Origin: Clostridia bacterium
Lineage (GTDB): Bacteria > Bacillota > Clostridia > CAKSNL01 > HGM11501
Assembly (NCBI GenBank): GCA_045588365.1
Contig: JAZNEB010000024.1
Coordinates: forward strand, 48,963-112,962
Direction: 5' to 3'
DNA length: 64,000 nucleotides
Shown here: in pieces, positions 1 through 64,000 of the stretch
How the letters are laid out: every line of letters starts with the position of its first letter
Numbering within the stretch: the stretch's first letter is position 1
Position numbers and translations under genes: made by a program
Notes under the pieces: model-generated
Databases searched by the model: none
What the model was told of the DNA's origin: nothing
Seen by the model: the letters and a program-made list of their open reading frames with translations, nothing else

Positions 1-96
1 TATACGGAAGAAACAAGAAAAATCCAGCCCGAAAAAGCATTTTATTTAAATGCAGGCTATATCATAGACTGTATGATTAAGGAATAGTGCAAAAAT

Positions 97-128
97 AAAA
101 CCCGCCGTTCGGCGGGTTTTATTTTATT
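97..128. terminator. Rho-independent terminator hairpin (cccgcc-gttc-ggcggg + T-run) downstream of the minus-strand AraC gene
   Basis: GC stem 101-116 followed by tttt/attttatt; A-run upstream makes it bidirectional. Confidence 0.6.
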
Positions 129-949
129 ACCGATTTTTCATATACGCTGGGGGACATTCCCGTTCTTTGCTTAAAGCTCCTTGTAAAATGGTGTATGCTT
201 CCGTAGCCCAGTTTATCGGCTATCTGGGTGAAATTAAGTTCTTCCTTTCTTATTAAATGCTTGGCTTCTTTAATTTTCAGCTCTATATAATAGTCAATTA
301 TTCCTCTGCCCGTTTCACTTTTGAAGAGCCTTGAAAGATAGGACTTACTCATATTGTAATGAGCGCAAATATCCATAAGAGAAAGATTTTCATATATATT
401 TTCCGAAAGATAGTCCTTAATTGAATCCACAAAGGCATTTTCAATGTTCTTTTTTGCTTTACTTGACTCTTTTCCCTCTTTTTCCAAGGTTGGCTTTTCC
501 CTTAAGAGTGTTATCAGAAACTGTTCAAGATGTAACCCGCCAAGCTGAAAAGCATCTGTTTTCCCCTCTTTCCATCCAAACATTTCCTCTAAAAAAAGAG
601 AGAGTATTTTTTTATGATGCCCCGAAAGAGAAAATATCTTATTAGCAAAATAGCTCATGGCGGGACTTTTACATTCAAAGGAAGTTACCATAACATTGTG
701 AGGGTTTCCACCCGTGGAAGTAAAGGCGTGAAACTCCATGGGCTTATGAAAAATTACATCGCCCTGGGATAAAAGATAGCCTGTATTTTCCGCAACCACG
801 GAAATTTCCCCTTTATCAACATAAACCATCTCCCAGAAGTCGTGCCTTTCCCCGCTGAAACAGAAATTCTTTCCGTGCTCAAAATAGAAAAAACTGTAAA
901 ATCCCTTTATGTCTATAATCTTCTCAATCCGAGCTAATTTAAAAGCCAT
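119..949 (-). CDS. AraC family transcriptional regulator (cupin N-domain + AraC HTH C-domain)
   Basis: 276 aa; C-terminal AraC-type HTH (SYLSRLFK...GMSPSVY); N-terminal cupin-like region. Confidence 0.8.
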   Translation of the reverse strand: MAFKLARIEKIIDIKGFYSFFYFEHGKNFCFSGERHDFWEMVYVDKGEISVVAENTGYLLSQGDVIFHKPMEFHAFTSTGGNPHNVMVTSFECKSPAMSYFANKIFSLSGHHKKILSLFLEEMFGWKEGKTDAFQLGGLHLEQFLITLLREKPTLEKEGKESSKAKKNIENAFVDSIKDYLSENIYENLSLMDICAHYNMSKSYLSRLFKSETGRGIIDYYIELKIKEAKHLIRKEELNFTQIADKLGYGSIHHFTRSFKQRTGMSPSVYEKSVIK

Positions 950-1093
950 AAATACACCTCATACACTATATGTTAAATTTTTTCCACAATAATCCAAAGA
1001 CATACCGTGTTTTTAGTTATATACTGAAAACGCAAAGACGATTTTGCAAACAGTATATCACATAAAAAATATTTGTCAATGGGGAGTGTTATT

Positions 1094-1927
1094 ATGAAAC
1101 TGGCAATACAAAACACATCTTTTCCGGCAGGCTGGAGTTTAGAGGAAATCTTTTCTGCAACGTCCTCTGCGGGCTTTTCGGGAATCGAGCTTTCCTTCGA
1201 TTCAAAGGGAAAGGTCAGCTTAGAATCTTCCGAGGAAGATTTAAAAGGCGTAAAAGCTCTTGCCGAAAAGTACAACCTTGAGCTTCACAGCCTTACAAGC
1301 GGATTTTACTGGGGCAACTCCATCACGTCAGATGATGGGGAGGTACGCAAAAGAGCCCTGGAATTTTCAAAAAGCCACATAAAAGCCGCAAGTATTTTAA
1401 CCTGTGATACGGTACTTATCGTTCCTGGCTATGTAAGTGTTGATTTTATACCCAACTGCCCGATTGTAGATTATGACAAGGCATACGAAAGAGCGACTGA
1501 ATGGTTAAATGAAGTAAAGTCCGTGGCCGAAGAGTATAAGGTGAATATCGGCATAGAAAATGTATGGAATAATTTCCTTTTATCACCTCTTGAAATGAGG
1601 GATTTTATTGATAAGGCAGATAGCCCCTTTGTAGGCTCCTATTTTGATGTGGGAAACGTCCTTAAAACAGGCTACCCCCAGCAGTGGATTAAAATTCTTG
1701 GAAGCCGTATTAAAAAGGTGCATCTTAAGGATTACAAAACCAAGGTGGGAACTCTTTCAGGCTTTGTTGATCTTTTATCCGGAGATGTAAATTATCCTTT
1801 AGTTATTTCTGCATTAAAGGAAATCGGCTACGACGGCTATCTCACAGCTGAAATTCCTTTTAATCCAAATTATCCTTTAGTAAGTCTTAAAAATATGTAC
1901 GAAACCATGAGTGCACTCATAAAATAG
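1094..1927 (+). CDS. Sugar phosphate isomerase/epimerase (xylose isomerase-like TIM barrel)
   Basis: ORF 1073..1927; preferred start ATG 1094 preceded by GGGGAG RBS; TIM-barrel AP-endonuclease/xylose-isomerase-like sequence features. Confidence 0.7.
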   Translation: MKLAIQNTSFPAGWSLEEIFSATSSAGFSGIELSFDSKGKVSLESSEEDLKGVKALAEKYNLELHSLTSGFYWGNSITSDDGEVRKRALEFSKSHIKAASILTCDTVLIVPGYVSVDFIPNCPIVDYDKAYERATEWLNEVKSVAEEYKVNIGIENVWNNFLLSPLEMRDFIDKADSPFVGSYFDVGNVLKTGYPQQWIKILGSRIKKVHLKDYKTKVGTLSGFVDLLSGDVNYPLVISALKEIGYDGYLTAEIPFNPNYPLVSLKNMYETMSALIK

Positions 1928-1937
1928 GAGGATTATC

Positions 1938-2939
1938 ATGAATTATGCAATTATTGGCTATGGCGGTATCGGAAAATGTCATTTCGGAAATAAAGAGGAA
2001 ATAAAAAAAGCTCATCCCGATGTTAATCTTGTTGCTATATGCGACATAAACCCTGACAAATTCAAATCCAACGTTTCAACAAATTTGGGAAACGATACAA
2101 CTTCACTTAATTTTGCAGAATATAACACCTACACCGATGTTGAGGAAATGCTTAAAAAGGAAAAGCTTGATTTTGTTATTGCGGCAGTTCCCACTTTCCT
2201 GCATGATGAAATTTCCATCAGGGTTATGAAAAAAGGCGTCAATGTTCTTTGTGAAAAGCCCATGGCTATTTCAGTGGAAAGAGCGAAAAATATACTTTAT
2301 GCCTCTAAGGAATACGGCGTAAAGCTTATGATAGGTCAGTGTGTCCGTTTCTTCCCTGCCTACGAAAAGCTTAAGGAAATTATAGACAGTAAAAAGTACG
2401 GAAAGGTTGTAAAAGCCGAATTTCGAAGATTAAGTGCATCCCCTCTGTGGAGCTGGGAAAACTGGTACATGGACGGAAGCAAAAGCGGAGGCGCTGCATT
2501 GGATTTGCACGTTCATGATGTTGACTTTATAAACTATCTTTTCGGCAAGCCGAAGGCAGTAAGTTCTGTTGGCACAAATTATATTTGTGAGCACGACTCT
2601 ATAACCACCATTTATGACTATGATGATTTGGCGGTAGTTGCCACAGGCGACTGGGGTCTTCCCGGAAAATTCCCCTTCTCCCCCTCTTTTATCGTAAGAT
2701 TTGAAAAGGGTGCTGTCTTAATGGAAGGCGGTAAATTCAAAATTTATACCTCTGAAAGCGTTGAGGAAGTGGAGCTTGAAAAACACAGCGGTTATGCAAA
2801 AGAGGTAATCGATTTCATAAACTGTATCAAGGAAAATCGTGAGAGCGAAGTAAATCCCCCCGAAGAATCTCTTGTAACATTGGAAATTGCTCTTGCAGAA
2901 AAGGAATCTGCAAACCGTAACGAAAAAGTGATTTTATAA
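1938..2939 (+). CDS. Gfo/Idh/MocA family oxidoreductase (ThuB-like NAD-binding Rossmann + C-terminal alpha/beta)
   Basis: 333 aa; N-terminal IGYGGIGK Rossmann motif, EKP motif typical of Gfo/Idh/MocA. Confidence 0.8.
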   Translation: MNYAIIGYGGIGKCHFGNKEEIKKAHPDVNLVAICDINPDKFKSNVSTNLGNDTTSLNFAEYNTYTDVEEMLKKEKLDFVIAAVPTFLHDEISIRVMKKGVNVLCEKPMAISVERAKNILYASKEYGVKLMIGQCVRFFPAYEKLKEIIDSKKYGKVVKAEFRRLSASPLWSWENWYMDGSKSGGAALDLHVHDVDFINYLFGKPKAVSSVGTNYICEHDSITTIYDYDDLAVVATGDWGLPGKFPFSPSFIVRFEKGAVLMEGGKFKIYTSESVEEVELEKHSGYAKEVIDFINCIKENRESEVNPPEESLVTLEIALAEKESANRNEKVIL

Positions 2940-2941
2940 AT

Positions 2942-3036
2942 AAAAATTGCCTCGGACAAGTTCGAATCACTTTTTATTTTGCCAACAAAAAAACCGCCCA
3001 AAGGCGGCTTTTTTCTTGGCGTTCCCGAGGTGATTC
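2942..3036. repeat. Copy 1 of a 95-bp tandem repeat carrying a terminator hairpin and the 3'-terminal 20 nt of tRNA-Arg
   Basis: 95/95 identical to 3085..3179 except one c/g mismatch; ends with tggcgttcccgaggtgattc = revcomp of tRNA-Arg T-arm/acceptor/CCA. Confidence 0.85.
2986..3017. terminator. Rho-independent terminator (ccgcc-caaa-ggcgg + T6) inside repeat copy 1, downstream of Gfo/Idh/MocA gene
   Basis: A7-ccgcccaaaggcgg-cttttttctt; bidirectional. Confidence 0.65.
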
Positions 3037-3084
3037 TATGCAGGACTTTTCGTCCTGCACCCCGGCATTTTTCTCCTTCGGAGC

Positions 3085-3179
3085 AAAAATTGCCTCGGAC
3101 AAGTTCGAATCACTTTTTATTTTGCCAAGAAAAAAACCGCCCAAAGGCGGCTTTTTTCTTGGCGTTCCCGAGGTGATTC
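3085..3179. repeat. Copy 2 of the 95-bp repeat; its last 20 nt are the genuine 3' end of tRNA-Arg
   Basis: see copy 1; contains second copy of terminator hairpin 3129..3160. Confidence 0.85.
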
Positions 3180-3236
3180 GAACACCCGACCTACCGCTTA
3201 GGAGGCGGTCGCTCTATCCTGCTGAGCTACGGAAAC
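3160..3236 (-). tRNA. tRNA-Arg (anticodon CCT)
   Basis: Minus-strand read GTTTCCGTAGCTCAGCAGGATAGAGCGACCGCCTCCTAAGCGGTAGGTCGGGTGTTCGAATCACCTCGGGAACGCCA: 7-bp acceptor, D-arm, anticodon loop CTCCTAA, TPsiC loop TTCGAAT, CCA encoded. Confidence 0.85.
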
Positions 3237-3250
3237 ATAAACCATTAGAT

Positions 3251-3279
3251 ATTGTACCCCACGGTAAAGCTTTTGTCAA
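3251..3279 (-). promoter_or_regulatory. Sigma-A promoter for tRNA-Arg (TTGACA-17-TACAAT)
   Basis: revcomp of 3274-3279 = TTGACA, 17-nt spacer, revcomp of 3251-3256 = TACAAT; ~14 nt upstream of tRNA 5' end. Confidence 0.65.
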
Positions 3280-3318
3280 GAAGTTTCCCTTCCTTTTTTC
3301 TTTTCTCCAAAACTTATG

Positions 3319-3347
3319 TTGCAAAATGTGGCATATTATGGTATACT
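3319..3347 (+). promoter_or_regulatory. Sigma-A promoter for sufC-sufB/D operon (TTGCAA-17-TATACT with TG extension)
   Basis: ttgcaa 3319-3324, 17-nt spacer, tggtatact 3339-3347; ~65 nt upstream of sufC ATG. Confidence 0.55.
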
Positions 3348-3412
3348 AAAGTGATTAGTGGGAATTATTTAAATATCCATTATTTCTGACAATCACAAAA
3401 GAAAGGATAGAT

Positions 3413-4162
3413 ATGATGCTTGAACTCAAAAATCTTTCTTTCGAGGTTTCGGGCGAAAACTCCAAAAAGAAAATTATAGATAACATAAATCTCACCTTGG
3501 ACAGCGGGAAATTTGCCGTTATAACAGGTCCCAACGGCGGCGGTAAATCCACCCTTGCCAAGCTCATTATGGGTATCGAAAAGCCCACGGGCGGTAAAAT
3601 ATTTTTTGACGGAACCGATATAACCGACCTTTCTGTTACCGAGCGTGCCAATTTAGGCATAAGCTTCGCTTTTCAGCAGCCCGTACGTTTCAAGGGCATC
3701 GACGTTTTGGACCTTATGCGTCTTTCTGCAAAAAGACAGCTTTCTGTTTCCGACGCCTGCGAATATCTTTCTGCCGTTGGTCTTTGTGCAAAGGACTACA
3801 TCAACCGTGAAATCAATGCAAGTCTTTCGGGCGGCGAGCTTAAAAGAATTGAAATTGCCTCTGTCTTAGCCCGTGGCACACGCCTTTCTCTTTTTGATGA
3901 GCCTGAGGCAGGTATTGACCTCTGGAGCTTCAAAAACTTAATCGGCGTTTTTGAAAGAATGAGAAACAACATTAAAGACGGTACAATTTTAGTTATTCCC
4001 CATCAGGAGAGAATTCTTAATATTGCCGATGAAATCATCATTGTTGCCGACGGAAAGGTTGAAAAGCGTGGCAACTCAAGTGATGTTTTAACCGATATAT
4101 TAAAAACCGCAGATAAGGGCTTCTGCGAAAGATTAGAGAACGGAGGAAATGAAAATGCTTGA
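3413..4162 (+). CDS. sufC: Fe-S cluster assembly ATPase SufC
   Basis: 249 aa; Walker A GPNGGGKST, ABC signature LSGGE, Walker B LFDEPEAGID; SufC-type soluble ABC ATPase followed by SufB/D homolog. Confidence 0.8.
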   Translation: MMLELKNLSFEVSGENSKKKIIDNINLTLDSGKFAVITGPNGGGKSTLAKLIMGIEKPTGGKIFFDGTDITDLSVTERANLGISFAFQQPVRFKGIDVLDLMRLSAKRQLSVSDACEYLSAVGLCAKDYINREINASLSGGELKRIEIASVLARGTRLSLFDEPEAGIDLWSFKNLIGVFERMRNNIKDGTILVIPHQERILNIADEIIIVADGKVEKRGNSSDVLTDILKTADKGFCERLENGGNENA

Positions 4163-5075
4163 CGCTATAAAGAAAAATCTTCTCCGTGAAGTGGCAGATT
4201 TGCACGACATTCCCGAGGGCGCTTACAATATAAGGTCCAACGGCTCCTCGGAATCAAGAAACACCACCGCAAATATCGATATTGTAAATAAAACCGATGT
4301 CAGCGGTATCGACATTTATATAAAACCGGGCACTAAAAAGGAAAGCGTGCATATCCCCGTAATTTTAAGTGAAAGCGGAATTAAAGAAACCGTCTATAAC
4401 GACTTTCATATAGGCGAAGATGCGGATGTTGTAATTATCGCAGGCTGCGGAATTCACAACTGCGGAAATCAGGACTCCTCCCACGACGGAATTCACCGCT
4501 TTTTCCTCTCTAAAAACGCCCATGTAAAATACGTTGAAAAGCACTACGGCGAGGGAGACGGTAACGGAAAACGCATATTCAATCCCACCACCGAGGTTAC
4601 CATGGAGGAAGGCTCTTCCCTTGAGATGGAAATGGTGCAGATTAAGGGCGTTGACTCCACAATAAGAAAGTCCACCGTTAAAATGGCATCAGGCTCCCGC
4701 CTTTTGGTAAGAGAGCGTTTAATGACTCACGGAGAGCAGACAGCCATAAGCGACTATGTGGTTGAATTAAACGGAGAGGGTGCTTCTGCCGATGTGGTTT
4801 CCCGTTCCGTGGCAAAGGACAACTCCTACCAGAAGTTTGACTCTGAAATTATCGGAAACGGTCCTTGCACAGGTCATACTGAGTGCGACGCCATTATTAT
4901 GGATAACGCCAGGGTTGTGGCTGTTCCGTCTCTTACTGCAAACAACATTGACGCTTCATTGATTCACGAGGCGGCAATCGGCAAAATTGCAGGAGAACAG
5001 CTTATAAAGCTTATGACCTTAGGTCTCACCGAAGCCGAAGCCGAAGAACAGATTGTAAACGGATTTTTGAAATAA
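4155..5075 (+). CDS. Fe-S cluster assembly protein, SufB/SufD family (short SufBD form)
   Basis: ORF 4149..5075; preferred ATG 4155 (GGAGG 8 nt upstream); SufBD-like beta-helix C-terminal region; overlaps sufC stop. Confidence 0.7.
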   Translation: MLDAIKKNLLREVADLHDIPEGAYNIRSNGSSESRNTTANIDIVNKTDVSGIDIYIKPGTKKESVHIPVILSESGIKETVYNDFHIGEDADVVIIAGCGIHNCGNQDSSHDGIHRFFLSKNAHVKYVEKHYGEGDGNGKRIFNPTTEVTMEEGSSLEMEMVQIKGVDSTIRKSTVKMASGSRLLVRERLMTHGEQTAISDYVVELNGEGASADVVSRSVAKDNSYQKFDSEIIGNGPCTGHTECDAIIMDNARVVAVPSLTANNIDASLIHEAAIGKIAGEQLIKLMTLGLTEAEAEEQIVNGFLK

Positions 5076-5077
5076 AA

Positions 5078-5107
5078 AATAAAAGGTGGCATATGCCACC
5101 TTTTTAT
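5078..5107. terminator. Bidirectional terminator (ggtggcatatgccacc + T5) between convergent sufB/D and GH13 genes
   Basis: perfect 7-bp stem, A-run before and T-run after. Confidence 0.7.
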
Positions 5108-6402
5108 ATTTCTGCCGCTGCAAAGCCAAGAGGCGAGATTTTTATCTCGTCTTTTTCTGTTTTTGTTCCTCTTTCAATTATCATCTTTTTTATTCCGTCT
5201 GTCTTTATTGTTTTTTCTTCTTTCCCGAAGTTTATGGAAACTAAAATCCTTTTCTCTCCTTTAATTCTCTCAAAGGCAAGTAATTCCCCTTTATTTTCCT
5301 CTCTTAAAATAAGCTCTCCGTCATATAAAAGAGGATAGTTCATTCTCATTTTATTAAGTTCTTTCATTAAGGCAAGACGGCTCTGTCCCTCCACACTCAT
5401 GGCGTTGGACCAGTCTATTCCTATGTTCTTACCTGAGAATCTGTTAGAGAACATATTCTGTGTTCCCCTATCCAAAATTTCATTTCCGTTCCATATAAAG
5501 GGAACTCCGTCAACGGTGTATATAAGAAAATAGCATAAGTCTGTTATTTCGTGAGGATAAATCAAATCCATACGTCTTTCCTTGTGGTCGCTTGCCAGAT
5601 CGTGGCTTTCAAAAAGGTTAAGATGCTTATAACCAACTGAGGTAGTGAATTCCAGTGTCTTTTTAAAGGCCTCTGCCTTATCCTCCGAGTCCATAAAGGC
5701 GTGCCAGCCCATTCCTCCAAAAGCAGTACATCTGTAAGAAAGGTCGAAAACCCCGCTATTTACAAATTCGGGAGCTATTCCCTCATCAATCATAACAAGA
5801 TTTTCATTTATCTTCCTGCATCTTTTAATGCCCTCTTCCCAGAAATCCAGAGGTATGGCATCTCCCACATCGCACCTGAAGCCGTCAACCTTGTATTCTT
5901 TTAAGAAAAGCTCCATATTGGAGTAAAGATATTCCCTGACTTCATTATTTTCATAGTTTATTCTTGCGAAAGGCCAGTTGGCACCTACTAATGGCTTTCC
6001 GTCCTCATCCTGCTTCACCCAATCGGGATGCTCCTTTAAGAAAACCGCATTGACTCCGCAGTGAAGATATACAAGGTCGAACATTACCTTAAGTCCTTCC
6101 CTGTGTGCCTCGCATACAAAATCCAAAAGGTCTGAATTATCACCGTATTCCTCATCCACATTGAAATAATCCGCCATTTTATAGGGGTTTTTGGGGTTGT
6201 CTGCACCCGATGCAATTTGCCTGGGACTCCAGGTTGCTCTGTTTAAGTCAGCATCTGCCATCCATACGGGGCAAAGATAAATCCAGTTTACTCCAAGCTC
6301 CTTTATGTGATGGAGCATCTTTTTTGCAGCGTTAAGTGTTCCGTCAGGAGTTAATGCTCTTAGGGATATCTGATAAAGTATCCTATTTTCCACAAAAATC
6401 AC
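5104..6402 (-). CDS. Glycoside hydrolase family 13 (alpha-amylase family) enzyme, cytoplasmic
   Basis: 432 aa; GH13 conserved regions (DLVYLHCG, GFRCDVGD, EGI..., FESHD); no signal peptide. Confidence 0.8.
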   Translation of the reverse strand: MIFVENRILYQISLRALTPDGTLNAAKKMLHHIKELGVNWIYLCPVWMADADLNRATWSPRQIASGADNPKNPYKMADYFNVDEEYGDNSDLLDFVCEAHREGLKVMFDLVYLHCGVNAVFLKEHPDWVKQDEDGKPLVGANWPFARINYENNEVREYLYSNMELFLKEYKVDGFRCDVGDAIPLDFWEEGIKRCRKINENLVMIDEGIAPEFVNSGVFDLSYRCTAFGGMGWHAFMDSEDKAEAFKKTLEFTTSVGYKHLNLFESHDLASDHKERRMDLIYPHEITDLCYFLIYTVDGVPFIWNGNEILDRGTQNMFSNRFSGKNIGIDWSNAMSVEGQSRLALMKELNKMRMNYPLLYDGELILREENKGELLAFERIKGEKRILVSINFGKEEKTIKTDGIKKMIIERGTKTEKDEIKISPLGFAAAEI

Positions 6403-6524
6403 CTCGAATTCATATTAACCCAAAAAAATCACTTTTTCAAGGCTTATTATCGCAACAAGGTTTGATTTTCGCAACTTGATTTTATGTATATTTCGTGTTA
6501 TTATGTCTAAAAGAGGTGATTTTT

Positions 6525-7268
6525 GTGCGGTCTTATGTAACTTCCTTTCTGGGTGCTTTTACAAATATGCGAAAAAAAGGGGCTTTCCCTACAAATCCCA
6601 GGCCTTTCTCGGTGGTGAGCCTCCGCATACGGGGAAACGCCGTATTTTATGAAGAGAACAACACTACCTATGTTTCAGAGGGTGATGTTTTATTTGTTCC
6701 GGAAAACACCGCCTACTGGCAGGAATGTGATACGGATGACGAGGTTATTGCAATTCATCTTACATTGGATAAGCCTCTTTCTTCTAATATTTTCAAAATC
6801 TCTCCCGAAAACTTCCAATCGGTTCTTCCCCTTTTTAAAAAACTGGAGAAAATGTATGGAGAAAATAAAGAGGCAAACCATTTTGTCTGCCTCTCCCTGC
6901 TATATGAAATATTAAGCCTGTTTGATGAAAAAAATACTGCCGACCTTCCCCCTACACTGCTAAAAGCTGTTTCGGTTATTGATAAAAACTATATGAATCC
7001 CGATTTTTCTGTTTTTTCCCTTTCTGAAAAGCTTGGGGTAAGTCAGGCATACCTGAGACTTTTATTTAATAAACACCTTTCTACTTCACCCAACGCCTAT
7101 ATCCGCAGCTTAAGATTTAAAAGAGCCAAGGAGCTTTTATCCTCTAATTATTACTCTGTAAGTGAAGCTTCAATCATGTCAGGCTTTGCCAATGAAAAAA
7201 ACTTTTCCACCGCATTTCGTAAAGAGTTTGGCAAAACGCCCTCCGAATTTAAAAAATCCGCCCTTTGA
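6525..7268 (+). CDS. AraC family transcriptional regulator
   Basis: ORF 6495..7268; likely GTG start 6525 with AGAGGTG RBS; C-terminal AraC HTH (NYMNPDFSVFSLSEKLGVSQAYLRLLF...). Confidence 0.7.
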   Translation: MRSYVTSFLGAFTNMRKKGAFPTNPRPFSVVSLRIRGNAVFYEENNTTYVSEGDVLFVPENTAYWQECDTDDEVIAIHLTLDKPLSSNIFKISPENFQSVLPLFKKLEKMYGENKEANHFVCLSLLYEILSLFDEKNTADLPPTLLKAVSVIDKNYMNPDFSVFSLSEKLGVSQAYLRLLFNKHLSTSPNAYIRSLRFKRAKELLSSNYYSVSEASIMSGFANEKNFSTAFRKEFGKTPSEFKKSAL

Positions 7269-7439
7269 TTTAAAAAAGAAAAGCACCGCATTCTGGCAAA
7301 TACGATGCTTAAGGAGGGAAATAAAAATATGTATTAACTTGCTACAAGCATATTATAGCACCCAAAAACAAAGATTGCAATACTCAATTTAGTAGAAATG
7401 CACTAATAGTTTAAATATTTTTTGTGCAATATGCACAAA

Positions 7440-8663
7440 TCATTCCCCGCTATTTTCTATCAAATCCTTTAATACAAGATAAATCCCTGCTGTCCAACCC
7501 AACATTTCAGGCATTTTATACTCGTCCTTAACGTTGGTTGTTCCTTCCACAACATTATATTTCTCCCATAGTGCTCCTGTCTTTTCATTGATGTCCTCAA
7601 TAGCCTTCACATATTTGCATGCAATTCTTAATGCATCTTCCTTATAGCCATAACGCATCAGGGCGAAAACCACAATATAATGAAGGGGAGCCCATCCGTT
7701 GGGATAATCCCACTGATATACGGCGTTACGCTTTCCGTTTTCACAAACCGCAACACCAAATTCACACTCCAATCTATGAAGCTCTGCTACGGTTGATTCA
7801 GCCTGCTCTTTGGTGGCAATTCCTGCCCATAAGGGATAGAAGGATGCACAGGAAAAAATTTCAGAATGCTTTTTTTCCTTAAAGTTATAGTCCAGGAAAA
7901 CCTTGCCGTCAAACATCAATTCCTGCATAAGTGTATATCTTTTTTCTGCCCTTTTTTTCCATTCTTCTTCCTGGGGAAGTCCAAGCTCCCTGGCAAAATA
8001 CTCCATGTTATGCTCGTAAGAATACAAAATACTGTTTAAGTCAACCTTGTTAAAGGACGCTTGCTTCATTTCACATCTGGGATTAAAATCCCATCCGCTT
8101 TCTGCATCACTCATAACGTTATCAACAATGTCATAATCACTCATACCGCTAAAATCAAGCCCCGGAAGTCTTTTTCTTATCATATCGGCATAAGCTTTAA
8201 TATTACCCTCGTCCATATTATAACCATAACGGGCAAGTCCTGTTTCTGTAGTACGCTTAGCTTCCCAGAAGGAATATTCCTTGCATAAAATGCCGTAAGC
8301 CATAAAAAGCCACACCTTATCACGATAAATCCCGTACAAGTCCTTTACCATTTCACTTAAAAAGGGAGGCTGGCTTCTTCCAAGCAACGCCACATTGCTT
8401 CCGTTGGGCATATAACCGAATTTATCAACCATGTAAAACATATTTTCAACCGTACTTTTAACCAAAGCTTCTCTGCCGCAAAGATAAAGACCTTTAGAAG
8501 CAAAAAAGGTATCCCAGTAAAACATATCCTGAAAAGCATCTTTAATGGACGGTACAAAATATTCATAGGGCAGTCCCATATGAGTACCCTTATCTTCCCT
8601 TTCAAGTCTTACGGTGTTATCCCAATTTTTTTTAATAAAATCTCTCAATCCCATATTATCCAT
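7440..8663 (-). CDS. GH37-like trehalase family glycoside hydrolase
   Basis: 407 aa; motifs FQDMFYWDTFF (trehalase signature-1-like), AESGWDFNPR, QWDYPNGWAPL (matches trehalase signature 2 QWDxPx[GAV]W[PAS]P). Confidence 0.65.
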   Translation of the reverse strand: MDNMGLRDFIKKNWDNTVRLEREDKGTHMGLPYEYFVPSIKDAFQDMFYWDTFFASKGLYLCGREALVKSTVENMFYMVDKFGYMPNGSNVALLGRSQPPFLSEMVKDLYGIYRDKVWLFMAYGILCKEYSFWEAKRTTETGLARYGYNMDEGNIKAYADMIRKRLPGLDFSGMSDYDIVDNVMSDAESGWDFNPRCEMKQASFNKVDLNSILYSYEHNMEYFARELGLPQEEEWKKRAEKRYTLMQELMFDGKVFLDYNFKEKKHSEIFSCASFYPLWAGIATKEQAESTVAELHRLECEFGVAVCENGKRNAVYQWDYPNGWAPLHYIVVFALMRYGYKEDALRIACKYVKAIEDINEKTGALWEKYNVVEGTTNVKDEYKMPEMLGWTAGIYLVLKDLIENSGE

Positions 8664-8683
8664 CTTTCTTAAGTTAATATTAA

Positions 8684-8722
8684 CACAAGGCGGTACATTA
8701 TTGAAGTACCGCCTTGTATTTA
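8684..8722. terminator. Hairpin terminator (caaggcggtac-loop-gtaccgccttg + T-rich) between GH37 gene and isomerase gene
   Basis: 11-bp perfect stem followed by tatttattt. Confidence 0.5.
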
Positions 8723-8723
8723 T

Positions 8724-9560
8724 TTAAATTCCGTATTTTTCCTTTAAGAACTTTCTGCTTAAGCTTGCAGCTTCAAGGGGAGGCATATCGGGAGATTCAT
8801 CCTGCTCCACAATGAGAGTGTGAATCTTGGATTCCTCTGCTGCCTTTAAGATAGCATCAAAATCCTGTCTTCCCATGCCAAGAGGTCTGAACTTAAATTC
8901 ATTATCCGCCTTGGAGGGCTTTTCGCTTGCATTTCCTTCTGCATCAATAAGCGCATAAGCAGGGCCGCCTGCCAACTCTTTACAGTTAAAGTCCTTAAGA
9001 TGAAGAACGCTTAAGCGGTCAGCATATTTTCTTATGTACTCGGCAGGGTCATAGCCTGCATAGCAAACCCAGCAGGTATCTATCTGGGGATTTAAGATGC
9101 CTTCAAGAACAGAGTAAAGTCTGTCGAAAATTGTCATTCCGTCAATTTTATCAAATTCAAAGTCGTGATTGTGATAAATCATTTCCATACCGGCTTCCTT
9201 TATAGCCTCGCCGTACTTTTTGAAGTTTGAAATGGTTTCGTCCCAGACGGGTGTTCCGTATTCAAGCTTCTCCCTTTCATACCAGGGAATAGCAACATAT
9301 TTAACTCCAAGCTCAGCCATATAGTCGATAATTCCGTTTCCTTCATTTAAGAAAGGATCCATTCCCTGATGAACAGAAACACACTTTAAATCATACTTTG
9401 CTAAAATTTCTTTGATTTCTGCGGCACTTTTTCCGTAAAATCCGGCAAATTCCACATAATCATAGCCCATTTCCTTGACCTTTTTAAGTGTGCCTTCAAA
9501 ATCCTTTGCCATATCGTCTCTTACAGAATAAAGCTGCAGACCAACATTAAACTTTCTCAT
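8724..9560 (-). CDS. Sugar phosphate isomerase/epimerase (xylose isomerase-like TIM barrel)
   Basis: 278 aa; family resemblance to 1094..1927 product; sigma-A promoter TTGAAT-17-TATAAT on minus strand at ~9585-9615. Confidence 0.7.
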   Translation of the reverse strand: MRKFNVGLQLYSVRDDMAKDFEGTLKKVKEMGYDYVEFAGFYGKSAAEIKEILAKYDLKCVSVHQGMDPFLNEGNGIIDYMAELGVKYVAIPWYEREKLEYGTPVWDETISNFKKYGEAIKEAGMEMIYHNHDFEFDKIDGMTIFDRLYSVLEGILNPQIDTCWVCYAGYDPAEYIRKYADRLSVLHLKDFNCKELAGGPAYALIDAEGNASEKPSKADNEFKFRPLGMGRQDFDAILKAAEESKIHTLIVEQDESPDMPPLEAASLSRKFLKEKYGI

Positions 9561-9657
9561 ATAATAAAACTCCTTTTAATAAATTCAAGTTGATTATATC
9601 AAAAATGCCCTCTCAATTCAATAATAATATTGACTTATTTTTGCATTATTTTGACAT

Positions 9658-10497
9658 TCATCTGTATAGATAAAAGCCGTTTCCTATGATTTCGCTGCTC
9701 TCCGAAAAAATTGTAAATGCCTTTTCGTCAAGCGCTTTAACCCTTTCTTCAAAAAGAGGCATTTCCCTTTCCTTAAGGGCACAAATAAGCATATATTTGT
9801 CCTCAAAGGTATATCCGCCTTTAACATCTATGATTGTAACACCTCTGGGTGAATTTTCCGTTAAAAATTTTGCCATTTCCTCGCCCTTTTCCGTAACTAC
9901 AAAGGCAAGCTTTGAAACGTTGAGCTTTCTCATAAGCCAGTCAATGGCAAAGGTGGATATGAAAAGAGCAATTATGCCGTAAATGGTACGGTCAACCTCT
10001 CTGAAAGTAAGAAAAGCAAAGCCGATAATTACGGCATCCACAATCAAAATGAGCTTTCCTATCGGCATATGCGGAAGAAAATGCTGAAGTATTCTTCCCA
10101 AAATATCCGTTCCGCCGGTGGAGGCTCCCCCCACAAAGGTCAGGGAAATTCCAAATCCGTAAAGAGCCGCTCCCACTACGGATGCTAAAATTATATCATT
10201 GGTAACGGGGGGCAGATTTTCAAGCAGTCCCACCATAGCCGATACCAAAAGAGAGCCGATAATGGTTTTTATAATAAAGTTCTTTCCCAAAACCTTAAGT
10301 CCGAAAAGAAGTAAAACCACGTTGATTACCGCCAGTGAAATTCCGGCAGGAACAGAAAATACATGATAAAAAACCGTTGCGAGACCTGACGCTCCTCCTG
10401 ATACCACCTTATTGGGGACATAAAAAAGCGCTATTCCCACAGAAGTTAAAAAAGTGCCTACCAAAACAAGCATTAAAGATTTTAACTTTTCTTTCAA
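9658..10497 (-). CDS. YitT family membrane protein (DUF161 + DUF2179)
   Basis: 279 aa; polytopic N-terminal region with GGASG-type motif and soluble C-terminal DUF2179-like domain. Confidence 0.7.
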   Translation of the reverse strand: MKEKLKSLMLVLVGTFLTSVGIALFYVPNKVVSGGASGLATVFYHVFSVPAGISLAVINVVLLLFGLKVLGKNFIIKTIIGSLLVSAMVGLLENLPPVTNDIILASVVGAALYGFGISLTFVGGASTGGTDILGRILQHFLPHMPIGKLILIVDAVIIGFAFLTFREVDRTIYGIIALFISTFAIDWLMRKLNVSKLAFVVTEKGEEMAKFLTENSPRGVTIIDVKGGYTFEDKYMLICALKEREMPLFEERVKALDEKAFTIFSESSEIIGNGFYLYR

Positions 10498-10542
10498 AAA
10501 AATCCTCTCCCATAAACTTTTCTTACATAAATTATGTCTTAT

Positions 10543-10686
10543 TCATTCTGCTTCATAAGTCAAGGAATTCTTTTCTTCCATTTTATTTTTAAATTCCTCT
10601 TTACTGGGTAAATCCTTTACCGTAAACCATATTATAAAAGCAATATAGGCAATAAGTCCTATTATGGCTAAAATTCTCTTTTTCAT
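10543..10686 (-). CDS. Small single-TM protein (47 aa), not in ORF track
   Basis: ATG 10686 preceded by ATAGGAGGGG RBS; MKKRILAIIGLIAYIAFIIWFTVKDLPSKEEFKNKMEEKNSLTYEAE; starts 10 nt after AEC transporter stop. Confidence 0.35.
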   Translation of the reverse strand: MKKRILAIIGLIAYIAFIIWFTVKDLPSKEEFKNKMEEKNSLTYEAE

Positions 10687-10695
10687 AAGCCCCTC

Positions 10696-11667
10696 CTATA
10701 ACACGGGAGTGATAAACCCGAAATAAGTAAGTACGCTGACCCATAAAAATACGGTTATTATGGAAATCGCCGTGCCGAAAACCACCAGCTGCCCTGCTAA
10801 ATCCTCATCTGCTCCCATCTGCTGAGCCATTGTATAGCTTGAAACTGCTGCAGGAGATGTGTGCATCGCCAGTAAAATGGCAAGCTCCCTGTCCTTAAAT
10901 CCCAGTAAAATTGCCACCGTCATAAAGAAAAGTGGTGCCAACATAAGTTTTCCTGCTATTCCCCATACAAGGTATGCCAGATTTCCTTTTACCGATGAAA
11001 AATTGAGACTGGCTCCCAAAGATACCAGAGCCAGGGGAGTCGCTATACCTGCCAGAGATTTTACCGCACTGAAAAGAGGCGTCGGAACAAAAATGTTCAC
11101 ACCCTTAAGCCAGACAGCTATAAAGGCACAAACGGAGCCTATTATAAGGGGATTTTTTGCTATATTGAAAATGACCTTTTTAAGGTCCGTCTTTTTCCCT
11201 TTTAAGGACTCAAGGGTTATAACTGCCAGAACATTATAAACGGGAACTATAATGGCTATAATCACCGACGCTTTTCCCGAAAGGGAGCCGTCTCTAAAAA
11301 GACTCTCCGCCACAGGTATTCCGAATATAAGAAAATTACTTCTGAATACACCCTGAATCAAAACCCCACGGCTTTCCTTCTTTTTAACAAAAAACAAAGC
11401 CAGAATTACCATAAGTGCAAAGCACAAAACCACGCTCAGAACCCCATATGTAATGAGTTTTATATCAAAAACCTCGGAAATTTCCGATTCATATACGTTT
11501 TTAAATATGCTTAAGGGTAAAAATACGGTGAAAACCAGCTTGTTTAACATTTTTACCGAGGAAGCATCAATTACTTTACCTCTTTTTAATGAATATCCCA
11601 AAAAAAGAAGTACAAATATAGGAAATACCAGATTAAAAGAAAGCTTAAGACTCTCCGTAAAAATCAC
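10696..11667 (-). CDS. AEC (auxin efflux carrier) family transporter / malate permease-like
   Basis: 323 aa, ~10 TM, AEC family profile. Confidence 0.8.
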   Translation of the reverse strand: MIFTESLKLSFNLVFPIFVLLFLGYSLKRGKVIDASSVKMLNKLVFTVFLPLSIFKNVYESEISEVFDIKLITYGVLSVVLCFALMVILALFFVKKKESRGVLIQGVFRSNFLIFGIPVAESLFRDGSLSGKASVIIAIIVPVYNVLAVITLESLKGKKTDLKKVIFNIAKNPLIIGSVCAFIAVWLKGVNIFVPTPLFSAVKSLAGIATPLALVSLGASLNFSSVKGNLAYLVWGIAGKLMLAPLFFMTVAILLGFKDRELAILLAMHTSPAAVSSYTMAQQMGADEDLAGQLVVFGTAISIITVFLWVSVLTYFGFITPVL

Positions 11668-12676
11668 CTCCAGACTTGGAGCCGTATATTTTTTTATCTC
11701 CGACTCTTATCCCCGTTCCGTCTTCCGTAACGGTAACACTAAAGGCGTGATTCATTTTCTCATCTATCGCCTTGATGTTGCATCTTTTCTGCCCGTAAAG
11801 CTTTGACAAAAGCCTGTCTTCCGAAAAGATGTTCAAAAACTCAGGCTTTTCACTTTCCACATAGGAAAATATTCTTTTTAATATAAGCCTGCTTTTTGCC
11901 ATTTCTCCGAAGGATGGATGGAAAGGCCCTGCAATAAAGCTCTTTTTAAGGCTTTCTGAAGGCTGGAGACCCGTCCTTATTACAGAAATTCCCGCATTTT
12001 CGAATTTGTCCGTCAAAAGAGCCGTAAGCTCTACCGCCTCCTCCAAAGTCTGAGGATGATATTCTCCTTTTTTATACATTTCAAAAAGGCAGGTGTCCTC
12101 CAGAACCAAAGTAGGATAAATCCTTACCTCCTTAGGCTTCATTTTTATAAAATCGTGGCAGGTCTTTATATCAAGTTCATCATTTGCCAATGGCAGATGA
12201 GTCATCATCTGAAGACCTAAATTTATACCGCTTTCCCGTATAAGATTTGATGCATTTTCTATATCAAAAGAGGTATGTCCACGTCTGGCTGCCTTTAAGA
12301 CTGCATCAGAAGTGGACTGTGCACCAAGTTCAACGGTTGTAACCTTGTGTCTTAAAAGATTTTCAACTATACGGGGGTTTATATAATCAGGTCTTGTGGA
12401 AAGACGGATTCCCGTTATCTTTTCTCCGTCCACAAATTTTTCTGCCGCTTCCAAAAGCTCCGTCTGAAGCCTTTCGTCAATTCCAGTAAAGCTTCCACCG
12501 AAAAAAGCGATTTCTGCCTGACCTTTAATATAAGAAAGCCACTCTTTAACGATTTTTTCAACATCGCTTCCCGTAACATTTCCGCTGTGTCCCGTGATTT
12601 TTTTCTGATTGCAGAAAACACAGTCATTGGGACAGCCTAAATGAGACACGAAAACAGGAATATTCGCCCTTTTCAT
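11645..12676 (-). CDS. Radical SAM protein (Elp3-like, conserved downstream of rnc in Firmicutes)
   Basis: 343 aa; CPNDCVFC = CxxxCxxC radical-SAM cluster motif near N-terminus. Confidence 0.75.
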   Translation of the reverse strand: MKRANIPVFVSHLGCPNDCVFCNQKKITGHSGNVTGSDVEKIVKEWLSYIKGQAEIAFFGGSFTGIDERLQTELLEAAEKFVDGEKITGIRLSTRPDYINPRIVENLLRHKVTTVELGAQSTSDAVLKAARRGHTSFDIENASNLIRESGINLGLQMMTHLPLANDELDIKTCHDFIKMKPKEVRIYPTLVLEDTCLFEMYKKGEYHPQTLEEAVELTALLTDKFENAGISVIRTGLQPSESLKKSFIAGPFHPSFGEMAKSRLILKRIFSYVESEKPEFLNIFSEDRLLSKLYGQKRCNIKAIDEKMNHAFSVTVTEDGTGIRVGDKKIYGSKSGGDFYGES

Positions 12677-13341
12677 GTAAGAGCCTCCAGCGCCGCCTTT
12701 GCCGCCTGCTGTTCTGCTTCTTTCTTGGAGCCTGCCCTTCCCCTGCCTATAACCTTATCTCCGCTTAAAACCTCAAATTCAAAGCTTTTAAGATGGGCAG
12801 GGCCGCTTTCATCTGTCATACGGTAAGAAATTTTTTCCGTTGCACCGCTTTGTGCCAGCTCCTGAAGCTCCGTTTTATAGTCCTTGAATGCTTTTCCCGA
12901 AACAGCCTTATCTATAATGGGCTTTAAGTTTCTTAAGATCCACTCTCTCGCCTCTGAAAGTCCTGAATCCAGATATATTGCGGCTATAGTTGCCTCCACA
13001 ATGTCAGAAAGAATTGAGCTTCTTTCCCTTCCGCCAGTGGCTTCCTCTCCTTTGTTGAGAATTAAAAACTGTCCCAAAGAAAGTTTTTTTGCAACCTCAA
13101 AAAGGGAGCGCTCACAAACTGATGCGGCTCGCACCTTGGTAAGCTCTCCCTCCGGCATATCGGGATAGTTTTTGTAAAGATAATCTGAAACCACCAATGA
13201 AAGAATGGAATCACCTAAAAATTCCAGTCTTTCATAGCTTTTAACATCACGCTCATTAGCATAAGAGCTATGAGTAAGAGCTTCCTTTGCAAGAAGCTCA
13301 TTTTTAAAAGTATATCCTACGGCTTTATAAAAACCGTTCAT
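12673..13341 (-). CDS. rnc: Ribonuclease III
   Basis: 222 aa; RNase III signature ERLEFLGDS and C-terminal dsRBD; classic acpP-rnc arrangement. Confidence 0.9.
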   Translation of the reverse strand: MNGFYKAVGYTFKNELLAKEALTHSSYANERDVKSYERLEFLGDSILSLVVSDYLYKNYPDMPEGELTKVRAASVCERSLFEVAKKLSLGQFLILNKGEEATGGRERSSILSDIVEATIAAIYLDSGLSEAREWILRNLKPIIDKAVSGKAFKDYKTELQELAQSGATEKISYRMTDESGPAHLKSFEFEVLSGDKVIGRGRAGSKKEAEQQAAKAALEALT

Positions 13342-13375
13342 TTTTATCCCTCACTTTAAGCCAATGGGGTTCGAC

Positions 13376-13597
13376 TTAAGAATTTTGTACTATATATTCT
13401 GCGGCATCTCCCACAGTTTTAATCTTATTTGCATCCTCGTCTTCAATTTCCATGTCAAATTCTTCCTCAAGAGCCATAATAAGCTCAATTAAGTCCATAG
13501 AATCGCCAAGTTCTTTGAAAGGAGTTTCCTCTGTGATTGACTCTTCATCAATCCCGAACTGCTCTGCAATAATACTTCTTATCTTTTCAAATTCCAT
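13376..13597 (-). CDS. acpP: Acyl carrier protein
   Basis: 73 aa; phosphopantetheine attachment [10 protein letters not shown] motif. Confidence 0.9.
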
Positions 13598-13693
13598 AAT
13601 CTTCTTCCTTTCGTTTTTTTCAATAGTATATGCTATCCTAAAAAAAAAATCAATAGCTTTTTACAACAAAAATCATATTTTTATCAATTTCTT

Positions 13694-14398
13694 TCACTTT
13701 TCCATGCTGCATTTAAGCTTTTCAACTGCCTTTTTTTCTATTCTTGACACATATGAACGGGATATTCCCAGCATCTTTGCAATTTTTCTTTGCGGAATGC
13801 ACTTTCCGTCTTTAAGACCATATCGCATTTCCACAATCATTCTTTCCCGTTCCTCCAAAGAATCTCTGATGCCGTCATAAAGCTTTTTAATTTTAATCTT
13901 TTTTTCGTACTGTTCCTCTATTTCTTCTTCCTCTGACGGAAGTATATCCATCAAAGTAACCTCGTTACCCTCCTTATCGCTGCCGATTGTCTCCGATAAG
14001 GACACCTCTGAAACCGAATGCTTTCTCCCCCTTAAAACCATTAAAATTTCATTGTGGATGCATTTTGCAACATAGGTGGAAAGCCTGGTCTTTTTCTCTT
14101 TCGTAAAGGTATTTATCCCTTTTATAAGTCCGATTGTTCCTATAGACAGTAAATCATCTGCTTCTTCGGGGCTTGTGGCATATTTTTTCACTATATGAGC
14201 TACCAGTCTTAAGTTATGCTCAATCAGCTTGTTTTTTGCCTCCTGGTCGTTTTCCTTTTCATATTTCTCCAAAAGATATTCTTCTTCCTTTTCAGTAAGG
14301 GGCTTCGGAAAGCTTCCGCTGTGGATATGCCCCAGCATGAAAATCTTCTGAATGAGAGTATAAAGGATATAAAGCAAATCAAAATTCCTCCCTAACAT
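13694..14398 (-). CDS. sigK: RNA polymerase sporulation sigma factor SigK (pro-sigma-K, uninterrupted)
   Basis: 234 aa; near-identical blocks to B. subtilis SigK (LIEHNLRLVAHIVKKY, ISRSYVSRIEKKA) and hydrophobic N-terminal pro-sequence ending ...SFPKPL. Confidence 0.85.
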   Translation of the reverse strand: MLGRNFDLLYILYTLIQKIFMLGHIHSGSFPKPLTEKEEEYLLEKYEKENDQEAKNKLIEHNLRLVAHIVKKYATSPEEADDLLSIGTIGLIKGINTFTKEKKTRLSTYVAKCIHNEILMVLRGRKHSVSEVSLSETIGSDKEGNEVTLMDILPSEEEEIEEQYEKKIKIKKLYDGIRDSLEERERMIVEMRYGLKDGKCIPQRKIAKMLGISRSYVSRIEKKAVEKLKCSMEK

Positions 14399-14437
14399 CT
14401 TTTATTTTAAGATATTAGGGAAGGGTTGTACCTTATG

Positions 14438-15334
14438 CTAATTTAATAAATTAGCATTGTAGGTAAGGGGTGAAGAAAGATTTATTCCCCCTGCTTTTTC
14501 GGTTTTTTCTCCGTTTATAAAAAACTGTACCGCACTTATTTCAGGCAGACTTGTAAGAGTATTGACCACCGAATAGATTGAAAGTGCGCTGTCGTTTTCC
14601 GTTATGGACAAAAGTTCCTCTGAGAAGTTTACATAGCACAATCTGTCCTTGGTTTCAACTGATAAAAGCTTTACCAAAGGAGGTAATAAAGTTTTTCTTC
14701 CCTTTACCTCCGAACCTTTTAAAAGTTGTTCTATGGCTGTTTTTTCTAATGTTTCATTGTCCTTTATGTCCACAATGCGTTTTTCCATTTTCAAGGTTTT
14801 TTTATCTTCTGATGCAAAATAGAGCTCCAATGCTACAGTCATATTCCGCCCGATTTCATCGGCGGTTATAACATTATTCATGGAAAGTGCTCCTATTTCC
14901 TCATCCCTTGAATTATATTTTATACCTCTTCCGTTTACTGAAATTTTAACGGATTTTATTCCCTCCAAAACGCAAAGGGTATTGACCACCGAATAGATTG
15001 AAAGCAGTCTCTGAGCATCATTTTTTGTTTTTTCAAAATCCTGAGAAAGATTTACAAGTGCCACATTATCTTCAATCCTTAAGCCTATAAGAGCCGTATT
15101 TTCGGGTATAACCCTTTTGTGCTCCGCTTTTTTAGGGCCTTTTAAGAGGGCTTCTGTAACAGCTCTTGCGGTTTTTTCCAAGGAATCGGTTTTTTCTATA
15201 ACCACTTTTTCAGAGGAAAAGCCTTTGCCGTTTTCATCCGAAAAATATAAAATGTGCTTTTCTCTGTCTCCGATGCATCCGGCAAGGCCAAGAAGGAGAC
15301 TTAAAATAACAAGTATTGAAACACTTTTTTTCAT
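14438..15334 (-). CDS. gerM: GerM-like lipoprotein with two GerMN domains
   Basis: 298 aa; lipobox LLGLAGC; two repeated GerMN-like segments (each ...SIYSVVNTL...). Confidence 0.65.
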   Translation of the reverse strand: MKKSVSILVILSLLLGLAGCIGDREKHILYFSDENGKGFSSEKVVIEKTDSLEKTARAVTEALLKGPKKAEHKRVIPENTALIGLRIEDNVALVNLSQDFEKTKNDAQRLLSIYSVVNTLCVLEGIKSVKISVNGRGIKYNSRDEEIGALSMNNVITADEIGRNMTVALELYFASEDKKTLKMEKRIVDIKDNETLEKTAIEQLLKGSEVKGRKTLLPPLVKLLSVETKDRLCYVNFSEELLSITENDSALSIYSVVNTLTSLPEISAVQFFINGEKTEKAGGINLSSPLTYNANLLN

Positions 15335-15339
15335 ATCTC

Positions 15340-16734
15340 TTATGCCACGGGAAGATAAATCCTGAATATACTTCCCATGTTTTCCTCACTTTCCACATCG
15401 ATATGACCGCCGTGCATTTCCACAGCCGAAAGAGCGATGGACAGACCCAGTCCTGTACCGCCGGTCTCTCTGGAACGGGCTTTATCCACCCTGTAGAATC
15501 GGTCAAATATTTTGCTTATATCATCCCTGGATATGCCTATTCCCGTATCTCTTACGGTAATAATCGCATTGTCCACATCCCTCTCCAAAAAGATTTCCAC
15601 CTTTCCTCCATAGGGTGTATACTTTATGGCATTATCCGTTATGTTATATACCGCTTCCCATATTTTATTTTCCTCCATGAGCATAAAAACGTCGCTCACA
15701 CAGTTAAACTTAAGTCCCACGCCTTTTCTTATGGCAATTTTGGTCAACGCATCCGCAACACCTTTTACAACATCCTTAAGGCTTCCCGTTACAAACTTTT
15801 TGTTTTCGCTGTATTTGGATGCATCCATCCTTGTTAAATCCAGAAGGTCATTTACTATAACCGTAAGCCTGTCAACTTCCCGGTTCATATCTCCCAAAAA
15901 CTCTCTCACCATCTCAGGAGGGGCGTTATCTCCCGCCTCTATAATAGAATCACAGATGAGCTTTATGGAGCTTAAAGGAGTTTTAAGCTCATGGGATGCA
16001 TTTGATACAAAGGCTGTCCTTTTTTCCTCCTGGGACTCAAGTTCTTCAATGAGGTTATTGAAGCTTTTTACAAGCTCACCTATTTCACCTTTTGCATTGA
16101 ATTCTATCTTCATCTTTCTTTCCACGTTTTGCGCCTTTATTTTATTTATAAGCTTCGTTATGGGAGATAGGAAAAATCCCGCAAAGGCAAAGCTTAAGAA
16201 AACGGCAAAAACGCAAAGGAGCACTAAAAGATAATTCATACTTCTTTTTGTAGCCGATAAAACCTTGGTTATTTCATCTGCCGAGCTTTCCATATATGCT
16301 GCTCCGACTATTTCCCCGTTTTTCATAATGGGAACAGATGCGGCAGTTGTAACCTCACTATCATTTTCCGCCTTATTATAGGAGCTTTCACCCGAAAGGG
16401 CAGAAAGTACCATTGGCGAAAGTCTCACCTTGCCTTTTGAATTTGCATAGACATTTCCCGTATTGTCATAGACAATCACACCGTCGGTATTGGTGATTAT
16501 AATACGGCTGTCTCCTCCTATTGCCAGAAGAATTATATCTTCATACAGAGCCTTGGAAAGTCCCGCCTCGGGAACCGAGGCAATATCTGTGGCAATTATA
16601 TTTATTTTTGTAAGCATACTTATTTTATTGTCATTGTATAAGCTTTTGGAAAGAGCCGAGAACATATAAAACCTTATAACCGTTACAGAAAGAACTATGA
16701 TAATAATATAAGTGAATATAAGTCTGAATCTCAT
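15340..16734 (-). CDS. Sensor histidine kinase (two TM, HAMP, HisKA, HATPase_c)
   Basis: 464 aa; H-box SHELKTPL, N/G1/G2 boxes (TGIGISRDD, GGTGLGLSI). Confidence 0.85.
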   Translation of the reverse strand: MRFRLIFTYIIIIVLSVTVIRFYMFSALSKSLYNDNKISMLTKINIIATDIASVPEAGLSKALYEDIILLAIGGDSRIIITNTDGVIVYDNTGNVYANSKGKVRLSPMVLSALSGESSYNKAENDSEVTTAASVPIMKNGEIVGAAYMESSADEITKVLSATKRSMNYLLVLLCVFAVFLSFAFAGFFLSPITKLINKIKAQNVERKMKIEFNAKGEIGELVKSFNNLIEELESQEEKRTAFVSNASHELKTPLSSIKLICDSIIEAGDNAPPEMVREFLGDMNREVDRLTVIVNDLLDLTRMDASKYSENKKFVTGSLKDVVKGVADALTKIAIRKGVGLKFNCVSDVFMLMEENKIWEAVYNITDNAIKYTPYGGKVEIFLERDVDNAIITVRDTGIGISRDDISKIFDRFYRVDKARSRETGGTGLGLSIALSAVEMHGGHIDVESEENMGSIFRIYLPVA

Positions 16735-16801
16735 ACCTGAGGTTACTTCAGAAAGCTTTTCCCAAAGCTTTTTAAAAAGCTCTCTCTTCTCTTTTCCTTC
16801 T

Positions 16802-17485
16802 TTATTCTTCCTTAAAATAATAACCTACTCCCCACTTTGTGTTTATGTAAATAGGATTTGCGGGATCCGGCTCTATCTTCTCTCTGAGCCTTCTTATATG
16901 TACGTCCAGAGTTCTTATATCAGCAGGATAGTCATAGCCCCATATAATATCCAGAAGGTTTTCTCTTGTATAAACCTTGCCGGGGTTTGTTATGAACAAA
17001 TCCATAATTTCAAATTCCTTGGAGGTTAATTCCACATTCTTTCCGTTTACGGTAACACGTCTTAAATTATAGTCAATCTTTATTCCGCCACGGGTAAGGG
17101 TTGTATTGTTCTTTTTAACCTGATTTTGTCCGCTTCTTCTTATAATTGCCTTGACACGGAGCTTAAGCTCCAAAATATTGAAAGGCTTGGTCAGATAGTC
17201 ATCTGCTCCGTATTCAAGACCCATAATCCTGTCCATATCGTCAGTTTTTGCGGTAAGCATAATAATGGGCACGGAGGAAAAATCCCTTATGATACGGCAC
17301 ACTTCAAGACCGTCAAGCTTTGGCAGCATAAGGTCAAGGATGATAAGGTCGATTGTCTTATCTCTGGCAAGCTTTACAGCTTCCTCTCCGTCATAGGCGG
17401 TTTCCACTTCATATCCGTCCTGCTCGAAATTAAATTTCATGCCTTTAACCAACAATTTTTCATCGTCGACTATAAGTATTTTCAT
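16802..17485 (-). CDS. OmpR-family response regulator
   Basis: 227 aa; receiver DxxxD...K and winged-helix trans_reg_C (WGYDY...). Confidence 0.9.
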   Translation of the reverse strand: MKILIVDDEKLLVKGMKFNFEQDGYEVETAYDGEEAVKLARDKTIDLIILDLMLPKLDGLEVCRIIRDFSSVPIIMLTAKTDDMDRIMGLEYGADDYLTKPFNILELKLRVKAIIRRSGQNQVKKNNTTLTRGGIKIDYNLRRVTVNGKNVELTSKEFEIMDLFITNPGKVYTRENLLDIIWGYDYPADIRTLDVHIRRLREKIEPDPANPIYINTKWGVGYYFKEE

Positions 17486-17590
17486 AAATCATCCGTTCCT
17501 TCCAAAATTATCATACTTTCAAGATATATCATATCACAGAGTGGGAATAACTTCAATATTTTTTTGGTAAATATTTTGAATTTTTGCATC

Positions 17591-17628
17591 AAAAAACCGA
17601 GTGCAAAATGCACTCGGTTTTATTTTTA
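17591..17628. terminator. Bidirectional terminator (ccgagtgca-aaa-tgcactcgg + T-run)
   Basis: 9-bp stem flanked by A6 and T4ATTTTT. Confidence 0.7.
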
Positions 17629-18810
17629 TCAGTCAGCAAGTACGTATATATTACAGCTTCTTCTTCCGAACTGAATACACTCGTCGTAAGAGTCATAGAA
17701 AAGGTCAACTCTGTTACCCTTTATAAGTCCGCCTGTGTCTCCTGCAAGGCACACACCGTAGCTCCAGGAACCGTCTGTTGCTTCAATGTAAAGCCTGGTT
17801 CCCAAAGGAATTACTCTGGGGTCAACCGCAACTACGCCCACCTTGGAGCTTATGGAGGTTGCAGTCTTTCCCTTGTCGCAATAAGCCGTAGCCTTTGCGG
17901 AAATAACCTTGCTGTAGGGATAACCGTCAACAGTTCCTACTGCAGGAGCTGCATTCTGGTCATTTCTCTTTACGTTATAAACACCGCATTCAACAATTTT
18001 ATTTACTACAGGTCTTGTTATGGTTTCCTTTGTCTCAAAGCCTGCAATATTGCCGTTGTGGAATGTAACAATGTTGTCTCTCAGCATTTCGCCGTTTACA
18101 CCCTCCTGCACGGTAATCTCTGTATAGGGTGCAAGATTTTTGTTTATTCTGTATTCAACCTCATAGGGGATGGAAATATTTTCGCTGTCGCAGGTAACCG
18201 CAACTCTGGTTACATAAATTTCCATACCTGCATAAGCACCGGTTGTAAGCTCGGGATATACCAAATCGTTACCGTCAAGGGAAATATTAGCCGCCTCTAA
18301 TACAGAAGCAACGTCCCCCTCTGATACATCCACTATATAAGTAAAGTAATCAGCATAAATGTAAACGGGGAAAGCCACCTTGACTTCATATTCTCCGCCG
18401 TCAACGACAGTTCCCGCTTCGCCTGTTGCAGGGTCGATAACCGTGTTATTCTCTCCAACTTCTTCTCTTGCAGACTCTGCAAGCTCACCTGTGGTGATTG
18501 CATTGGTTTCCACTTCAAATCTTTCTTCGCCGTTAAAAAGGACAACATTCTTTAATGTCTTTACGTTGATTGTGGAATTTCCAGTAAGCTTAATGTCTTT
18601 GCCGGGGCTTACCACATCGCCTTCATTAAAGCTAAAGTCCCCTTCTTTTAATATATCTTCTACTGTGTCCGCCTTTGTTACCAAAGTTTTCTGTAAAATT
18701 CCGTCAACTTCGATATTTACCTGAATGTCATTTCCGTAAACAAAACTGTTAATTGAGGAAACAGCCAGTATCACAGCAAAGATAACTGCAGTAACTTTCT
18801 CTTTTAACAT
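17629..18810 (-). CDS. YabE-like cell-wall protein: DUF348 repeats + G5 domain + 3D (MltA-like) domain
   Basis: 393 aa; signal peptide, G5-like repeat region, C-terminal 3D motif AVDPRVIPLGTRLYIE...GDTGGLIKGNRVDLF. Confidence 0.75.
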   Translation of the reverse strand: MLKEKVTAVIFAVILAVSSINSFVYGNDIQVNIEVDGILQKTLVTKADTVEDILKEGDFSFNEGDVVSPGKDIKLTGNSTINVKTLKNVVLFNGEERFEVETNAITTGELAESAREEVGENNTVIDPATGEAGTVVDGGEYEVKVAFPVYIYADYFTYIVDVSEGDVASVLEAANISLDGNDLVYPELTTGAYAGMEIYVTRVAVTCDSENISIPYEVEYRINKNLAPYTEITVQEGVNGEMLRDNIVTFHNGNIAGFETKETITRPVVNKIVECGVYNVKRNDQNAAPAVGTVDGYPYSKVISAKATAYCDKGKTATSISSKVGVVAVDPRVIPLGTRLYIEATDGSWSYGVCLAGDTGGLIKGNRVDLFYDSYDECIQFGRRSCNIYVLAD

Positions 18811-18890
18811 AAATTTTCTTTCCTTTCTCTGTCATCCCGAAAAGGATGACACAGCCTTCTTTAGAGGGATTATATTCAATCGCCTCGTAA

Positions 18891-18919
18891 ATTATAACTA
18901 AATTATTACGAAATGTCAA
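18891..18919 (-). promoter_or_regulatory. Sigma-A promoter for yabE-like gene (TTGACA-17-TATAAT)
   Basis: revcomp 18914-18919 TTGACA, 17-nt spacer, revcomp 18891-18896 TATAAT; leaves ~74-nt leader containing hairpin GTCATCC-TTTTCG-GGATGAC. Confidence 0.6.
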
Positions 18920-19206
18920 CCACTTTTATTTTACTTTAGTGTTTTTTGCTATTTTTTAAGGTGCAAGCCCACTACATATAGTATGTTTTTTATTAAATTT
19001 TTTTAAATTTCTTAACATTTTCATTTAATTTTCGGCGAGTTTTTTTAGAGTATGTTATTTTTATCAGTCCCTTTTTCCATGGGTTTTTAATACTTTCTAA
19101 TCTATTTTAGATGATTCGTTTTTTAGATAATTTCACCCTTAAATTTGTAATAAATTCCCACTCAAACAATAGTATATATTATACCATTATATAAGGAGGG
19201 GATTAT

Positions 19207-20235
19207 TTGAAAAGAGGATTGCTTTTTACATCCGTGTTTACTTTTGTTTTTTTCCTCTTGTTTGTGCATAAGATAACATTTAATCCCTCTGAAAGACTTA
19301 TAACATTTTCCGTTTCCTCTTCCCTTTGTAATTATTTTCCGAAAAGTACACCCTTAGTATCCTTTTCAAAGGAGTCCCTTATCTTGCTCGGGACGCTGCC
19401 CCCTGCCTCAGAAAACAAAAAAAGAGAGACTTCCTTAAAAGAAAGCCTCACATTACAAAAGGAAAATAACGAAAGTCTCCCTCCCGGGATAAAGGAGATA
19501 ACCATTGAAACGGGAGGGACAAGTCTTTTCGGTGTCCAGATAAACAACGAAACTGAGTATAATCTGGAAAATGCCTTTTCAGAAAAGAAATTCTCCCCTT
19601 CTTCTCCCGTTCTTATAGTCCACACCCACACCTCAGAAGCCTACCGTCCCACCTTAAAAAACTTCTATGAGCCTAAAGACAACCAAAGAAGCGAAGATGT
19701 AAATTTCAATGTGGCAAAGGTGGGGGCTCATCTTTATGAAAGTTTAAAATCCAAAGGAATTGATGTTACCCACGATGATACCATAAATGACTATCCGTCA
19801 TATAACGGGTCTTACAGCAAAACTCTCCGCCTAATAGAAGCTCACCTTGAAAAAAATCCTTCCATAAATATAGTTCTGGATCTGCACCGTGATGCCATGG
19901 AAAAATCCGACGGGACAAAATTAAGCACCGTTTGCGAAATAAACGGAGAAAAAGCCGCCCAGATAATGATTGTGGTAGGCACAGACCAAAGCGGTCTTAC
20001 CCACAGTAACTGGAGGAGCAATTTTTCTTTCGCCGTTTGCCTCCAGAGAGCTTTGGATAAAAAATTTCCCGGTCTTATGCGTCCCATCAATGTAAGATGC
20101 GAGCGCTTCAACGGACACGTTTCAGAAAATCAGCTTATCATAGAAATCGGCACAACGGGAAATACTTTGGAAGAAGCCTTATTGAGTGCCGAAGCCTTGT
20201 CTATAGGTCTTTCGGATATTATAAAGGGTAGCTGA
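19207..20235 (+). CDS. spoIIP: Stage II sporulation protein P (SpoIIP)
   Basis: 342 aa; TTG start with GGAGGGG RBS; N-terminal TM, SpoIIP family blocks (IHTHTSEAY, VLDLHRDA...). Confidence 0.8.
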   Translation: MKRGLLFTSVFTFVFFLLFVHKITFNPSERLITFSVSSSLCNYFPKSTPLVSFSKESLILLGTLPPASENKKRETSLKESLTLQKENNESLPPGIKEITIETGGTSLFGVQINNETEYNLENAFSEKKFSPSSPVLIVHTHTSEAYRPTLKNFYEPKDNQRSEDVNFNVAKVGAHLYESLKSKGIDVTHDDTINDYPSYNGSYSKTLRLIEAHLEKNPSINIVLDLHRDAMEKSDGTKLSTVCEINGEKAAQIMIVVGTDQSGLTHSNWRSNFSFAVCLQRALDKKFPGLMRPINVRCERFNGHVSENQLIIEIGTTGNTLEEALLSAEALSIGLSDIIKGS

Positions 20236-20839
20236 TTACAAAAACCACAGAGCCAAGTATTTTTATATCATGCTCACGGGCATCATAAATTTTTATGTCG
20301 GGAGCCAGCGACTCATCTTTTATGGTTATTTCCGTACCTTTTATGAATATACGCCTGAGCACGGCTTCCTTTCCGTCAACACTCACCGCTCCGATTGTAC
20401 CCGATTCAAAGGGTATTGAGGGATTTATCAAGACCTTATCTCCCGCACCAATTTTTGCATAAATCATACTGTCATCTTTGGCTATAACAAAATAGCAAAG
20501 GTCCATATCCTCTCTGGAATAATTTCCCGTAATATGACCGATGGTATTTATATCCCTTATGTCCTCCCTGGAGGTAACCTTTTTAGGAAATTCCGCAAAT
20601 ATCGGGATTTTGGATATGGGCTCCGACATAAACGGGGCGTCAGATTCGCCCTTTATATAAGAGGAAGGAACACCCAGAGCCTTTGCTATTTTAATAACAT
20701 CCTCCTCTGTTGGAGCACTGTAATCGGTCAGATAGCGCTTAAGCGAAACCTCTCCTATTTCCGAGCGCTTTATAAGCTCCTCTTTTGGCATATTTCTGCT
20801 TTCCATTAAATGAAGTATTCGCTCTCCCATAGTTGCCAT
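20219..20839 (-). CDS. CI/LexA-like repressor: HTH_XRE N-domain + S24 peptidase C-domain
   Basis: ORF to 20848; preferred ATG 20839 (AAGGAA RBS); S24 catalytic motif AKDDSM ... K; N-terminal XRE-type HTH. Confidence 0.7.
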   Translation of the reverse strand: MATMGERILHLMESRNMPKEELIKRSEIGEVSLKRYLTDYSAPTEEDVIKIAKALGVPSSYIKGESDAPFMSEPISKIPIFAEFPKKVTSREDIRDINTIGHITGNYSREDMDLCYFVIAKDDSMIYAKIGAGDKVLINPSIPFESGTIGAVSVDGKEAVLRRIFIKGTEITIKDESLAPDIKIYDAREHDIKILGSVVFVISYPL

Positions 20840-20879
20840 AAAAATCATTCCTTTTATATCTTTTTATTTAGTATATCAT

Positions 20880-20920
20880 AAGGGAATATCCCTTAAAAGG
20901 CAATAAGGAATATTTCCTTA
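20880..20920. promoter_or_regulatory. Two related palindromic operator-like sites between divergent repressor genes
   Basis: AAGGGAATATCCCTT (20880-20894) and TAAGGAATATTTCCTTA (20904-20920) share half-site AAGG(G)AATAT. Confidence 0.5.
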
Positions 20921-20947
20921 TGTTAAGATAATTCAGAGGTGTTGAGA

Positions 20948-21169
20948 ATGAAACTCCGGATAAGAGATTTAAGAGAAGACCACGATCTGACTCAAAAAGA
21001 ACTTTCAGAGCTTTTGCATATACATCAGACAACCTATTCCGCCTATGAGCTGGGAGACGTAAATGTTCCCCTGCCTGTTTTATGCTTCTTAGCGGAATTT
21101 TACAAAACCAGCATTGACTATTTAGCAGGGATACCCGACGAACCTAATCCCTATCCGAAAGCAAAATAA
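20948..21169 (+). CDS. Cro-like XRE-family HTH regulator (73 aa)
   Basis: ATG 20948 with GAGGTG RBS; HTH_XRE (LTQKELSELLHIHQTTYSAYE). Confidence 0.7.
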   Translation: MKLRIRDLREDHDLTQKELSELLHIHQTTYSAYELGDVNVPLPVLCFLAEFYKTSIDYLAGIPDEPNPYPKAK

Positions 21170-21192
21170 AAAAAGCGGCTATGCCGCTTTTT

Positions 21193-22194
21193 TTATTTTG
21201 TAGTTACCGCTATTACGCCGTCATTTATTTCCGCCTTTGCATTTTCTCCGAAAAGAAGCTTGAATATATCCAGACCAACAAAGGTTCTGTCCTCAATTAT
21301 TTCGGGAGCTTTTTCGCTTTCACTAAAAATCTTCTTTCCGATTATTAAGGACTTTTCTGCTTCGCCTTTTTTAAGTGTTACTTCTCTTTCTTCCCCATTC
21401 CAGGAAATTTCAAAGCCGAGACCTTCTGCCAAAGAACGGAGAGGAATAAGTTCTTCCTTTAAGGAAAAGGACACTTCCATTTTTTCGCCGTCAAGTAAAA
21501 TACCTTCAATTTCTCCTGCCTTTCTTTCAGCCAAGGTGAGAACTGCTATTTTTTCTGCAGGGACATGAGCGGGAAGGCTCATTCCAACGGCAGAAGCAAA
21601 TACCAAAATCTCGGAGCCCTTTGTAATGTCCATGGCTCTTAACATAATTCTTATTCTGTGTGCAGTAACAGGTGTCAAATCTTCATATACCACACGGTAG
21701 GAGCCGTCTTCGGATAGAATAACCCCGTCCTTATTTTCGGACACTACCATATAGATGGGAGCAGAAATGGAATTTTCAGTATTTACCAAAATATAAAATG
21801 CATAGTTCTGGGGCGGCAGGCTCATTGTGGTCATTGTTGAAGTTACCGCACTTATCATATCTCCCACTTTGATTTCTGCAGGGTTTAAGTTGTAATCCGC
21901 AATATATGTATTTTGGTCAATGTTTAATCTTAAGTTACCGTCATTTACCATTATGTAATCTTCTGTAATTTCCGATACGACTCCGTGCTGCATCATCTTT
22001 TCAGGCATAACAAACTCCTTGGCGTCGGCTTCTTCAAAGTCTACAGCCTCTTCAATGGGCATTGTTGAATAAGGGTCATCCTCTATGCCAATGAGCATTG
22101 TTGCGTAGGGGTCCATTTCTTCATTGGCGGAGGCATACATACCAAAAGCAGTAAATACCATTAAAACCGCCAGCAATAAACTTGTCTTTTTCAT
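21193..22194 (-). CDS. Secreted protein with C-terminal copper-amine-oxidase N-terminal-like (stalk) domain
   Basis: Start ATG 22194 (AAGGAG RBS), signal peptide MKKTSLLLAVLMVFTAFGMYASA; C-terminal Cu_amine_oxidN1-like segment (IPLRSLAEGLGFEISWNGEEREVTL). Confidence 0.55.
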   Translation of the reverse strand: MKKTSLLLAVLMVFTAFGMYASANEEMDPYATMLIGIEDDPYSTMPIEEAVDFEEADAKEFVMPEKMMQHGVVSEITEDYIMVNDGNLRLNIDQNTYIADYNLNPAEIKVGDMISAVTSTMTTMSLPPQNYAFYILVNTENSISAPIYMVVSENKDGVILSEDGSYRVVYEDLTPVTAHRIRIMLRAMDITKGSEILVFASAVGMSLPAHVPAEKIAVLTLAERKAGEIEGILLDGEKMEVSFSLKEELIPLRSLAEGLGFEISWNGEEREVTLKKGEAEKSLIIGKKIFSESEKAPEIIEDRTFVGLDIFKLLFGENAKAEINDGVIAVTTK

Positions 22195-22291
22195 AAATTT
22201 ATTCTCCTTTTTTGTTTCTGTATATAATACAATTAAAAAAAGCAAAAGGTTGCATAAAAATTAAAATATTTTAAGAAAGGTATAAATTTTC

Positions 22292-22320
22292 TTGACAATA
22301 GGGTTTTTCCTCCTTATAAT
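22292..22320 (+). promoter_or_regulatory. Sigma-A promoter for argF (TTGACA-17-TATAAT)
   Basis: consensus hexamers, ~50 nt upstream of ATG. Confidence 0.6.
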
Positions 22321-22368
22321 ATACAAATATACTATCATTTCGTATATTTATACAAAAGGAGCAATATT

Positions 22369-23364
22369 ATGAAAAAAATAAACTTAAAGGGAAAAAGCTT
22401 TTTAAAGCTTTTGGATTTTTCCCCGGAAGAAATAAATTACCTTATAGATTTAGCCGCTGATTTTAAGGCTAAAAAGAAAAAGGGAATTCCCCACAGAATA
22501 TTAAAGGGTAAGAACATCGCCTTGATTTTTGAAAAAACCAGCACAAGAACCAGATGTGCCTTTGAGGTTGCCGCATCTGACCTTGGAATGAGTTCCACTT
22601 ACCTTGACCCCACAAGCTCTCAGCTTGGCAAAAAGGAAAGTATTCCTGATACCGCAAGAGTTATAGGCAGAATGTATGACGGCATAGAATACCGTGGCTT
22701 CGGTCAGGAGATTGTGGAAAAGCTGGCTTCTTTTGCGGGCGTTCCCGTGTGGAACGGACTTACAAACGAGTTCCACCCCACTCAGATTTTAGCTGATTTC
22801 CTTACCATAAAGGAGCATTTCGGTTCACTTTCGGGCAAAAAATTGGTTTATATGGGCGATGCCAGATACAATATGGGCAACTCTTTAATGGTTGGCTGTG
22901 CCAAGATGGGTATGAATTTCGTGGCGTGCACCAGCAAAAAGTATTTCCCTGACGAGACTTTAATAAATACCTGCAGGGAAATTGCCGAAAAAACAGGCGC
23001 AACCTTATCCTTTAACGAAGACCCCATAGAGGCAACAAAAGATGCTGATGTAATTTATACAGACGTGTGGGTTTCCATGGGCGAGCCTGAAGAAGTGTGG
23101 AAAGAAAGAATAGAGGACTTATCTCCCTATCGTGTTACAAAAGAAATTATGGATAACGCCGGTGAAAAGTGCCGCTTTATGCATTGTCTTCCTGCTTTCC
23201 ACAACCTGGATACCAAAATCAGCAAAGAAATTTACGATAAATTCGGCATTGATTCAATGGAAGTTACCGAAGAGGTTTTTGAAAGCGAAAAATCCATTGT
23301 ATTTGACGAAGCTGAAAACAGAATGCACACAATTAAGGCAGTTATGGCAGCTACATTAAAGTAA
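22369..23364 (+). CDS. argF: Ornithine carbamoyltransferase
   Basis: 331 aa; STRTR carbamoyl-phosphate motif, HCLP motif. Confidence 0.9.
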
Positions 23365-23412
23365 AATTTATTAAAAAAGCTTCCTCTTATGGAGTGTACT
23401 CTTAAGGACAGT

Positions 23413-23448
23413 AAACGGAGCAGTGAATTTCACTGCTCCGTTTCGCTA
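23413..23448 (+). terminator. Terminator hairpin after argF (cggagcagtg-aattt-cactgctccg)
   Basis: 10-bp stem; weak T tract. Confidence 0.5.
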
Positions 23449-23924
23449 TTATAAAAACAATCTTTTTCCCATCTTATCACATTTGTATCTATGTATTCCC
23501 ATATCTTTTGATAGTCTTTTTCACCGCGAATTATGTGGTCGTGATATGACCTTTGCCATATAGAATTACCTATTTCTTTTGCGACCATTGTTTTGAATGA
23601 ACGAACTATGGTTTCTATGTTCTTTGTAGGGGACGATGCCCTCATCGTCCCGTTAAGAAATATAATCAAATGAATATGATTTGGCATTATTACATATTTA
23701 TCAACTGTTACATTTTCATATTTTATGTTTATATTATTGATATATCTGTCACATATTAAACCGATTTCAGACAAATTATTTTGCGGGACGATGTGGGCAT
23801 CGTCCCCTACGATTTTAGACAACAATTGCTTTCTGTCTTTGACGCATATTGTAATAAAATATGCTCCCGGTGTTGAATAATCGTACCCTTTCAATCTTGC
23901 TGGTTTTCGTTTTGGTAAAGTCAT
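23430..23924 (-). CDS. IS200/IS605-type Y1 (HUH) transposase-like protein, RAYT-like (COG1943)
   Basis: 164 aa; HUH motif PNHIHLIIF, catalytic Tyr region WQRSYHDHIIR; start overlaps XRE stop (ATGA). Confidence 0.75.
   Translation of the reverse strand: MTLPKRKPARLKGYDYSTPGAYFITICVKDRKQLLSKIVGDDAHIVPQNNLSEIGLICDRYINNINIKYENVTVDKYVIMPNHIHLIIFLNGTMRASSPTKNIETIVRSFKTMVAKEIGNSIWQRSYHDHIIRGEKDYQKIWEYIDTNVIRWEKDCFYNSETEQ
23626..23652 (+). repeat. REP-like GTAG-headed GC-rich palindrome inside transposase ORF (copy B)
   Basis: GTAG-GGGACGATG-CCCT-CATCGTCCC-G; encodes GTMRASSP in-frame on minus strand. Confidence 0.7.
23784..23810 (-). repeat. REP-like GTAG-headed GC-rich palindrome inside transposase ORF (copy A, inverted orientation)
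   Basis: minus strand GTAG-GGGACGATG-CCCA-CATCGTCCC-G; encodes GDDAHIVP in a different frame from copy B. Confidence 0.7.
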
Positions 23925-24154
23925 AATATTTCCTCTAATTTTAAAACAAAGATACTCATTTTAATATCAAGAGCATTACAAATTCTATATAATGTTTCTA
24001 AAGTAGGTTTGCGCTCCCCTCTTTCTATGGCGCTCAGATGACTTCTGCCTATGTCAGCTAATCCACTTAACACTTCTTGTGAAATGCCTTTTTGCTGTCT
24101 GAAAAAAGCAACAGTTTTACCCACTTTAATAGAATCTAGTGTGGCTATATACAT
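23921..24154 (-). CDS. XRE-family HTH transcriptional regulator (77 aa)
   Basis: HTH_XRE (ISQEVLSGLADIGRSHLSAIERGE); translationally coupled to downstream transposase gene. Confidence 0.75.
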   Translation of the reverse strand: MYIATLDSIKVGKTVAFFRQQKGISQEVLSGLADIGRSHLSAIERGERKPTLETLYRICNALDIKMSIFVLKLEEIL

Positions 24155-24194
24155 ATTCTCACCTCAAGAATAGTATATGTCATTTCAAAAGAAC

Positions 24195-24250
24195 GTTTGA
24201 ACACATATGTTGACAATCGAACACTTATGTGTTATAATTTGATTGTCAAA
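24195..24250. promoter_or_regulatory. Divergent promoter region with sigma-A promoter (TTGACA-17-TATAAT, 24210-24238) and overlapping palindromic operator-like sites
   Basis: AACACATATGTT (24200-24211), ACACTTATGTGT (24220-24231), IR TTGACAATC/GATTGTCAA (24210-24218 / 24242-24250). Confidence 0.5.
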
Positions 24251-24272
24251 TTAAAAATGGAGGTAGAACAAA

Positions 24273-25061
24273 ATGAAAAAAGGATTACAGGGGTTAATTT
24301 CAGGTGTGTTGATTGGTGCAATGATGACAAGTGGGATGGTATTTGCAAAGCAAGCATCAGAAACAATTAATGTTATTTATGATAACATAAAAATTTTGAT
24401 TGACGGCAAAGAGTATCAACCGACAGATGCAAATGGCAATGTAGTTGAGCCGTTCATTTATAACGGAACTACATATCTTCCTGTAAGAGCAATAGCAACT
24501 GCCTTTGATAAAGAAGTTGATTGGGAAGCGCAGACAAGCACCGTTACATTAGGCAGTAAAAATTATGATTGGTTAGACCAGATGGGATATGTTGATTATG
24601 AATATAGTGCTATAGGAAATTCATTTTCTGCTTTGCCGGAGAACACAAAAATGTCGGATGATACGAAATTTAATAGAGGAATTATGTTTGAACTTTATGA
24701 TTACTTAGGAAATACAGGGGGTACGACGGAAAATAAAGATGGTTCATTTGGATGTAATGAAAGTATATCATATTTACTCAATGGTCAATATAAGTCCTTT
24801 CGCGGAACAATATCTCATAAAGAAAGTGGAAATACAAGAGTTGGAAATTCAGTAATAAAAATTTATGGCGATGGAAAGTTGCTATACACTTCTCCCGCAG
24901 TGTCATATGGAATGAAGTCAACAAATTTTGATATTTCGGTTGAAAGTGTTAAATTATTAAAAATTGATGTAGAATTTTTGAACACCATCGGAACAACAGC
25001 TGTATCAAATACAAAGAAGTCATTTCCCTGTATTGCTGATGCAAGATTATGTAAAAAATAA
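24273..25061 (+). CDS. Secreted protein: copper-amine-oxidase N-terminal-like domain + NPCBM-like carbohydrate-binding domain
   Basis: 262 aa; signal peptide; segment NGTTYLPVRAIATAFDKEVDW typical of Cu_amine_oxidN1; C-terminal NPCBM/NEW2-like. Confidence 0.5.
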   Translation: MKKGLQGLISGVLIGAMMTSGMVFAKQASETINVIYDNIKILIDGKEYQPTDANGNVVEPFIYNGTTYLPVRAIATAFDKEVDWEAQTSTVTLGSKNYDWLDQMGYVDYEYSAIGNSFSALPENTKMSDDTKFNRGIMFELYDYLGNTGGTTENKDGSFGCNESISYLLNGQYKSFRGTISHKESGNTRVGNSVIKIYGDGKLLYTSPAVSYGMKSTNFDISVESVKLLKIDVEFLNTIGTTAVSNTKKSFPCIADARLCKK

Positions 25062-25164
25062 TGTCCGGGACTGTAACAAGCAGGGAAAATGTATATCATT
25101 TTCCGAGATATTTTAGAATATCCTAAGACCTTAAAATGGGCGATTCGTGAATCTCCCCTACGAT

Positions 25165-25203
25165 AAAAGGCTGAACGAAATCAATCGTTCAGCCTTTCAA
25201 AAT
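25165..25203 (-). terminator. Terminator hairpin (aggctgaacga-loop-tcgttcagcct) downstream of relQ-like gene
   Basis: 11-bp stem; T tract on minus-strand side. Confidence 0.5.
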
Positions 25204-25226
25204 TACTGTCCTTAACAGTACACCTC

Positions 25227-25934
25227 TTATGAGGAAGCTTTTTTATCATATACACATTCTCTCAGGTGGTCCATGGTTTTGTCAAGCTTTGCGCTCATCT
25301 TGGCACAAAGAAGCAAATCCTCGGACATTTCCTTTGTAAATTCCACGTCTTTTTTATATTTAAGCTGATGCTCTAATGCAGCCCAGGAGTCCATGGCAAT
25401 GGTACGAAGCTGAATTTCAACCTTCATATATCTTTTTTCATCAATTAAGAAAATGGGCACGGAAACAATAAGGTGCAGACTTCTGTAGCCGTTTGGCTTC
25501 GGCTTTTTTATATAGTCCTTTTTCTTTATAAGGGTAATGTCATCCTGGCTTAAAAGTGCCGATGCAATCTTATATACATCCTCAGTAAAGGTGCATATAA
25601 CTCTGACTCCCGCCACGTCATTTAAGTTTTCTTCAATGGACGGAAGAGATATATCAAACCCGTTTTTGGAAAGCTTTGTCCTTATACTTTCGGGATTTTT
25701 AAGTCTCGATTTTATACTGTTTATGGGATTTCTGTCATACCTTAAGGAAAACTGTTCATTTAATACATTAAGCTTCGTTTCAATTTCCATAAGAGCGCAC
25801 TTATAATACGCCATAAGTCTGTTATAGCTTTCCAGGTATTCCCTCAGCTTTTCTCCCGCATCGGTTTCCCTGAAAAAGGAAACTATCATATCCTGCTGTC
25901 TTTTATCTCCAAGCTGTATTGTTTCAGACATCAA
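25227..25934 (-). CDS. Small alarmone synthetase (RelQ/RelP-type GTP pyrophosphokinase)
   Basis: 235 aa; RelA/SpoT synthetase domain (GVRVICTF, RSLHLIV) without hydrolase or regulatory domains. Confidence 0.8.
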   Translation of the reverse strand: MMSETIQLGDKRQQDMIVSFFRETDAGEKLREYLESYNRLMAYYKCALMEIETKLNVLNEQFSLRYDRNPINSIKSRLKNPESIRTKLSKNGFDISLPSIEENLNDVAGVRVICTFTEDVYKIASALLSQDDITLIKKKDYIKKPKPNGYRSLHLIVSVPIFLIDEKRYMKVEIQLRTIAMDSWAALEHQLKYKKDVEFTKEMSEDLLLCAKMSAKLDKTMDHLRECVYDKKASS

Positions 25935-26006
25935 AACACCTCCCTTATATAAATATCATAATATAAATGAAGTAAATAGTCAAGGTTACTTATGTTAATT
26001 AAATGT

Positions 26007-26046
26007 AAAAAAATAAGTATCGCAAAGCGATACTTATTTTTTTATT
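26007..26046. terminator. Bidirectional terminator (ataagtatcgc-aaa-gcgatacttat + T7)
   Basis: 11-bp stem with A7 before and T7 after. Confidence 0.7.
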
Positions 26047-26653
26047 CAATAGGTTCAAAATCATCTTTCCCGTGCTTGCATATAGGACAAATAAAGTCAT
26101 CGGGCAAATTTTCGCCCTCGTAAACATATCCGCAAATTTTACACCTGAAGCCTTTTTTCTTTGTATCATCAGGCTTTGGCTTAACGTTTTTATGATAGTA
26201 GGCATAGGTCATGGAGGGCTCATCGGAAATCACATGAGCCTCCGTAACAGAGCAGACGAAAAGACCGTGGGAGCCCATATCGTGGTAGGCATCTACCGAA
26301 AGAGAAATAACCGAATTTATAAAATCCCTTAAGCACATAAGTCCGTTTTTAGTTCTCCATGCAAAAACGTCCTCGAATTTATCTGCATCTTTTCCCGACT
26401 TAAAACCGAAATTTTGAAAAAGAGAAAAAGGAGCTTCTTCCGTAAGACAGCAAACATTCATTTTCCTCGTATTCTTTATTATATCGTGAGAATAATTTTT
26501 CTTGTTTACAGAAACCGTTAAAGTCAAAGGATTATCAGCAACCTGAATTACTGTATTTACGATAAGTCCGTTGTCTTTTTCTCCGTCATTGGTACTAACC
26601 ACATAAAGACCGTAACCAAGCTTAAAAAGTGCACTTTTATCAATAGCTTCCAT
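26042..26653 (-). CDS. High-molecular-weight rubredoxin (flavin reductase-like domain + C-terminal rubredoxin)
   Basis: 203 aa; flavin_reduct domain then CKICGY...CPIC rubredoxin Cys4 motif. Confidence 0.8.
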
Positions 26654-26665
26654 AATAAAACTCCT

Positions 26666-27457
26666 TTATTTTATAAAGTCTTCGTATAACGCCCTTATAT
26701 TTTTATAAATGTATTGGGGTTTTACATCACTTTTTTCCACATCCTCCATTGTTCCTTCGCCGCTTAAAACGAAGACCGTGGAAATCCCCGCATTAACTCC
26801 CGATGCAATGTCCGTATAGAGTCTGTCCCCCATCATAAGGGTTTCCTCCTTGGAATAGCCCGTCTTTTCCATGGCTAAGAGTGCCATAGTCGGTTCAGGC
26901 TTGCCGATGAAAACCGGACGTCTTTTGGTTGCCGTTTCAAGTATCTGGGCAATTGAGCCGCAATCGGGTACATAACCGTACCAGGTGGGACAAACCCAGT
27001 CGGGATTTGTAGCTATGTAATCAACGCCTCTTCCTAAAAGTATGCAGGCATCCTCCAGCTTCTTAAAGGAAAGCTCCGTATCAAAGCCCATTAAAAGACA
27101 GTCTATGTCATCCTCTAAAGCCTCGGTAATGGGAAGATTTGCTTTTTTAAGCTGCTCCTTAAAGGAGGTGGTTCCAAAGGCATATATCTTTTTATAAGTC
27201 TTCTTTTTAAGATGGAGAATTGTAGCATCAGTGGAGGTTAAAAAATCCTCTGCCGTAGTCTCTATCCCCATAGATGCCAGCTTCTCTATGTATTTTTCCA
27301 CGCTTTTGGAAGAATTATTTGTAAGGAAGATGTATCTTCCTCCGATTTTTTTAACGTAGGACAAAAAATCCAGCGTTCCGTCAAAAAGGTCGTTGTCAAG
27401 ATAAATGGTACCGTCCATATCAAGTAAAAAAAGCTTTATATCTTTAAGATTACTCAT
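26666..27457 (-). CDS. HAD-IIA family hydrolase (NagD/YutF-like)
   Basis: 263 aa; motif I LLDMDGTIY, HAD-IIA cap and motif IV GDRLYTDI. Confidence 0.75.
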   Translation of the reverse strand: MSNLKDIKLFLLDMDGTIYLDNDLFDGTLDFLSYVKKIGGRYIFLTNNSSKSVEKYIEKLASMGIETTAEDFLTSTDATILHLKKKTYKKIYAFGTTSFKEQLKKANLPITEALEDDIDCLLMGFDTELSFKKLEDACILLGRGVDYIATNPDWVCPTWYGYVPDCGSIAQILETATKRRPVFIGKPEPTMALLAMEKTGYSKEETLMMGDRLYTDIASGVNAGISTVFVLSGEGTMEDVEKSDVKPQYIYKNIRALYEDFIK

Positions 27458-27578
27458 AAGCGCCCCCGTATTTGTTTTTTCTTTATAATACTAAATAAAT
27501 CACTTTAAGTCAATGATTTTTGCGCCTGTTTTTTGCATAATAACAAAAACAGATGCATATTAAGCCATGAATTCAATG

Positions 27579-27607
27579 TTGATATTATATTTTCCCTATG
27601 CTATAAT
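27579..27607 (+). promoter_or_regulatory. Sigma-A promoter for czcD-like gene (TTGATA-17-TATAAT)
   Basis: hexamers at 27579-27584 and 27602-27607. Confidence 0.55.
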
Positions 27608-27641
27608 ATCCTTATATAAAAACTTTTTAAAAGGAGTAGCC

Positions 27642-28538
27642 ATGAAAACAGAAAAAAATATTCTTTTTGCATTTTTATTGAATCTCTTTTTCTCCGTATT
27701 TGAATTTGTCGGGGGAATATTTACGGGAAGCATCGCAATCATTTCCGATTCTCTTCACGATTTAGGTGATGCATTGGGTATCGGCATTTCCTATTTTCTT
27801 GAGAGAAAAAGCAAAAAACAGCCTGATGGCAAATATACCTACGGCTATATGCGCTTTTCTGTTTTGGGAAGCCTTATAACCACGTTTATTCTTCTTATCG
27901 GCTCTTTAACGGTAATCTACGCCTCTTTCTTCAGAATTATGAACCCTTCCCAAATAAATTACAAGGGTATGATTGTATTTGCCGTTATAGGCTTTTTGGT
28001 AAATTCGGGGGCGGCATTTTTCACCCACGGCGGAAAATCACTTAATCAGAAGGCTGTCCATCTCCATATGCTTGAAGATGTTCTTGGCTGGGCGGTTGTC
28101 CTTATAGGTGCATTGGTAATGAATTTTACCGATATTTCCCTTATCGATCCTTTAATGTCAATGGGCGTGGCTTTGTTCATCTTGGTTAACGCCATAAAGA
28201 ATTTAATCTGTGTCCTTGACCTTTTCTTAGAAAAAGTCCCCCACGGGATTGACGTGGAAGAAATAAAAAAACACATTTTGGAATTAGAGGGAGTAAAGGA
28301 TGTTCATCATATACACATACGAAGCATAGACGGTGAAATCAATCACGCCACCATGCACATTGTTTCAAACGAAAACCCCCATAAAATAAAGGAAGCCGTA
28401 AGAAAAGAGCTCCTTGAACACGGCATTTCTCATGTAACCATTGAGCTGGAAGAAGAAAACGAAGATTGCCACGAGCATAACTGCCATATAAATACAAGCG
28501 AGTCTCCCCATCACCATCATCACCATCATCACCATTAA
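27642..28538 (+). CDS. Cation diffusion facilitator family transporter (CzcD-like) with C-terminal poly-His tail
   Basis: ORF 27567..28538; start ATG 27642 (AGGAG RBS); 6 TM, HDxxD-type motifs (DSLHDLGD), C-terminal HHHHHHHHH. Confidence 0.85.
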   Translation: MKTEKNILFAFLLNLFFSVFEFVGGIFTGSIAIISDSLHDLGDALGIGISYFLERKSKKQPDGKYTYGYMRFSVLGSLITTFILLIGSLTVIYASFFRIMNPSQINYKGMIVFAVIGFLVNSGAAFFTHGGKSLNQKAVHLHMLEDVLGWAVVLIGALVMNFTDISLIDPLMSMGVALFILVNAIKNLICVLDLFLEKVPHGIDVEEIKKHILELEGVKDVHHIHIRSIDGEINHATMHIVSNENPHKIKEAVRKELLEHGISHVTIELEEENEDCHEHNCHINTSESPHHHHHHHHH

Positions 28539-28571
28539 AAAAATCCCACAACGGTTGTTGTGGGATTTTTT
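28537..28571. terminator. 34-bp palindromic terminator, copy 1 (A6-tcccacaac-GGTT-gttgtggga-T6 + gattt)
   Basis: 15-bp stem including A/T runs; terminates czcD (+) and the HATPase gene (-). Confidence 0.75.
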
Positions 28572-28575
28572 GATT

Positions 28576-29598
28576 TTATTCTGCCTCAGATTTTATAACG
28601 TGGTTATACATTTTAGTTACATCTTCATTCATATTAACAGGAATAAGCCGAATTTCAGGATGCTGATTTTTGTAAAGAACAAAAATTTGATGTGCAAATC
28701 CCTGTCCCATCCATTCTATCCCGTAAAAATCAAGGATAACCTCCTGAAACTTTTCAAGTCTCATAAGAACTCTCTTTGCCTGAGACCTTGATACCGGAGA
28801 AGCATCAAATATATTTTTAAGCGGTACTTTCGTTTTTGCAAAGCTGCCATCATCATCTGAATACATATCAAACACTTCTTTGCTTTTTTTATGAGAGTAA
28901 TTTGACAGCGACATAATGACCATTGTGCCATTTTGGTGATTTTCCGGAAAATTAACTACATTACTTCTGTCAAATTTATCTGCCGCAAAAATTTTATCGC
29001 TTGAGACAATGAGGAAGTAATCCATCAATTTAGAACTAAAGAAAATTCCCTCTCCTGAATGATTTTTCTTATCTGTTGTAAGCTTGCCCTTAAATAATTC
29101 GCATATAGCATCATCCAGCGATGGCAATTCAAAGTGATTTTTTATTTTCTCGAAAATTCCAACACCGTTATCACTTATAATAACTTCTGTTTTTAAGTAG
29201 TTTTTTCTGATTATAACAAAAAGCCTTTCCGCACCCGAATGGTCGATAACATTATTCACCATCTCACTAAAGCTATATTCCCAAATTTCCTTTACATTTG
29301 AAGGCAAATCTTCTATATGTTTTTTCAGGGTCTCATTATATATCTCTGTTTCACTGTTTATTTCTTGTGCTTCTTTTTGGAAACAATATTCAAATGAAGT
29401 GTCTGACAATTCATATATTCCACGCTTCACACGTTTTATTACATTATTTTCAACCAATTCATTGATATAAGTATGCACAGTGTTGCGGTTGACTAAAAAG
29501 GTTTCCGCTACAATCTGAGAGGGATTTTCAACCTTTTGATCAATTTTTTCAAGAAGATACATTATTATGCGCCTCTTCTTTTCTTCGTTAAACTTCAT
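28576..29598 (-). CDS. Fusion protein: N-terminal winged-HTH + histidine-kinase-like ATPase (HATPase_c, RsbW-like) + C-terminal STAS-like (DUF4325-like) domain
   Basis: 340 aa; wHTH segment (ETFLVNRNTVHTYINELVENNVIKRV), GHKL-like N/G boxes (VNNVIDHSG...ISDNGVGIF...HSGEGIF), C-terminal STAS-like region. Confidence 0.55.
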   Translation of the reverse strand: MKFNEEKKRRIIMYLLEKIDQKVENPSQIVAETFLVNRNTVHTYINELVENNVIKRVKRGIYELSDTSFEYCFQKEAQEINSETEIYNETLKKHIEDLPSNVKEIWEYSFSEMVNNVIDHSGAERLFVIIRKNYLKTEVIISDNGVGIFEKIKNHFELPSLDDAICELFKGKLTTDKKNHSGEGIFFSSKLMDYFLIVSSDKIFAADKFDRSNVVNFPENHQNGTMVIMSLSNYSHKKSKEVFDMYSDDDGSFAKTKVPLKNIFDASPVSRSQAKRVLMRLEKFQEVILDFYGIEWMGQGFAHQIFVLYKNQHPEIRLIPVNMNEDVTKMYNHVIKSEAE

Positions 29599-29628
29599 AC
29601 CAACACCTCATTATAATATTATGCCTTT

Positions 29629-29718
29629 ATTCTATAACATAATTCTCAAAAAGTCAACAGTTATTCGTTTTAATTAAAAAGTTATTCGTTTTAATTTCCG
29701 TCAAAGCGAATAACTATA
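29629..29718 (-). promoter_or_regulatory. Promoter (TTGACT-17-TAGAAT) of the wHTH-HATPase-STAS gene with three upstream repeat sites
   Basis: revcomp 29652-29657 TTGACT, revcomp 29629-29634 TAGAAT; direct repeats GTTATTCGTTTTAATT at 29660-29675 and 29681-29696, inverted half-site GCGAATAAC 29706-29714. Confidence 0.5.
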
Positions 29719-29751
29719 AAAAATCCCACAACAACCGTTGTGGGATTTTTT
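29718..29751. terminator. 34-bp palindromic terminator, copy 2 (A6-tcccacaac-AACC-gttgtggga-T6 + gattt), loop inverted relative to copy 1
   Basis: identical stem and flanks to 28537..28571; terminates rpsI (-). Confidence 0.75.
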
Positions 29752-29771
29752 GATTTGCGAAATAATATAGG

Positions 29772-30167
29772 TTATCTCTTTGAGAACTGGGGTGCACGAC
29801 GAGCTGCCTTTAAGCCGTACTTCTTTCTTTCCTTCATTCTGGGGTCTCTTGTTAAGAAACCTGCAGCTTTTAATGCGGGTCTGAAAGTTTCTTCTACTTT
29901 AAGAAGAGCTCTTGCTACACCATGACGGATTGCGCCTGCCTGTCCGGAAACGCCACCGCCTGAAACTGTGCAGATAACGTCAAACTTTGAAAGTGTGCTT
30001 GTTGCATTTAAAGGCTGGCGAACGATAACCTTTAATGTTTCAAGACCGAAATAATCGTCGATATCTCTGCCATTGATTGTGATTTTACCTGTGCCGGGTA
30101 CAAGTCTTACTCTGGCAACAGATTCTTTTCTTCTGCCTGTTCCGTAGAACATTGTCTTTTCTGCCAT
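29772..30167 (-). CDS. rpsI: 30S ribosomal protein S9
   Basis: 131 aa; conserved C-terminus [14 protein letters not shown]. Confidence 0.95.
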
Positions 30168-30182
30168 TATCGTTTACCTCCT

Positions 30183-30620
30183 TTACTTAATTTCGCCTGC
30201 CCATGCCTCGGGCTTCTGAGCCTCGTGAACATGGTTTGCGTCTTTATACACTCTGAGTCTTGTAAGCTCGTTTGCACCTAAGGTGTTGTGAGGAAGCATA
30301 CCCTTAACTGCAAGATACATTGCACGTTCGGGCTTGATTTCCATCATTATCTTAGCCTGAGTTTCCTTAAGGCCGCCTACATAACCTGTGTGTCTTCTGT
30401 AATACTTCTGTTCCATCTTCTTACCTGTGAGAACTGCGTCCTTACAGTTTACGATGATAACGTGATCGCCACAATCAACATTGGGTGTGAAAGTGGGCTT
30501 ATGCTTGCCCCTGAGAATGCTTGCTGCAACTGCTGCTGTACGGCCTAAGGGCTTTCCAGCTGCATCTATGATATACCATTTTCTCTCAACGGCAGAGCTC
30601 TTTTCAAGATATGTGCTCAT
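30183..30620 (-). CDS. rplM: 50S ribosomal protein L13
   Basis: ORF to 30686 but start ATG 30620 (GGAGGT RBS) gives 145 aa canonical L13 (MSTYLEKSSAVERKWYIIDA...). Confidence 0.95.
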   Translation of the reverse strand: MSTYLEKSSAVERKWYIIDAAGKPLGRTAAVAASILRGKHKPTFTPNVDCGDHVIIVNCKDAVLTGKKMEQKYYRRHTGYVGGLKETQAKIMMEIKPERAMYLAVKGMLPHNTLGANELTRLRVYKDANHVHEAQKPEAWAGEIK

Positions 30621-30654
30621 AAAAATACCTCCGTTCTTTTTTTCAACATTTGCT

Positions 30655-30683
30655 ATTGTAATATATTTTTTCCAGCTTGTCAA
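30655..30683 (-). promoter_or_regulatory. Sigma-A promoter for rplM-rpsI (TTGACA-17-TACAAT)
   Basis: revcomp 30678-30683 TTGACA; revcomp 30655-30660 TACAAT. Confidence 0.6.
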
Positions 30684-30828
30684 CAACTTTTTTCATTTTT
30701 TTAAATTTGTATTTTCAAAGCTTCGTTTTTCTTTCGTTTTCTCCGTTTTTCTCTTTTTTTCTCATTTTCAATTTTCACTTGCCAAACAGTATTTTTTGTT
30801 ATATTATATTGTAAACGAGGTAATTTAT

Positions 30829-31473
30829 ATGGAAAAAGACTATTCTTTAATGATTTTTGATTTAGACGGAACGCTGATCGATTCCATATCCGTATGGGAG
30901 GACGTTGACATACGCTGGCTCAAACGCCACGGCATCACTCCTACCAAAGAAATTTTAGAGGATTTCAAGACCATGGACTTTTCGGATGCGGTAATTTATG
31001 CAAAGACACACCTTGGCATAAAGGAAGAAAAAGAGGTTTTATTTTCCGAATGGACCGAAATGGTCCTTTCCGCCTACTCAAACGATATATTGCTTAAGCC
31101 CTTTGCAAAGGAAATTTTGGAAAAGTATAAAAAGGAAGGCAAAAAGCTCTATCTTGCCACCTCCTGCCAGAAGGATTGTTGCTTTGCGGTGCTTGAAAAC
31201 CTGGGCATTGAATGTTACTTTGAAAAGATTTTCTTTACGCAGGACATCGGAAAGGGAAAAGCATTTCCCGATATATACGAAGAATGTGTAAAGGAATCTG
31301 GTGTTTTGAGAGACAAAATTTTAGTTTTTGACGATATTTATGATGCACTTGTCTCTTCCCACACGGCAGGTCTCGATTTTTGCTGTGTATATGATGAAAA
31401 AACAAGCAAGCCCCTTTCTTTGCTTAAAGAAAAGTCAGAATATTTTATCGAAAGCTTCAAAGAACTGTTATAA
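30829..31473 (+). CDS. HAD-IA family hydrolase
   Basis: 214 aa; start ATG 30829 (GAGGT RBS); motif I MIFDLDGTLIDS, motif IV VFDDIYDAL. Confidence 0.8.
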   Translation: MEKDYSLMIFDLDGTLIDSISVWEDVDIRWLKRHGITPTKEILEDFKTMDFSDAVIYAKTHLGIKEEKEVLFSEWTEMVLSAYSNDILLKPFAKEILEKYKKEGKKLYLATSCQKDCCFAVLENLGIECYFEKIFFTQDIGKGKAFPDIYEECVKESGVLRDKILVFDDIYDALVSSHTAGLDFCCVYDEKTSKPLSLLKEKSEYFIESFKELL

Positions 31474-31484
31474 GGAAGATTATA

Positions 31485-32774
31485 ATGACTAAGAAAACCT
31501 TTGCCGTTCACACCTTGGGATGCAAGGTGAACACCTACGAATCCAACCTAATTTCAGCCCTTTTTGAAAAAGAAGGGCTTTTTAAGGTGGATTTTTGCGA
31601 CAAGGCAGACATATATGTAATAAACACCTGTTCCGTTACCAATACGGGGGATAAAAAATCCCGCCAGGCAATTCACAGGGCAAGGAGGCAAAATCCCGAG
31701 GCTTTTATTGCGGTTTTAGGTTGCTTCGCACAAGTGAATCCCGAGGCTGTGAAAAAAAGCGGAGCTGACCTTATTTTAGGTACTGACCAAAGAGAAAAGC
31801 TGGTTTCCCTTGCTCTTTCGGGAACTTCAGAAACCTTGGTAAGAGATATATCCAGGGTATCTGAATTTGAATATCTTCCAGCTACAGATACATCGGAACG
31901 TACAAGAGCCTATATAAAAATTCAGGACGGCTGCAACAACTTCTGCTCCTACTGTATAATTCCATATACCAGAGGCAGAGTGAGAAGCAAGGACGCCGAC
32001 ACAATTATATATGAAGCTAAAAAATTAAAAGAGGCTCACTACAGAGAAATTGTTTTAACGGGCATAGAGGTTGCAAGCTACGGTAAGGACAAGGGGGATA
32101 TTGGCTTAATTGACTTACTTGAGCGCCTTTCAAGCGAGGTTTCCTTTGAAAGAATACGTCTAAGCTCCATTGACCCCAGAGCTTTTTCGGATGATTTTAT
32201 AAAAAGGCTTTCGAAAATAAGAGGGCTTTGTCATCACTTCCACATTTCAGCTCAGTCAGGCTCGGATGAAACCTTAAAACGTATGAACCGCCATTACACG
32301 GGAGAAGAATTTCTCAAAATTCTTGAAAAAATAAGAAAATTCATGCCCGATGCTGCCATCACCACAGATATTATAACGGGCTTTCCCGGGGAAACCGAGG
32401 AGGAATTTTCCGCCACCCGTTCCTTCATAGAAAAAGCCGCCTTTTCACGGTTACACGTCTTCCCCTACTCGGAAAGACAAGGAACAAAAGCCGCCGATAT
32501 GGAGCAAATTCCCGTAAATATCCGTTCGGAACGTGCTAAAATTTTAATAAACGACGGAAAAAAACTGGCACAAAGCTTCAGCGAAAATCATATGGGCAAA
32601 ATATGTAACGTTCTTTTCGAGGAAGGAACAGACGGTGTATATGAGGGCTATACCGAAAACTACTTAAAGGTTGCAGTTACAAGCAAAGAGGATATTTCAG
32701 GGGAAATTTTACCCGTTAAAATCACAAAAATATCCCAAAACGGGCTTCTTTTCGGAGTTATTGACAATTTTTAG
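31485..32774 (+). CDS. mtaB: tRNA (N6-threonylcarbamoyladenosine37) methylthiotransferase MtaB (MiaB-like radical SAM)
   Basis: 429 aa; MTTase N-domain Cys triad, radical SAM CNNFCSYC, TRAM C-terminal domain. Confidence 0.8.
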   Translation: MTKKTFAVHTLGCKVNTYESNLISALFEKEGLFKVDFCDKADIYVINTCSVTNTGDKKSRQAIHRARRQNPEAFIAVLGCFAQVNPEAVKKSGADLILGTDQREKLVSLALSGTSETLVRDISRVSEFEYLPATDTSERTRAYIKIQDGCNNFCSYCIIPYTRGRVRSKDADTIIYEAKKLKEAHYREIVLTGIEVASYGKDKGDIGLIDLLERLSSEVSFERIRLSSIDPRAFSDDFIKRLSKIRGLCHHFHISAQSGSDETLKRMNRHYTGEEFLKILEKIRKFMPDAAITTDIITGFPGETEEEFSATRSFIEKAAFSRLHVFPYSERQGTKAADMEQIPVNIRSERAKILINDGKKLAQSFSENHMGKICNVLFEEGTDGVYEGYTENYLKVAVTSKEDISGEILPVKITKISQNGLLFGVIDNF

Positions 32775-32820
32775 TTTAGGGTTTATAATATAATTATACT
32801 TTTACTACGGAGGAAAATCC

Positions 32821-33249
32821 ATGGATATAAATTCACTTAAAAAAACCGCATTCGGCGGCTATACCAAAAAAAGCGTACACGATTTTTTGGAAGAGCTTTC
32901 TTTAGAAAACTCAGTAAAGCTTTCTGCTTTAGCTGAAGAAAAAGGTCAGCTCATGGATAAAATTGCGGCTTTAGAAGAAAAAATTGCCGAGCTGGAATCT
33001 TCTTTGGGTGCCTCTGAAAAGGAAAAAGATTACGTGGCAAATGCCATTGTTTCCGCTGAAAAAGAAGCAGCAAAGATTTTGGCTGACGCCCGTATCAAGG
33101 CCGAGGAAATAAAGGAATCCACAATAAAAGAGCTTTCGGGCGAGCGGGAGCAGATTAAGGATTTAAGGATTTCCACCCTCCAGGCAATGCAGGGTTATAA
33201 AGATAAGCTTGATGCCATTTCAAAAAGACTTGGAATTGACGAAAAATAA
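32821..33249 (+). CDS. DivIVA domain-containing protein
   Basis: 142 aa; N-terminal DivIVA motif (LKKTAFGGYTKKSVHDFLEEL) plus coiled coil. Confidence 0.7.
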   Translation: MDINSLKKTAFGGYTKKSVHDFLEELSLENSVKLSALAEEKGQLMDKIAALEEKIAELESSLGASEKEKDYVANAIVSAEKEAAKILADARIKAEEIKESTIKELSGEREQIKDLRISTLQAMQGYKDKLDAISKRLGIDEK

Positions 33250-33291
33250 AAAAAAGCGTAACGGATTGTATCGTTACGCTCATTTATTTTC
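33249..33291. terminator. Bidirectional terminator (agcgtaacg-gattgtat-cgttacgct + T-rich) between convergent genes
   Basis: 9-bp stem, A8 upstream, tttatttt downstream. Confidence 0.65.
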
Positions 33292-33931
33292 TTCCCATAA
33301 TTCTTATATATCGGCAGACAAGTCTTCCCCCTGCACTTTTAACCGTTTGGTAGGAAGCTTCATTTTCTCTTCTGCATTCGTATAAAACCCTTTTACCGTC
33401 TTCTTTAAGGTGGTTACAAAGTGCCATAAGGCAGGCTTTGGCATATCCCCTTTTTCTGAAGGAGGGTGCCGTTTCAATGTGAATTTGTGCCACATCACCG
33501 TCAATTACAGCTCCCGCCAGGGAAACAACCTTGCCACTTTCACAAATTCCGTAAACAGGACCTTTGGAAAGAAGATAGGGTATATCAGATAAAAGTGCGT
33601 CTTCTTCGTCGCCTCTTAAAAGGACAGCCTCACTCTTATCCCCTGCCCTCGTTAAATCAAAGCAGTTAATTATACTTACATTTTTATCCGGCACTAAATT
33701 TTTACCTCTCATATATAAGGAAGCTATAACCTTAAGCCTTTCTATTACACTTTTATCAAAAAGACAGGTTTCTTTTTTCAGAAACGGCATAAATTCTGCC
33801 ACGGCAGAGCAGTAGTATTTTCCCTGGGCTTCTACTATGGTGCAGGGCTCCGAGATGAAATCAAGCTCGTCCTCTCTTAAGGAAAAGGCCTCTTTTTTCA
33901 CTTTAAGAAACGAAAGACAATAATCCAACAT
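33284..33931 (-). CDS. GNAT family N-acetyltransferase with N-terminal extension
   Basis: 215 aa; C-terminal acetyl-CoA-binding-like motif (RKRGYAKACLMALCNHLKEDGKRVLYEC). Confidence 0.55.
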   Translation of the reverse strand: MLDYCLSFLKVKKEAFSLREDELDFISEPCTIVEAQGKYYCSAVAEFMPFLKKETCLFDKSVIERLKVIASLYMRGKNLVPDKNVSIINCFDLTRAGDKSEAVLLRGDEEDALLSDIPYLLSKGPVYGICESGKVVSLAGAVIDGDVAQIHIETAPSFRKRGYAKACLMALCNHLKEDGKRVLYECRRENEASYQTVKSAGGRLVCRYIRIMGRK

Positions 33932-33986
33932 AAAATCACCTTTAATATAATACTATAAAAGAACTCAAAAGTAAAGGGGGAAGAAA

Positions 33987-34865
33987 ATGAAAATCGCAAT
34001 AATCGACTTAGGCTCAAATTCCGCCAGAATGACCATCTGGAACTGCAGCGAAAACAAGAGGGAAGTCATTTCAAACAGCCGTATTTATGTAAGGCTTTCA
34101 GAAGGACTCGCAGAAGACAACCTCTTAAAAAAAGAGCCAATGGCCCGTGCCTTATCAGCTCTTTCTTCCTTTTCGGAAATACTTCACAGAGAAAAGTGCG
34201 ACCATGTAATTTCCGTGGCAACGGAAGCTTTAAGGAGAGCTGAAAACAGAGATGACTTTCTCCTTATGGCAAAGAGCCTGGGCTTTTCCATTAGCATCCT
34301 CTCAGGGGATGATGAAGCTAAATACGACTTTTTTGCCGCCAAGGACCTGGTAGGACAAAACTCCGCTCTTTTAATGGATGTGGGCGGCGGAAGTCTCGAG
34401 CTTATACGGATTGATGAAGGGCAGCTTTCAGGCCACGTCTGTCTGCCTTTTGGCGCTGTGGTTATGAGTGATAAATTTGCAAATGATAAAAGAGCACTGG
34501 AAAGCTTTTTCAAGGAGACTTTTTCAACTCTTCCTCTTATTCATAATTTAAAAAATCATTTCATAGTAGGTCTCGGAGGTTCAATCCGTTCACTTTTCGC
34601 CTCTTCCTTGGGAATAAATGACGGAAATAGCCTTTCAAAAGAAGCTTTTTTGAATATTTATGAAAAAATCACTTCAACCGACAGGGAAGAATTAAAAAAA
34701 GTTCCTGCCTTTAACGACAGATATGACATAATAAACGCAGGACTTGCACCTTTTCATTCGCTTTTCACTCTTTATAATGCAGAAAAAATCGTAATCTGCA
34801 ACAAAGGTGTAAGGGAGGGTATTTTAACGGAATGTCTGGAACAAATGAACTTAAAAAAAGAATAA
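33987..34865 (+). CDS. Ppx/GppA family phosphatase (exopolyphosphatase-like)
   Basis: 292 aa; N-terminal IAIIDLGSNSARM actin-like ATPase fold motif. Confidence 0.8.
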   Translation: MKIAIIDLGSNSARMTIWNCSENKREVISNSRIYVRLSEGLAEDNLLKKEPMARALSALSSFSEILHREKCDHVISVATEALRRAENRDDFLLMAKSLGFSISILSGDDEAKYDFFAAKDLVGQNSALLMDVGGGSLELIRIDEGQLSGHVCLPFGAVVMSDKFANDKRALESFFKETFSTLPLIHNLKNHFIVGLGGSIRSLFASSLGINDGNSLSKEAFLNIYEKITSTDREELKKVPAFNDRYDIINAGLAPFHSLFTLYNAEKIVICNKGVREGILTECLEQMNLKKE

Positions 34866-35605
34866 TAAAAACCGCCGCTTCTCTGGGCATAGAGGAAATC
34901 GGCTTTTGTATCCATAAGGGCAAATCCTGCATCACCTGTCTTTTTCCCTACTATTTCAAGGACGAGAAAGACGGTAATATTTCCATGTATGCAAGAGGTC
35001 GGGATTATCATCTGGTTGCAAAAAATATTTTAGAAAAAATTCTTTCTCCATATACGGATAATTTTGAAATTTTTGCTGATATCGGCCCTTTGGACAATAT
35101 ATATGTGGCGCAAAAATCAGGTCTCGGCATAATCGGTAAAAACGGCCTTTTGATAAACGAACGTTTAGGCTCTTACTTCTTTATCGGCTATGCACTTACA
35201 GACCTTTCAATAGCTCCCGATTCTCCCTTGACTTTTTCGTGCCTTTCCTGCAATTTATGCATTAAAGAGTGCCCCGGAGGAGCTCTGTCGGAAAATTCTT
35301 TTTCCATAGAAAAATGTGCCAGTCATATTTCTCAGAAAAAAGGGGAGCTTAAAGAAGAAGAAATCAGCATCCTTAAAAAAAGCAAACTCATCTTCGGTTG
35401 CGACATCTGTCAGAAGGTTTGCCCCATGAATAAAGATAAAGGCTCCTGCCTTTCTGAATTTAAAAAGGACAGAATCAGCACCTTGAAAAAAGAGGATTTA
35501 ATTCATCTTTCCAACAGGGAATTTATTGAAAAATATGGCGACCGTGCCTTTTCCTGGCGTGGAAAGAACGTTCTTCTTCGTAACCTTGACCTTTTGGAGG
35601 ATTAA
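34832..35605 (+). CDS. QueG-like 4Fe-4S protein (epoxyqueuosine reductase family, DUF1730 + ferredoxin motifs)
   Basis: 257 aa; CLSCNLCIKECP and CDICQKVCP cluster motifs; overlaps ppx-like gene end. Confidence 0.55.
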   Translation: MSGTNELKKRIIKTAASLGIEEIGFCIHKGKSCITCLFPYYFKDEKDGNISMYARGRDYHLVAKNILEKILSPYTDNFEIFADIGPLDNIYVAQKSGLGIIGKNGLLINERLGSYFFIGYALTDLSIAPDSPLTFSCLSCNLCIKECPGGALSENSFSIEKCASHISQKKGELKEEEISILKKSKLIFGCDICQKVCPMNKDKGSCLSEFKKDRISTLKKEDLIHLSNREFIEKYGDRAFSWRGKNVLLRNLDLLED

Positions 35606-35633
35606 GAAAAATTTAAAAACACAAAAAAAATGC

Positions 35634-35662
35634 TTGACAAACCCATTCACTTATGCTATTAT
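35634..35662 (+). promoter_or_regulatory. Sigma-A promoter for tRNA-Thr/tRNA-Tyr (TTGACA-17-TATTAT)
   Basis: hexamers 35634-35639 and 35657-35662; tRNA starts 12 nt downstream. Confidence 0.65.
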
Positions 35663-35673
35663 TTAGTTGTTGC

Positions 35674-35749
35674 GCTGGTGTAGCTCAATTGGCAGAGCAG
35701 CTGATTTGTAATCAGCAGGTTGCGGGTTCGAGTCCCATCACCAGCTCCA
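35674..35749 (+). tRNA. tRNA-Thr (anticodon TGT)
   Basis: GCTGGTG acceptor / CACCAGC, D-arm GCTCAATTGGCAGAGC, anticodon loop TTTGTAA, TTCGAGT T-loop, CCA; one C-A mismatch in T-stem. Confidence 0.75.
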
Positions 35750-35758
35750 ATTAAATAT

Positions 35759-35842
35759 GGGGAGGTTCCCGAGTGGCCAAAGGGGACAGACTGTAAATCT
35801 GCTGCTTCTAGCTTCGGTGGTTCGAATCCACCTCTCCCCACC
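35759..35842 (+). tRNA. tRNA-Tyr (anticodon GTA), long variable arm
   Basis: GGGGAGG...anticodon loop CTGTAAA...variable arm...GGTTCGAATCC...TCTCCCCACCA. Confidence 0.85.
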
Positions 35843-35880
35843 AAAAAAACAGATGTCCTTTTGGGCGTCTGTTTTTTTAT
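35843..35880 (+). terminator. Terminator after tRNA-Tyr (acagatgtcc-tttt-gggcgtctgt + T7)
   Basis: 10-bp stem with 2 G-U pairs, followed by T7. Confidence 0.65.
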
Positions 35881-35962
35881 TTGATGGAGGATTCGAACCG
35901 GTGGTAGTGAATGACAGTCCGGTGGACTGTCAGAGCCACCGGATGGCTTTTCCGCAGAAAAG

Positions 35963-35987
35963 CGAATCCACCTCTCCCCACCAAAAC
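35963..35987 (+). repeat. Duplicated 3'-terminal 21 nt of tRNA-Tyr (+aaaa): 25-nt direct repeat of 35822..35846
   Basis: cgaatccacctctccccaccaaaaa identical in both places; begins inside T-loop. Confidence 0.8.
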
Positions 35988-35990
35988 AAA

Positions 35991-36022
35991 TAAAAGCCAA
36001 TGCTTTCGCATTGGCTTTTTAC
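35991..36022. terminator. Bidirectional terminator (aaagccaatgc-tttc-gcattggcttt + T5)
   Basis: 11-bp stem; overlaps stop of minus-strand Toprim gene. Confidence 0.65.
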
Positions 36023-36591
36023 ATTATCCTTTCTTTAATTTCCCGATACTCTTCAGGTGTATAGAGCCTGTTTATAACCAGTAAAAGCTCCTTTGCGGAA
36101 AGTCTTTTGGGAAGATTTGCTTCCTTTGAGAATTTTTCTCTCTTCTCCCTGCTTCCCAGTCCTCCTGCAAAGCCGTCGGTATAAAATTCATAATAGGAAA
36201 CCTCTTTTTTCTTTTCACTTTTGGAATCGGCCTCGGACAAAAGACGGATTAAAACCTCATCCTCCATGCCCTCGACACCCAAAAGGCCCTCTTTCGAAGG
36301 CTCATCCTTGCGTTTTTCCACGCCTTTTACATCAGGGATATAGAGGTTTATAATTTCCCCCTCTTTTACAAAGCCCTTTATATGATTTCTTATAACAAAG
36401 CCTGCCCTGTCAGAATCTGTAAGAATAATAATTCCTATTTTCTTGGCCAGAGCCGAAATCATATCCTTCATGGCTTTATCCCTGAAAATCCGAAATCCGC
36501 CCGTAGCAATTATATGGGCGTCAACCAGCTTATTTAATTTTATTTTATCGTAGTTTCCCTCAACAATAATTGTTCTTTCTATCTTAAGCAT
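36019..36591 (-). CDS. Toprim-domain protein, ribonuclease M5 (RnmV)-like
   Basis: 190 aa; Toprim motifs IIVEGNYDK...ILTDSDRAG. Confidence 0.6.
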   Translation of the reverse strand: MLKIERTIIVEGNYDKIKLNKLVDAHIIATGGFRIFRDKAMKDMISALAKKIGIIILTDSDRAGFVIRNHIKGFVKEGEIINLYIPDVKGVEKRKDEPSKEGLLGVEGMEDEVLIRLLSEADSKSEKKKEVSYYEFYTDGFAGGLGSREKREKFSKEANLPKRLSAKELLLVINRLYTPEEYREIKERIM

Positions 36592-36599
36592 ATGGTCTC

Positions 36600-37823
36600 C
36601 TAAAAATTTATAATCGTTCGGTACACCTTTTCTGCATAGGAGTCGCTCATTCCCGAAATGTAGTCAACTATCGCTCTTGCAAAATCTTCCTTGCTGTCTC
36701 TTACGTTATATACATTTTTATTCTTTAAGTTTTCTGCCCTTACTTCCTCCAGATCCCAGTACTGGGCTATCCAATGAAGAAAGCTTTGCATAAAGGGATA
36801 GTATTTTGCCGCCTTCATAATTTCCTCTGCAGTTTTCTCCCCTTGATAGGTCTTTAATAAGGTATCAAAAATTTTGTTAAGTGCCATAAAGGCATATTCC
36901 TTGTAGCCCTCTAATCTGTAATGCCCGTAAATATGCTTATAGTTAAATTCCTTTATAAGCTTCATTAAATGAACCCTCTGAGGAGACAAGCATATACCTT
37001 CTTCGGGAGAAGAATTCTTGCATACATCAGAAATAAATTCACTTATAAGGACGGTATTATTTATATGCTCTAAGCTGACTCCCGAAAGCCTGTCGTCGTC
37101 CTTTAAGATTTTCACAAGCTCCTTTATCTCATCTTTGGTTAAAATCTTAAGTATCAGAGCATCCTCCAAGTCTCTTCCCAGATAAGATATTTTATCCGCC
37201 AGCTTAACCACACAACCCTCCCAGGTATAGGGAGCGTAGTCTGATGCCTTCTTAAAGCTTTCAAGGCTCACAGCCTCACTTCTGGGGAAAAGGTGATTCT
37301 CATCAACCTCCCCGCAATGAGACAGAATTCCGTCTCTTACGGCGTAGGTCAAGTTCATGTTTTTACGAAAGCTTTTATCGTCCTCCAAAAGCTCCAGATC
37401 GTCAACCAGATGAAGTGAATTCCGCTCGTGCCAGAAGCCCTCTTTAATGCCGTTTTTTAATGCAATTTCATTAAGCACCCATTCTCCTGCATGACCAAAA
37501 GGGGCATGACCTAAATCGTGTCCCACGGAAATAGCCTTGGTAAGCTCCGTATTAAGCCCCAGATAGTTTCCTATCGTAAAGCTTACAGACTCCACATGGC
37601 AGACGTGCTCTATTCTTGTGCATATATGGTCGCTCTGCGGTGAGAAAAAAACCTGAGTTTTGTGCTTTAAGCGACGGTATGCCATAGAGTGTATTATTCT
37701 TGTATAATCCCTCCCGAAAGGAGTCCTCACATCTTCTTCCCTGTTATAAATGGGAAGTTCTCTTTTTATTGCATTTTCCCATTTTTCGTTTCCTGAAAAT
37801 GCAGCTTCGTTTCTGAATTTCAT
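36600..37823 (-). CDS. dGTP triphosphohydrolase-like HD-domain protein
   Basis: 407 aa; RTPFGRDYTRIIHSMAYRRLKHKTQVF dGTPase N-motif, HD motif (HDLGHAPFGH). Confidence 0.8.
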   Translation of the reverse strand: MKFRNEAAFSGNEKWENAIKRELPIYNREEDVRTPFGRDYTRIIHSMAYRRLKHKTQVFFSPQSDHICTRIEHVCHVESVSFTIGNYLGLNTELTKAISVGHDLGHAPFGHAGEWVLNEIALKNGIKEGFWHERNSLHLVDDLELLEDDKSFRKNMNLTYAVRDGILSHCGEVDENHLFPRSEAVSLESFKKASDYAPYTWEGCVVKLADKISYLGRDLEDALILKILTKDEIKELVKILKDDDRLSGVSLEHINNTVLISEFISDVCKNSSPEEGICLSPQRVHLMKLIKEFNYKHIYGHYRLEGYKEYAFMALNKIFDTLLKTYQGEKTAEEIMKAAKYYPFMQSFLHWIAQYWDLEEVRAENLKNKNVYNVRDSKEDFARAIVDYISGMSDSYAEKVYRTIINF

Positions 37824-38479
37824 TTGTTACTCCTTATTATTTTAATAAGTTCATCGGGACTGTCTATGATAATTTTTGCTCCTGCTTCTGAAAGCTCTTC
37901 CCTGCTTCTGAACCCCCAGCTTACCCCGATGGGAAAAAGCCCCGCATTTATTCCAGTTTTTATGTCAACATAGGTATCTCCAACGAAAAAGGATTTTTCC
38001 CTTTTTCCTTTAAGCTCATCTAAAATTTCATTTACACTCTGAGGGTCGGGCTTTAACGGAACATCCTTTTTCCCGCCACGGCAAATATCTATAAGCTCAT
38101 TTCCTAAAAGCTTTCCCACCACATCAATAGTGGCTTCGTGGGGTTTATTCGATAAAACTGCCGTTTTTATTCCATCTTTTTTAAGTTCTTTCAGCATATC
38201 TTTAATGCCGTCAAAGGGCTTCGTGAGATATAATGTATCCGCATTATATATTTCATTGTATAAGGTGAAAACCTTGTTAAAATTTTCCTCTGTAAGCTCT
38301 CCCTGGGCATCTAACGCCCTTTCTATAAGCAAAACTGCACCGTTACCCACAAAATATTTATATCTGTCCTCGGGAAAAGTCTTAAAGCCGTACTCCGAAA
38401 GAGCTTTATTTCCGTAATAAGTGATGGTTTTTATTGTATTCAAAAGTGTTCCGTCCAGGTCAAAAATAACAGTGCTCAT
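37820..38479 (-). CDS. HAD family hydrolase (phosphoglycolate phosphatase-like)
   Basis: 219 aa; motif I VIFDLDGTLLNT, motif IV VGDTYVDI. Confidence 0.75.
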   Translation of the reverse strand: MSTVIFDLDGTLLNTIKTITYYGNKALSEYGFKTFPEDRYKYFVGNGAVLLIERALDAQGELTEENFNKVFTLYNEIYNADTLYLTKPFDGIKDMLKELKKDGIKTAVLSNKPHEATIDVVGKLLGNELIDICRGGKKDVPLKPDPQSVNEILDELKGKREKSFFVGDTYVDIKTGINAGLFPIGVSWGFRSREELSEAGAKIIIDSPDELIKIIRSNK

Positions 38480-38533
38480 AAAAGTTCCTCTTTAAAAGTT
38501 TTTTCTTAATTATATATTAAAGAAGTTCCTTTG

Positions 38534-41065
38534 TCAACTTTTAAGCCTTCTTAAAAGCTTTGATATTTCACTTACAAAAAGGGGCACAAGAGAAAATAAA
38601 AACACATATATCCAGCCTTTTAAATCCAAAGGTACGGTTTTGAATATTTTGCATAAAAACGGAGTGCCTGAGGATATATACTGAAGAAAACCCCCTATGA
38701 AAAATGACCCTATGAGATAGAAATTATGATTTTCATTTTTAAACACACTGTTTTCAGTTCTCACACAAAAGGCATGGATAAGCTGTGATATACTCAAGGT
38801 ACAAAATGCCATGGTTCTTCCAAGGGCTTCCCCTCCTCCAAGGCGGGTATTTCCAAAGGTAAATGCCGTATAAGCCAAAGCTCCTATAAGCGCTCCTTCA
38901 AATATTATTTCAGATAAAAGCCCATCTCCGAAAAAGCTGCTTTCAGGATTTCTCGGCTTTTTAAGCATAATGTCTGAAGACGGCTTATCCATTCCCAAAG
39001 CTATTGCAGGAAGCGAGTCCGTTATTAAATTCACCCATAAAAGCTGAACGGGGAAAAGTATTGCACCGTTTCCCAAAAGAAAGCCGACCATCATTAAAAT
39101 TATTTCTCCCATATTGGAGGACAAAAGAAAATGAATTGCCTTTCTTATGTTGGAAAAAAGTCCTCTTCCCTCTTTTACGGCTTTTACGATAGTTGCAAAA
39201 TTATCGTCTGTCAATATCATATCCGAGGCACATCTTGCCACATCGGTTCCGCTTTTTCCCATGGCAATCCCTATATCTGCCGAGGATAAGGCAGGTCCGT
39301 CATTTACCCCGTCTCCCGTCATTGCCACAATGTGGCCCTCTTTTTTCAGCGCCTTTACAATTTTCATTTTATGCTCGGGCAAAACCCTTGCAAATATGGA
39401 AACCTCTTTAAGGGCACCTTTCAGCTCCTCCTGGCTCATATGCTCAATTTCCGACCCTTCAATTACCCCTCCTTTATGAATTCCCAGCTCACGTCCTATA
39501 GAAAGGGCGGTTTTTTTATGGTCTCCCGTTATCATTACCACTTTGATTCCCGCATCCAGGCTTTCTTTAACCGCCTTTTTAGCCTCTTTTCTTAAAGGGT
39601 CGCTCAATGCCGCCATCCCAATAAAGGTTAAATTCTCTTCGTCATATTCGGGAGAGTCGGTTATCTTACATGCCAGGGCTATAATCCTCATTCCCGATTC
39701 TGCCATACTGTCATTTTCCTTTTTCAGCCTCTTTAATACCTCACTTGTCATGGGCTTTTTATGTCCGTTTATTTCAGCAAAGGTGCAAAAGGGTATAATT
39801 ATGTCAAAAGCCCCTTTAACCAAAGTTATGTATTTATCCTTATGGGCGTTTACGGTCATCATCCTTTTTCTCTTTGATGAAAAGGGAATCTCTTTTATCC
39901 TTTTATACTCCTTATCAAGCATCTCCTTGTCAAGACCTGAAGCTTTCAATATGGCTTTTTCCGTGGGATTTTCTCCATTCCCAGAGCATACTGCCATAAA
40001 CTTTATAACCTTTTCCCTGTCCCCAGTAACTGTCTTTACCGTCATTTTATTTTCTGTCAGAGTCCCTGTTTTGTCGGTACATATAAAAGTGGCACTTCCC
40101 AAGGTTTCCACCGCAGGCAGGTTTCTTACAACCGCTCCGCTTTTTGCCATTTTGGAAACGGATAATGCCAGCATTACCGTTACTATGGCGGATAAACCCT
40201 CAGGAATTGCCGCCACTGCCAAGGTTACAGAGGTCATGAACATAAAAAGAGGGTCATATTTTTTCAAAACTCCTATAATGAACAGAATTACACAGCAAAA
40301 AACCGCACAGAGAACCATCACCTTGCTTGAGGCATTAAGCTTTTCGGCAAGGGGAGTCTTTTCTGTGCCTTCCGTTTCTATCATGGATGCTAAAAGACCT
40401 ACTTTAGTCTCCATACCCGTTGCTATAACCAGGGCAACGGCGTGTCCCTCCGAAATAAGTGTTGAAGAAAAAAGGATGTTCGCCATTTTAGTTATGGGCG
40501 TATTTTCCCCTGAAACACCCGCTTCATCCTTTGCCACACTTTCAGATTCTCCCGTAAGGGAGGATTCATTAACCATAAGGGAGCTTTCCGTAAGTATCAT
40601 ACAGTCCGCAGGCACCATATCTCCCGTCTCTAAATATAAAATATCTCCCGGCACGATTTTTTCAGAAGGAGTTATTTTTATTTCGCCGTCTCTCATAACC
40701 CTGCTCTTCGGAGCACTTATACTTTTAAGGGCTTCAATTGCCGATATTGCACGGCTTTCCTGAACCACGCCTATTACAGCATTCAATATAACTATTGCCA
40801 GAATTATTAAAGGCTCTAAAATTTCCTTTTCTCCCGAGATATAAGAAATTCCGAAAGAAACCGCTGATGAAACAATCAAAGCAATTATGGAAAAGTCAGA
40901 AAACTGACTTAAAAATCTTTTTATGATACCTTTTTTCTTTTTCCCTTCTATTTTGTTTTCCCCGTACATAAGAAGTCTTCTTTCCGCCTCTTTCGTTGAA
41001 AGCCCGTTTGCCGACGAATTAAGCTCCTTTAACGCCTCGTCCTTTTTCATGGTATAAAAGTACAT
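38534..41065 (-). CDS. Calcium-translocating P-type ATPase (P2A/PMCA-SERCA-like)
   Basis: 843 aa; DKTGTLT phosphorylation site, TGDHKKTA, GDGVNDGPAL hinge motif, 10 TM. Confidence 0.9.
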   Translation of the reverse strand: MYFYTMKKDEALKELNSSANGLSTKEAERRLLMYGENKIEGKKKKGIIKRFLSQFSDFSIIALIVSSAVSFGISYISGEKEILEPLIILAIVILNAVIGVVQESRAISAIEALKSISAPKSRVMRDGEIKITPSEKIVPGDILYLETGDMVPADCMILTESSLMVNESSLTGESESVAKDEAGVSGENTPITKMANILFSSTLISEGHAVALVIATGMETKVGLLASMIETEGTEKTPLAEKLNASSKVMVLCAVFCCVILFIIGVLKKYDPLFMFMTSVTLAVAAIPEGLSAIVTVMLALSVSKMAKSGAVVRNLPAVETLGSATFICTDKTGTLTENKMTVKTVTGDREKVIKFMAVCSGNGENPTEKAILKASGLDKEMLDKEYKRIKEIPFSSKRKRMMTVNAHKDKYITLVKGAFDIIIPFCTFAEINGHKKPMTSEVLKRLKKENDSMAESGMRIIALACKITDSPEYDEENLTFIGMAALSDPLRKEAKKAVKESLDAGIKVVMITGDHKKTALSIGRELGIHKGGVIEGSEIEHMSQEELKGALKEVSIFARVLPEHKMKIVKALKKEGHIVAMTGDGVNDGPALSSADIGIAMGKSGTDVARCASDMILTDDNFATIVKAVKEGRGLFSNIRKAIHFLLSSNMGEIILMMVGFLLGNGAILFPVQLLWVNLITDSLPAIALGMDKPSSDIMLKKPRNPESSFFGDGLLSEIIFEGALIGALAYTAFTFGNTRLGGGEALGRTMAFCTLSISQLIHAFCVRTENSVFKNENHNFYLIGSFFIGGFLQYISSGTPFLCKIFKTVPLDLKGWIYVFLFSLVPLFVSEISKLLRRLKS

Positions 41066-41193
41066 CTTCTCATCCTCCCTTAAATTATAGTTATTCTCCT
41101 TTTTGTTTTGCTATGATATAAAAAAAATCTTTCTTTTTTCTTATATTTATGTTATAATTAAAGATAATATAATTTTTAAGGATGTGCAAAAAA

Positions 41194-41937
41194 ATGAGAA
41201 TTGACGGAAGAGATTTTAACAAGACAAGACCCTGCAGAATAACAAGGGATTTTACAAAATATGCCAAAGGCAGCGTTTTGATTGAAACAGGCGAAACCAA
41301 GGTTATTGTTACAGCCTCGGTGGATGAAAAGGTTCCACCTTTCAAGAAGGATACAGGCTCGGGCTTTATCACGGCGGAATATTCCATGCTTCCTTCTGCC
41401 ACAAAGGAGAGAAACAGCCGTGATATATCAAAGCTCAAACTAAACGGAAGAAGTGCGGAAATACAGCGTCTTATAGGTCGCTGTATCCGTGCGGGCTTTG
41501 ACCTTGATAAAATAGGCGAACGTACCATACAGATAGACTGTGATGTAATTCAGGCTGACGGCGGAACCAGAACCGCTTCCATAACGGGAGCTTTTGTTGC
41601 CACCCTTATTGCCGTTTCCCGTCTTATGGAAGAAGGGCTGATTTCGGAAAATCCCGTAAAGAGCCAGATTGCCGCAGTGAGCCTTGGCATTGTTGACGGG
41701 GTTGCTTTAACTGACCTTTGCTACGAGGAAGACTGCCGTGCAGGAGTTGATATGAATCTTATACTTGATTCTGACCTTAATATAGTGGAAATCCAGGGTG
41801 CTGCAGAGCACGGAACCTATTCAAAGGCAGAGCTTGATGCTCTTTTCAATCTGGGAGTGGAGTCCATTAAATATCTTTTCTCCTGTCAGGAGTCTGTACT
41901 CACAGAAAATGAGCTTAAATTACTTAAAAGGATTTGA
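41194..41937 (+). CDS. rph: Ribonuclease PH
   Basis: ORF 41182..41937; canonical RNase PH N-terminus MRIDGR begins at 41194; classic rph-rdgB pair. Confidence 0.85.
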   Translation: MRIDGRDFNKTRPCRITRDFTKYAKGSVLIETGETKVIVTASVDEKVPPFKKDTGSGFITAEYSMLPSATKERNSRDISKLKLNGRSAEIQRLIGRCIRAGFDLDKIGERTIQIDCDVIQADGGTRTASITGAFVATLIAVSRLMEEGLISENPVKSQIAAVSLGIVDGVALTDLCYEEDCRAGVDMNLILDSDLNIVEIQGAAEHGTYSKAELDALFNLGVESIKYLFSCQESVLTENELKLLKRI

Positions 41938-41941
41938 TTTT

Positions 41942-42529
41942 ATGAAACTTATTATGGCGACCAACAACCAGGGCAAGGTTTTGGAGCTTTCCTCCTATCT
42001 CGGAAATAATTTTGAGGTTATGACTCTGAAGGATGCAGGCTACGAAATCGAGGTTGAGGAAGACGGTAAAACCTTTCGTGAAAATGCAATAAAAAAGGCA
42101 CTCGAAACCTATAAAGTAACAAAAATCCCCTCTATCGGAGACGACTCGGGGCTCTGTGTTGATGCATTATCAGGTGCTCCCGGCATCTATTCCGCCCGTT
42201 GGGCTGGAGAGGGTGCAACTCAGGATATGCTTATAAATAAGCTCTGGTCAGAGCTTTCGGGAAAGGATTTAAAAACCGCAAAATTTGTTTCTGTGGTAGC
42301 ACTTGCCTTTTCCCAGGAGGATATCCTTATCGCTGAGGGTGAATGTAAGGGCATTATAATAGACGAAAAAAGAGGCAACGGTGGCTTTGGCTATGACCCT
42401 GTATTTTTTGTGGAGTCCTTGGGCAAAACCTTTTCAGAGCTTTCTTTAGAAGAAAAAAACAAGATAAGCCACAGAGCCAACGCCTTATTTAATCTTTGTG
42501 AAAAATTAAAGGAGCGGGGCATCATTTAA
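41942..42529 (+). CDS. rdgB: Non-canonical purine NTP pyrophosphatase (RdgB/Ham1)
   Basis: 196 aa; start ATG 41942 (AAGGA RBS); Ham1 motifs ATNNQGK, FGYDPVFF. Confidence 0.9.
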   Translation: MKLIMATNNQGKVLELSSYLGNNFEVMTLKDAGYEIEVEEDGKTFRENAIKKALETYKVTKIPSIGDDSGLCVDALSGAPGIYSARWAGEGATQDMLINKLWSELSGKDLKTAKFVSVVALAFSQEDILIAEGECKGIIIDEKRGNGGFGYDPVFFVESLGKTFSELSLEEKNKISHRANALFNLCEKLKERGII

Positions 42530-42562
42530 AAAGGAAAAAGCCGCTTAAAGCGGCTTTTTAAT
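42530..42562. terminator. Bidirectional terminator (agccgc-ttaaa-gcggct + T5)
   Basis: between rdgB (+) and Cys-rich peptide gene (-). Confidence 0.65.
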
Positions 42563-42565
42563 CCT

Positions 42566-42703
42566 TTAGCAGAGGCAGCCGCCTCCGCATGTGCAGTTAT
42601 CAGTTGTATTTCCGCAGGAGCCGCCGTTATTGCAGCAGCAAAGGATAAGTATGATAAGAATGATGATCCAGAGACATCCGCAGCCATTTGAGTTACCGAA
42701 CAT
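42566..42703 (-). CDS. Cys/Gly/Asn-rich tiny TM peptide (45 aa), YjcZ-like; not in ORF track
   Basis: ATG 42703 preceded by GGAG-7nt; MFGNSNGCGCLWIIILIILILCCCNNGGSCGNTTDNCTCGGGCLC; the 64-aa track ORF 42526..42720 is a different frame running through the terminator hairpin. Confidence 0.5.
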   Translation of the reverse strand: MFGNSNGCGCLWIIILIILILCCCNNGGSCGNTTDNCTCGGGCLC

Positions 42704-42784
42704 AATTTTACTCCTTTCAAAATGAAAACAATTGTTTAAGGAAGATTTTTCCCACCCTCCCTTAAAAGGGAGGGCATGGAGTTT

Positions 42785-42907
42785 TTAGCAGCCGCAGGAA
42801 TTATTGCATTCGCATCCGCATCCGTTATTCTGGAAATTTCCGTTCCCGAATAACACAATTAAGATTAAAATTATAATTATCCATGAGCCATTATTTCCGC
42901 AAAACAT
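42785..42907 (-). CDS. Paralogous Cys/Gly/Asn-rich tiny TM peptide (40 aa), YjcZ-like; not in ORF track
   Basis: ATG 42907 preceded by AAGGAGG-6nt; MFCGNNGSWIIIILILIVLFGNGNFQNNGCGCECNNSCGC. Confidence 0.5.
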   Translation of the reverse strand: MFCGNNGSWIIIILILIVLFGNGNFQNNGCGCECNNSCGC

Positions 42908-43027
42908 AAAAATCCTCCTTGGCTTATTTACTATTTATTTCAAGGGAGTTTTGCCTCCCACAACATATTATGTCAAATTCCATTTTCTGTTACATTTTTC
43001 AAGTAATAAAAAATCGAGGTGTTAATC

Positions 43028-44161
43028 ATGAAGTTTCTAATCCTATCCGTAACTGCAGGGCAAGGGCATCATCAGTGTGCCAAAGCCACTATGGAGGCCC
43101 TTTTGGAAAAAGGCCACAAGGCAGAAATTCTTGATGTTTACAAGGCAGTTTCCTCTCCTTTGGGAGAAACCATTGACAAGGGCTATCTTTTATCCACCAA
43201 ATACGCCCCTGACCTTTACGGAAAATTTTATCAGATTGCGGATGAAAAGGGCCTTGGTTCAGCCATTACAAAAGAAGCACAGAAGCTGGTTTATAAAAAG
43301 ATTGCGGAATTTATAAACGCCTTTGACCCTGACTGTATTATATGCACCCATGTATTCCCTGCCATAATGATTACCTCAGCCATAAAGCATAAAAAAATAA
43401 AGCCCCTTCCGTCCATAGGAATAATAACGGACTTTACCGTACATCCCTATTGGCAGAAGAGCAATCTTTCCGCCTATGTGGTTCCCAGTGAATTTTTGGG
43501 CTATCAATGCAAAATGAAAAACATTCCCGAAGAAAAAATCTGTCCTCTGGGAATTCCAATTTCAAAGAAATTTTCAGAGAAAAAGGATAAAAAAGAAGCA
43601 AGAGAAATCCTTTCAATTCCCGATAAAGACACTATTTTACTTATGACGGGAAGCATGGGCTTTGGCGATGTCCCTTCTCTTTTATCGGAAATTGATTCCA
43701 TAAGCGGAGACTTCCAGATTATCTGTGTCTGCGGAAACAACAAATCCAGTTACGAATTGATTTCATCTTCTTTATATTATCATGATGTATATACTTACGG
43801 TTTTGTGAACAACATAGACATAATGATGGACGCTTCCGACTTTATAATTACAAAACCCGGCGGACTTTCGGTTTCCGAAAGCCTGGCAAAAAATCTCCCC
43901 ATGATTCTGGTAAATCCCATTCCCGGGCAGGAAACCAGAAACCGTGAATTTTTATTGAATTCAGGTCTTGCTCTCGCAGTAAGCCGCACTCTTCCCATTG
44001 GAGAAGCCGTTTACAGGCTTCATAAAAACAAGGGTGTAAGGGAAGCTATGGAAAAGCTCACCTCCTTTTACGCCCATCCCGACTCTGCCGAACAAGTGGC
44101 AGACCTTGCCATAGAGCAGGCTAAAAATGCGATACAGCAGAAAGGAAACAGCCATGAATAA
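43028..44161 (+). CDS. MGDG-synthase/UgtP-like diacylglycerol glycosyltransferase (GT28)
   Basis: 377 aa from ATG 43028 (GAGGTG RBS); N-terminal MGDG_synth domain (ILSVTAGQGHHQ), C-terminal Glyco_tran_28_C. Confidence 0.8.
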   Translation: MKFLILSVTAGQGHHQCAKATMEALLEKGHKAEILDVYKAVSSPLGETIDKGYLLSTKYAPDLYGKFYQIADEKGLGSAITKEAQKLVYKKIAEFINAFDPDCIICTHVFPAIMITSAIKHKKIKPLPSIGIITDFTVHPYWQKSNLSAYVVPSEFLGYQCKMKNIPEEKICPLGIPISKKFSEKKDKKEAREILSIPDKDTILLMTGSMGFGDVPSLLSEIDSISGDFQIICVCGNNKSSYELISSSLYYHDVYTYGFVNNIDIMMDASDFIITKPGGLSVSESLAKNLPMILVNPIPGQETRNREFLLNSGLALAVSRTLPIGEAVYRLHKNKGVREAMEKLTSFYAHPDSAEQVADLAIEQAKNAIQQKGNSHE

Positions 44162-45395
44162 AATAACCTTAAAGCAAGGAATAAATTTATATCTCATTCC
44201 TGATAAAAAGTTCAAAACCTATTTTGCCGGAATATACCTTCATGCCCCTCTTAATGAGAATACCGTTACGGAAAATGCCCTTTTACCTCTTTTACTTAAA
44301 AGAGGCAGCAAGACCTATCCTACAAAGGCGGCAATTTCAGAAAAACTGGATATGCTCATGGGTGCTTCTTTTTCTTCACATGCCAGAAAAAGCGGTGAAA
44401 TACAAACCCTTTCTTTTAGCATAAGCGGCGTTTCGGATGCCTTTTCTCCCTTTGACCATTGCTTCAGGGACGGACTTTCCCTTCTTTCGGATATAGTTTT
44501 CAATCCCCTTATTCCTTTTTCGGAAGAATTTTTAGAAAGCGAAAAGCTTCACCTTTCTGAGCTTATCGAAAGCGAAAAAAATGACAAAAGAGCCTACGCC
44601 TCTTTAAGATGCCGTCAGGAAATGAACAAGGGTACTGCCTATGCCGTTCCTGAACACGGCTATGCTAAAAAGCTTCCATCCATTACAAAAGAAAGCTTAA
44701 AATCCCGTTACGACTCCTTGATTTCAAGCTGTCCTTTGGACATTATTGTTTCAGGCAATTTTAATGAAGCTGATGCCATTAAATTCTTTGATTCCTTAAA
44801 GGATTCCCTTAAGGAAAGAGATGCTTCTCTTCCTTTGACAAAGCTTTCTGTGGAAGGTGAGCTTTCAACCGTTACCGAAACCATGGATATTTCCCAGGGC
44901 AAGCTTTGTATAGGATTTTGTGCTCCCGACAAAGAGGAATATGCCAAAATGACCGTGTATAACTCTGTTTTCGGCGGTGGAGCTCATTCCAAGCTTTTTA
45001 ACAATGTAAGAGAAAAATTGAGTCTTGCCTATTATGCAGGCAGCACCTATGACCCCTTAAAGGGAATTATTCTTGTTTCCTCCGGTATTGAAACAGGAAA
45101 CTTTGAAAAGGCAAGGGATGAAATTCTTCTTCAGCACAAGGCCATGACCTTGGGAGAAATTTCTCAAAACGAGCTTGCCGTTGCCAAAAAAAGCATCATA
45201 AATTCCCTGGTTTCCATGGGTGATTCCGTTACAGGCTTAGCCTCTTTGAAGCTTTCCAGAATTTTAAGAGACGACACAACCGAGACTAAGGATTTAATAG
45301 AAAAAATCGAAAATGTAACTTTGGAGGATCTTTTATCCATAGGCAAAAAGGTTACTCCCAAGCTTATATATCTTTTGAAAGGAGCCGAGAGATAA
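44154..45395 (+). CDS. M16-family peptidase-like protein, probably non-catalytic subunit
   Basis: 413 aa; insulinase fold but no HxxEH; overlaps upstream stop and downstream start. Confidence 0.7.
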   Translation: MNKITLKQGINLYLIPDKKFKTYFAGIYLHAPLNENTVTENALLPLLLKRGSKTYPTKAAISEKLDMLMGASFSSHARKSGEIQTLSFSISGVSDAFSPFDHCFRDGLSLLSDIVFNPLIPFSEEFLESEKLHLSELIESEKNDKRAYASLRCRQEMNKGTAYAVPEHGYAKKLPSITKESLKSRYDSLISSCPLDIIVSGNFNEADAIKFFDSLKDSLKERDASLPLTKLSVEGELSTVTETMDISQGKLCIGFCAPDKEEYAKMTVYNSVFGGGAHSKLFNNVREKLSLAYYAGSTYDPLKGIILVSSGIETGNFEKARDEILLQHKAMTLGEISQNELAVAKKSIINSLVSMGDSVTGLASLKLSRILRDDTTETKDLIEKIENVTLEDLLSIGKKVTPKLIYLLKGAER

Positions 45396-46690
45396 TGTAT
45401 TTTACAGAACACCATTACTCCGATATGAAGGAAACTTTGTATGTGGCAGAGCATAAAAGCGGTATGAAAATATATGTTCTTCCAAAGGCGGGATTTACCA
45501 AAAGCTACGCAATACTTGCTACCCGCTACGGCTCTGTGAACAATCACTTTACAGCTCCCAATGATACCGAAAGTACAAAAATTCCCGATGGAATTGCACA
45601 CTTTTTAGAGCATAAGATGTTTGACCAGAAGGACGGCTCAAATGTATTTGACAAATTTTCAAAATACGGAGCAAATGCCAATGCTTTTACGGGCTTTACC
45701 ATGACAGCCTATCTTTTCTCCGCATCCTCTTACTTTTATGAGAATCTTGAGACACTCCTTGATTATACCTTAAATCCCTATTATACCGACGAAACCGTAG
45801 AAAAGGAGCAGGGTATAATCGGTCAGGAAATAAGGATGTACGAGGATGACCCTGAGTGGAACGTATATTTCAATGCCCTTCGTGCCATGTATCTTGAAAA
45901 TCCAGTTAATATTGATATAGCAGGCACAGTTGAGTCCATCGCTGAAATTACCAAAGAAAAGCTTTATAAATGCTATAACACCTTTTACCACCCATCAAAC
46001 ATGGTACTCTTCTGTATAGGCGCAGTAACTCCCGCCAAGGTGGGAAGCTATGCAGAAAAGCTTATAGGTGCAGAAGAAAATCCGGGAGAAATAATAAATC
46101 ACTTCCCCAAAGAGCCCAAAAAGGTGGCAAAAAAGACAGTAAAGGAATTTTTCGATATAGGCACTCCTCAGTTTGTAATCGCCTACAAGGATGTAAATCT
46201 TCCGAAAAACGGAGATGACTTTATAAAAAAAGACGCCCGTATGAGTATTTTGCTTGAAATAATCGGAGGCAGAGGAAGCCGTCTTTATAACGACCTTTAT
46301 GACAAAAACCTTATAAATGACAGCTTTAGCTTCGCCTATGAGGGTGAGCTGACCTATGCTTTTTCTCTTTTCTCTGGCGAAAGCAGTGACCCTGACAAGG
46401 TTTTCTCCGCCATAAACGAAGAAATTACACGTCTTAAGGCAGAGGGCATATCCCCCGAGCTTTTCAAAAGAGCAAAAAGGGTTTGCTACGGCAGGGCTGT
46501 TTCAATGTTTGACAGACAGGAGAGCTTTGCAAATAACTTCTGTCAGTTTGCCGTAAAGGGTGCAGATTTAATGACCTATCCCCAGATAATCGACAAAACA
46601 GAGCTTTCGGATATTGAGAACTGTCTTAAGGCAATGGACAACGACCTTTCTGTCCTTTCTGCCATCTATCCCAAAAAGGAGGAAAACTGA
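45395..46690 (+). CDS. M16-family zinc peptidase (active subunit)
   Basis: 431 aa; inverzincin motif HFLEH plus downstream E. Confidence 0.8.
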   Translation: MYFTEHHYSDMKETLYVAEHKSGMKIYVLPKAGFTKSYAILATRYGSVNNHFTAPNDTESTKIPDGIAHFLEHKMFDQKDGSNVFDKFSKYGANANAFTGFTMTAYLFSASSYFYENLETLLDYTLNPYYTDETVEKEQGIIGQEIRMYEDDPEWNVYFNALRAMYLENPVNIDIAGTVESIAEITKEKLYKCYNTFYHPSNMVLFCIGAVTPAKVGSYAEKLIGAEENPGEIINHFPKEPKKVAKKTVKEFFDIGTPQFVIAYKDVNLPKNGDDFIKKDARMSILLEIIGGRGSRLYNDLYDKNLINDSFSFAYEGELTYAFSLFSGESSDPDKVFSAINEEITRLKAEGISPELFKRAKRVCYGRAVSMFDRQESFANNFCQFAVKGADLMTYPQIIDKTELSDIENCLKAMDNDLSVLSAIYPKKEEN

Positions 46691-47505
46691 TGAAAACCCA
46701 TGTGGCTTTCCCCAATTTGGGGCTTGACATGACCTTAAACAGAAGACTCGTTGAATTTGACGCTTTCGGAGGAGGCATATATTACTATGCACTCATAATT
46801 TGCGCAGGCTTTATTTTAGCCTGGCTTTACATAAGTCATGAAGACAAAAAGCTTAAGGGAAAAAACGACCGTATTTTGGATATGGTACTTATAGGACTTC
46901 CCGTATCCATTATTTTTGCAAGGGCCTATTATGTAATTTTCTCCTTTGATTCATACAAGGACAACCTTTTGGATATTTTTAAGGTATGGAATGGCGGAAT
47001 TGCCATTTACGGCGGAATTATCGGTGCTTTTCTTACCGTATTTTTATACTGCAGAAAAAATGAGCTGTCCGTTATTTATTATCTGGATTTGCTTGCCCCT
47101 GCCCTTATGATAGGACAGGCCCTTGGCAGATGGGGTAACTTCGTTAACGGGGAAGCCTTCGGCTCCCTCACTTCGGAAAATTACCTTCTGGGTATGATGG
47201 TAAACGGTGAAGGTCCCTATCATCCCACATTTTTCTACGAATCAATGGGTAATGCCCTTGGCTTTTTAATTCTTCATTCAATCACAAGAAAGTCCCGTTT
47301 TTCAGGGTTTAGGCTGTATTTTTATATGATATGGTACGGAGCCTTAAGATTCTTTGTGGAAGCTTTAAGAACAGACAGTCTTTACATTCCTGATACGGAT
47401 ATAAGAGTCTCCTCTCTCCTTTCAGCTTTGATTTTTATAACGGGCTTATGTCTTATGATTACAGGTTATATGAAAAACAGACAAAAAAACACTTCTTTTG
47501 AATAA
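46690..47505 (+). CDS. lgt: Prolipoprotein diacylglyceryl transferase
   Basis: 271 aa; Lgt signature GQALGRWGNFVNGEAFG. Confidence 0.9.
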   Translation: MKTHVAFPNLGLDMTLNRRLVEFDAFGGGIYYYALIICAGFILAWLYISHEDKKLKGKNDRILDMVLIGLPVSIIFARAYYVIFSFDSYKDNLLDIFKVWNGGIAIYGGIIGAFLTVFLYCRKNELSVIYYLDLLAPALMIGQALGRWGNFVNGEAFGSLTSENYLLGMMVNGEGPYHPTFFYESMGNALGFLILHSITRKSRFSGFRLYFYMIWYGALRFFVEALRTDSLYIPDTDIRVSSLLSALIFITGLCLMITGYMKNRQKNTSFE

Positions 47506-47512
47506 AATTCCT

Positions 47513-47541
47513 TTGACTTTAGATAGTAACTATGGTATTAT
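47513..47541 (+). promoter_or_regulatory. Sigma-A promoter for SLH protein gene (TTGACT-17-TATTAT)
   Basis: hexamers 47513-47518 / 47536-47541; AAGGAGG RBS follows. Confidence 0.55.
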
Positions 47542-47583
47542 TATAGTACATTGGATACTATGTGCATTTAAGGAGGTAAATAT

Positions 47584-50500
47584 ATGCAGTCAGTAAAAAA
47601 ACTACTTTGTCTGGGACTGGTTTTTTCCATGCTTTTAACATCTTTCTGCTTTGTTTCGGCAGATGATACCGTTCCCGCAGAAGATACTGCAGTAAATGAT
47701 GCTACATCTTCCACAGAAATTACCGAAGCGGAGGCTCTCCCCACGGAATTTTCTGATATAGACTATGATTCGGTTATGGGAAAAGCCGTTGATTCGTTAA
47801 CAAACAAGGGAATAATCTCAGGCTATCAGGACGGCACCTTCAAGTCCGACCAGACCTTGACCCGTGCCGAGTTCGCAAAAATTATCGTATGCTTCAAGGA
47901 CGCCTCTTTATCTTCCTCGGAGCCTTCAGGCTTTCCTGATGTTGATGATGTGGGCGGAAGCGCTCACTGGGCACAGTCCTACATAAAAATAGCCAAGGAC
48001 ATGGGTATTATTTCAGGCTTCCCGGACGGTTCCTTCAGCCCTGATGCCCCCGTTACATATGAGCAGGCAACAAAAATGATTTTGTGCTCCTTAGGCTATA
48101 CAAATCTGGCTTATCCCCAGGGCTACATTCAGACAGCAGGTCAGAAAAGACTTTTTGTAAATTCTACCCATAAGGGTGCCACAAGCGACCCCATCACCAG
48201 AGGAACAACCGCTATTTTAGTAAATAACGCCTTTACCGTTCCTCAGAACAACAACATCTCAACAGAGACTCCCGGAACTACCGGCGGTGGCGGCGGTGGT
48301 TCCTTCGGCGACTCTTCTGCCGGCGGCGGTGGAGGTGGAGGCGGAGGCGGCGGAAACATCAAGCTTCCCGACGACCTTATCGAAAACCCCGTTGTAAAAA
48401 CAATGTACGGTGTTGTATGGGGCACTTTCTCCACAATGCTCGACACCACAAGAAGCTCCCTTTACGAAAATCAGATTTCTCTTCTTTGCGAAATCAAGGA
48501 CAAGGACACCAATGCAGTTTCCTACGAAAAGAAAACCTATTTCTTCCCCGAAAGCATGATTGGAAAATACGACAAGTATCTGGGTAAATACGTTAAAATA
48601 ACCCTATCCAGAGACGATGAGGGCGAAGAATATGTTTCTAAAATAGATTCCAACTTCCCCAAGAAGAATTATTCTGTTGACATTAAATTGGAGGATTTTA
48701 TACGCTTCTATGATGAAAATGCGGAAGATGATGATCCCTCCAATGACGAAACACAGAATTATATCCTTTCCTACTACAATTCCAAGGATAAAAAGGATAC
48801 TCTTAAATTCACCAACCCCGATGAGCTTTACGTTATTTATAACGGCAAGTCTATAAATACCGAAGAGGCTGAAGAATATTTATTCAATCCCGATTTCGTA
48901 GGGAACACCGCTATAGGCTCCTTTAAGTTCTTATCCTACGACGGAGATAAGAAAATAGACGTAATACTGGTTGATTCTTATAAGACCGCAGTGGTAAGCT
49001 CTAAAAACAAAAATACGGGCATTATAACCTTCCTTGACGGAAGCAAGCTTGATCTCACAAAAAATGATGCGGAATCCGACAGAGAAAGTGTCATTCTTAC
49101 CGACTCTACCACAGGTAAAAACATCACAATTTCAGACATTACCAAGTATGACGTAGTTGACTATAAGGAATCACTGGACGGTCTTTTATTATCTGCCTAT
49201 GTAACTCCCGTGAAGTCTGCCGCTTCAGGTTCGGTTTCCAAAATCAAGTTTGCATCCGAGGAGGTTTCTCCCGATGTTACAAGACCCATAATTGATGATG
49301 ACAGCTTTATTGAAATCAAAAATTCCACAACAAAGAAATCTTACAAATTCAACCCCTATTTCAAGGAAAGCTTCAATGCAAATCTGGCAGAGGATAAATA
49401 TATCCCCATGGTTGACGATACATTAAAGCTCTACCTTGATAAAGACGGAAAAATAGCTCACATGGAATATACGCTCACTACCGCAAATTCCAAATACGGT
49501 TATATAACCGATATGGCATTCAAGGTAGCTGAAAGAGACGATGAATATATCACAAATCCTGACGATGTAACTGAAGAAGATATCCCTGTTCTTAAAATGT
49601 ATCAGATATCTTCAAAGTCCTATACAAAAACTCCTGTTCCCGTTGCATCAAAGGTTATAGTTGACGGAAATATATATCGTAACAATCCCGTTGCGGTTTA
49701 CGAAAGACTTGTCCTGGCAGCTACAGTTGCAAACAGAGGTAAGCTTGATGCTAAGAACCAGAATATGACCTTTGCTTCCTTTGTCCGTTACGAAGTTACG
49801 GGCAGTGAAATAACCGTAATTGATACAATCTTGGATAAGGAAGGACACCTTTCCACAGAAACCGACGATCGCTACAATCTTTTGGTAAGAAGCGAAAAGT
49901 ACGTTTACGACGAGAGAGATTCTGCTCCCGGTAAGCTTTATGATTACGGAGGACAGCACATCTTCTGCACCTCTCCCTCCGCAGGCTTCCACACAGAAGG
50001 AACCTCCAAGCGTTTCAGAGTTAATTCCTCTACAAATATACTCTTTGTTCCCGGCAACAGATTGAGCGGAGCAGAATATTCGGTAGCTAAATATTCCTCT
50101 TCCAATTTTATTGCCTATATGAAATATTATGTAGAGGCATATAACCTTGATGCAAGTAACTATGCGGAATTTGTTCTTCAGTATATGACAGCAGGAAACG
50201 AGCAGATAACAGCTTATTCACAGACATCAACTCTCGGTGTTATAACTGAAATTTTAGACCCCGATATGGATGAAGTAGATGAATTTACTGTTAAGTACAG
50301 AACAAATTCAAGCACTTCTGTTTTAAGCATACTGATAAAAGACGATTATCCCGCTTACGCTAAGAGAGATAATCTTAAAGCGGGCGATGTAATCCTCTTC
50401 TCCAAATCAAGAGATAAGACATCAATTTACGATTACTACCACTCACTTGATGTAAATAATCTTCCCGTAAAGAGAATAGATGATACTGATCTTTTCTACT

Positions 50501-51498
50501 GTAAGAGCAATATAGATGACAGAAGAATTAAAGGCTTTGCAACATATCCCACCGACACAACGCAGGATTATACCGATGATGCAAGGTACAGAACAATTTA
50601 CGGAACTGCAGTTGAGTATGTTTCTTCAGACTCCACTCTTATAGTAAATCCTGCTCTTTCTACAGACTATCTTGCCCCCGATCACAATTTCGACGAAAGC
50701 TTCCTTGTTTCAAGCTCCACAAGACTCCTTGTTTATGACGAAGATGCAGAAACAATTACAGCCTATACCTCCTCTACCGCTACTACCTTAAAGGAATTCC
50801 TGTCAGGAGACGGAGGCGATGAGCAGGGTCTTTTAACAGCGGCTGACAACGGCGATTCTTTCGAGGGTTCGGACCATGTATTTGTTTACACCTCACTTAA
50901 TAATACTGCAAAGATAATCTATGTAATCCGTTCTTCTTCACAGAGAAATCCCGCTCCCTACAGCGACGATGTTGACGTATTGAACGGAGTGAGACAATCA
51001 GCAAAGAATTCTCTGGATTCTCATGTAAATCTCTCTTTATATGAAGAAATAGCAACCGCCATAAACGAAGTTATAGCTCAGGGTAAAGACGCAATTGATG
51101 AAGCAGAATCTTCAGAGGCTATCGAAGAGGCAACTATACTTGCCAAGGGCAAGATGGACGCTATCACCAATCTTTACTCCTATGTGGCTCCTGACGAATA
51201 CGAGGAGATTGCCGCAGATTTAAGGACTTTGGTTTCAGAGGGTATAGAAGCCATTAAAAATGCAGAAACAGTTTTCGATGCGGAAACTATCTGCTCTGAC
51301 TATAAAAACTCAATAGATGAGGCAATTGCAGCTTTAGAAGAACCTTCCGAAGAACTTGAAGAAGAGCCTTCCCAAGAACCTGAAGAAGAACCTTCCCAAG
51401 AACCTGAAGAAGAGCCTTCCCAAGAACCTGACGAAGAACTCGAGCCCGAACCCGAGACTGAGCCCGAGACTGAGCCTTCCGAGGAATTAACTGAATAA
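47584..51498 (+). CDS. Large S-layer-homology (SLH) domain surface protein with poly-Gly linker and acidic C-terminal repeats
   Basis: 1304 aa; signal peptide; SLH repeats near N-terminus (…ISGYQDGTFKSDQTLTRAEFAKII…, …ISGFPDGSFSPDAPVTYEQATKMIL…); G-run ~48280-48360; EEPSQEPE x3 24-bp tandem repeats ~51355-51430. Confidence 0.8.
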   Translation: MQSVKKLLCLGLVFSMLLTSFCFVSADDTVPAEDTAVNDATSSTEITEAEALPTEFSDIDYDSVMGKAVDSLTNKGIISGYQDGTFKSDQTLTRAEFAKIIVCFKDASLSSSEPSGFPDVDDVGGSAHWAQSYIKIAKDMGIISGFPDGSFSPDAPVTYEQATKMILCSLGYTNLAYPQGYIQTAGQKRLFVNSTHKGATSDPITRGTTAILVNNAFTVPQNNNISTETPGTTGGGGGGSFGDSSAGGGGGGGGGGGNIKLPDDLIENPVVKTMYGVVWGTFSTMLDTTRSSLYENQISLLCEIKDKDTNAVSYEKKTYFFPESMIGKYDKYLGKYVKITLSRDDEGEEYVSKIDSNFPKKNYSVDIKLEDFIRFYDENAEDDDPSNDETQNYILSYYNSKDKKDTLKFTNPDELYVIYNGKSINTEEAEEYLFNPDFVGNTAIGSFKFLSYDGDKKIDVILVDSYKTAVVSSKNKNTGIITFLDGSKLDLTKNDAESDRESVILTDSTTGKNITISDITKYDVVDYKESLDGLLLSAYVTPVKSAASGSVSKIKFASEEVSPDVTRPIIDDDSFIEIKNSTTKKSYKFNPYFKESFNANLAEDKYIPMVDDTLKLYLDKDGKIAHMEYTLTTANSKYGYITDMAFKVAERDDEYITNPDDVTEEDIPVLKMYQISSKSYTKTPVPVASKVIVDGNIYRNNPVAVYERLVLAATVANRGKLDAKNQNMTFASFVRYEVTGSEITVIDTILDKEGHLSTETDDRYNLLVRSEKYVYDERDSAPGKLYDYGGQHIFCTSPSAGFHTEGTSKRFRVNSSTNILFVPGNRLSGAEYSVAKYSSSNFIAYMKYYVEAYNLDASNYAEFVLQYMTAGNEQITAYSQTSTLGVITEILDPDMDEVDEFTVKYRTNSSTSVLSILIKDDYPAYAKRDNLKAGDVILFSKSRDKTSIYDYYHSLDVNNLPVKRIDDTDLFYCKSNIDDRRIKGFATYPTDTTQDYTDDARYRTIYGTAVEYVSSDSTLIVNPALSTDYLAPDHNFDESFLVSSSTRLLVYDEDAETITAYTSSTATTLKEFLSGDGGDEQGLLTAADNGDSFEGSDHVFVYTSLNNTAKIIYVIRSSSQRNPAPYSDDVDVLNGVRQSAKNSLDSHVNLSLYEEIATAINEVIAQGKDAIDEAESSEAIEEATILAKGKMDAITNLYSYVAPDEYEEIAADLRTLVSEGIEAIKNAETVFDAETICSDYKNSIDEAIAALEEPSEELEEEPSQEPEEEPSQEPEEEPSQEPDEELEPEPETEPETEPSEELTE

Positions 51499-51500
51499 CA

Positions 51501-51540
51501 AAATAAAAGCTTGTTTCTTTCGAAACAAGCTTTTATTTTC
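51501..51540. terminator. Bidirectional terminator (gcttgtttc-tttc-gaaacaagc + T-run)
   Basis: 9-bp stem, A-rich before, ttttatttt after. Confidence 0.7.
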
Positions 51541-51542
51541 CC

Positions 51543-51803
51543 CTACTTTTCAACGTGAATTCTTATGTCCAGTTTATTATCCTTTTTATCTTCCTCCAAT
51601 GCCTTGCCTCCTTTACCAAAGGAAAGCTCTGTAATCCATCTTAATATATCCGTTCTTATTTTAAGCTGCACCTCTTCATCAAAGGCTATGCGCTCCAGTT
51701 CCTTTAATGACTTTCTGGACAGAGCAGTAATCTCTTTTACATCGGCCTTTGTTTTTTTTAATGTCTTTTTTATAAGCTCATTCTTCTCTTTCATATTCAT
51801 CAT
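51543..51803 (-). CDS. Hypothetical small charged protein (86 aa)
   Basis: ORF with Lys/Glu-rich helical sequence; no recognisable motif. Confidence 0.35.
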   Translation of the reverse strand: MMNMKEKNELIKKTLKKTKADVKEITALSRKSLKELERIAFDEEVQLKIRTDILRWITELSFGKGGKALEEDKKDNKLDIRIHVEK

Positions 51804-52046
51804 CCTCCCTGTTGCAAGACTTATAAATCAAGCCCCCGAAAAGAACCCTGTTTTCCAGGTTAGCTTTTCCGGATATTTCCCCAAACTTCAGCACTTCACT
51901 TATTTCAGGATGCTCCAATTCTAAAATAAAACCACTCCTTTTTTAACTTAAAACGTCATTACATGGACAGAAAAATGCACCAACAGCCGTTGATGCTCCT
52001 GTATATTATATCACATTTTTACCGACTTGTCAAGTTATATATCAAA

Positions 52047-52085
52047 TAAAAATATTGCGGGGTAAATCCCCGCAATATTTTACAC
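52047..52085. terminator. Terminator (atattgcgggg-taaat-ccccgcaatat) at end of darA-containing operon
   Basis: 11-bp stem; T-run on minus-strand side. Confidence 0.65.
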
Positions 52086-52397
52086 TTTCCCGAATTCTGA
52101 AACATCCATTACAAAATAGGTTGCCCCGCCTACCAATATTTCCTTTGTTACACTTCCGTTGTGAAGTCCTCCGCCAATCTCCGGCTTTTTCTGTGTCCTC
52201 TGGGAACAGAATTTTGCAAGGAGCTCCTTTATTTTGGCAACCTTGTCATCCTCGGTTCCTATTAAAAGAGTTTTATTTCCCGTGTTCAGAAATCCCCCTG
52301 TTGTAGATAATGTTGTTACAAAAAAACCTTCATTTGTAAGAGCCGATGTGATTATGGCTCCATCGTCATTGTTTACTACTGCCAATACCAATTTCAT
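52080..52397 (-). CDS. darA: PII-like c-di-AMP receptor DarA (YaaQ/DUF970)
   Basis: 105 aa; aligns along whole length with B. subtilis DarA (MKL..A.V..D...TTGGFL..GN.T..G..DD...GGAT.FVM). Confidence 0.75.
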   Translation of the reverse strand: MKLVLAVVNNDDGAIITSALTNEGFFVTTLSTTGGFLNTGNKTLLIGTEDDKVAKIKELLAKFCSQRTQKKPEIGGGLHNGSVTKEILVGGATYFVMDVSEFGKV

Positions 52398-52415
52398 TTA
52401 ATAATTACCTCCTAA

Positions 52416-52922
52416 TTATAAATCAGTTGCTATAAGCTTGAAGCTTCCCCTGTCAAGCTTTTCAAAATCAACAATTTCATATCTGTTATCATTTGAGTCC
52501 TTGATTAAAACTCTGTTATCCTGAATGACCTTTATGTCAGTTTGTCGGTTTCTTATTTCAAATTCTCTTATGCCACGGTCGGTTAAAACCTCCCATTTAA
52601 GAACCCCGAATTTTTCGCTTCTTCCCAGAATCTTACTGATTTTAGGAATCATATAGTATTCTTCCAGTGCTTTTCGCAAGGCATTTCCCGATTCGGGCAT
52701 CAACGTATTTATATCCCTTACCACTGCAATCTCGCTTCCCTTTTCATCCAGGAGCGATATATATCTGTCAGGTCCCGTTATTGGGAAAAGACGTCTCGCC
52801 TCCACGTTTTTAAATCCGGTTCCGTCAAAAAATTCAATATCAAGTAAAAACGCTTCCGATGGGCTTATCTTAACCTCGTCGGCATTTATAAAAACTCTTG
52901 CCATAGCTACCCCTCCAATCAA
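52416..52922 (-). CDS. Hypothetical protein (DUF1854-like), translationally coupled to ABC exporter
   Basis: 168 aa; start overlaps ABC gene stop (ATGA); family assignment from memory only. Confidence 0.4.
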   Translation of the reverse strand: MIGGVAMARVFINADEVKISPSEAFLLDIEFFDGTGFKNVEARRLFPITGPDRYISLLDEKGSEIAVVRDINTLMPESGNALRKALEEYYMIPKISKILGRSEKFGVLKWEVLTDRGIREFEIRNRQTDIKVIQDNRVLIKDSNDNRYEIVDFEKLDRGSFKLIATDL

Positions 52923-55186
52923 AGCTTGATTTCATCTTCGGTAAGCTTTGAGCCGATAGACTGTATCCTGATTAAATTATAATACTTTCCTTTTTTAGCC
53001 ATAAGCTCCTCGTGGCTTCCGTTTTCTATAATTCTTCCGTTATCCACAACTAAAATTCTGTTAGCCTTTCTTAATGTAGAAAGTCTGTGAGCTATCATAA
53101 GTGTGGTTCTTCCGCTTATAAGATTGTCTATGGCATTCTGAATCATGGATTCAGTTTCCGAGTCAACCGCCGCAGTAGCTTCGTCGAAAATCAAAATAGC
53201 GGGATTTTTAAGTATTGCACGGGCTATTGATATTCTCTGCTTTTCGCCGCCAGAAAGACCAACGCCTCTTTCTCCCAGCATAGAATCATAGCCGTCAGGC
53301 TGCTTTATTATAAAGCCGTGGGCATTTGCTACATCCGCAGCATTCATTACCGCTTCAGGAGAAGCGGCAGGATCGCCATAGGCTATATTCTGATAGATAG
53401 TATCCGAAAACATCATTGGCTCCTGCTGAACATATCCCAGGTGGTCTCGGTAGCTTTGCAAATCCAGTTCCCTTATATCAACGCCGTCAAGCAGAATCTG
53501 ACCTTCATAATTGTCGTAATAGCGTAAAAGAAGATTTATGAGTGTGGTTTTTCCGCTTCCCGTTGTACCCACTATTCCCACTATATCTCCCGCATTTATG
53601 GTGAAGTTAACATCTGTGAGAACTTTTTTTGTTTTATCAAAGGCAAAGTTTACATTCTTGAATTCAATTTTTCCTTTTACTGTATCAGGCTTTATTCCGT
53701 CTTCTCTGTTTGCCTCAGGCTCTGCATCTATAACATCAAGCAATCTTTCAACGGATGCCAGTGCCGACTGGTAGGAATCTCCCAAAGATGAAAAGTACCT
53801 CACGGGAGCATAGAACATTGAAGTATAGGAAATAAAAGATACCAGTGTTCCTGCAGTAAGCCCTCCTGCTCCGTCTGCTCCGATTATCCAGAAGCCGCCG
53901 ATTGCCCAGATGGAAAGACCGCCGATTGTAATTAAAAATCCCATTATTTCAGGAAAAGCCGATGCAATTTTTGCCGTTTTATACTCGGTTTTAAGCCACT
54001 CGTTTGTGTAGAAATCAAATTTGTTTACTGCCGATTTTTCCCCTGAAAATGCCTTTACCACTCTTATGCAGGGGATACTGTCTGTAAGGATAGATGTAAC
54101 CCTCGCCCACTTACGCCATATTCTTCTGTAATAAGGCGCTATAACTTTGGCGAACAATCTTCCTATAAAAACAACAAAGGGCACGGGAATTAAGGCAAGC
54201 AAGGTAAGTCGCCAGTTCATCAAAAGCATAATAACCGCAATACCAATAAGCAAAAGTGCCTGATTTAATGCTGACTGGCTTATATTAAGCATAAATGACT
54301 GTATTGTTCCCGTATCACTGCTTATTCGGTTTATAACCTGGCCCGTGGGAGTTTTATCGTAAAATTTCATTGGCAGGAACTGTGCCTTTTTATACACATC
54401 ATTTCTTATTCTCGTTACAATTCTTGCCCCTGCTTTTCTTAAAGTAAAGTTTTTGAATATCATTACACCGTAATGATATATGTAGCAAAGAAGCATGAAA
54501 ATAACCAGCTTGATGAGCCCTATTCCATCCCCCTTTGGCAAAATGTCGTCAACGATAATCTTTGTGGCTATAGGGGGCAGAAGCTCAATTATTATAAGGG
54601 AAATTGAAATTAAAACACAAGCTATAAGCCTTCCGATTTCAGGCTTTATGTAGGGAATAAATTTACCGAATGCCTTGCTCTTTGAGGAACATTTTATGCA
54701 GGTTGCTCCAGGATGCAAAAGAGTTCTTCCGCACTTGGGACACACTCTCATAAGCTTTTCGTAGGTTCCCTCAACTCTTTCTATCTCCTCAGAAAAGTTT
54801 CCGCCACCGGATAAAGCATTTATAAAGGAAGAAGCCATATCCATAAGTGCCGCCACTGAGAAGGTATATCTCATAATGACTTTTTTATCTCCGTCCTTAG
54901 TAAAAAGCCTCATATATGCGTTTCCGTAAAGACGCTTAACCATGGTTTTTTCCACGTCGGAGATGAAATATTCCATAACATCTTCTTTATCTAAATCCAA
55001 AATAAAAAACCTTTTCTCGCTGACCACAAGGGCGCATCTTCCGTATTTAGCTTCCGGAGTGAGATCGCCTATTACAGCAAAAAGAAAAGGTTCGTCCTCT
55101 CTGTAAAACGGTTTTAAAAGCCCTTCCATATTTTCGGGGGCAGCCTTATTTATGAGCATAGAATCCATAAACGTCATATAAAACAC
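52919..55186 (-). CDS. ABC exporter (fused permease + ATPase) with ~180-aa N-terminal cytoplasmic extension containing a zinc ribbon
   Basis: 755 aa; N-terminal CPKCGRTL...CIKC; 6-TM ABC_membrane; Walker A GTTGSGKTT, LSGGEKQR, Walker B ILIFDEATAA. Confidence 0.85.
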   Translation of the reverse strand: MFYMTFMDSMLINKAAPENMEGLLKPFYREDEPFLFAVIGDLTPEAKYGRCALVVSEKRFFILDLDKEDVMEYFISDVEKTMVKRLYGNAYMRLFTKDGDKKVIMRYTFSVAALMDMASSFINALSGGGNFSEEIERVEGTYEKLMRVCPKCGRTLLHPGATCIKCSSKSKAFGKFIPYIKPEIGRLIACVLISISLIIIELLPPIATKIIVDDILPKGDGIGLIKLVIFMLLCYIYHYGVMIFKNFTLRKAGARIVTRIRNDVYKKAQFLPMKFYDKTPTGQVINRISSDTGTIQSFMLNISQSALNQALLLIGIAVIMLLMNWRLTLLALIPVPFVVFIGRLFAKVIAPYYRRIWRKWARVTSILTDSIPCIRVVKAFSGEKSAVNKFDFYTNEWLKTEYKTAKIASAFPEIMGFLITIGGLSIWAIGGFWIIGADGAGGLTAGTLVSFISYTSMFYAPVRYFSSLGDSYQSALASVERLLDVIDAEPEANREDGIKPDTVKGKIEFKNVNFAFDKTKKVLTDVNFTINAGDIVGIVGTTGSGKTTLINLLLRYYDNYEGQILLDGVDIRELDLQSYRDHLGYVQQEPMMFSDTIYQNIAYGDPAASPEAVMNAADVANAHGFIIKQPDGYDSMLGERGVGLSGGEKQRISIARAILKNPAILIFDEATAAVDSETESMIQNAIDNLISGRTTLMIAHRLSTLRKANRILVVDNGRIIENGSHEELMAKKGKYYNLIRIQSIGSKLTEDEIKL

Positions 55187-55201
55187 CTCGTTTTCTAATT
55201 G

Positions 55202-55218
55202 TGAATGACAAGCATTCA
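55202..55218. promoter_or_regulatory. Perfect palindrome TGAATG-ACAAG-CATTCA in leader of ABC operon (possible operator)
   Basis: between promoter (TTGACA-16-TATAAT, 55248-55275 minus) and RBS. Confidence 0.35.
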
Positions 55219-55308
55219 GTTAGTTACCAAGTATTTATTTTTACTTGATTATAACAGAGTTTTTTCACTTGTCAAGGTGTTTTTGCAATTTTTGTAACCT
55301 TTTTTGTC

Positions 55309-55346
55309 AAAAAAAATAAGGAAGCTAAGGCTTCCTTATTTTTAAT
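55309..55346. terminator. Terminator (aaggaagc-taag-gcttcctt + T-run) after zinc-ribbon membrane protein gene
   Basis: A8 before, atttttaat after. Confidence 0.65.
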
Positions 55347-56242
55347 CAATATACTTTTTCCATACCTACGGTAATTTCATATCTCATATTCATTTCCGTT
55401 ACGGTTTTGTCGTAGGTATATTCGTAAGTGCCCCCGGAAATTATACCCTCTGAGTCCATGGAAACAGGAATTCTGACGGTTAAAGGTTCACTTCCTCCGG
55501 GTGCGATAAACTTCTGCTCCGTACCCTTAAACTGCAATGCCAGATTTCCGTTTTCGTACCATGCCAAAAACGCTTCGGGAGTGCTTCCCGGCTGAAGCGC
55601 CGCACCGTCAACGGTCATAACATCGGGTGTCAGGACTGCCGCCATGTGGTTGTTTCCTTTGTCGGCAAAATATACCGTTCCCAAAGACTCGATTATCTCT
55701 GTAACAGTTTCATAGTCTCCCGATAAATCAGAATCCCAGTTTTTCTTTAATCTGTATGTATAATTCCATTCGCCCTCTATGGTTTCGGAATTTAAGAATA
55801 CGGGAGTTTCGGGTACATTGGTCAAAGGAGCTTCTTCTATCACCTGCTCCTGCCCAGCACCTATATATCCAAGCTTATTTAAAACCAAAACTGTGTTTTC
55901 TGCAAGGAATAAAACCAAAAGAATAATTGCCATGCTTGCCCACACTTTACCTCTTTTAAGCTTTTTCTTTATTTTCTTGTCCTCTTTTAAGCTTTTCTCC
56001 TTTATTCTTACAGCCAGAGGAGAAGTTCTCATTCTGTCCTCTTCTGTTTCCTTTAAGGTAACAGGTGCTTTCTTTTCTTCCTGGGAGTTTTCTTCAACTT
56101 TTTCCTCTTTTACCTCATCAGATGCTTCCAAAGCTGCATTTGAAACGGCTAAAAGCTCCGCTTCTGTAAGAATGTCCTCTCCGCACTTCTTGCAGTAGGT
56201 TGCACCCTCTTTATTTTCAGTTCCGCATTTTTCACAGAGCAT
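55346..56242 (-). CDS. Zinc-ribbon domain membrane protein (N-terminal CxxC-x10-CxxC, one TM, extracytoplasmic domain)
   Basis: 298 aa; MLCEKCGTENKEGATYCKKCG; Lys/Glu-rich linker; TM ASMAIILLVLFLA. Confidence 0.6.
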   Translation of the reverse strand: MLCEKCGTENKEGATYCKKCGEDILTEAELLAVSNAALEASDEVKEEKVEENSQEEKKAPVTLKETEEDRMRTSPLAVRIKEKSLKEDKKIKKKLKRGKVWASMAIILLVLFLAENTVLVLNKLGYIGAGQEQVIEEAPLTNVPETPVFLNSETIEGEWNYTYRLKKNWDSDLSGDYETVTEIIESLGTVYFADKGNNHMAAVLTPDVMTVDGAALQPGSTPEAFLAWYENGNLALQFKGTEQKFIAPGGSEPLTVRIPVSMDSEGIISGGTYEYTYDKTVTEMNMRYEITVGMEKVY

Positions 56243-56348
56243 ATAATCAATCCTCTCTTTCGTACTATACTTTTATTATACAATATCCGACAGAAAAATG
56301 CAATATAAAAAGGCTCGCAAAACAAAAGTTTTACGAACCTTTTATTAT

Positions 56349-59300
56349 TTAATTTTTCTTAACACCGATTACGGTCTTTTCGCCGTTTACCTTGATTTCA
56401 GCCTCTATTTCGGTATTCTCTCCGTAGAAGAAGCTATCTACAAGACAAACATCTGCAATTTCAGCTTCATTTTTCTTCATAACTGCTGAAATTCCATCGT
56501 TACTACTCTGATATACGCATATTCTGTCCATAACCTCAAAGCCCGAATTCTTTCTCATCTTCTGGATGTTTGAGATAATTTCTCTCACGCTTCCTTCCTC
56601 GATAAGCTCGGGAGTAAGATGAGTATCAAGTGCAACGGTAATGCCATAGTCAGAAGCAGCTTCAAAACCCTCTGTCTTCTTGGTTTCGATAATAAGATCT
56701 TCTTTTTCAAGCAATACTGCAACGCCTGAGGGAAGTGTTACCTTATAGTGTCCGTCGCCTTCTATTGCAGAAACGATCTCTCCACCATCAGCTTTATTGA
56801 TAATTCCGATAAGCATTCCCATTTCGTTCGGATATTTAGCCCTTAAGGAATCAAACTTAGGCTTTACATTATAGCTTACAAGGTTTCCTAAATCCGAAGT
56901 AAACTCTACATTCTTAACATTGATTTCTTCTTTTATTATATCCGTGCAGAAAGAAGGAAGAACACCCTCTGCCTTTACAATCATTCTTGATAAAGGCTGT
57001 TTAGTCTTGATGTTTGCAGAATTTCTTACGCTTCTTCCCAAAACAACAATGTCCAAAACCTCTTCCATTTCCTTTTCAAGCTTTTCATCTATAAAGGACT
57101 CGTCGCATTCCGGATAGTCGCAAAGATGTATGCTTATGGGAGCAGATTTATCCACAGAGCATACCAGATTTCTGTATATATCCTCTGTCATAAAGGGAAT
57201 CATGGGAGCTGCCAATTTTGAAACTGTAACCAAAGCGGTGTAAAGTGTCATATAGGCATTTATCTTATCCTCTGTCATTTCCTTGCCCCAGAAACGTTCA
57301 CGGCTGCGGCGGACATACCAGTTGGAAAGCTCATCCACAAAATCAGAAAGTGCCTTTGCAGGCTCTGTAATTCTGTAGTCTGCAAGATAGTTATCAACAG
57401 TCTTTGTAAGAGTATTGAGCTTTGATAAAAGCCACTTATCCATGGTAGATAAGCTGTCCTTATTAAGAGTATATTTCGTAGGATCAAACTGGTCGATTTC
57501 GGCATAAAGCACATAGAAAGCATAGGTGTTCCAGAGTGTACCCATAAACTTTCTCTGTCCCTCGGTTACCGCAGCATCGTGATAGCGGTTGGGAAGCCAG
57601 GGAGCGGAGTTTGAATAGAAGTACCAGCGAACTGCGTCAGCTCCGTGCTTTTCAAGGGTTTCAAAGGGGTCAACCGCATTTCCCTTGGACTTACTCATCT
57701 TCTGTCCGTTTTCGTCCTGAACGTGTCCTAAAACGATAACGTTCTTATAAGGTGCCTTGTTGAATAAAAGCGTGGAAATTGCAAGAAGCGAATAGAACCA
57801 GCCTCTTGTCTGGTCCACTGCTTCGCTTATAAAGTTTGCAGGGAAGTTATCTTCAAAAATATCAGCATTTTCAAAGGGATAATGCCACTGAGCAAAGGGC
57901 ATTGCACCAGAGTCAAACCAGCAGTCAATAACCTCTTTAACTCTCTTCATTGTTCCGCCACAGGCAGGACACTTTATTGTTACCGCATCAACAAAGGGAC
58001 GGTGAAGCTCTATATTTTCGGGACAGTTATCGGACATTTCACGAAGCTCCGCAATAGAACCGATGGAATGACGGTGTCCGCAGGAGCATTCCCATATATT
58101 TAAGGGAGTTCCCCAGTATCTGTCTCGGCTTACGCCCCAGTCCTGAACGTTTTTAAGCCAGTCTCCGAATCTTCCCTCACCGATGGTTTTGGGAATCCAG
58201 TTTACGGTGTTATTGTTTCTTATAAGGTCATCCCTTACCTCTGTCATCTTTATGAACCATGACTCTCTTGCATAGTAAATCAAGGGAGTATCGCATCTCC
58301 AGCAGAAAGGATAGGAGTGTTCAAAGGGAAGCGCTGCAAAAAGCAAGCCTGCATCAGAAAGTGCCTTAAACACTTCCTTGTCTGCATCCTTACAGAACAT
58401 TCCGCTCCAGGGAGTCTCCTCTGTCATTTCACCCTTGGCATTTACAAGCTGCAGGAAGGGCAAATCATAATTTCTTCCCACATTGGCGTCATCTTCACCA
58501 AAGGCAGGAGCTATATGAACGATACCTGTACCGTCGGTAAGAGTTACATAGTTATCGCAGGTAACATAATAAGCCTTTTTATCAAGCTTGTCCTTAACGA
58601 AATCAAACAAAGGCTCATATTCCTTATATTCAAGTTCTTTACCCTTATAGCTCTCAAGAACCTCATACTCTCCGTCAATTACGCTCTGTACTAAAGCTTC
58701 TGCGAGAATGTACTTTTCGTCCCCTGCTTTTATCTTAACATAGGTTTCTTCGGGATTTACGCAAAGAGCAACGTTGGAGGGAAGTGTCCAGGGCGTGGTT
58801 GTCCAAGCCAAAAAGTATGACTTTTCCTCCCCGGGAATCTTAAACTTCGCAATTGCGCTCTTTTCTTTAACATCTTTATATCCCTGAGCAACCTCGTGGC
58901 TTGATAAGGGGGTGCCGCAACGGGGGCAGTAGGGAACAATTTTAAATCCCTTATATAAAAGGTTCTTTTCCCAGATTTGCTTAAGTGCCCACCATTCAGA
59001 CTCAATAAAGTTGTTGTCATAGGTTACATAAGGGTCATCCATGTCAGCCCAGAAGCCTACTGTTCCTGAGAAATCTTCCCACATTCCCTTATATTTCCAT
59101 ACACTTTCCTTACATTCGCCTATAAAAGCTTCAAGGCCATAGCTTTCAATCTGCTCTTTTCCGTCAATGCCCAGCTTTTTCTCAACCTCTAATTCAACGG
59201 GAAGTCCGTGAGTATCCCAGCCTGCCTTACGAAGAACCTTATAGCCCTTCATTGTGCGGTATCTGGGAATCATATCTTTGATTACACGGGTCAGAACGTG

Positions 59301-59471
59301 TCCTATATGAGGCTTACCGTTGGCTGTGGGAGGCCCGTCATAGAAGGTATAGGTTTCGCCGTCTGCCCTTTCTTCAATACTCTTTTCAAAAATTCTTTCG
59401 TCCTTCCAGAATTTAAGGACATTTTTTTCTCTTTCCTGGAAATTTAAATCCGGAGAAACTTTTTCGTACAT
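56349..59471 (-). CDS. ileS: Isoleucine--tRNA ligase
   Basis: 1040 aa; HIGH (PHIGHVL) and KMSKS motifs, editing domain, C-terminal zinc-binding region. Confidence 0.95.
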   Translation of the reverse strand: MYEKVSPDLNFQEREKNVLKFWKDERIFEKSIEERADGETYTFYDGPPTANGKPHIGHVLTRVIKDMIPRYRTMKGYKVLRKAGWDTHGLPVELEVEKKLGIDGKEQIESYGLEAFIGECKESVWKYKGMWEDFSGTVGFWADMDDPYVTYDNNFIESEWWALKQIWEKNLLYKGFKIVPYCPRCGTPLSSHEVAQGYKDVKEKSAIAKFKIPGEEKSYFLAWTTTPWTLPSNVALCVNPEETYVKIKAGDEKYILAEALVQSVIDGEYEVLESYKGKELEYKEYEPLFDFVKDKLDKKAYYVTCDNYVTLTDGTGIVHIAPAFGEDDANVGRNYDLPFLQLVNAKGEMTEETPWSGMFCKDADKEVFKALSDAGLLFAALPFEHSYPFCWRCDTPLIYYARESWFIKMTEVRDDLIRNNNTVNWIPKTIGEGRFGDWLKNVQDWGVSRDRYWGTPLNIWECSCGHRHSIGSIAELREMSDNCPENIELHRPFVDAVTIKCPACGGTMKRVKEVIDCWFDSGAMPFAQWHYPFENADIFEDNFPANFISEAVDQTRGWFYSLLAISTLLFNKAPYKNVIVLGHVQDENGQKMSKSKGNAVDPFETLEKHGADAVRWYFYSNSAPWLPNRYHDAAVTEGQRKFMGTLWNTYAFYVLYAEIDQFDPTKYTLNKDSLSTMDKWLLSKLNTLTKTVDNYLADYRITEPAKALSDFVDELSNWYVRRSRERFWGKEMTEDKINAYMTLYTALVTVSKLAAPMIPFMTEDIYRNLVCSVDKSAPISIHLCDYPECDESFIDEKLEKEMEEVLDIVVLGRSVRNSANIKTKQPLSRMIVKAEGVLPSFCTDIIKEEINVKNVEFTSDLGNLVSYNVKPKFDSLRAKYPNEMGMLIGIINKADGGEIVSAIEGDGHYKVTLPSGVAVLLEKEDLIIETKKTEGFEAASDYGITVALDTHLTPELIEEGSVREIISNIQKMRKNSGFEVMDRICVYQSSNDGISAVMKKNEAEIADVCLVDSFFYGENTEIEAEIKVNGEKTVIGVKKN

Positions 59472-59477
59472 TTTGAG

Positions 59478-59745
59478 ATTCCCTCCTTGAAATTAAAAAC
59501 TCCGTCCTTGCAGCAAGGACGGAGTTACCGTTTTAACCACCTTCTGCGCATACTCCCATAAAGGTTCATATGCCGCCTTACTTACGCAAAGGCTCTCGTC
59601 GCCGCCTACTTGATTCGGAGCGCTGCTCAGAAGTGATTTTCCCTTTCGGTTAATAATTATCGGGCTTCCACCATCCCCGACTCGCTTGAACTTTCGCCGA
59701 AAGCTACTGTCTTCGTCATCGCTTTTACATATTTAATCGGAATAA
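59478..59745 (-). promoter_or_regulatory. T-box riboswitch leader (Ile) upstream of ileS, with promoter TTGACA-17-TATAAT (59745-59773) and intrinsic terminator (59478-59512)
   Basis: minus-strand leader ~267 nt: stem I GCGAUGACGAAGACAGUAGC, specifier region CCGAAUCAAG (AUC Ile codon + A), GGUGGU T-box-like segment, terminator CUCCGUCCUUG-CUGC-AAGGACGGAG + U5. Confidence 0.6.
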
Positions 59746-59780
59746 TTATAATATAATTTTTACCTTTTGTCAACCTTTAA

Positions 59781-60662
59781 TTACTTGGAGAATTTATGGG
59801 GAGTAACCTTTGTCTTTTCCTTGAAAATCTTTGAAAAATAGCTGACGGAGGAAAAGCCGCATTCTTTGGCTATTTCAGCAACGCTTTTTGTGGTAGATGT
59901 AAGCATAAGCTTTGCTTCGCTTATCCTTATTGTATTGACGTATTCGTTGAAATTTTCACCCATAATCCTTTTGAACAGCCTTGAAAAATAGCTGTAGCTT
60001 AAATTACAAAGCTCAGATGCTTCCTTAACCGATGCGGAAGCGAAATTCTTCTGTGCATATTCCATGGCTTTCTTTATACATTTCATATTGTCCGCATTTA
60101 CCAAATCAACGGGAATTTCCGCACCCTTTTCCTTTTTCCATTCCCGTAAGAGCCAGAGGGCAATCTGGGTAATATAAGCTCTCAGGGCTATTTCATAGGC
60201 GTAATTTTTCTCCTCCCACTCACCTATTATCTTTTCCATTAAGAAGGGAATCTGAGTTTTTTGAAGCTCAGGCTTATAAAACACATCCCTTTTATTCATA
60301 TCTCTGGAGATAAAGGGCAGATTGTATTTGAATTCAAATACCGACTGTTCAGCGGCGTACAAAATCTGGGGCACAAATTTTATAACAAGATATCTGCTCT
60401 TTTTTGTCTTCGACATAACATCATGGGCAGTTTTCGATGTTATTATGCAAAAATCCCCGCTTTTTACATCTATGCATTTTCCGTCTATCCACACACTTAT
60501 ATCACAGTCAATTCCGTAAAGAAATTCAACATATTCGTGGTAGTGCTTGAAATTAAATTCTTTTTTCTTGTCTTCAAGGGTTTTTAAAATGCACTGAACG
60601 GGAATTTCAAAGCCGCCTATTCTGGCTTTTCCCTCGTCAATAAAATTTGTCAAATTTCTCAC
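59781..60662 (-). CDS. AraC family transcriptional regulator
   Basis: 293 aa; C-terminal AraC HTH (LCNLSYSYFSRLFKRIMGENFNEYV). Confidence 0.8.
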   Translation of the reverse strand: MRNLTNFIDEGKARIGGFEIPVQCILKTLEDKKKEFNFKHYHEYVEFLYGIDCDISVWIDGKCIDVKSGDFCIITSKTAHDVMSKTKKSRYLVIKFVPQILYAAEQSVFEFKYNLPFISRDMNKRDVFYKPELQKTQIPFLMEKIIGEWEEKNYAYEIALRAYITQIALWLLREWKKEKGAEIPVDLVNADNMKCIKKAMEYAQKNFASASVKEASELCNLSYSYFSRLFKRIMGENFNEYVNTIRISEAKLMLTSTTKSVAEIAKECGFSSVSYFSKIFKEKTKVTPHKFSK

Positions 60663-60687
60663 CTCCGGTTAAAAGTTCTTATTTGAA

Positions 60688-61407
60688 TTACTTACCTATT
60701 TTCTTTATATTAGGGCAGGATAAAACCCCTCTTACTGTGGGATAAGCCCATTTTACGGCATTTTTTATAATAGTCTGTACGTTTTCATCATAGAATGTGG
60801 GAAATGTTTCATGTCCAGGCTGGAAATAGAAGACCTTTCCCATTCCCCTATTATAGCATACTCCCGAGCGGAAAATCTCACCGCCCTCATACCATCCACC
60901 GAAAACAAGCTCGTCAGGCTCGGGTATATCAAAGGGCTCTGCATAGGTTTCCTCGTGAGGAAGCTCAAAATAACGGTCAATTCCCTGAGCTATGGGATGA
61001 GCCTGCTTTATAACCCACAGTCTTTCCATATCCCCGTCTTCCCTCCAGCCTAAGTTACAGGTTGTACCCATTAAAAGACGGAAGGGCTTGGAGTGATGTG
61101 CTGAGTGCAAAAAAATTGCCCCCATACCCGAAAGCACCGCCCTTTGCACCTTTACGGCAACCTCATCGGGAACCAGATGGTGAGCCATATGTCCCCACCA
61201 TATTAAAACGTCCGTATCAGAAAGCAATTCATCTGTAATTCCACAGTTTTCATCATCTAATGTTACACATTTAACCTGATTTCCGTCTTCCTCTAAAAAA
61301 CCGGAAATTGCCTTATGTATTCCTTCGGGATATATTTCCTTTACTTTATCAGATTTTTTTTCATGCTTGAATTCATTAAAAATAAGTACTTTTGTCAAAT
61401 CAGTCAC
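60688..61407 (-). CDS. ThuA-like (trehalose utilisation) class-I glutamine-amidotransferase-like protein
   Basis: 239 aa; ThuA family sequence (DVLIWWGHMAHHLVPDE...). Confidence 0.65.
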   Translation of the reverse strand: MTDLTKVLIFNEFKHEKKSDKVKEIYPEGIHKAISGFLEEDGNQVKCVTLDDENCGITDELLSDTDVLIWWGHMAHHLVPDEVAVKVQRAVLSGMGAIFLHSAHHSKPFRLLMGTTCNLGWREDGDMERLWVIKQAHPIAQGIDRYFELPHEETYAEPFDIPEPDELVFGGWYEGGEIFRSGVCYNRGMGKVFYFQPGHETFPTFYDENVQTIIKNAVKWAYPTVRGVLSCPNIKKIGK

Positions 61408-61506
61408 TCCCTAACTTAAAGTTTGATTAAATTATAACACTCTTTCAAAAAAAAGTCCATAGTTTTTTCTCAAAAAAAGATATTTTTTTGTCATTTTAAA
61501 TTTTAC

Positions 61507-61535
61507 TTGAAGAATTATAAAATGAGTGATATAAT
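61507..61535 (+). promoter_or_regulatory. Sigma-A promoter (TTGAAG-17-TATAAT) of kinase-PqqD-peptidase operon
   Basis: hexamers 61507-61512 / 61530-61535. Confidence 0.5.
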
Positions 61536-61567
61536 GGAAAAGAGATGTATATAAAGGGGCGGTGAGA

Positions 61568-62263
61568 GTGGAAAGAATAAAGCTTTGCGATTTTGTGTTT
61601 GACCTTGATGCCAGATATGGATATACAAAAAACTATGTAAAAGACTATGTTGTTGCCTCAGAAAAAGCTGATTTTTACGTTTCTGTAAGTGATGAAGAAA
61701 TCACAGCCGCTCAAAAAAAGTACCCGTCCTTTGGCAAAGGCTATCTTGAAAGCCTTCTGTTTTATAAAAAAATATGTCTTCTTTTATCGGAAAAAAACTG
61801 CTTTATGATGCATTCTTCCGCTGTGGTCAAGGACGGCTTTGCCTTTATCTTTTCCGCCAAGAGCGGAACGGGAAAAACCACACATTCCAAGCTTTGGCTT
61901 AAGCTTTTCCCCTCCTCCTTCATTATAAACGGGGACAAGCCCTTATTCAGCCTTACAGAAGACACCTTTTATGTGCACGGCGCTCCCTGGTCAGGAAAAG
62001 AAACATACAATAAAAATACAAAAGCTCCCGTTAAGGCACTTTGCTTTTTGGAAAGGGCAGATGAAAACTTTATCAGACCCCTTTCAAAAAAAGAAACACT
62101 TAAAAAAATCTTTCACCAGGTCTATCTCACGGAGGATAAGGCTGCGGGAGATAAGATACTTACTCTTTTAGATTGCTTTTTGGAGAAAGTTCCCTCCTAT
62201 CTTTTGGGATGCACTATTTCCGATGAGGCTGCCATGCTTTCAGAAAAAACCATGAATTCATGA
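61568..62263 (+). CDS. HPr kinase C-terminal-domain-like P-loop kinase (HprK-related kinase, as found in RiPP/lasso clusters)
   Basis: ORF 61562..62263 (GTG); preferred GTG 61568 with AAGGGG RBS; Walker A SAKSGTGKTT followed by INGDKP, similar to HprK C-domain. Confidence 0.55.
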   Translation: MERIKLCDFVFDLDARYGYTKNYVKDYVVASEKADFYVSVSDEEITAAQKKYPSFGKGYLESLLFYKKICLLLSEKNCFMMHSSAVVKDGFAFIFSAKSGTGKTTHSKLWLKLFPSSFIINGDKPLFSLTEDTFYVHGAPWSGKETYNKNTKAPVKALCFLERADENFIRPLSKKETLKKIFHQVYLTEDKAAGDKILTLLDCFLEKVPSYLLGCTISDEAAMLSEKTMNS

Positions 62264-62279
62264 GAAAGGATTTTTGTTT

Positions 62280-62549
62280 ATGAAAATGAAAACAGAGTAT
62301 ATCTTAAAAAATATCGGGGGCGAAAATATTCTGATGCTTCTGTCCAAGGAACATGAGCGAAAAATTATCACCTTAAACGAAACGGCTCTTTTCATTTTCA
62401 ATCTTATAGCAGAGGGAAAAGACCGTGATGCCATTATAGCTTCTCTTCTGGCTGAATATGAAACAGATGAAAAAACTATAACAGGCGATGTTGATTCATT
62501 TATAAAAATTCTTAAAGATGCAGATATCCTGGAGGATTTGGATGAATAA
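62280..62549 (+). CDS. PqqD-family protein (RiPP recognition element, RRE)
   Basis: 89 aa; canonical PqqD fold sequence (ILKNIGGENILMLLSKEHERKIITLNETALFIFNLIAEGKD...). Confidence 0.75.
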   Translation: MKMKTEYILKNIGGENILMLLSKEHERKIITLNETALFIFNLIAEGKDRDAIIASLLAEYETDEKTITGDVDSFIKILKDADILEDLDE

Positions 62550-62997
62550 GTATATTCCTCTCAAGGATTTGGAGCCTTTAATAAGAGAAACATTAAAAAA
62601 AGGCTTTTCCTTCCCCATCCTCCCTCACGGTCAGAGTATGCTCCCTCTTCTGCGACCGGGAGTTGACGAGGTTCATCTTTCCCCGCTTCCCTCTTGTCTT
62701 TCCGAAGGAGATATAATTCTTTACAAAAGGGAAGACGGCTCTTTTGTAATTCACAGGCTTATGAAAATAAAGAACTCTCTTTATACATTTTGCGGTGATA
62801 GTCAGGTTATTTTCGAGAAGGGCATAAAAAGAAATCAGTTAATTGCCATTGTAACTAAGATAGTCAGAGATGGCGAAAAAATCGACCTTTCTCAGAACAA
62901 AAAATACCTTGCCTATAAAAAAAGACTTTTAGCAGAAAAGAAGCTTAATTTCTTTATTTACAGGGTAAAACAAAATATAAAAAGATTTTTTACCTGA
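62542..62997 (+). CDS. S24/S26-type serine peptidase-like protein (signal-peptidase/LexA-like fold), soluble
   Basis: 151 aa from ATG 62542 (GGAGGA RBS), overlapping PqqD gene end; GQSMLP (Ser) ... VIHRLMKIK (Lys) dyad-like motifs. Confidence 0.5.
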   Translation: MNKYIPLKDLEPLIRETLKKGFSFPILPHGQSMLPLLRPGVDEVHLSPLPSCLSEGDIILYKREDGSFVIHRLMKIKNSLYTFCGDSQVIFEKGIKRNQLIAIVTKIVRDGEKIDLSQNKKYLAYKKRLLAEKKLNFFIYRVKQNIKRFFT

Positions 62998-63023
62998 TAA
63001 TTTTTCATAAACGGGGTGATTAA

Positions 63024-63803
63024 ATGTTTAAAAGGGAACTTTGCCCTCCCCTTAAAATCACGAATATTCATTCTTTTTCCCAGAATTATTTCAAAAGCAA
63101 GCTTACGGTAAATTCCACCTGCTCCATCTCTTTAAGATTTAATTCTGATGCAAAGTTTATAACCAAAGGCAATGTCTTTTCCGTAAAAACAGGGGACATA
63201 TGCTTTATCCCGAGTAATTTAGAATATATAAGAGAATGCACCAAAGACAACGTCATAGTAATAGCCTTTGATTGTTTCGAGTGTGAATTTTCCGAAGTTT
63301 CGGTCTTCAGTCCCAATAATTTAGAAAAATATTTTGATTTATTCAATGAAATTTTAGAAAAGTGGATAAGAAAGGATGCAGGCTACAGAGCTGAATGCAC
63401 CTCTTTACTTTATAAAATAATATCTTTAATTCAGCACGATGTAAATAAAAAAGAAATGCGTTCTCTTCCCAAGGCCCTTGCAGATTCGGTTGCCTTTATA
63501 AATGACAACTTTTCAAATCCCGACCTTTCCATCTCTGATATAGCAAAGGAAATTTTTGTGAGCGAAGGGCATTTAAGACATCTTTTCTCCAAGCACTTTA
63601 ATACCTCCCCCCAGAAATATATAAGAGATGTAAGAATGAAACGTGCTCTTTCCATGATGGAAAGTCTTGCCTATTCGGTAAAGGAAATTTCCATTAAGTG
63701 CGGTTTTTCAGACTGCTCCTATTTTTCCTATGTATTCCGTAAAATGCACGGCATAAGCCCCACTAAGTACATAGAAGAAAAAATTAAAGATTTACCAATG
63801 TAA
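63024..63803 (+). CDS. AraC family transcriptional regulator
   Basis: 259 aa; C-terminal AraC HTH (ISDIAKEIFVSEGHLRHLFSKHF). Confidence 0.8.
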   Translation: MFKRELCPPLKITNIHSFSQNYFKSKLTVNSTCSISLRFNSDAKFITKGNVFSVKTGDICFIPSNLEYIRECTKDNVIVIAFDCFECEFSEVSVFSPNNLEKYFDLFNEILEKWIRKDAGYRAECTSLLYKIISLIQHDVNKKEMRSLPKALADSVAFINDNFSNPDLSISDIAKEIFVSEGHLRHLFSKHFNTSPQKYIRDVRMKRALSMMESLAYSVKEISIKCGFSDCSYFSYVFRKMHGISPTKYIEEKIKDLPM

Positions 63804-63838
63804 AAAAGGGTGGTACTTGACCACCCTTTTTTTATTTT
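63802..63838. terminator. Bidirectional terminator (gggtggt-acttg-accaccc + T7)
   Basis: A6 upstream, T7ATTTT downstream; between convergent genes. Confidence 0.7.
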
Positions 63839-64000
63839 GTCAATATGGAATATATAATCTCGGCAAACTCTGCCCTTGTTATATCTTCAAGGGGTCTTAA
63901 TGCTCCCCCTGCTTCTATGTGTCCTTTTTCAGTCATAGCAGAAGCTGCTCCCCTTGCCCAGAAGGATATCTTTTCAGCATCGGATAAAGAAGCAAGACTG
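63833..64000 (-). CDS. Partial CDS (3' end only): protein with C-terminal SLH domain
   Basis: C-terminal ...ISFWARGAASAMTEKGHIEAGGALRPLEDITRAEFAEIIYSILTK matches SLH consensus (W-A...G...P...ITRAEFA). Confidence 0.45.

Follow-up and report, generated by a model that had tools for sequence, protein, structure and literature searches.

A paired family of Cys-rich micro-peptides in Clostridia with a conserved sigma-K-type promoter and a putative place in the spore envelope

Results

Two adjacent minus-strand genes in a 64,000-nucleotide stretch of DNA from a Clostridia bacterium (this whole stretch is hereafter called the window) encode peptides that, judged by their sequences, are members of a large unnamed family of paired Cys-rich micro-peptides in Bacillota, nearly all of whose carriers are Clostridia. 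The two genes form a bicistronic unit, which is kept as a pair across the family and is sometimes fused, and which lies behind a conserved promoter of predicted sigma-K type. We consider it reasonably probable that this unit represents one small operon, transcribed by SigK late in the mother cell, for a membrane-anchored pair of spore-envelope peptides.

Spore formation drives the transmission and persistence of gut Clostridia, and the composition of the spore envelope is known for few cultured species. If the peptides are indeed spore components, they would introduce a new class into spore architecture, namely membrane-anchored Cys-rich micro-peptides, and their near lack of Lys and Arg would explain an escape from tryptic proteomics. 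The family would then also provide a compact late-sporulation marker for the metagenomes and metatranscriptomes of lineages that have not yet been grown.

The gene pair and its closest relative

A preliminary description of this DNA had reported two minus-strand ORFs, of 45 and 40 aa, each with a strong Shine-Dalgarno sequence, and we recovered both on reading the strand and in the ORF listing (Table 1). Its count of six Cys agrees with ours for the 40-aa peptide; for the 45-aa peptide, it had given 11 where there are 10. The 64-aa ORF that it had mentioned in another frame is present (42526..42720) and is spurious, because a stop codon breaks the frame in the closest relative, L124. The pair goes well beyond chance: in 92 of 120 loci from other genomes, two such ORFs lie in tandem on one strand, separated by 31-189 nt (median 61), and L124 has the pair as well.

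We retrieved L124 (75% identical) via the neighboring glycosyltransferase. It carries a syntenic orthologous pair, with both the order and the position of the genes as in the window. The gene 2 orthologue in L124 is MFGSNNCGCLWIIILILILCCGCGNGGACGTTGNNNDCNCGCIC, and the differences between the window and L124 in the conserved block of gene 2 consist solely of silent changes in Ile codons. Across the family pairs, sites of the AGGAGG class lie 4-11 nt 5' of the start codon in 87 of the 92 first genes.

The coding status of the pair was examined by pooling 190 unique core coding sequences over the ungapped core (Trp-3 to Trp+12). In frame, pS was 0.905 and pN was 0.215 (pN/pS 0.24), and in the two other frames, the same sequences gave pN/pS values of 0.91 and 1.82; their entropies at the three codon positions were 0.87/0.28/1.41. 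These ratios and entropies indicate a translated frame under purifying selection, and on such sequence evidence both ORFs are genuine genes. The exact sequences of the two window peptides were absent from the protein collection searched. Single-sequence protein searches returned no match for one of them and one weak match (P0001) for the other, which led to a contig (L001) with two similar small ORFs in tandem.

Table 1. Positions in the window of the gene pair, its putative control elements, and the sporulation genes
Feature	Position	Strand	Details
Gene 1	42785..42907	minus	40-aa peptide MFCGNNGSWIIIILILIVLFGNGNFQNNGCGCECNNSCGC, 6 Cys
Gene 2	42566..42703	minus	45-aa peptide MFGNSNGCGCLWIIILIILILCCCNNGGSCGNTTDNCTCGGGCLC, 10 Cys
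Shine-Dalgarno sequence of gene 1	42914..42920	minus	AAGGAGG
Shine-Dalgarno sequence of gene 2	42711..42717	minus	AAAGGAG, conserved in L124 along with flanking AUUUUGAAAGGAG
-35 element, sigma-K-type promoter	42988..42993	minus	GTAACA
-10 element	42964..42972	minus	CATAATATG; spacer of 16 nt, counted from the AC of the -35
5'-UTR stem-loop	42944..42959	minus	GGGAG-N6-CUCCC, near the predicted transcript start; -9.4 kcal/mol, z = -2.7
Intercistronic stem-loop	42754..42775	minus	CCCUCCC/GGGAGGG, without a U-run after it; -21.2 kcal/mol, z = -4.3
Intrinsic terminator	42525..42559	minus	11-bp stem, then U-run; -16.7, z = -4.7
sigK	13694..14398	minus	NF004471 SigK, 297 bits (cutoff 252); presumed trans-acting sigma factor
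SpoIIP gene	19207..20235		
GerM-like protein gene	14438..15334		

Family size and types of pair

To delimit the family, W-I-I-[IV]-x-x-I-L-I-x-C-C was turned into a degenerate DNA pattern, which matched at least 119 genomic stretches of the species-representative genome collection. Among the matches listed, all 80 titles are those of Bacillota MAGs or isolates, with Clostridia-type labels (Clostridia, Oscillospiraceae, Monoglobus, Ructibacterium, Ruminococcus, and Lachnospiraceae) except for one Erysipelotrichaceae MAG, and a cultured carrier, Ructibacterium gallinarum DSM 107454 (locus L060), is among them. The 184 distinct peptides of the family are 22-49 aa long (median 40), and their main residues are Cys (23%), Gly (20%), Asn (13%), and Ile (13%), with medians of 9 Cys and 1 Lys plus Arg; this amino-acid composition is held across loci of 24-63% GC.

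The pairs are of two types. Type A (58 pairs) consists of an EILWFIILFLLLFCGCGN peptide (A1) followed by an MPENRGCGCGFGFGDDCCWIIILIILICCCCGG peptide (A2), and the genomes of its hosts are mostly low in GC (median 28%). In type B (33 pairs; median GC 46%), the pair consists of an MFGNGCGxxxCLWIIILIILISCCCGNN...CCCD peptide followed by a MGCFGNGFGGDNCLWIIILIILI.CCCGNN..GCGCC peptide. In one further, mixed pair, an A1 peptide comes first and a B peptide second, and the pair in the window is a divergent type B. At least 13 proteins are fusions that carry two repeats in a single chain, and the halves of these fused proteins show no clean correspondence to the gene-1 and gene-2 subtypes. Since the paralogues, which are of two distinct and conserved kinds in each pair, are kept paired and are sometimes fused, the two peptides probably act together as a hetero-oligomer. 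Moreover, Cys-poor, Gly/Tyr-rich variants of the family exist, for example P0219, P0127, and P0099.

Architecture of the peptides

The peptides are built around a core of Ile and Leu that is led by Trp, and this Trp at the start of the core is invariant. On either side of the core lies a nearly uncharged Cys/Gly/Asn tail of ∼12 residues, with medians of 3 Cys before the core and 6 after it. The CC and CxC motifs are each present in 181-182 of 183 peptides, and CC, CxC, and CGC occur in nearly all members, whereas Lys and Arg are both absent from 79 of the 183. The strictly hydrophobic run has a median length of 10 residues, or of 14 if the adjoining Cys are counted, and is thus shorter than a standard transmembrane helix. 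For this reason, we describe the core cautiously as a membrane-embedded or hydrophobic-layer anchor. An AlphaFold2 model of a fused member contains two helices (residues 16-31 and 42-55), at a pLDDT of 52, a low confidence that gives the model little weight.

The segment LIS followed by Cys could be read as a lipobox. We rejected this reading because the residue that precedes the Cys cluster varies (S/F/C/I/L/A/W); further, the peptides, many of which have neither Lys nor Arg, show neither of the two elements of a lipoprotein signal, namely an N-region with positive charge and a lipobox ([LVI][ASTVI][GAS]C) that is conserved.

The promoter and its sigma factor

Upon lining up the 130 nt 5' of the first gene, we found a conserved two-block element of the form tGTAAC(A/C), 16 or 17 nt, (C/A)(A/G)TAnnnTA, in which the end of the -10 usually lies 30-70 nt 5' of the ATG. 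Of 116 upstream regions, 97 contain a loose version of this motif, AC-N16/17-[ACG][AG]TAnnnTA, as compared with a mean of 6.7 and a maximum of 14 in shuffles, although the constancy of the downstream TA of the -10 means nothing here, as the search pattern demanded it. A stricter form, in which the first block is GT[AC]AC, is present in 77 of the 116 loci (0.15 in shuffles), 65 of which have a spacer of 16 and 12 a spacer of 17. The strict motif was found 75 times in 913 kb of loci, in 66 cases directly upstream of a family gene; the element is among the cleanest conserved sigma-K-type promoters in this analysis. We also looked for the motif upstream of other genes in the same 913 kb and in the window, where known spore genes might have served as an internal control; nearly all matches belonged to the family, and none was informative. 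The -10 element of the window ends in TG, not in the consensus TA, and the L124 promoter has GTAACC with a canonical -10, CATATTATA, 16 nt after the AC. The same promoter precedes two Cys-poor relatives, namely L133 (GTAACA, then AATAATATG at 16 nt from the AC) and L135 (GTCACA, then AATAGTATG at the same distance), the latter of which also has a tandem partner.

Sigma-K and sigma-E have a -10 element in common, and the -35 element is AC for sigma-K and ATA for sigma-E (PMC3789822). We compared the family promoters with the mapped C. difficile promoters of Saujet et al. (Tables S7 and S6). GTAAC is present in 8 of the 23 sigma-K promoters, including those of cotA, cotE, and CD1067/cdeC, and in 0 of the 47 sigma-E promoters; the family regular expression matches 10 of the 23 and 0 of the 47, respectively. 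Among the promoters of sigma-F and of sigma-G in Table S6, which was read by eye, none contains GTAAC. Furthermore, a -35 matrix gave the family promoters 6.9 bits with the sigma-K model, as opposed to -0.4 with the sigma-E model, and sigma-K was favored over sigma-E in 94 of 97 family promoters.

The window itself contains sigK, 28 kb from the gene pair. Besides its match to the SigK model listed in Table 1, the sigK product scored 293.9 bits with TIGR02846 (cutoff 298.65), and its scores with the SigE models, 216 and 201, were far below their cutoffs. As SigK, SpoIIP, and a GerM-like protein are all encoded in the window, the host has sporulation machinery. The conserved sigma-K-type promoter, together with the presence of SigK in the window, points to a bicistronic operon with predicted expression that is most likely late and in the mother cell.

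Transcript structure and genomic context

Three stem-loops are common to the window and L124 in position, but not in sequence, and lie at the predicted 5' end, between the two genes, and at the terminator. The 5' stem-loop, which may act as an mRNA stabilizer, is formed by GAGAGC/GCUCUC in L124, with a compensatory change of G-C to A-U. The intercistronic hairpin of L124 is at the same place as that of the window and has a different sequence (-25.1, z = -4.5); within the family, intergenic structure of at least -8 kcal/mol in strength was found in 31 of 87 pairs. Structure after the second gene is more general, in that the 60 nt 3' of gene 2 have a mean of -17.7 kcal/mol, versus -6.5 for shuffles, and 78 of 87 are at -10 or stronger. 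For an abundant product, one would expect such a combination of a strong late promoter, a stem-loop at the 5' end, ribosome-binding sites close to consensus, and a terminator that is tight. An Rfam scan of the window at the gathering thresholds returned three tRNAs only.

An arrangement of rdgB, the pair, and the glycosyltransferase was seen, among the loci examined, only in the window, L012, L033, and L124. The neighbors in the contexts examined include Ham1, an MGDG-synthase-like glycosyltransferase, mutL, groESL, and similar genes. Since these neighbors differ outside L012, L033, and L124, the context offers no functional clue, and in the other loci examined there was no conserved neighbor that points to a pathway.

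Comparison with known spore proteins

CdeC and CdeM of C. difficile are Cys-rich, sigma-K-controlled exosporium proteins for which disulfide cross-linking has been proposed (PMC9542656), and, as regards function, they are the best precedent for a product that is rich in Cys and controlled by sigma-K. The likeness lies in late, sigma-K-controlled synthesis, which is predicted for the family, and in the high Cys content; in addition, GTAACA is also the -35 element of cdeC (CD1067). However, CdeC and CdeM are soluble proteins of 19-45 kDa without a hydrophobic core, whereas the family consists of 4-5 kDa peptides with a membrane-type core. CotY, CotZ, and ExsY are further Cys-rich proteins of the outer spore layers, in Bacillus. 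Homology to CdeC, CdeM, or CotY/Z was not found, as the 67 family members searched match no Pfam or NCBIfam family.

With respect to size, SpoVM and CmpA of B. subtilis, which are very small mother-cell peptides that act at the forespore surface (PMC10730256), come closest, although synthesis in the mother cell is only predicted for the family. SpoVM differs in having an amphipathic helix, in its sigma-E control, and in recruiting SpoIVA, and it shows no Cys-rich tails, pairing, or sequence similarity to the family. In a review of small Gram-positive proteins, the passages on sigK, cysteine, and spore coats name only SpoVM, CmpA, and the SASPs as sporulation peptides. Two more distant systems may be mentioned as analogies only. 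Eukaryotic CYSTM modules have Cys clusters beside or within a membrane anchor, and chlamydial OmcA is a small Cys-rich envelope protein, which is made late and is disulfide-linked in the dormant resistant form. Both differ from the family in organism and in architecture, and neither has a sequence relation to it (no Pfam match).

Proposed role and alternative explanations

We propose that the operon is ordered as sigma-K-type promoter, 5' stem-loop, Shine-Dalgarno sequence and gene 1, second stem-loop, Shine-Dalgarno sequence and gene 2, and terminator, and that it would be transcribed in the mother cell, late in sporulation, by RNA polymerase carrying SigK. The hydrophobic core would anchor the peptides in a mother-cell-derived membrane or in a hydrophobic layer around the forespore. 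Their thiol-rich tails may then be cross-linked by disulfides, or may hold metal, once the spore meets oxidizing conditions, and the peptide pair would thereby serve the spore envelope as a structural or protective component. More tentatively, and as a possibility that we would not yet call probable, this widespread, two-component family of ultra-Cys-rich micro-proteins may, in many gut Clostridia that are still uncultured, build a layer of the spore envelope that is anchored in a membrane and linked by disulfides or metal. By its high prevalence and its invariant sigma-K-type promoter, the family would in that case count as a new structural element in the spores of anaerobes.

None of the five rival explanations that we weighed fits as well as a SigK-transcribed pair of membrane-anchored spore-envelope peptides, and two of them, namely YjcZ homology and a metal or redox function, partly overlap it. 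The preliminary description had called the peptides YjcZ-like tiny transmembrane peptides of sporulation; their tiny, hydrophobic-core form was borne out, and the link to sporulation has gained evidence, but their membership in TIGR01732 was not supported. That the two genes make up one conserved bicistronic unit within a large family had escaped that description. It is unlikely, in our estimation, that they are true, divergent members of YjcZ (TIGR01732, 'tiny_TM_bacill') whose tails have drifted to Cys and Asn. The two groups do share their architecture and size, which is that of a peptide tens of residues long in which Gly-rich tails flank a single short hydrophobic core (in the family, a median of 40 aa and a core of 10-14 residues). 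Both occur in endospore formers, which in the case of the family are presumed ones, with several paralogues (for YjcZ, in B. cereus; PMC8313275), neither has an assigned function, and B. subtilis yjcZ has been assigned to the sigma-K regulon (PMC517825). Moreover, the Cys-poor, Gly/Tyr-rich relatives such as P0219, P0127, and P0099 share the promoter and look intermediate in composition. However, the HMM check against TIGR01732 that the preliminary description had suggested gave 0 matches for ∼74 sequences, that is, the window peptides at E ≤ 10, 67 representatives at E ≤ 1, and 5 further variants, whereas a YjcZ-like control scored 54.8 bits (cutoff 21.35). An hhalign comparison of the family profile A4 with this control gave a probability of 8.5% over 9 hydrophobic columns, although peptides this short allow no proof of homology either way. 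The invariant Trp that starts the core and the Cys clusters of the Cys/Asn-rich tails (median 9 Cys) are missing from the control, and the family further differs from YjcZ in its conserved ordered pair or fusion and in its occurrence in Clostridia, not Bacilli. The family thus resembles YjcZ in form and in likely regulation without being a demonstrable member, and it is a better-populated relative in form for the equally uncharacterized YjcZ peptides of Bacilli.

It is likewise doubtful that the same regulation serves a metal store or a redox buffer, be it metallothionein-like or made of sacrificial thiols against oxygen. The Cys content of the family, its nearly universal Cys motifs, and its gut-anaerobe hosts would suit such a function, but the 67 members searched gave no match to a metallothionein or metal-binding family, there was no conserved metal-handling neighbor, and a soluble buffer needs neither a conserved hydrophobic core nor pairing. 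Membrane-damaging peptides, acting as a type I toxin or as a holin-like factor that lyses the mother cell at the end of sporulation, would agree with the small size and hydrophobic nature of the peptides, with their isolated position among housekeeping genes, and, in the case of lysis, with the predicted late timing in the mother cell. We nevertheless regard them as quite improbable, since the family lacks the charged C-terminal tail that is typical of holins and type I toxins (79 of 183 peptides being devoid of Lys and Arg), very strong Shine-Dalgarno sites are a poor fit to a tightly repressed toxin, an antisense promoter was not significant (1 site versus 2.5 expected), and the extreme Cys content would be left without a role. 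Nor was there any PHROG match, holins included: the 8 family members searched had no significant match, and the longer proteins P0232 and P0195 alone match phrog_16490; overall, Pfam, NCBIfam (67 members for these two), and PHROGs returned spurious hydrophobic matches only. An ECF-type envelope-stress sigma factor that reads the promoter (TGTAAC ... CGTA), and thus vegetative, stress-induced membrane peptides, is a highly improbable alternative. Promoters of SigW and SigX in B. subtilis approximate AAC-N16-CGT, and in 12 of the 77 strict matches the -10 begins with CGTA, at 16 nt from GTAAC, such that some type-B loci with TGTAAC also resemble ECF-sigma promoters. However, 65 of the 77 have AATA or CATA, not CGT, at this position, including L124 and the window, whose -10 begins with CATA, and the motif matches the mapped sigma-K promoters of cotA, cotE, and cdeC. 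Precursors of ribosomally made modified peptides, namely sactipeptides, ranthipeptides (SCIFF type), or a two-peptide bacteriocin, are scarcely credible; while clostridial peptides of ∼45 aa that are multi-Cys and sometimes in tandem would suit such precursors, the family matches no SCIFF or other precursor model in NCBIfam, no radical-SAM maturase, protease, or exporter adjoins it in any context examined, and its conserved part is the hydrophobic core rather than a leader.

Annotation and abundance of the family

The family is undescribed and is not covered by curated libraries; a full-text literature search found no paper that contains its core motifs or describes it. A profile search of 5.8 billion protein clusters (90%-identity collection) returned 495 proteins at E ≤ 1, none of which has a Pfam domain. 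All of the names given to these proteins are 'hypothetical protein', save for one, 'chorion class high-cysteine HCB protein 13', which is the NCBI name of the fused member P0050. Chorion HCB protein 13 is a silk-moth eggshell protein, and its likeness to the family extends only to a Cys/Gly-rich composition; the name on P0050 is an artefact of annotation, brought about by composition. Annotation left one or both genes of the pair uncalled in the window and in L121-L123. The family is abundant, yet often missed in this way: when 1.84 billion representatives were searched exhaustively with HMMER, 252 clusters (50% identity) were obtained at E ≤ 1e-3, and for a single member, P0066, whose neighbors are mutL and groESL, the assembly collection lists 558 blocks.

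Cys-poor relatives and the type A promoter

The family promoter is not confined to the Cys-rich peptides, since it also precedes Cys-poor, Gly/Tyr-rich relatives in two loci fetched from other genomes (L133 and L135), where it reads GTAACA or GTCACA, followed by AATAnTATG 16 nt after the AC. MAERGFLGGVFDNDTILWFIILFLLLFWCCGGYGYDYGVKG exemplifies these relatives, and L135 also contains a tandem counterpart, MSDRYGFGFGNEFIWIIILIIIFCCFCGGFGGYGVYKD. It is possible that they represent intermediates towards a YjcZ-like composition.

In type A loci (e.g., L049, L019, and L105), the 12-20 nt that follow the promoter's -10 element form another block of strong conservation, TATA(t/c)(a/c)CATAC(g/a)AAAGAAC, which exceeds the needs of that element. 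The block could be (i) the transcript start region, (ii) an overlapping second mother-cell -10 element (CATACA-like), or (iii) a regulator site.

Fused family members, longer proteins, and uncalled genes

Among the proteins from our family profile searches, P0027, P0042, P0050, P0068, P0070, P0133, P0144, P0146, P0187, P0197, P0208, P0228, and P0229 each contain two repeats of the Trp-led hydrophobic module in a single chain, joined by a Gly/Asn/Cys linker of ~20 aa. One of these fused proteins bears the NCBI name "chorion class high-cysteine HCB protein 13", which we rejected as a composition-driven annotation artefact. Four longer proteins (P0232, P0195, P0207, and P0222) start with a related motif, GNNNGAFGEGNGAWWIIILFLFIFCGWGNGNGWNNG, and match phrog_16490, a phage family of unknown function (E = 1.7e-38 for P0232), indicating that a phage protein has a similar Trp-led hydrophobic module at its N-terminus.

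Gene callers frequently overlook either member of the pair or even both, as in the window and in loci L121-L123 (about 9750..10000); in L121-L123, the gene calls leave an empty gap upstream of the called peptide. Because of such omissions, and because the window peptides were not found in a collection of 15 billion proteins, our family counts are underestimates.

Genomic surroundings

Given sigK, a GerM-like gene, and spoIIP in the window, the organism is, by predicted gene content, a competent spore former; its sigK appears uninterrupted, with no skin-like insertion.

Coordinates of features in the window and in family loci from other genomes
Feature	Sequence	Position	Strand	Remark
sigK	window	13694..14398	-	NF004471, 297 bits
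GerM-like "Germane" protein gene	window	14438..15334	-	directly adjoins sigK
spoIIP	window	19207..20235	+	
IS200/Y1-transposase-like ORF	window	23430..23924	-	PF01797, E = 1.2e-6
1304-aa SLH protein gene	window	47584..51498	+	SLH domains N-terminal
Cys-poor, Gly/Tyr-rich relative	L133	3928..4080		
Cys-poor, Gly/Tyr-rich relatives	L135	4001..4126 and about 4176..4289		
tRNA-like sequence	L001	6220..6295		

In L001, from a Ructibacterium MAG, the tRNA-like sequence lies immediately 3' of the pair's terminator, and a divergent gene for a YkuD-family L,D-transpeptidase lies upstream of the pair; B. subtilis ykuD is included in a sigma-K regulon listing (PMC517825).

Elsewhere in the window, the transposase-like ORF is surrounded by housekeeping genes. 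A Pfam search with the 1304-aa protein gave no match beyond its SLH domains; its gene lies downstream of genes for a glycosyltransferase, two M16 peptidases, and Lgt, in a block that is syntenic with loci L012 and L033.

Follow-up and report, generated by a model that had tools for sequence, protein, structure and literature searches.

What does a PII-like receptor of the c-di-AMP family do at the end of an operon that encodes an ABC exporter? DarA/PstA proteins are among the most conserved c-di-AMP receptors. Much work has gone into finding their interaction partner, which nevertheless "has escaped its identification", as a 2023 review puts it (PMC10636490). The first proposed PstA target was GlnR, named in a July 2026 preprint (PMC13484208). 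Here, we analyzed a 64-kb stretch of clostridial DNA (the window), for which the ORF list gives four minus-strand frames in the region of interest (56242..55346, 55186/55177..52919, 52922/52904..52416, and 52397..52080). An earlier note had linked these genes to c-di-AMP signaling, and the open reading frames and Pfam matches confirmed that they are real and correctly placed. At a probability of roughly 55%, we read three of them as the operon of an ABC export machine that has a second-messenger sensor built in.

Results

The genes for the ABC exporter, the DUF1854 protein, and the PII-like protein are bracketed by one promoter and one terminator and, judged by these signals, form an operon. 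The sigma-70-type promoter (55248..55275, minus strand) matches the consensus at 12 of 12 positions, with TTGACA and TATAAT separated by a 16-nt spacer that contains TG. Leader comparison showed that both hexamers were kept in L007, L009, L010, and L011. The intrinsic terminator at the operon end (52049..52081, minus strand) has a 14-bp stem followed by a T-run (−22.3 kcal/mol, z = −5.6). It is one of two hairpins with a T-run, located 3′ of the PII-like gene; the other lies 3′ of the upstream zinc-ribbon gene. The intergenic gaps are 14 nt between the ABC and DUF1854 genes and 18 nt, instead of the 19 nt given earlier, between the DUF1854 and PII-like genes. Both gaps contain Shine–Dalgarno sequences, which is AGGAGG for the PII-like gene. 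An ATGA overlap of the ABC gene with a gene for a 168-aa protein had also been described but is not present. The junction reads cTTTGATTG, and an overlap with the stop (TTGA) results only if the DUF1854 gene begins with TTG, at the mechanical start 52922. The likely start is ATG 52904, 14 nt past the ABC stop and behind GGAGGGG. The product then has 162 aa, in agreement with all homologues and with the NCBI record. A search of the leader and the whole window for riboswitches and known RNAs yielded only three tRNAs above the threshold.

Two features upstream of these genes proved to lie outside the conserved unit. The first is the gene of a 298-aa zinc-ribbon membrane protein (55346..56242, minus strand), with an N-terminal Zn_Ribbon_1 match (E = 4e-6), one predicted TM helix, and a C-terminal domain. 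The zinc ribbon, the upstream position, and the gene's own terminator hairpin (about 55312..55343, minus strand; −16.6 kcal/mol, z = −3.7) were as the earlier note had reported, but conservation was limited to the closest relatives. The gene was found upstream only in L001, L007, L009 (displaced), L010, and L011; it was missing in L002–L006, and tblastn gave no match in other linked loci. It is a lineage-specific neighbor. The second is the alleged perfect palindrome in the 5′ leader. This is an inverted repeat, TGAATG-N5-CATTCA (55202..55218, no strand assigned), with 6-nt arms and a non-palindromic 5-nt spacer. The exact pattern is unique, but 46 repeats of the 6+5+6 type occur in the window. 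The arms were retained only in L007, a 95%-identical relative, and were missing from L009–L011 and L001. The leader fold had z = −2.3. The repeat was rejected as an operator, being unconserved and at chance level, and is probably non-functional.

The ABC exporter (52919..55177, minus strand) has 752 aa in the form on the NCBI record; the mechanical ORF starts at GTG 55186. It comprises an N-terminal cytoplasmic domain, a six-helix ABC_membrane domain, and an NBD. Pfam returned PF00664 (ABC_membrane) at 149.7 bits and PF00005 (ABC_tran) at 112 bits. The Walker A (GTTGSGKTT), signature (LSGGEKQR), and Walker B (ILIFDEATAAVD) motifs, read from the translation, are intact. By these domain and motif matches, the protein is a homodimer-type half-transporter of the type IV fold. 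Residues 15–744 aligned with positions 14–745 of the 766 in the NCBIfam model NF052233 ("cyanophycin metabolism-associated ABC transporter"), at 543 bits, which is below the equivalog cut-off of 880.

The N-terminal extension covers residues 1 to ~180 (54638..55177, minus strand). It consists of a PH-like beta-sandwich with a C-terminal helix (residues ~20–142), and then a zinc ribbon with C146, C149, C160, and C163 (CPKC...CIKC). All four cysteines were invariant in 18 homologues. The structure was predicted from a three-sequence alignment, as the word-index search had given just two proteins. The PH-like core of the model was usable, and the zinc-ribbon part had pLDDT values below 50. The model and the invariant cysteines agree with the PH-like/zinc-ribbon extension proposed earlier, and the assignment of a fold that is not papain-like holds at the level of prediction. 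C39 peptidase or C39-like bacteriocin exporters and type I secretion exporters likewise carry an extra cytoplasmic domain before TM1 of a half-transporter, and the window exporter scores well with HlyB and bacteriocin-exporter models over the core. It differs from the C39 exporters in the PH-like and zinc-ribbon nature of this domain, and its surroundings contain neither a secretion substrate nor a membrane fusion protein or outer-membrane partner.

The DUF1854 protein (PF08909; 52416..52904, minus strand; 162 aa) scored 137.8 bits against a cut-off of 26.8. We presume that it is a cytoplasmic accessory subunit of the exporter. Its gene lies downstream of the ABC exporter gene in the window and in 34 of the 34 loci with the pair, immediately so except in L021 and L038. 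Neither DUF1854 nor the exporter's N-terminal domain had a meaningful match in sequence searches of the PDB. A homologous duplication relating the two was ruled out (hhalign probability 1%).

The pair, with the N-terminal domain included, is an already recognized module, usually without a PII-like gene. According to the literature, DUF1854 shows cofitness with its ABC exporter and usually shares an operon with it, and DUF1854–ABC fusions were reported via the Pfam curators (bioRxiv 10.1101/072470); there were none among the sequences examined here. The exporter family associated with DUF1854 spans about 2,000 sequence clusters. The proteobacterial pair represented by NF052233 and NF052234 resembles that of the window in the full-length exporter match, N-domain included, and in the position of DUF1854 directly downstream. 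In contrast, the window proteins fall far short of the equivalog cut-offs (the exporter with 543 of 880 bits, the DUF1854 protein with 86 of 150 for NF052234), and a PII-like third gene is absent from the proteobacterial systems. Their cphA neighbors are also not found here. Neither the 64-kb window nor the annotated flanks of relatives contain a gene of cphA size, and no cphA-type domains are annotated in the flanks of L001–L006 and L013–L016. The window ORFs of at least 800 aa encode a P-type ATPase, an SLH protein, and IleRS, the last assigned from its translation; the ABC exporter comes next at 752–755 aa. For DUF1854-linked exporters, polymer export is a fitness-based hypothesis (Price et al., bioRxiv 10.1101/072470).

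A contig scan with a single-protein query gave six close loci. The full neighborhood survey found the order ABC, DUF1854, PII-like on one strand in 31 related loci plus the window, with 24 distinct PII-like sequences including that of the window. The PII-like gene comes immediately after DUF1854, and the arrangement holds throughout a clade of Clostridia. ABC identity among the linked loci falls to ~51%, and the flanking genes vary by lineage. The linkage of the PII-like gene to the exporter and DUF1854 genes is supported as strongly conserved and not accidental, which bears out the association first noticed in this DNA. The gap before the PII-like gene is 13–61 nt in most linked loci and 138–190 nt in some; the longer gaps could hold a separate promoter. 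The carriers are uncultured gut and rumen Clostridia, and most of the data came from MAGs and metagenome contigs.

In the tree, all linked PII-like proteins group in a single clade that contains no unlinked sequence. Clostridial PF06153 genes outside this clade stand either in the holB/yaaT (PSP1) context, arranged as OKR_DC–darA–holB–PSP1, or in other contexts without ABC or DUF1854 genes. The 64-kb window contains no holB, PSP1, or second PF06153 gene. The related Firmicutes L015 and L016 have the exporter pair without an adjacent PII-like gene. In L013/L014, the ABC sequence nests inside the linked clade, and the PII-like gene was apparently lost or moved. No PII–DUF1854 or PII–ABC fusions occurred among the sequences examined; P0073, P0203, P0277, and P0171, considered as Rosetta-stone fusions, turned out to have frameshift-like or unrelated extensions. 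Our literature search found no published report of DarA/PF06153 linkage to an ABC exporter or DUF1854, and the exporter-linked PII-like third gene appears to be previously unreported.

The PII-like protein (52080..52397, minus strand; 105 aa) is of the DarA/PstA type. It matched PF06153 (CdAMP_rec) at 89.4 bits against a cut-off of 27 (E = 2e-25), with residues 1–104 on profile positions 1–108 of 109, and the PstA/DarA trimers 4rww, 4rle, and 4d3g in the PDB at E ~1e-16 and ~40% identity. The alignment on which the earlier assignment depended is therefore found. The gene is nevertheless not that of the canonical DarA in an unusual place. Family membership stands, but the score with the NCBIfam DarA equivalog NF058593 was 92.5 bits against a cut-off of 140, and the protein belongs to a separate monophyletic subfamily with a remodeled B-loop.

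The ligand pocket is that of the family. In LmPstA, c-di-AMP is contacted by T28, G34-G-F-L37, N41, G94-G-A96, T97, and F99 (PMC4475381). The window protein carries T28, G34-G-F-L37, N41, G90-G-A92, T93, and F95, and the contact residues are retained in 23–24 of the 24 linked-clade sequences. One subclade (L004-6, L038, L040, P0090, P0095, P0101) has RGA or KGA in place of the "universally conserved" GGA kink, which contacts c-di-AMP through a main-chain amide (PMC4475381). With these residues, the PII-like protein would be expected to bind c-di-AMP; a trimeric PII fold is predicted from its similarity to the solved trimers.

The mobile loops tell the clade apart. The B-loop motif P-x-E-V-x-V-GG was present in 44 of the 48 unlinked sequences and in none of the 24 linked ones, whose B-loop is without the Y-x-x-[FY]-P-[VI]-E-V motif. 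Position 38, beside GGFL, is Met or Asn in the linked clade and Arg/Lys elsewhere, and G75 is invariant in the linked clade only. Loops that move on c-di-AMP binding are thought to touch partners (PMC4475381, PMC12435418). The changes of the linked clade map to those loops in the alignment, and the B-loop is presumed to be the partner-binding loop.

The protein thus shares with DarA (B. subtilis YaaQ) and PstA (S. aureus, L. monocytogenes) its family, length class, ~40% identity, T28/GGFL/N41/GGA-T-x-F residues, short T-loop, and long B-loop. It differs in its score below the DarA equivalog cut-off, its separate clade, the absent B-loop motif, and the changed position 38. The canonical gene stands beside holB/yaaT, whereas the window gene follows the ABC and DUF1854 genes.

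Discussion

The gene linkage and the sequence conservation are established, and everything further goes beyond them by inference; c-di-AMP-responsive control of export is inferred from gene order and family analogy. By this analogy, the PII-like protein most likely serves the exporter as a dedicated regulatory subunit that senses c-di-AMP. The more specific proposal, a specialized DarA/PstA paralogue serving as the c-di-AMP-sensing third subunit of the PH/zinc-ribbon–ABC plus DUF1854 machine, is one that we hold tentatively, at somewhat less than even odds. In such a machine, the PII-like trimer would bind c-di-AMP and, depending on its c-di-AMP state, dock through its B-loops on DUF1854, on the N-terminal PH/zinc-ribbon domain, or on the NBDs. 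Docking would turn ATP-driven export on or off, and export would be tied to the osmotic, potassium, or cell-envelope state signaled by c-di-AMP. Analogy with the cphA-linked homologues of Proteobacteria suggests that the substrate may be a polymer or peptide derived from amino acids. The ancestral exporter would already have included DUF1854 and the N-terminal domain, which probably serve substrate handling or coupling, and the PII-like protein would be a later regulatory add-on.

Known systems offer partial precedents. GlnK–AmtB and SbtB–SbtA are encoded as operon pairs. Direct binding of PII-type proteins controls transporters, including the ABC systems NrtABCD and UrtE (PMC6603209, PMC10945777), and SbtB is also a c-di-AMP binder (PMC8654305). 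All of these pair a small trimeric PII-fold sensor with a membrane transporter. Direct docking is established there; here, the pairing is proposed from conserved operon linkage and loop divergence. Those sensors act on channels or importers for N or C nutrients; the target here would be a type-IV-fold exporter with DUF1854, and the DarA-type sensor would use its B-loop, not the T-loop. OpuCA (through its CBS domains), KtrA/KtrC, KhtT, and CpaA also couple c-di-AMP to membrane transport (PMC10636490). In those cases, the nucleotide binds the transporter's own domain, whereas a separate "third-messenger" protein would mediate here, and the window exporter has no annotated link to K+ or osmolyte transport. 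Several observations speak against a sensor subunit. A trimeric PII protein has no obvious symmetry match with a dimeric ABC exporter, and the exporter pair does without a PII-like neighbor in L015 and L016. The apparent loss or move of the PII-like gene in L013/L014, the lack of PII fusions among the sequences examined, and the longer gaps in some linked loci count in the same direction.

The linkage could also reflect nothing but co-expression, if the lineage's only DarA orthologue had moved from the holB locus into the exporter operon and acted on other, global targets. PII-type proteins usually have multiple targets, GlnR being the one given for PstA in the 2026 preprint (PMC13484208). The exporter pair exists without the PII-like gene, which L013 seems to have lost, and neither a second PF06153 gene nor a holB locus lies within the 64-kb window, which is compatible with orthologue replacement. 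Functionless linkage, however, rarely survives down to ~50% protein identity and through many flanking contexts. The B-loop, moreover, was remodeled specifically in the linked clade; this is what a new partner would predict, and it counts against a relocated general DarA, which we consider unlikely.

It is improbable that the linked subfamily senses another nucleotide or metabolite, tied to the exported substrate, and not (only) c-di-AMP. The failure to reach the score cut-off of the DarA equivalog, the change from Arg/Lys to Met at position 38, and the RGA/KGA variants of one subclade would be consistent with such a switch. Against it, all LmPstA contacts are present in the window protein and persist in 23–24 of the 24 linked sequences, and the GGA contact is one made by a main-chain amide (PMC4475381).

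More doubtful still is an exporter that secretes c-di-AMP itself, with the PII-like protein as a nucleotide-binding loader or overflow-valve sensor. Efflux pumps secrete c-di-AMP in Listeria, and the hard-wiring of a c-di-AMP-family receptor to an exporter offers circumstantial support. Yet the pair of exporter and DUF1854 is found widely among bacteria without PF06153, including the cphA-linked Proteobacteria, which makes c-di-AMP an unlikely substrate, and PII-type proteins are not known to act as ligand hand-over factors. Finally, a meaningless adjacency due to chance or assembly, a concern with data taken mostly from MAGs and metagenome contigs, is effectively refuted by the locus survey: independent assemblies drawn from NCBI, JGI, ENA, and Logan share the gene order, the short gaps, and the RBSs, and their contigs reach lengths of 592 kb and 1.9 Mb.

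Conclusions

A subfamily that is always encoded with one transporter complex provides a concrete, testable candidate partner for DarA/PstA receptors, and the B-loop is pointed out as the site at which specificity determinants should be sought. For the DUF1854-associated ABC exporters, the PII-like gene is a regulatory clue. If the sensor-subunit reading is true, the DarA/PstA receptors would have in this exporter their first effector target that is "hard-wired" (operon-encoded), and it would be the first case of an ABC exporter gated by a second messenger through a PII-type adaptor. The cargo of the widespread DUF1854 exporters would also become easier to approach.

Operon anatomy and signals

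Open reading frames were called mechanically in the window, their domains were assigned by Pfam, and their starts were revised by reading the DNA. Four consecutive ORFs on the minus strand encode a zinc-ribbon membrane protein (56242..55346, 298 aa, ribbon at the N-terminus according to Pfam), an ABC exporter (55186..52919, 755 aa from a GTG, ABC_membrane and ABC_tran), a DUF1854 protein (52922..52416, 168 aa from a TTG, PF08909 at 137.8 bits) and a PII-like protein (52397..52080, 105 aa, CdAMP_rec PF06153 at 89.4 bits). ORFs and Pfam agree here with the gene series described in the earlier note. The most likely exporter start is the ATG at 55177, behind GAGGTG, and that of the DUF1854 protein is the ATG at 52904, behind GGAGGGG. 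The resulting 752- and 162-aa forms are those of the NCBI records for the contig, and also the length of essentially all homologues. The claimed ATGA overlap between these genes does not exist; the sequence where they meet is cTTTGATTG, with the probable ATG start 14 nt past the stop. The gap before the PII-like gene is 18 nt, not 19 nt.

A promoter with a 12/12 consensus and an extended -10 (55275..55248, minus) precedes the operon, and a strong terminator (52081..52049, minus) closes it. The upstream zinc-ribbon gene has a terminator hairpin of its own. An Rfam search matched three tRNAs and nothing else in the leader or the rest of the window; a c-di-AMP riboswitch was absent. The leader repeat TGAATGACAAGCATTCA (55202..55218), formerly read as a perfect palindrome, consists of two complementary 6-nt arms and, between them, 5 nt that are not palindromic. 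This 6+5+6 geometry occurs in 46 repeats of the window. In a leader alignment of five relatives, the arms were kept only in the 95%-identical locus L007, a narrower range than that of the hexamers of the promoter and of the RBS. The repeat was treated as noise because similar repeats are frequent and its arms are poorly conserved.

Only the closest relatives carry the zinc-ribbon membrane gene beside the operon; the proposed association of the two does not extend further. In these relatives the protein is 45-84% identical and always encoded upstream of the exporter promoter; in the related locus L009 the gene is displaced by ~1.8 kb. Its C-terminal domain of ~170 residues, presumably extracytoplasmic, had no family match.

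The operon terminator is directly followed by another promoter that matches the consensus at 12/12 positions (52033..52005, minus). Its leader contains a hairpin and T-run resembling a terminator (51996..51977) and precedes a lysine/glutamate-rich 86-aa ORF (51803..51543, minus; whole region 51543..52033). The ORF had no Pfam or NCBIfam match. It adjoins the operon in L007 (89%) and lies ~5.6 kb further downstream in the related locus L011 (49%). This small gene could be under attenuator control. On the plus strand, 47584..51498 encodes a 1,304-aa SLH-domain surface protein in which ~25 glycines follow one another around residue 230 and the C-terminus carries an acidic repeat of the EPSQEPEE type. 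The SLH/Lgt/peptidase-M16 neighbourhood also flanks the operon in the related locus L001.

Conservation of the linkage

Homologues of the PII-like protein (47-92% identity) came from Clostridia MAGs and from gut, rumen and digester metagenomes. At three of them (69%, 62% and 54% identity) the order ABC (~750 aa)/DUF1854 (162 aa)/PF06153 was held between unrelated flanks. Five of six genome loci kept this order, the exception being the sixth, at 41% identity. A metagenome scan with the family alignment gave 562 loci, of which the best 80, a sample ranked towards the query, were inspected. Using tblastn, we found the exporter and DUF1854 genes directly upstream in 20 of these 80. Both genes were present in 16 cases; in L023, L031, L033 and L037 the contig ends within one of them. 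Except for L032, these 20 comprise every locus of the best 80 at ~50% identity or above. Among the remaining 60, holB and/or PSP1 (yaaT) occurred in 29, many as OKR_DC-darA-holB-PSP1; other loci were YchF-, PurD- or HD-linked, had different contexts or lay on contigs too short to classify. The DUF1854-to-PII-like gap was 13-61 nt in most lineages, and 138 and 190 nt in two. The linkage of a DarA-type gene to an ABC exporter was thereby borne out across survey loci with varied flanks.

The ABC and DUF1854 genes are separated by insertions in L021 (359 nt, ~5127 to ~5487) and L038 (768 nt, 4411 to 5180), each insertion holding an extra small ORF according to an ad hoc gene finder. In L085 (36..2740) and L094 (4486..7684), a PF06153 gene lies between MFS transporter and amidohydrolase genes. 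This lineage (42-43% identity) has a canonical-type B-loop; its PF06153 and amidohydrolase genes share 4 nt, stop over start, in L085 and are 4 nt apart in L094. Independently of the exporter operon, a DarA-type protein is here linked a second time to a transporter gene and an enzyme gene.

A neighbour-joining tree was built from 72 distinct sequences. Its 24 linked PII-like members, encoded right after an exporter and DUF1854 gene, formed a single clade with zero unlinked members. More distant Firmicute DUF1854/ABC pairs (41-49% DUF1854 identity) had no PII-like gene nearby. In the ABC tree, L015 and L016 fell outside the linked clade and L013 nested within it, which implies secondary loss of the PII-like gene. 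On the JGI metagenome contigs L013/L014, the ABC (3638..6001) and DUF1854 (6001..6486) genes are followed by an opposite-strand flavin reductase/rubredoxin gene, with no PII-like gene after the pair; the ABC protein is sister to that of L019. The sensor was apparently lost secondarily or relocated there.

The exporter and its DUF1854 partner

The best NCBIfam match of the exporter was NF052233, 'cyanophycin metabolism-associated ABC transporter' (543 bits), aligned over residues 15 to 744 and therefore covering the N-terminal extension. The DUF1854 protein matched NF052234, 'cyanophycin metabolism-associated DUF1854 family protein', best (86 bits). The two are thus an already recognised pair. 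Both scores are far under the equivalog cut-offs (880 and 150, respectively): the exporter qualifies as an ABC exporter but not as cyanophycin-associated, and its partner belongs to PF08909. In two beta-proteobacteria, DUF1854, the adjoining ABC transporter and two cphA-like genes are cofit (Price et al., bioRxiv 10.1101/072470), and no cyanophycin export process is known according to a 2023 paper (PMC9974463). A cphA-sized gene was absent from the 64-kb window and from the annotated flanks of relatives. In a profile search, 2,075 cluster representatives matched DUF1854 at E <= 1e-3, so this uncharacterised family is large.

An alignment of 18 homologues, taking in exporters without a PII-like neighbour, showed R82, Y84, N86, R103 and the cysteines C146, C149, C160 and C163 of the N-domain to be invariant. 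AlphaFold2, with a three-sequence alignment, yielded a confident seven-strand core followed by a long helix; the ribbon was poorly modelled.

Ligand site and loops of the PII-like protein

As the earlier note had assumed, the 105-aa protein aligns with DarA/PII-like proteins, matching the PstA/DarA structures 4rww, 4rle and 4d3g end to end (E ~1e-16). It has all the c-di-AMP contacts of L. monocytogenes PstA, namely T28, G34-G-F-L37, N41, G94-G-A96, T97 and F99 (PMC4475381). Nevertheless, it scores 92.5 against the NCBIfam DarA equivalog cut-off of 140, which makes it a PF06153 member but not a DarA equivalog.

The B-loop motif P-x-E-V-x-V-GG occurred in 44/48 unlinked but 0/24 linked sequences. 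Position 38 of the T-loop, directly after GGFL, was Arg/Lys in 37 of the 48 unlinked sequences and Met in 18 of the 24 linked ones; the window protein has Asn there. Gly75 was invariant in the linked clade only. Both loops, the presumed sites of partner contact, become reordered when c-di-AMP binds (PMC4475381, PMC12435418). Judged by sequence, the linked clade has a conserved ligand pocket and a diverged putative output surface.

In one linked subclade (L004-L006, L038, L040; proteins P0084, P0090, P0095, P0101), V[RK]GAT places RGA/KGA at the 'universally conserved' GGA B-loop kink of PstA. This change may affect how the c-di-AMP phosphates are contacted or how the loop moves.

Proposed role

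We consider the PII-like protein probably, at roughly 0.55, a c-di-AMP-dependent modulator of the exporter complex. Its trimer would bind c-di-AMP and dock, depending on occupancy, on a cytoplasmic element of the complex, and docking would modulate ATP-driven export. The model follows the way in which members of the PII superfamily act on transporters. GlnK-AmtB and SbtB-SbtA are operon pairs. Cyanobacterial PII directly binds and regulates the ABC transporters NrtABCD and UrtABCDE (PMC6603209, PMC10945777), and SbtB binds c-di-AMP (PMC8654305).

The analysis shows the operon anatomy, a linkage conserved among deeply diverged loci whose flanks differ, the monophyly of the linked receptors, the conservation of the ligand contacts and the divergence of the loops. 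Of the c-di-AMP-responsive export control proposed earlier, the linkage is real and conserved, and the regulation is putative. The main alternative, that the lineage's general DarA was merely relocated and has its targets elsewhere, is less likely. A conserved pocket with a diverged putative output surface would be expected of a protein recruited to a new, dedicated partner. According to a 2023 review of c-di-AMP in B. subtilis, the partner of DarA had yet to be found in that species, in L. monocytogenes and in S. aureus (PMC10636490). A changed ligand, export of c-di-AMP itself and chance are minor possibilities.

Our literature search found no published account of a linkage between DarA-type proteins and DUF1854-ABC exporters. 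The component families are known, and so is the coupling of PII proteins to transporters as a kind of system; for the variant seen here, which combines a sensor of the DarA type with an ABC exporter of the DUF1854/PH-zinc-ribbon type, we found no description.
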